12,799 bases of DNA from IMG/VR virus record IMGVR_UViG_3300042806_000475, one strand, 5' to 3'. This DNA is from a virus. Both the position numbers and the translations under genes were made by a program. The notes beneath the pieces are model-generated. The model did not search any database, was not told the DNA's origin, and saw only the letters and a list, made by a program, of their open reading frames with translations. How positions within the stretch are numbered: the first letter of the stretch is position 1; the number at the start of each line of letters is the position of its first letter. Shown here piece by piece: positions 1 to 12,799 of the stretch.

Positions 1-127
1 GTAATAGTATTCTTTTCATCAATTACGGATCTAATGCCGTACAGATTGAAAGCGTTACGCTGCAACAAAATCAAAGTTTACAAATAGAAGGCAACCAGGG
101 CGAATTTACAACGCGCCGCTTTTTTGC
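1..127. repeat. Terminal direct repeat, copy 1; identical to 12673-12799 (circular-genome overlap)
   Basis: gtaatagtattcttttcatc...acgcgccgcttttttgc reads identically at both window ends, compared base by base by eye. 127 nt equals the maximum k-mer of common de Bruijn assemblers. Confidence 0.95.
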
Positions 128-191
128 CAACTTTATTAATTCAGGGGGCTTTAACAACCTCGTAACTGTTAAGAAAAATTATATAGGATAA
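1..191 (+). CDS. 3' part of the same junction-spanning ORF (first full codon at 3; unique part is 128-191)
   Basis: The frame is continuous with 12585-12799 across the circular junction. Stop TAA 189-191 overlaps the ATG at 191. Confidence 0.65.
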   Translation, partial: NSILFINYGSNAVQIESVTLQQNQSLQIEGNQGEFTTRRFFANFINSGGFNNLVTVKKNYIG

Positions 192-1642
192 TGCCAGCAA
201 TAGATTTATCAATATTAAACCAAAGACAAACGCCAGCTTTTTACGCTGACACGTTAGCCAATAGGCCCTCAGCTGGTTTTGTTGGTCGTATCTTTGTATC
301 AACAGATACATTTGCGTTTTACCGCGACAATGGTACAACCTGGGATTTAATCGGCGGCCCTGGTACTGGTACTGTAACTGGTACGGGTGCTAATGGCCAA
401 GTAACATATTGGAACGGTACCAGCACAATTACTGGATCTAACGATTTATTTTTTGACGCTGTTAATGGACATTTTGGAGTTGGTACAATTACACCTGGTA
501 CAGCACTAGATGTAAAGCATAATCAAAGTACAGTTGTACAATTAGAGCAAGAAACTGCTACAAATGACACTAGAATAGCTTTTATTAATAGCGGCGTAGG
601 TTTATGGCGTTTAGGTGCGTTTTACAACGCTGGTGCAAATGATTTTGGTTTATTTGATATAGCAGCCGCGGCGCAACCAGTGACAGTAAAAAGAACAACG
701 GGCCAGGTATTAATTGGCACGTCAACTGTTGGATCTGGTAAGTTAGTGGTGGCAAGTGCAACTGGCGACAATGGCGTGCAAATAGTAGGCGCAAGCGCAC
801 CTAGTTTGCGTATTGACAATGCCGAAAGCGGCCCAACAAAGCGCGCTGGTTTAGGTATTTCAACCGCTACAAACAATTTTATCCAGGGTAGTGCAGATAG
901 GGATTTTTGTATGTTTAACGGATCCACAACAGCAAGCCCAATTTTATTTGGCGTTTATGACGCTGGCGCTGGTAACGTGCAAGAGGCGGCAAGAATATCA
1001 GCTGGTCGAAACTTTTTAATAGGTACCACAACAGACAGTGGCCAAAAATTACAAGTTGTAGGAAATTCATATATCAACGGTAATTTAAGCATAAATACAA
1101 TTAATACTGATGCTTACATTGTAATTAATGGTCCAACTTTTTCAAATATTAATTTTAGAGCAGCAGACGTAAGATATGGAACTTTATTTGCTGATACAGG
1201 TTTATTTTCAATAAAATCTATTACTAGCATACCACTAATTTTAGCTACAAATGATATTGAAAGAATGCGTTTAGATGGTTCTACTGGAAATTTACTTATA
1301 GGTTCAATAACAGATAATGGGCAAAAATTACAAGTTACAGGATCGTCTTTAATAACAGGATTAGCAACTTTTAATAGTAGAGTAAATGTAAATGCATGTC
1401 CTGACGATGCAGATATTGCAATGAGTATAAAAGCTCCTAGTGGTGGTGGAAAATTTATATTATTTGGTAGAGACGCTTCAAATGTTGCAGTATTAAGATT
1501 TACTGACGTCGGTGGTGCAACCTTTGCAGGTTCTGTAAATATTGGAAATACAGTAACAGCAGGCGTAGCAGTGGCAAGCACTCATAAAGTATCAATATTA
1601 ATTGGCGGAGTACAATATTATTTATTAGCATCAAACGTATAA
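191..1642 (+). CDS. Receptor-binding spike / fibre protein with four repeat modules
   Basis: 483-aa ORF, rich in Gly/Thr/Asn. N-terminal FYADTLANRPSAGFVGRIFVSTDTFAFYRDNGTTWDLIG resembles N-termini of Bacteroidota-phage fibre proteins (from memory). There are four spaced copies of an IG[TS]xTxxGxKLxV-type motif: GHFGVGTITPGTALDV, GQVLIGTSTVGSGKLVV, RNFLIGTTTDSGQKLQV and GNLLIGSITDNGQKLQV. Confidence 0.6.
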   Translation: MPAIDLSILNQRQTPAFYADTLANRPSAGFVGRIFVSTDTFAFYRDNGTTWDLIGGPGTGTVTGTGANGQVTYWNGTSTITGSNDLFFDAVNGHFGVGTITPGTALDVKHNQSTVVQLEQETATNDTRIAFINSGVGLWRLGAFYNAGANDFGLFDIAAAAQPVTVKRTTGQVLIGTSTVGSGKLVVASATGDNGVQIVGASAPSLRIDNAESGPTKRAGLGISTATNNFIQGSADRDFCMFNGSTTASPILFGVYDAGAGNVQEAARISAGRNFLIGTTTDSGQKLQVVGNSYINGNLSINTINTDAYIVINGPTFSNINFRAADVRYGTLFADTGLFSIKSITSIPLILATNDIERMRLDGSTGNLLIGSITDNGQKLQVTGSSLITGLATFNSRVNVNACPDDADIAMSIKAPSGGGKFILFGRDASNVAVLRFTDVGGATFAGSVNIGNTVTAGVAVASTHKVSILIGGVQYYLLASNV

Positions 1643-1645
1643 AAT

Positions 1646-1906
1646 ATGAAACAAATACAACCTATTCAAATTTGGGTAAACGGCGCAGATCAAACCGCAA
1701 CCCTTTTTAGTATGTTTATCGTAAATGATAACTTACTAAATAGTGCAACATTTAATTATCAATTATTAGATGCTGACGCAAATTCATTAACTAGCGGCAA
1801 TTTAACAATGGGAGAGCCTGATTATGACGTATGGGGATCTAGCGCAGACATTAATTTAGCAGCGTACCAGTGGGCCGCAACTCAGTTAAATATTACATTA
1901 GCTTAA
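1646..1906 (+). CDS. Hypothetical protein (86 aa), soluble, downstream of spike
   Basis: ORF starts 4 nt after the spike stop. No TM segment and no recognisable motif. Confidence 0.6.
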   Translation: MKQIQPIQIWVNGADQTATLFSMFIVNDNLLNSATFNYQLLDADANSLTSGNLTMGEPDYDVWGSSADINLAAYQWAATQLNITLA

Positions 1907-1929
1907 TTAATCTTTAAAATACAAAACCA

Positions 1930-2094
1930 ATGGAAACCAAACAAGCACTTGCAATCATCAAACAAATTTTAGACGCAGCTAGCAAAAGCGGTTTATTTGA
2001 AAACTTAACGGCAGCTATGACAGCAGCCGACGCTTACAATGCAATAGCGCGTGAAATATTAAAAGAAGAAAATGACAACGGATCTGTTATTTAG
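1930..2094 (+). CDS. Small helical hypothetical protein (54 aa), absent from the ORF track
   Basis: Hand translation: METKQALAIIKQILDAASKSGLFENLTAAMTAADAYNAIAREILKEENDNGSVI. It fills an otherwise non-coding gap and overlaps the next start by 23 nt. Confidence 0.45.
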   Translation: METKQALAIIKQILDAASKSGLFENLTAAMTAADAYNAIAREILKEENDNGSVI

Positions 2095-2257
2095 TATTTG
2101 CATTTTTATTGCCGCTGGTGGTGGCTTCTATTTTACAACCAAAAACAGGTTAGATAAAATTGAACGTGATTTATCCAGGCACAACAATACTAATACCGAA
2201 ATATTAGACAGATTAGCGCGCATTGAAACAAAACTTGATTTTTTTACAAAAAAATAA
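2072..2257 (+). CDS. Single-pass membrane protein with a coiled-coil tail, in the lysis cassette (holin/antiholin/spanin-like candidate)
   Basis: 61 aa. N-terminal TM LLFSICIFIAAGGGFYF, then the charged helical segment NRLDKIERDLSRHNNTNTEILDRLARIETKLDFF. It lies two genes upstream of the lysozyme. Confidence 0.5.
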   Translation: MTTDLLFSICIFIAAGGGFYFTTKNRLDKIERDLSRHNNTNTEILDRLARIETKLDFFTKK

Positions 2258-2263
2258 AAAAAT

Positions 2264-2428
2264 ATGTTTAAGAACTGGAAAACATCATTATTTGGCCTAG
2301 GTGCCGTAATTACTGGGGTTGCAACTGTATTAAAAGGTGATTTGCCTAGCGGTATTACAGCCATTTTAAGCGGTTTAGGTTTATTTGCAGCAAAGGACGC
2401 AGATATTAATTTAAATAACCGTCCATAA
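2264..2428 (+). CDS. Two-TM holin candidate (54 aa), absent from the ORF track
   Basis: Hand translation: MFKNWKTSLFGLGAVITGVATVLKGDLPSGITAILSGLGLFAAKDADINLNNRP. It has two hydrophobic segments. Stop TAA 2426-2428 overlaps the lysozyme ATG at 2428 (TAATG). Confidence 0.55.
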   Translation: MFKNWKTSLFGLGAVITGVATVLKGDLPSGITAILSGLGLFAAKDADINLNNRP

Positions 2429-2964
2429 TGACTAGCCAAACCAAAAAAATATTGGTGGTTACAGTTGTGGCGTTAATCTTATTAAGTAGCACAATGGCAA
2501 TAGGAGCAAAGGCCGAGGAATTGATAAAAAAATTTGAGGCCGACGATATAAATAAGTATTTAAGGGCTTACCTAGATCCAGTTGGAATACCAACACTGGG
2601 CTATGGAAGCACCTATAATTACGACGCAAAGCGTAAAGTACAACTAGGTGATAGTATAACCCAGGAAAAGGCTATTGAGTGGTTAAGAAAGGAAACAAAG
2701 GCAATAGTGCCAAAGATCAAAGCACTGGTTAAGGTACCTATAAACCAAAACCAGTTAGATAGTTTAACTAGCTTTGTTTACAACGTCGGGATCGGCGCTT
2801 TTCAATCTAGCACACTTTTAAGATTACTTAATAGTGGCGCACCTAAAAGTGAGGTAGCGGCGCAATTTGATCGCTGGAACAAAGGAACGGTAAACGGCCA
2901 AAAATTAGTTTTACCAGGCCTAGTAAGGCGCAGAAGTGAAGAAAAAGCACTATTTTTAGCATAA
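2428..2964 (+). CDS. GH24 phage lysozyme (endolysin) with an N-terminal signal peptide or SAR anchor
   Basis: The motif KFEADDINKYLRAYLDPVGIPTLGYGST matches the lysozyme Glu...Asp-x5-Thr (YxDxxGxxTxGYG) signature, and NQNQLDSLTSFVYNVGIGAF lies downstream. The N-terminus KKILVVTVVALILLSSTMAIGAKA is hydrophobic with an AxA-like site. Confidence 0.85.
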   Translation: MTSQTKKILVVTVVALILLSSTMAIGAKAEELIKKFEADDINKYLRAYLDPVGIPTLGYGSTYNYDAKRKVQLGDSITQEKAIEWLRKETKAIVPKIKALVKVPINQNQLDSLTSFVYNVGIGAFQSSTLLRLLNSGAPKSEVAAQFDRWNKGTVNGQKLVLPGLVRRRSEEKALFLA

Positions 2965-3012
2965 GCAAGCAAGTTGGTTAGATAAATTTCAATGGTCTAG
3001 TACAAAAAAGGA

Positions 3013-3041
3013 AGCCTGGTGTGTCTACACTGGGCTTTTTT
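3013..3041 (+). terminator. Rho-independent terminator closing the late unit (first of a tandem pair)
   Basis: agcctggtgt / acactgggct forms a 10-bp stem (two G-U pairs) with loop gtct, followed by a T6 run. Confidence 0.7.
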
Positions 3042-3074
3042 AAAATTATTTGTCGGTTCCTTTAATACCTACTA

Positions 3075-3106
3075 AGCCTAACATTTTATAAATGTTGGGC
3101 TTTTTT
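3075..3106 (+). terminator. Rho-independent terminator (second of the tandem pair)
   Basis: agcctaacattt / aaatgttgggct forms a roughly 12-bp stem (one G-U pair) with a short AT loop, followed by a T6 run. Confidence 0.7.
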
Positions 3107-3121
3107 ATGCCCCTATAAAAA

Positions 3122-3138
3122 TAAATTTGGTGGTTTAA
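3122..3138 (+). promoter_or_regulatory. Candidate Bacteroidota-type -7 box (TAAATTTG) abutting a GTGGTTTAA site, upstream of the early module
   Basis: TAAATTTG at 3122-3129 fits the TAnnTTTG consensus. GTGGTTTAA at 3130-3138 is the same 9-mer repeated three times at 6042-6109. The site lies about 47 nt upstream of the ATG at 3185. Confidence 0.35.
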
Positions 3139-3184
3139 ACGTTTTTACTATAATTTTACCAACGACAAACAAAAACCCTATTTT

Positions 3185-3454
3185 ATGCAATTAAAAACAG
3201 ACAGTAAGATCCTGGGCGAAATAGCCAGCTTACAACAAAAAATTTCACGCCTGGAAGCATTACGGGCCTTATCACCTTACGAACAATGCACATTTTTTTT
3301 CTATTCTAGTTCTGGTAAGTTTTTATCATTAAACGAAAATGATTTGCCGTTTGATCTTTCTTTTGAAGTAAGGATCCTAATAGATGCGGCCCTAGAACAT
3401 TACCAGCACGAAATTAAAAGATTAGAAAATAGTTTCCAATGCGAAGAAAATTAA
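3185..3454 (+). CDS. Hypothetical early protein (89 aa)
   Basis: First ORF after the tandem terminators and candidate promoter. Helical N- and C-terminal segments; no recognised motif. Confidence 0.6.
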   Translation: MQLKTDSKILGEIASLQQKISRLEALRALSPYEQCTFFFYSSSGKFLSLNENDLPFDLSFEVRILIDAALEHYQHEIKRLENSFQCEEN

Positions 3455-3579
3455 TAAGATTTATTGCAGTAATTTTTTTTATTGTAATATCTATACCAGT
3501 TTGCATTTTAACTTATGCAGCTTCACATATTTTTTATTACACATACAGATTATTAAATTTATTAAAACTAAACAAATGA
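3439..3579 (+). CDS. Tiny single-pass membrane protein (46 aa), absent from the ORF track
   Basis: Hand translation: MRRKLIRFIAVIFFIVISIPVCILTYAASHIFYYTYRLLNLLKLNK. It overlaps the previous gene by 16 nt. Its TGA (3577-3579) overlaps the next ATG (3576) as ATGA. Confidence 0.45.
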   Translation: MRRKLIRFIAVIFFIVISIPVCILTYAASHIFYYTYRLLNLLKLNK

Positions 3580-3797
3580 AAAATGAGTATTTAAAAGATC
3601 TAGCCGACGGCTTCGGATCAATGAACAAAGTTGAAAACAAAAAAAACGACAAGCAACCCGATTACCAGGGCTACTTTAAAGCAGACGGAAAATTGTTTGA
3701 AATTGCTGGCTGGGTAAAGATTAGCAAAGCTAGCAATAAGTATTTATCTATTGCAGTTAAGGAATTTACTGAAAAGCTATCTAATAACGAATTATGA
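3576..3797 (+). CDS. Small early protein (73 aa) with a DUF736-like motif
   Basis: Internal Met of the 3501 ORF chosen as start: the upstream 25 codons are hydrophobic junk and overlap the 3439 ORF. NKKNDKQPDYQGYFKADGKLFEIAGWVKISKASNKYLSIAV resembles the (S/N)DxxPxx...E(I)GAAWxKxSxxxxxYL(S/G) pattern of DUF736 proteins (from memory). Confidence 0.55.
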   Translation: MKNEYLKDLADGFGSMNKVENKKNDKQPDYQGYFKADGKLFEIAGWVKISKASNKYLSIAVKEFTEKLSNNEL

Positions 3798-3973
3798 TAA
3801 ACGCTATAAATACATTAGAAAATTATATCAAAAAACTTGATCTAATTATAGAAGAAAACAATGAAACAATCTATAATAACAATGTTATTATAGAAGAATT
3901 AGAAAGAGAAAATGTAACATATATAGAAAAAAAAGAAGAAATTTTAAACGCCATTGAAAAACTAAAAAAATGA
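3794..3973 (+). CDS. Small acidic coiled-coil protein (59 aa), absent from the ORF track
   Basis: Hand translation: MINAINTLENYIKKLDLIIEENNETIYNNNVIIEELERENVTYIEKKEEILNAIEKLKK. It has ATGA overlaps at both ends (3794-3797 and 3970-3973). Confidence 0.5.
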   Translation: MINAINTLENYIKKLDLIIEENNETIYNNNVIIEELERENVTYIEKKEEILNAIEKLKK

Positions 3974-4236
3974 AAATAGACAAAAACGCACCAGCTTTTC
4001 CAGTTATGCCAGTTCAAGACCAATTCGGGCGCCTAGTGGCACCGATACCGGGCCTAACAAAATACGAACACGTTTTATTGCAGATCCTTTGCGCAAAAGA
4101 AATGCAAAATAATCACAGTAAAATAGGACTATCAACACTTTTAAGAGAATGTGAAACACTTGCAAACGAATATTTTTTAACCTTAGAAAAATTACAAAAT
4201 GAAAACGAAAATAATGTTAAGGTTATTGAGATGTAG
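3970..4236 (+). CDS. Hypothetical early protein (88 aa)
   Basis: ORF is ATGA-coupled to the upstream gene. The APAFPV...GLTKYEHVLLQIL segment resembles a motif seen in small phage proteins of unknown function (from memory). Confidence 0.6.
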   Translation: MKIDKNAPAFPVMPVQDQFGRLVAPIPGLTKYEHVLLQILCAKEMQNNHSKIGLSTLLRECETLANEYFLTLEKLQNENENNVKVIEM

Positions 4237-4305
4237 CCCCAACGTACAAGCTGTAATAGCCCTAATTATTGCAGGAATTTTAATCGGCCTTTTACAAAGG
4301 ATCTA

Positions 4306-5310
4306 ATGATAAACGGACAAGACAACAAATTAACTTTACCAGAAAAATTAGCACAGAGAAAATACAAGCCCGATTTTATACCCCCCCCAAGCCAGGTAAT
4401 ATTCACTATTGACGATAAACCAATTGGAACGATCCAAAATTTTATCGTTTTTAGTGGATTGCCTAAGGCGGGCAAAAGTACTTTTCTAGCCGCTGCAATA
4501 GCTTCTGCATTTCAACCTGGTGATGTGTTTGGAATGAAAGTGCATTTCCCAGAAGGAAGGCGCAGAATAGCCTATTTTGACACTGAAAGCAGCGATTTTG
4601 ATTTTTACAGACAAGTTAATAAAATAAAGCATTTTAGCAATTTAAACAGCTTACCTACCTGGGCTGACTGTTTTACAGTGCGCGAGGACGGCCCAGGCGA
4701 AATAAGGGCCTTAATCGTTAATTATTTAGAAAATAACCCTGACTGCCCGATCGTAATAATTGACGGCCTTTTGGATCTTATTTTTGACTACAATAGTGAA
4801 ATAGAGAGCCGCAAGCTGGTGAACTGGTTTAAAAAACTCACAAAAATATACAACTGTTTATTTGTTGGCGTACTTCACCAGGGCAAAGGACTAGGCGCAC
4901 AGACACTAGGACACTTAGGCTCAAATTGTGACCGCTGGGCTTCTAGCACCTTAGAAATAATAAAAGACAAAGACAAAAAGACGTTCACATTACAGCCTAG
5001 GTTTTTAAGAAGTTCGGAAGATTTTGATCCAGTCGTACTTATGAACATTGGCGGCAACTGGCAGCAAATATCTATTGAAGGTGAAAGCAAAAAAATTGAA
5101 ATAAAGCACCCAAAACAATTTACTGAACTAGATCATAAAAACATAATAAACCAGCTTATTTACGGCCCTACTAGCTACAAAGATTTAATTGCAGACATAC
5201 AGGAGCAGCACGCAAAAGGTATAAACTGGGCCAAGCAATTATGTAAGATCTGGATTGATAAAAAATACATCTATAAAAACGAAAATAATTTATATGAAAA
5301 AAGGTATTAA
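4306..5310 (+). CDS. RecA-fold P-loop ATPase, RepA/DnaB-like replicative helicase candidate (AAA_25-like)
   Basis: Walker A is GLPKAGKST (aa 51-59, nt 4456-4482). Walker B-like is CPIVIIDGLLDL. A helicase-type VGVLHQGKG motif follows. It is the only NTPase motif found in the genome and lies in the early module. Confidence 0.6.
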   Translation: MINGQDNKLTLPEKLAQRKYKPDFIPPPSQVIFTIDDKPIGTIQNFIVFSGLPKAGKSTFLAAAIASAFQPGDVFGMKVHFPEGRRRIAYFDTESSDFDFYRQVNKIKHFSNLNSLPTWADCFTVREDGPGEIRALIVNYLENNPDCPIVIIDGLLDLIFDYNSEIESRKLVNWFKKLTKIYNCLFVGVLHQGKGLGAQTLGHLGSNCDRWASSTLEIIKDKDKKTFTLQPRFLRSSEDFDPVVLMNIGGNWQQISIEGESKKIEIKHPKQFTELDHKNIINQLIYGPTSYKDLIADIQEQHAKGINWAKQLCKIWIDKKYIYKNENNLYEKRY

Positions 5311-5560
5311 AACAGAATATCATTTTACTGATAATTTTTGGCACGAATATTTTAATATAAAAATTGTAACAAGAAGAAAAAAAGCTATTTGTAAATATTG
5401 CAATAAAGAAATAGAAGTAAATAATGAAGCTGGTATAGTAAATTACAAATTTGGACATGATTTACCAGATAATTTTTTTGACATACATTTTGATGGCTGT
5501 ATTGGTATAGTACATATTTTATGCGTTAATAAATTTGTAAAAAATGAAAAAAGATACTAA
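5294..5560 (+). CDS. Cys/His-containing small protein (88 aa), possible zinc-binding
   Basis: Internal Met MKKGIKTEYHF... chosen as start, which overlaps the ATPase gene by 17 nt instead of 56. Contains CKYCN ... HFDGC ... HILC. Very AT-rich segment. Confidence 0.5.
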   Translation: MKKGIKTEYHFTDNFWHEYFNIKIVTRRKKAICKYCNKEIEVNNEAGIVNYKFGHDLPDNFFDIHFDGCIGIVHILCVNKFVKNEKRY

Positions 5561-5741
5561 AAGATTTATAGCTTATATGCTAATGAACAAACATTTTAAG
5601 CTAGTAAAGAAAGGCGCTAACTGGCGTATAGAATACAACGGCGTTTTATTACAGCCAGACGATATAGAATTTTTAAAGTTAATTGCAAAAAAAAGCGGCC
5701 AAAAATTTGACCGCCTGGACAAAACAATTAACCCTAATTAA
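5544..5741 (+). CDS. Hypothetical basic protein (65 aa)
   Basis: ORF overlaps the upstream gene by 17 nt. No recognised motif. Confidence 0.5.
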   Translation: MKKDTKRFIAYMLMNKHFKLVKKGANWRIEYNGVLLQPDDIEFLKLIAKKSGQKFDRLDKTINPN

Positions 5742-5777
5742 CTGCTTATTTTCCTTTCACGACAAAGATATATAAAA

Positions 5778-5960
5778 ATGGAATATTACACAGCAATTAT
5801 TTTTTTTGAGGATCACAAAGAAATAACCCCTAAAAAATATCGGAATATAAACCGAGTTGAAAATTTTATTGAGTTTGCCCGCAAAGTTGGTGGACATTAT
5901 GTAAATTTATACGAGAAAAAAACGAAACGATTTTATTGCCGCGTCTGGCTGAACAATTAA
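5778..5960 (+). CDS. Hypothetical protein (60 aa), last gene of the early module
   Basis: ORF is preceded by a CTTTCAC...AAAAATG leader and followed by a terminator. Confidence 0.5.
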   Translation: MEYYTAIIFFEDHKEITPKKYRNINRVENFIEFARKVGGHYVNLYEKKTKRFYCRVWLNN

Positions 5961-5993
5961 AACAAATCTAGCAGCCCAGTACGCCGCCAAAAT

Positions 5994-6016
5994 ACCAGCC
6001 TAGTGCTGGTTTTTTT
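5994..6016 (+). terminator. Rho-independent terminator closing the early module
   Basis: accagc / gctggt forms a 6-bp stem with loop ctagt, followed by a T7 run. Confidence 0.65.
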
Positions 6017-6041
6017 GTGCCTGGTATGTATCGCTTAATTA

Positions 6042-6109
6042 GTGGTTTAATTAAAGGTGAAAAGAAAATAATTTAAACCGGTTTAAGTGGTTTAAAATAG
6101 GTGGTTTAA
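6042..6109 (+). repeat. Iteron-like cluster: three direct GTGGTTTAA repeats plus a 14-bp palindrome TTAAACCGGTTTAA
   Basis: GTGGTTTAA occurs at 6042-6050, 6087-6095 and 6101-6109. The perfect palindrome lies at 6073-6086 and shares the GGTTTAA core. A further inverted pair, ttaaac/gtttaa, lies at 6148-6164. Confidence 0.6.
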
Positions 6110-6198
6110 TTTTTATCTTTTTACCAGAGGTACAAAGATAATAAATTTTAAACTAAAAGTTTAACCAACGCACACTATTTTTAAAAAAAAGTTTTTTT

Positions 6199-6229
6199 AT
6201 TGTATTTTCAAGTAATTTTTGTAACTTTG
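6199..6229 (+). promoter_or_regulatory. Candidate Bacteroidota-type promoter of the late unit (-33-like ATTG, -7 box TAACTTTG)
   Basis: TAACTTTG at 6222-6229 fits TAnnTTTG. ATTG at 6199-6202 lies 19 nt upstream. The ATG at 6237 is so close that the mRNA would have almost no leader. Confidence 0.35.
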
Positions 6230-6236
6230 TAGCAGT

Positions 6237-6680
6237 ATGGCAGCAAAAAAATGGCTAGCAGCCCTAGTTGGCGCAGCAGCAGTTTACTGGGTTTACAGCA
6301 AGTACCGCTTTTCGCAAGGCGTTAGCTTTGTAATATCCAGGGTGGGCCTAGGTGGATCATTTTTAGATCCACAGATCAATATAGAAATAACTATTAATAA
6401 CCCAACAGCATTTACAACAGAATTAAGCAATTTAAGGGCGCAGCTATATTTAGCAAGCGGTACAAAGGTTGCTGATGTTTATTACAACAATAGAACGGTA
6501 ATTTTAGCTAATAGCCAGGCTATTTTGCCACTGGTAGCGGTTACCACACTAGAAGGGGCAATAACTTCAATTCGCGAACTTATTAAGGATAAAAAGGCTG
6601 ATTTTAGATTAGCTGGTACGGCTCAGGTTGACGGCGTTTTATTACCTTTTGACATAAAATACAGTTTTAATGGTTTCTAA
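6237..6680 (+). CDS. N-terminally anchored membrane protein with a LEA_2/WHy-like beta-sandwich domain
   Basis: TM segment WLAALVGAAAVYWVY. INIEITINNPTAFTTELSNLRAQLYLASGTKVADV ... ADFRLAGTAQVDGVLLPFDIKYSF follows the LEA_2 pattern (NPN-type strand, then y-x-l-x-l-x-G, then a C-terminal y-x-l-x-G ... pf) from memory. Confidence 0.5.
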   Translation: MAAKKWLAALVGAAAVYWVYSKYRFSQGVSFVISRVGLGGSFLDPQINIEITINNPTAFTTELSNLRAQLYLASGTKVADVYYNNRTVILANSQAILPLVAVTTLEGAITSIRELIKDKKADFRLAGTAQVDGVLLPFDIKYSFNGF

Positions 6681-7632
6681 AAACGCAGTTTTACAAAAAC
6701 TGGCGCCTTTCCAGAATTATAAAAAGGTAGTTAGTAGTGATCAAACCGTTACTGATATTATAGATGGAATTGTTGAAACGCACTATAAGTACCAGGACGA
6801 ATACGATAAGATCAGTGATTATTTTGTCGGTGAAAGTGAACTAGAAACGGCGAGAAATATTTTTAACTTTTTAAAGTCCAGTGTACCTTACTTTATTGAA
6901 AGTAACAATAAACAGACATTAAGAAGCCCTAGCGCCATTTTAGCTTTAAGACAGGGCGCTGACTGTAAAAGTTACGCGCTGTTTGCAAATGGGGTGCTAG
7001 ATAGTTTAAACAGAAAAGGTATTTTAGAAGTGCCACTAGCGTTTAGATTTGCGGGATATAAAGATACAACCAGGGAGCCACAGCACGTTTTTGCTGTTAT
7101 GTACCCAGGAACAAAAAATGAAATCTGGATTGATCCTGTATTATCTAGATTTAACGAGAAAAGACAACCTAGTTTTTACAAAGATAAAAAAATAAAAATG
7201 GCACTAATTGCATTAAGCGGCGTTGGTTACACAGCAAGCGACAAACGCGCAGAAATGGAAGCGTATAGAGATAAACTTGTTAGAGATCGCGACAGATTAT
7301 TACAAGCTGGCGTAATTACGCCAGGATCTAGTAAAGAGCTTCAATATAAAGTAGCAATTAATAAAGTAACTGTTGCGCTTCAAGATTTACCAAGTGTGTC
7401 TGGAATTGGCGAATTTGACTGGCAAAATGCGTTTAGTAGTTTAGTAACAGCGGCTCCGGATATTATAAGTGCGTCGCGTCCTGGTGGCAGTTATGTACCA
7501 GGCCAGTATCAACAGCAGCCGTTTATGCCAATGCAGCAACAGCCTGAGCAAAGATCTGGAATTAGCACAAACACAATTTTGCTAATAGGTGGTGCGGCAC
7601 TAGCAGCGTTTTTAATCTTTAAGAAAAAGTAA
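6670..7632 (+). CDS. Transglutaminase-like (papain-fold) Cys-His-Asp protein with a Gln-rich linker and C-terminal TM anchor; candidate virion lytic/entry enzyme
   Basis: QGADCKSYALFA supplies the Cys, QHVFAV lies 40 residues later (His), and WIDPV lies 16 residues after that (Asp). This matches the GxxCxx[FY]A / H[AS][WF] / DP signature and spacing. The C-terminus has PGQYQQQPFMPMQQQPEQ followed by ILLIGGAALAAFLIFKKK. Confidence 0.6.
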   Translation: MVSKNAVLQKLAPFQNYKKVVSSDQTVTDIIDGIVETHYKYQDEYDKISDYFVGESELETARNIFNFLKSSVPYFIESNNKQTLRSPSAILALRQGADCKSYALFANGVLDSLNRKGILEVPLAFRFAGYKDTTREPQHVFAVMYPGTKNEIWIDPVLSRFNEKRQPSFYKDKKIKMALIALSGVGYTASDKRAEMEAYRDKLVRDRDRLLQAGVITPGSSKELQYKVAINKVTVALQDLPSVSGIGEFDWQNAFSSLVTAAPDIISASRPGGSYVPGQYQQQPFMPMQQQPEQRSGISTNTILLIGGAALAAFLIFKKK

Positions 7633-8288
7633 TGATAATAAGATGTAGAGGGTGTGGCTGGAAGTGGAATTTATCCAAAGGCGGTTATGATCCTTACATT
7701 TGCCATAAATGCGGTATGAATAATAAAAGATATTATAATAACAGAAATTTAGGAGTTGTGCCACTGGTAGCAGTAGCGGCTGCTAAGCCTATTTCTGCGC
7801 TTGTTTCTGCTGGTATTGCTGCCTTACCTGGTATAATTAGCTTTATTAGAAATATATCTGCGCGTCCAGCTGGCGAAGCACGCGACGTAATTAATGAAGT
7901 TAAAAAGGCTATTTCTAATACAGACGCTAGAAATAGATTAGCGCTAGTAGTAGCAGCGAGCCAAAGAAATTTTAAGGCCGCAGATGTAGACGTTAATGAA
8001 TTATTATACTGGTACCGCCAAAATTACCCAGAAGATTATAAACAATTATTGCCAGAAGATAAACTTTATTGGAATACTTATCTGGATAATTATAGAACTA
8101 GATTTTTATTACAAAGGCCCGATTTGCAAAATAATTTTTTAAATAGATCTTATTTTACAAAGGAGCAAATTAATTATAAGCCAGAAGTGCCAGGATCACC
8201 AGAAACGCAAAAAGCTGGAATGAATATTTTAGTTACACTGGCTATTGTTGGCGCTGGTATTTTCGCACTATCAAAAATGAAAAAATAA
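7632..8288 (+). CDS. Zinc-ribbon (CxxC-x16-CxxC) membrane protein
   Basis: The N-terminus is MIIRCRGCGWKWNLSKGGYDPYICHKCG. Hydrophobic segments are VVPLVAVAAAKPISALVSAGIAALPGIISFI and, at the C-terminus, ILVTLAIVGAGIFAL. TAATG overlaps occur at both ends. Confidence 0.6.
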   Translation: MIIRCRGCGWKWNLSKGGYDPYICHKCGMNNKRYYNNRNLGVVPLVAVAAAKPISALVSAGIAALPGIISFIRNISARPAGEARDVINEVKKAISNTDARNRLALVVAASQRNFKAADVDVNELLYWYRQNYPEDYKQLLPEDKLYWNTYLDNYRTRFLLQRPDLQNNFLNRSYFTKEQINYKPEVPGSPETQKAGMNILVTLAIVGAGIFALSKMKK

Positions 8289-8923
8289 TGACCGCAGCAC
8301 AAAAAGCAGCAAAGGCAAATTTCAAAAAGGCCATTGAGTACAGAAAAAAAACTGGCGTTTCTTTAAAAGAAGCGTTTGCGCACGTTTACGGTAAAAAGAA
8401 AGTAGGCGCGGCACCTAAAAAGAAGGCAGCAAAAAAGGCAGCACCTAAAAAGGCGGCTAAAAAAGTTGTAAAGAAGGCAGCAAAAAAAGCAGCACCTAAA
8501 AAAGTAGCTAGAAAAGTTGTAAAAAAAGCGGCACCTAAAAGATCTGTAAGTTTACATAAAGACACTAAAAGCCATAACGTTAATATTCGTGTAATTTCTG
8601 GATATAAAAAAATTGGAAATTTAGATGAAATTAATAAGGGTGATATTTTAGTTTCACATTGGGGATATGATCAAACAAACGTAGATTTTTTTTATGTAGT
8701 TAAAAAAACTGGTTTGGGAGTTAGTTTAATACCAATGGGCGAAAAAATTGTTGAATATAAGGATATGTCTGGTAGAGTTGTACCAGGTGAGCCTAATTAT
8801 ACTGCAAAGCCAATGAATAGAAAAATAAAAAAATATACTGGCGGAGTATATGTAAGAATTAATAGCTTTTCATATGCTAGAAAGTGGAACGGACAACCAG
8901 AATATTTTTCAAATTATGCGTAA
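8288..8923 (+). CDS. Histone-H1-like Lys/Ala/Pro-repeat DNA-binding protein with an unrelated C-terminal domain
   Basis: Residues 38-85 read GAAPKKKAAKKAAPKKAAKKVVKKAAKKAAPKKVARKVVKKAAPKR. The C-terminal ~125 aa are not low-complexity (HKDTKSHNVNIRVISGYKK...). Confidence 0.6.
   Translation: MTAAQKAAKANFKKAIEYRKKTGVSLKEAFAHVYGKKKVGAAPKKKAAKKAAPKKAAKKVVKKAAKKAAPKKVARKVVKKAAPKRSVSLHKDTKSHNVNIRVISGYKKIGNLDEINKGDILVSHWGYDQTNVDFFYVVKKTGLGVSLIPMGEKIVEYKDMSGRVVPGEPNYTAKPMNRKIKKYTGGVYVRINSFSYARKWNGQPEYFSNYA
8411..8542 (+). repeat. In-frame imperfect tandem repeats encoding the AAPKK units
   Basis: gcacctaaaa recurs at 8411, 8441, 8492 and 8531. The spacings of 30, 51 and 39 nt are all multiples of 3. 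Confidence 0.8.
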
Positions 8924-8925
8924 AA

Positions 8926-9204
8926 ATGTACAAAATTTCTTTATATACTAAAAGAAAGGCAAAAGCGTTAAATGTAATTGTCTTACCTAGTGAAAAGAAA
9001 AATAAAAAAATAGATGTTTATGATGTTTACGGTAATTTATTAGCAAGCGTGGGTGATCCTAATTATTTAGATTATCCTAGCTTTTTAAGATATTGCGGTA
9101 AAAAGATAGCAGACGAAAAAAGAAAACTATATAAAATAAGACACCAGAAAGATAGAACGGTTAAAGGATCCCCAGGATATTACGCCGATCAATTACTTTG
9201 GTAA
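8926..9204 (+). CDS. Small basic conserved-type viral protein (92 aa) ending ...RHQKDRTVKGSPGYYADQLLW
   Basis: Internal Met at 8926 chosen as start, 2 nt after the upstream stop; the 8884 start would overlap by 40 nt. The KKIDVYD...G...DYP...KRKLYKIRH...GSPGYYA..LLW pattern resembles a small family I recall from phages and giant viruses. The family name is not recalled with certainty. Confidence 0.55.
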   Translation: MYKISLYTKRKAKALNVIVLPSEKKNKKIDVYDVYGNLLASVGDPNYLDYPSFLRYCGKKIADEKRKLYKIRHQKDRTVKGSPGYYADQLLW

Positions 9205-9239
9205 ATTAAATACTTCACAACAATTTAAAAACAAAAAAA

Positions 9240-9665
9240 ATGCGTAGAAGAAAAGCAGCAAAAAAAAGCCCTAGACGTCGCAGAATGTCTGGAATTGGCA
9301 AAGTAGGCGGCGCAGCGTCATCTGTACTTTATACAGTAGCAGGAGCAGCAGCAGCCCAATTAGTTGGTAAATTTTTACCAGCAGCAACAAACGATAAGAT
9401 CAAAGCAGCAGTTCCAGTTGCAGTAGGTCTTTTCTTACCAAAATTTGTAAAAGGAGCAGCGGGCCAAGGTCTTGCAGCTGGTATGATCGCCGTAGGTGGT
9501 TTAAAACTTGTACAATCTTTTGGAGTGTTAAACGGTATCGGTGCGCTAGCTAGTGATGTAAATTACAAGTTACCAGCAGTTGCAGCATACTACAACCGCG
9601 AAGGATTAGTTGACAAAAGCTATATGACGCCGTCAATAGCTGGCCTGGACGAAGAAGGCTGTTAA
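9240..9665 (+). CDS. Arg-rich N-terminus plus Gly/Ala-rich multi-pass membrane protein (virion membrane / DNA-tether candidate)
   Basis: MRRRKAAKKSPRRRRMSG is followed by hydrophobic segments VLYTVAGAAAAQLVGKFL, AAVPVAVGLFLP and GLAAGMIAVGGL. Confidence 0.6.
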   Translation: MRRRKAAKKSPRRRRMSGIGKVGGAASSVLYTVAGAAAAQLVGKFLPAATNDKIKAAVPVAVGLFLPKFVKGAAGQGLAAGMIAVGGLKLVQSFGVLNGIGALASDVNYKLPAVAAYYNREGLVDKSYMTPSIAGLDEEGC

Positions 9666-9675
9666 TTATTTTCTT

Positions 9676-9694
9676 TTCACCTTTATTAAAAAAA
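9676..9694 (+). promoter_or_regulatory. Conserved intergenic motif TTCACCTTTA-TTAAAAAAA upstream of the candidate capsid gene
   Basis: The 10-mer TTCACCTTTA is shared exactly with 12564-12573. Both copies follow a TAA stop plus a pyrimidine run and precede an A-run. Confidence 0.4.
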
Positions 9695-9711
9695 TAAAAA
9701 ACTTATAGCAA

Positions 9712-10371
9712 ATGGCAACTCAAATGGGAAGCAGAATGGTTTTCGAAAATGCGAAAACCTTAGTGCGCAGTTTAGGTTATAGTGTAGAACACGCTAAATT
9801 GACGCAGTCATATTTACGCAGTGAAGTAGCTTTAAGCACTTCAATTGCAAACTATCATTTACCTGTACTTGTAAACGACACTCAAAACGGTGCAAGCCGC
9901 GTAAACGAGAAGCGTTTAAACCTACAAGATATTTTTGTAACAACAGAAATTGCAGTTTTAATTGGTGTTGGTAACGCTACAAACACAAAAGCGCCGCTTT
10001 ATACTTATCCAAATGGCGTTGTGTTTACTTCTGCCACTGATGATGATCTTTTAAGTATTTACAACGGTTATTTAAACCTTACAATTAATAACGAACAAGT
10101 ATTACCAGCTTGGGACGTTTTACGCCACTACTTTGTGCCACAAACACAGGGCGGCGTAGGTATTACAGCGCAAACTGTTTTTCCAGTGGATCAGTGGGCT
10201 GCAAGCCAAGATGGTTTCTACCCAGTTGAGCCAGGTATTGTGATGAACGGTGCGGCAAACATCAATTTCCAGCTTACTGCAAATGGTGCGCCAGCAACAG
10301 TTTTATCGAATAGCTTTATTTGTGTTATTCAGCGCGGTATCTTATGCCAAAACGTTACTACTGTTAAATAG
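9712..10371 (+). CDS. Candidate major capsid protein (219 aa, beta-rich, soluble)
   Basis: No TM segment and a beta-strand-like alternation throughout (IFVTTEIAVLIGV, YLNLTINN, NINFQLTA, FICVIQRGI). It is preceded by the conserved motif and a long A-rich leader. It is followed by the only internal terminator in the late unit, which is typical of the most abundant virion protein. Confidence 0.45.
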   Translation: MATQMGSRMVFENAKTLVRSLGYSVEHAKLTQSYLRSEVALSTSIANYHLPVLVNDTQNGASRVNEKRLNLQDIFVTTEIAVLIGVGNATNTKAPLYTYPNGVVFTSATDDDLLSIYNGYLNLTINNEQVLPAWDVLRHYFVPQTQGGVGITAQTVFPVDQWAASQDGFYPVEPGIVMNGAANINFQLTANGAPATVLSNSFICVIQRGILCQNVTTVK

Positions 10372-10412
10372 TATTAATGATATGTGCCTGGCGGGCCTTA
10401 ATCGCCGCCGCC

Positions 10413-10441
10413 GACGGTCGGATATTACCGTCACTTTTTTT
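10413..10441 (+). terminator. Rho-independent terminator/attenuator inside the late unit, within a GC-rich island
   Basis: gacggt / accgtc forms a 6-bp GC-rich stem with an 8-nt loop cggatatt, then ac and a T7 run. An additional GGCGG/CCGCC pairing is possible at 10390-10409. Confidence 0.6.
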
Positions 10442-10460
10442 AATTTATTAATTTTAAGAT

Positions 10461-10871
10461 ATGCGTATCAAAAGGTTTGAAGCAGTTGAAATAAACGTGC
10501 CTAGTGGATCTACACTAACACGCTTTTATTTTCCAGATCTGCCACAATTAAGAAACGCAAAGATTGAAGCTGTACAAGTTTATGTAGCTGGCGCAATTAG
10601 TGCAACACCTTTAACTGGATCAACCCCAGTTACAGTTGCGGACGCTAAAAAGTCATTTTTAACTTTGTACCAGGGTGATTTGCAATTAATATATAATATA
10701 CCAATACTAGGTTTAAACAATATTCAGGAAGGTACTACAACGCCTTTTGTTTTTGAATTGCCTAGTATGAACGATATTGATATTAGCTGGACAAAATCCT
10801 TTGTATCTTTGCCATCAGCACTAGCAACTACAAACGTTGCGTATAGTTTTGGCGTTTATTACTATTTGTAA
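10461..10871 (+). CDS. Candidate second capsid / penton protein (136 aa, jelly-roll-sized, beta-rich)
   Basis: Soluble and beta-rich (RFYFPDL, KIEAVQVYVAG, FLTLYQGDLQLIYNIPILG, VAYSFGVYYYL). Its size is typical of single-jelly-roll penton proteins. It is adjacent to the 219-aa candidate. Confidence 0.4.
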   Translation: MRIKRFEAVEINVPSGSTLTRFYFPDLPQLRNAKIEAVQVYVAGAISATPLTGSTPVTVADAKKSFLTLYQGDLQLIYNIPILGLNNIQEGTTTPFVFELPSMNDIDISWTKSFVSLPSALATTNVAYSFGVYYYL

Positions 10872-10883
10872 AATTTTTATGTT

Positions 10884-11594
10884 ATGGCAGCTTTTAGGCC
10901 CGAAATATTTACCATTGATGAAGTCGTAAACTTTTACGACGCAGCAGAAGGAAGCGAATATAAAATTTTTGCTGGCGTTAACCCAACGCCGCAATATTTG
11001 CGTTACAACTTTGTTGGCGAAAAAGAAATAGGACGCCAGGAGCTAGTTAACGCGCTTACACAGTTGCGCAATAACATAGAAAATTACAATCCGTATTTAA
11101 TACAAGTTATTAGCGAGGGAAATACTGGTAGGGGCAAGAAAAAAGAAAGTCCTGTTCTCACCAGTATTTCTTTTCAGCTAAATAGGCCTCAATCAATGTT
11201 ACCAATGCAAGCAATGGCTGGGATCGGTAGCCCTAGAACAGAAATGTTACTAGAAAAGCTAGTTGAGCAAAACGCTATGTTACAAAGTAGGATAGCAGCT
11301 ATTGAAGCAATGGACGAACTAGAAGAAGAAGAAGAAGAAGCACCAAAAAGCCCAATAGATCAAATGTTGAGCAGTCCGCAAGTTCAGGAAGCATTAATAG
11401 CTGGCGTAATGTCTTTAATGTCTGGACTAATTACAAAAGGCGGTGCGCCGACGGCAATAGCTGGGATAGATGATGAAGCAGAAGCAACAGAAATTTTAAG
11501 ATCATTAATGAACAAAGGCGTTACAATAGATCATTTAAGAAAATTAAATGAAATGTCTAGCAGTAAACTTTCTTCATTGTTATTTATGTTATAA
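10884..11594 (+). CDS. Acidic/coiled-coil protein (236 aa); scaffold or assembly-factor candidate
   Basis: The central helical segment TEMLLEKLVEQNAMLQSRIAAIEAMDELEEEEEEAP is followed by a weakly hydrophobic segment ALIAGVMSLMSGLI. Confidence 0.5.
   Translation: MAAFRPEIFTIDEVVNFYDAAEGSEYKIFAGVNPTPQYLRYNFVGEKEIGRQELVNALTQLRNNIENYNPYLIQVISEGNTGRGKKKESPVLTSISFQLNRPQSMLPMQAMAGIGSPRTEMLLEKLVEQNAMLQSRIAAIEAMDELEEEEEEAPKSPIDQMLSSPQVQEALIAGVMSLMSGLITKGGAPTAIAGIDDEAEATEILRSLMNKGVTIDHLRKLNEMSSSKLSSLLFML

Positions 11595-12799: not shown

Follow-up and report, generated by a model that had tools for sequence, protein, structure and literature searches.

We report that two adjacent genes, A and B, in the 12,799-nucleotide stretch of DNA analyzed here (the window) are predicted to encode proteins that each fold as a single jelly roll. 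In the reading that we favor, and to which we assign an even chance of being right as a whole, A is the major capsid protein (MCP) of a tailless virus and lies on an internal membrane, and its jelly-roll partner B, present in smaller numbers, is most probably the penton. The parts of this reading differ in strength: A is very likely a protein of the capsid shell, B is likely a jelly-roll protein of the virion, and the specific assignment of B to the penton is at best evenly balanced. The two genes are as follows:

9712–10371, + strand: gene A, ATG start, 219 aa, predicted to have an N-terminal helix and a single jelly roll
10461–10871, + strand: gene B, ATG start, 136 aa, predicted to be a compact jelly roll of eight strands

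A preliminary description of the window had placed both open reading frames at exactly these positions and had proposed them as capsid candidates; they are indeed adjacent, with a spacer of 89 nt. The window begins and ends with the same 127 nt (bases 1–127 are identical to 12673–12799), and the genome is therefore a circle of 12,672 bp, which in the favored reading is the complete genome of a tailless bacterial virus. Given the many full-length homologues of each protein (723 for A and 635 for B in a protein database clustered at 90%) and the presence of both genes in 65 of 65 related genomes, which are near-complete and about 12–13 kb in size, A and B are real genes. Conservation among these 65 genomes is highest for A, with a mean identity of 86%; the corresponding value for B is 80.5%. 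The A family, which comprises 615 clusters at 50% identity and is thus very large, is unannotated in every library searched: neither the single sequence nor a profile of 106 sequences had a match in Pfam, PHROGs, NCBIfam, or the PDB. B likewise returned only noise from the same four libraries, both as a single sequence and as a profile of 45 sequences.

An AlphaFold2 model of A, built on a diverse alignment of 106 sequences, had a pLDDT of 91.6 and a pTM of 0.88. Its elements follow one another in the order helix (residues 4–20), three strands (29–40, 47–49, and 74–86), helix (107–117), and five strands (120–125, 128–135, 169–179, 184–189, and 201–213). The topology of both proteins was read from the order of the strands together with the lists of fold matches, and on this basis A is predicted to be one jelly roll, not two. 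The model of B, which rests on a shallow alignment (at least 63% identity), is of moderate confidence (pLDDT 75, pTM 0.67) and has eight strands. The expectation that both proteins would be jelly rolls was thus borne out by the models, and the other outcome that had been considered, folds of some different kind, did not occur. On one point the preliminary description went too far: it had called A beta-rich throughout, but the model contains the two helices listed above.

Searches with the two models pointed to icosahedral viruses, and it should be borne in mind that the matches were weak, with no PDB match at E < 1e-3, TM scores of 0.2–0.5, and high RMSDs. About 38 of the best 50 PDB fold matches of A are viral jelly-roll capsid proteins. 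The match of highest probability (0.97) was chain 6oj0_A of SPV1 (TM 0.39/0.46), and the match of best E-value (5e-3) was VP17 of P23-77 (3zmn_A), at a TM of only 0.22 and a probability of 0.35; the FLiP penton (8a06) and P3 of PR772 were also among the PDB matches. In BFVD, A had 11 matches at E < 1e-3, including MCP domains of NCLDVs, and VP4 of SPV1 was matched as well. For B, the best PDB E-value was again that of 6oj0_A (probability 0.84, TM 0.35/0.29). Its top matches also included the coat proteins of CMV, CCMV, and PLRV, MCP domains of STIV and PR772 were matched with TMq values of 0.48–0.50, and PRD1 P5 and PR772 capsid chains were found as well; VP17 (3zmn_A) and the FLiP penton (8a06) were not among its best 50 PDB fold matches. 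VP17 of P23-77, a comparator that had been named in advance, was therefore recovered, if weakly, as were the FLiP penton and a PRD1-type P3. Nor did a competing capsid gene emerge, as the preliminary description had allowed it might: no other open reading frame matched a capsid family in Pfam, PHROGs, or NCBIfam, or, for those queried against it, in the PDB. Family searches of the open reading frames gave no match to packaging ATPases, to double jelly-roll proteins, or to the traits of Duplodnaviria (an HK97-fold MCP, terminase, and portal), and Pfam and PHROGs gave no match to a microvirus capsid protein or Rep. In the Microviridae, the F-type single jelly-roll capsid protein contains large insertions, the Rep is of the phiX type, and genomes measure about 4.5–6.5 kb, as compared with 12.7 kb here.

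One of the systems closest to the favored reading is SPV1 of the Portogloboviridae, in which a single jelly-roll MCP (VP4) and a single jelly-roll penton are arranged on an internal membrane and whose chain 6oj0_A heads the PDB matches of A by probability and those of B by E-value. A layout of this kind, with a single jelly-roll MCP of about 180–220 aa and a smaller jelly-roll vertex protein, fits the best reading of A and B. SPV1 has a circular genome, no recognizable packaging ATPase, and a basic DNA-condensing protein, to which a Lys/Ala-rich protein of 211 aa encoded here at 8288–8923 may be compared; only the C-terminal domain of that protein has matches, to hypothetical proteins of large tailed phages. 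SPV1 differs, however, in its archaeal (Sulfolobales) host, its genome of about 20 kb, and its unrelated replication genes, and neither A nor B has sequence similarity to SPV1 proteins, the TM scores being only 0.29–0.46. An archaeal host is not what we find here: the genome encodes a phage lysozyme (endolysin; PF00959, 2.9e-38), and relatives are found on contigs of bacterial metagenome-assembled genomes, one of them adjoining hemH/hemE/maf/coaE.

Could A instead be a double jelly-roll MCP like those of FLiP and PhiCjT23, only very small, with B as its penton and the virus an ordinary divergent member of that group? The preliminary description had argued from size, taking P2 of PM2 (269 aa) to be the smallest double jelly-roll MCP, but this does not hold, since P5 of PhiCjT23 has 239 residues (PMC9719478), just 20 more than A. 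The Finnlakeviridae-type phages FLiP and PhiCjT23, together with the metagenomic FLiP group, also have small circular genomes, come from freshwater or Bacteroidota-associated settings, and lack a packaging ATPase, as here, and the M13-like G2P Rep of the FLiP group (PMC5894146) is shared by two close relatives of the present genome (L165 and L172). We nevertheless consider this alternative very improbable. In the model of A, which is confident, about nine strands, several of them 11–13 residues long, follow one another as they do in a single jelly roll, and the sixteen short strands of two are not seen; the MCPs of FLiP and PhiCjT23, by contrast, are double jelly rolls of 239 to about 300 aa. 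The MCPs of FLiP, PhiCjT23, and PM2 are absent from the best 50 PDB fold matches of A, its 106-sequence profile matched no PDB sequence, and it had neither a tblastn match in GenBank phages (50,697 records, in which the whole sequence also had no DNA match) nor a PHROG match. More broadly, the double jelly-roll MCP family was matched by no open reading frame, with structure prediction covering A and B. Moreover, in contrast to the FLiP group, this genome has an AAA_25/DnaB-like helicase-like protein, encoded in the early region, as its sole ATPase, and no rolling-circle Rep was matched in it by Pfam or PHROGs.

Signals around the two genes bear on how much of each protein would be made:

9675–9693, + strand: upstream motif TTTCACCTTTATTAAAAAA, ending 19 nt 5′ of the A start codon
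9694–9711, + strand: A-rich untranslated leader of gene A
10413–10441, + strand: intrinsic terminator or attenuator, with a GACGGT/ACCGTC stem (10413–10432) and 8-nt loop followed by ACTTTTTTT
12563–12581, + strand: second copy of the motif, CTTCACCTTTAATTAAAAA, 5′ of the 92-aa open reading frame and the spike gene

The motif, of the form YTTCACCTTTAWTWAAAAA, was found three times against 0.27 expected, the third match (at 6044–6062) being on the minus strand with two mismatches. Of 94 distinct variants of the region 5′ of A, 64 retained CACCTTT, and all 94 were at least 50% A in their last 30 nt. The conserved motif and A-rich leader noted previously are thus upheld by comparison among relatives, and the motif probably acts as a strong signal for late transcription (a promoter) or expression. 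Likewise, the claim that the late unit contains a single terminator agrees with our finding that only this hairpin and T-run is convincing there on the + strand. Among close relatives the distinct versions of the A–B spacer all contained the terminator (102 of 102), and its stem occurred in 22 variants with compensatory changes. It was also present in four of seven distant lineages; in the other three it was lacking, and A and B were tightly packed. In our proposal, the CACCTTT motif and the A-rich leader would drive strong late expression of A, and the terminator would allow only part of the transcription to read on, so that B would be made in smaller amounts. A conserved terminator would thus favor unequal amounts of the two proteins, that is, an MCP and a minor protein, over equal ones, and the arrangement would be a clean example of the control of stoichiometry by attenuation. 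As to the proteins themselves, A would stand as a single jelly roll, presumably upright, with its N-terminus facing the lipid membrane, and B would be a penton or other vertex-associated capsid protein. The size of B fits known pentons, that of FLiP having 147 aa. The penton P31 of PRD1 has 126 aa. More generally, the separate single jelly-roll pentons of double jelly-roll viruses (about 125–150 aa) agree with B in size and, subject to the moderate quality of its model, in predicted fold; among them, FLiP has a separate small jelly-roll penton, the one matched by A. B also resembles the pentons of PRD1-type viruses (P31 and the PR772 vertex) in being compact and in its fold matches to PRD1-type proteins, but it has no sequence similarity to them and has tandem paralogues in some lineages.

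These same data bear on a second alternative, which we regard as somewhat unlikely, namely, that A and B are both MCPs of pseudo-hexameric capsomers, either as heterodimers like VP16/VP17 or as unfused halves of a double jelly-roll-like protein, and that the penton is supplied by the 92-aa protein (j92, below) or by the N-terminus of the spike. B lies directly 3′ of A in all 11 distant loci examined, such that adjacent jelly-roll genes have stayed linked throughout, VP17 is the best match of A by PDB E-value, and in three distant lineages A and B are tightly packed without a terminator. The two proteins add up to 355 aa, the typical size of a double jelly-roll MCP. A further point in favor of two MCPs is that j92 belongs to the structural block and, in position and size, resembles a penton base. 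In the Helvetiavirae (Singelaviria; P23-77, SH1, HHIV-2, and the Simuloviridae), two upright single jelly-roll MCPs are encoded by adjacent genes, much as two adjacent predicted single jelly-roll genes, of unequal size, are found here, and in both cases the virion is likely to be rich in membrane proteins. The smaller MCP of the Helvetiavirae is the more abundant one. The order found here, with the large gene preceding the small one and a covarying terminator between them, suggests the opposite, and the conserved terminator itself argues for unequal expression. In addition, the match to VP17 is weak; a comparison of the A and B families with hhalign gave a probability of 1%, and hence there is no detectable paralogy between them; and the hallmark FtsK/HerA packaging ATPase was not found in the open reading frames. 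Pfam searches of the called genes of four relatives (L164, L165, L172, and L174) gave no match to an FtsK/HerA (A32-like) ATPase either, and relatives use rolling-circle Reps, unlike the Helvetiavirae, whose genomes are given as 16–31 kb, compared with 12.7 kb here.

The preferred reading, in which A is the MCP and B the minor partner, must also accommodate the genes at the junction of the circle:

12585–12799 and then 128–191, + strand: j92, the junction open reading frame, 92 aa; its stop codon (189–191) overlaps the ATG of the spike gene (191–193) in the sequence TAATG
191–1642, + strand: spike or fibre protein, 483 aa, with a mean coverage of only 0.58 among the 65 related genomes

The preliminary description had mentioned the 92-aa protein as a third vertex candidate, and it proves to be a conserved core protein that adjoins the spike. 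Homologues were found in 108 loci, with a mean identity of 78% over 104 near-full-length matches, and in seven distant lineages, in four of which j92 lies directly 5′ of the spike gene. This small beta-rich protein may serve as spike adaptor or penton base. Because it is conserved beside the spike, j92 competes with B for the role of penton base. The spike of PhiCjT23 carries a penton-base domain of 91 residues, and spikes are swapped in that system (PMC9719478), a situation like that of j92 and the exchangeable spike here; given this likeness in size and position, j92 could be the penton, in which case B would not have that role. In our proposal j92 and the exchangeable spike would instead complete a vertex formed by B. 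A match of j92 to designed “Ika” repeat proteins, in which no single stretch passed alone, was treated as an artefact of repeats or composition. At the position of the spike, relatives carry a beta-helix/pectate-lyase protein, a PTL_trimer protein, or a protein of 700 aa. The 483-aa protein was rejected as an MCP; it varies and has been exchanged among lineages, as a spike would be expected to do. Two distant lineages have tandem duplicates of B, and a simple penton would not call for such a duplication.

The remaining late proteins that concern us are the following:

6237–6680, + strand: LEA_2-like beta-sandwich protein (LEA_2, 5.7e-5), which begins the conserved structural block and is kept in distant lineages
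6670–7632, + strand: transglutaminase-like protein, 320 aa, with weak matches to DUF553/Transglut_core and a C-terminal hydrophobic segment, kept in distant lineages
9240–9665, + strand: gly141, with an Arg/Lys-rich N-terminus and then a Gly/Ala-rich hydrophobic region, directly 5′ of A
10884–11594, + strand: p236, directly 3′ of B, with an acidic stretch, conserved in distant lineages

Two of these were considered as MCPs and rejected: the 320-aa protein, in view of its weak transglutaminase-like matches and its C-terminal hydrophobic segment, and p236, whose sequence was read as helical and acidic and which had no family or PDB match. The protein gly141 is the second most conserved (mean identity 83%), occurs in each of the 11 distant loci studied, and has a weak PHROG match to holins; it is probably a membrane protein of the virion. 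Several late proteins have hydrophobic, membrane-span-like segments, and the virion probably contains an internal membrane.

A third alternative is that A and B are beta-sandwich proteins associated with the virion or its membrane in a particle that has no icosahedral shell, for example, on the surface of a pleomorphic membrane-bounded particle. Among 150 representatives of the A family, 17 have an N-terminal extension, which in 16 of the 17 contains one or two hydrophobic, membrane-span-like segments (in L172 the extension and A form one single open reading frame), and segments of this kind are not usual in shell proteins, although in the favored reading they speak for a link between A and the membrane. 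In BFVD, the match of A that ranks second (probability 1.0) comes from Haloarcula hispanica pleomorphic virus 4. The weakness of the fold matches, the packaging ATPase not found by family search, and the hydrophobic segments of the late proteins point in the same direction. We nevertheless judge this alternative to be quite improbable. Most fold matches of both A and B are icosahedral capsid proteins, the conservation of A and its strong expression signals are typical of an MCP, and the spike, the adaptor-like j92, and the endolysin are in keeping with a lytic icosahedral phage like PM2 or FLiP.

Turning to the group as a whole, the block gly141–A–B–p236 and j92 are retained down to 31% identity in A, while the replication genes are swapped; rolling-circle Reps are found in relatives. 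The A family occurs in hundreds of contigs from lake metagenomes; in IMG/VR no related loci were found with two distant A representatives (P0372 and P0282). These look like widespread, undescribed tailless bacterial viruses that lack a known type of MCP, and the literature searched contained no description of them; the group appears to consist of viruses and proviruses of roughly 12–13 kb that are separate from known ones, with provirus-like copies of the L164 and L171 types. Membrane-containing tailless phages are abundant in water, and very few have been isolated. The known bacterial ones have either a double jelly-roll MCP or, in the case of Thermus phages, two single jelly-roll MCPs and a packaging ATPase. 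If confirmed, the favored reading would give bacterial viruses a further, new type of capsid architecture, similar to that of the archaeal virus SPV1, would make A a marker gene for these viruses in metagenomes, and would be relevant to the origin of double jelly-roll capsids from single jelly rolls. A bolder proposal, which we consider unlikely, is that the group is a lineage outside the established realms, with a membrane-containing icosahedral capsid of single jelly rolls, no packaging ATPase, and plasmid-like rolling-circle modules. A and B would then be unfused jelly rolls of one capsomer, a “pre-fusion” state of the double jelly roll, or the virus would be a bacterial counterpart of the Portogloboviridae. 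The contexts of that lineage are Bacteroidota-like and alphaproteobacterial.

Finally, we note that the –7 motif of Bacteroidetes, TAnnTTTG, was found 26 times as compared with 23 expected and hence shows no overall enrichment; one copy (6222–6229) lies just 5′ of the first late gene.

The proteins put forward in the preliminary description as capsid components, A (a putative major capsid protein [MCP]) and B (a putative penton or second MCP), are encoded by adjacent genes at 9712-10371 (219 aa) and 10461-10871 (136 aa), as reported there. A 90% clustered database contained 723 homologues of A and 635 of B, nearly all full length, many of which sit on contigs of 12-13.8 kb. We fetched 65 near-complete related genomes from IMG/VR and JGI metagenomes and found both genes in all 65. 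Mean identity among these genomes was 86% for A, the highest of the genome, followed by 83% for gly141 (a Gly/Ala-rich protein, 9240-9665) and 80.5% for B. With 615 clusters at 50% identity (E <= 1e-3), A belongs to a large, diverse family. No part of the window matched the DNA of GenBank phages (50,697 records), and protein A had no tblastn match in the same records.

Bases 1-127 of the window are an exact repeat of 12673-12799, and this 127-nt terminal repeat indicates a circular assembly with a true length of 12,672 bp. The G+C content is about 36%, and every sizeable ORF lies on the plus strand, in the following arrangement.

Layout of the window
~3185-5960, plus strand: early block, small ORFs and a 334-aa AAA_25/DnaB-like ATPase
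5994-6010: terminator-like hairpin at the end of the early block
from 6237 through the junction to the phage lysozyme, plus strand: late block
2428-2964, plus strand: phage lysozyme (PF00959, 2.9e-38), last late gene
3008-3102: terminator-like hairpins after the lysozyme gene

Within the early block, a 101-aa ORF (5255-5560) with a TTG start and a weak BED zinc-finger match overlaps the ATPase gene at its 3' end; none of the 65 relatives has a homologue, and the ORF may be spurious. Within the late block, the N-terminal half of a 211-aa protein (8288-8923) consists of histone H1-like Lys/Ala/Pro repeats (AAKKAAPKK). Large tailed phages, for example Paraglaciecola Antarctic GD virus 1, share the C-terminal domain of this protein (phrog_37844, 5.6e-12), which is a candidate for condensing DNA.

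The expression signals attributed to gene A were borne out. The conserved upstream motif, YTTCACCTTTAWTWAAAAA, is located at 9675-9693, with a second copy (12563-12581) ahead of j92, a 92-aa ORF spanning the junction, and a third, degenerate copy on the minus strand at 6044; three matches were thus observed as against 0.27 expected. Among 94 distinct A-upstream variants of relatives, CACCTTT was kept in 64 and the A-rich leader was found in all. A terminator does follow A, as a hairpin at 10413-10432 and then ACTTTTTTT. All 102 distinct spacers from relatives have a hairpin and T-rich tail at this position, with 22 different stem sequences linked by compensatory changes (for example, GACGGT/ACCGTC, GAGGGT/ACCCTC, AGCGGT/ACCGCT, and GGTGGGG/CCCCACC). 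Its presence in every spacer, together with the compensatory changes in the stem, is strong evidence for an RNA hairpin under selection. A hairpin 3' of A was also present in four of seven distant lineages. The A-B spacer has a second hairpin, rich in GC (10391-10412, CTGGCGG...GCCGCC), immediately 5' of the terminator stem, and its counterpart recurs in most RNAfold predictions for related spacers.

The structure of A was predicted with AlphaFold2 from an alignment of 106 diverse members, yielding a confident model (pLDDT 91.6, pTM 0.88). The model has an N-terminal helix (4-20), a second helix (107-117), and strands at 29-40, 47-49, 74-86, 120-125, 128-135, 169-179, 184-189, and 201-213; a loop at about 140-168 is variable and of lower confidence. 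The elements of this predicted fold follow the order of a single eight-stranded jelly roll (B to I). Foldseek returned nothing from the PDB below E = 1e-3, and among its top 50 PDB matches we counted about 38 viral jelly-roll capsid proteins. The matches include P23-77 VP17, PBCV-1 Vp54, the FLiP penton, and PR772 P3, as well as circovirus, bromovirus, and picornavirus coats; SPV1 6oj0_A had a probability of 0.97 (TM 0.39/0.46). In BFVD there were 11 matches at E < 1e-3, NCLDV MCP domains among them, with SPV1 VP4 lower in the list (E 5.9e-3). The model of B, from a shallow alignment (40 sequences at at least 63% identity), is of moderate quality (pLDDT 75, pTM 0.67) and has eight strands and a short helix (59-64). 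Here too SPV1 6oj0_A heads the fold matches, together with bromovirus, cucumovirus, and luteovirus coats, and individual domains of the STIV and PR772 MCPs gave TMq values of 0.48-0.50. No sequence relationship between A and B was detectable, and neither matched PDB sequences, profiles included. Predicted folds and fold matches thus support the proposal that A and B are jelly-roll capsid proteins as far as it is testable computationally.

It had been argued that 219 aa is too short for any known double jelly-roll MCP. The strand pattern does favor a single roll, but the smallest known double jelly-roll MCP has 239 residues (PMC9719478), so length alone cannot exclude one for A. We rejected A as a minimal double jelly roll: its confident strand pattern is not of the sixteen-strand kind, and the FLiP, PhiCjT23, and PM2 MCPs are absent from the top 50 PDB matches. 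A rival explanation is that A and B build the capsomer jointly, in a Helvetiavirae-like manner or as a double jelly roll split in two. The two genes are strictly linked, the best PDB match of A by E-value is P23-77 VP17, and j92 matches in size and position the penton-base domain of PhiCjT23, which spans spike residues 1-91 (PMC9719478); yet the VP17 match is weak, a conserved terminator separates the two genes, and a packaging ATPase is lacking.

N-terminal extensions of 43-99 residues were present in 17 of 150 listed A-family representatives, and 16 of the 17 (about 11% of the representatives) have one or two hydrophobic, membrane-span-like segments (for example, P0260, P0270, P0285, P0297, P0353, and P0369). 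In the distant relative L172 (4340-5209) the extension lies within the single A ORF and is distinct from the gly141 homologue. Judged by sequence, the extended proteins are in effect membrane-anchored forms of this putative capsid protein, so that A would have its N-terminus at a membrane. Similar hydrophobic segments occur in several late proteins of the window. The anchored variants, and a pleolipovirus protein among the BFVD matches of A, have also suggested a non-icosahedral, membrane-bounded particle, although such a particle agrees less well with the fold-match lists and with the presence of a spike and a lysin.

In the mechanism we propose, A would be the major capsid protein, its single jelly roll standing upright on an internal lipid membrane with the N-terminus facing the lipid. 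The upstream motif and A-rich leader would drive high expression of A, and the terminator directly 3' of the gene would cut read-through, so that less B and downstream products would be made. Terminators 3' of the capsid gene of T7 and phiX174 likewise lower downstream expression. B, a predicted compact jelly roll of the size of known penton proteins, is most likely a penton or other vertex-associated shell protein, and the vertex would be completed by j92 and an exchangeable spike. We infer the shell-protein role from the predicted jelly roll and the A:B stoichiometry from the terminator.

Contigs with distant homologues of A (31-50% identity) were compared using phmmer, hmmsearch, and jackhmmer. 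A core block recurs, consisting of a LEA_2-like protein, a transglutaminase-like protein, gly141, A, B, p236 (10884-11594), and often p159; short loci do not all span it. Further along is a j92 homologue, directly upstream of the spike gene (in the window, a 483-aa protein, 191-1642) in the window and four distant loci.

Homologues of j92
window 12585-12799 + 128-191: directly 5' of spike
L165 4381-4674: directly 5' of spike
L171 8114-8359: directly 5' of spike
L172 7401-7694: directly 5' of spike
L174 6320-6670: directly 5' of spike
L164 12402-12698: 104-aa ORF between it and the spike gene

Judged by this recurrence, j92 is a core protein of the family. The spike is not conserved; relatives have beta-helix/pectate-lyase, PTL_trimer, or 370-700-aa proteins at its position. 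B is tandemly duplicated in two distant lineages (L171 6039-6491 and 6495-6944; L167 928-1374 and 1376-1804). The transglutaminase-like protein ranges from 320 to 780 aa across lineages (window 6670-7632; L166 1780-4122; L164 7806-9302), has a hydrophobic segment at its C-terminal end in the window, and could be a maturation protease or membrane-remodelling factor.

Across the window and its relatives, the same structural block is found alongside replication genes of three kinds.

Replication genes
AAA_25 helicase-like ATPase: window 4306-5310; also L169, L171
M13-like REP_ORF2-G2P Rep: L165 8511-9500; L172 197-1195
pC194-type Rep_1: L164 3544-4989; L174 10869-11828

An FtsK/HerA packaging ATPase was found in neither the window nor any relative compared. 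In L159, a complete relative (66% A identity), homologues of the ATPase, p88, and p60 (3564-5650) lie on the strand opposite the structural block; from this orientation, its early module is inverted.

By analogy, the window virus would work most like SPV1 (Portogloboviridae), in which a single jelly-roll MCP and a jelly-roll penton on a membrane resemble the layout predicted here for A and B. The genome style of the virus and its relatives resembles that of FLiP and PhiCjT23, with small circular genomes, no packaging ATPase, an M13-like Rep (in relatives of the window), and swapped spikes (PMC5894146, PMC9719478). The virus is not a member of any group compared, these three included: it has no sequence similarity to any, lacks a double jelly-roll MCP and a packaging ATPase, and has a bacterial rather than an archaeal context. 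A full-text literature search found no published description of this virus group, and none of the libraries searched names A or B. On these computational grounds, we rate the group as putatively membrane-associated, icosahedral, and jelly-roll-built, a known kind, the group itself being undescribed.

The window lineage probably infects a freshwater bacterium. There are weak hints of the phylum Bacteroidota: clear Shine-Dalgarno-like sequences were not seen upstream of window genes, leaders are rich in A, a single TAACTTTG motif occurs ahead of the first late gene, and an 84% identical fragment was binned with a Bacteroidetes MAG. Distant relatives are embedded in long bacterial contigs (L171, CBDDYR010000006.1, 40 kb, region 10755-15851; L164, a 77-kb contig, region 18032-18955); among such relatives, one adjoins hemH, hemE, maf, aroE, and coaE (Pelagibacterales MAG) and another lies near an rve integrase. 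No tRNA was found near them, and they may be integrated proviruses. Given the Pelagibacterales MAG contig on which a relative at 38% adjoins hemH, hemE, maf, and coaE, the wider family may be temperate and span several phyla.
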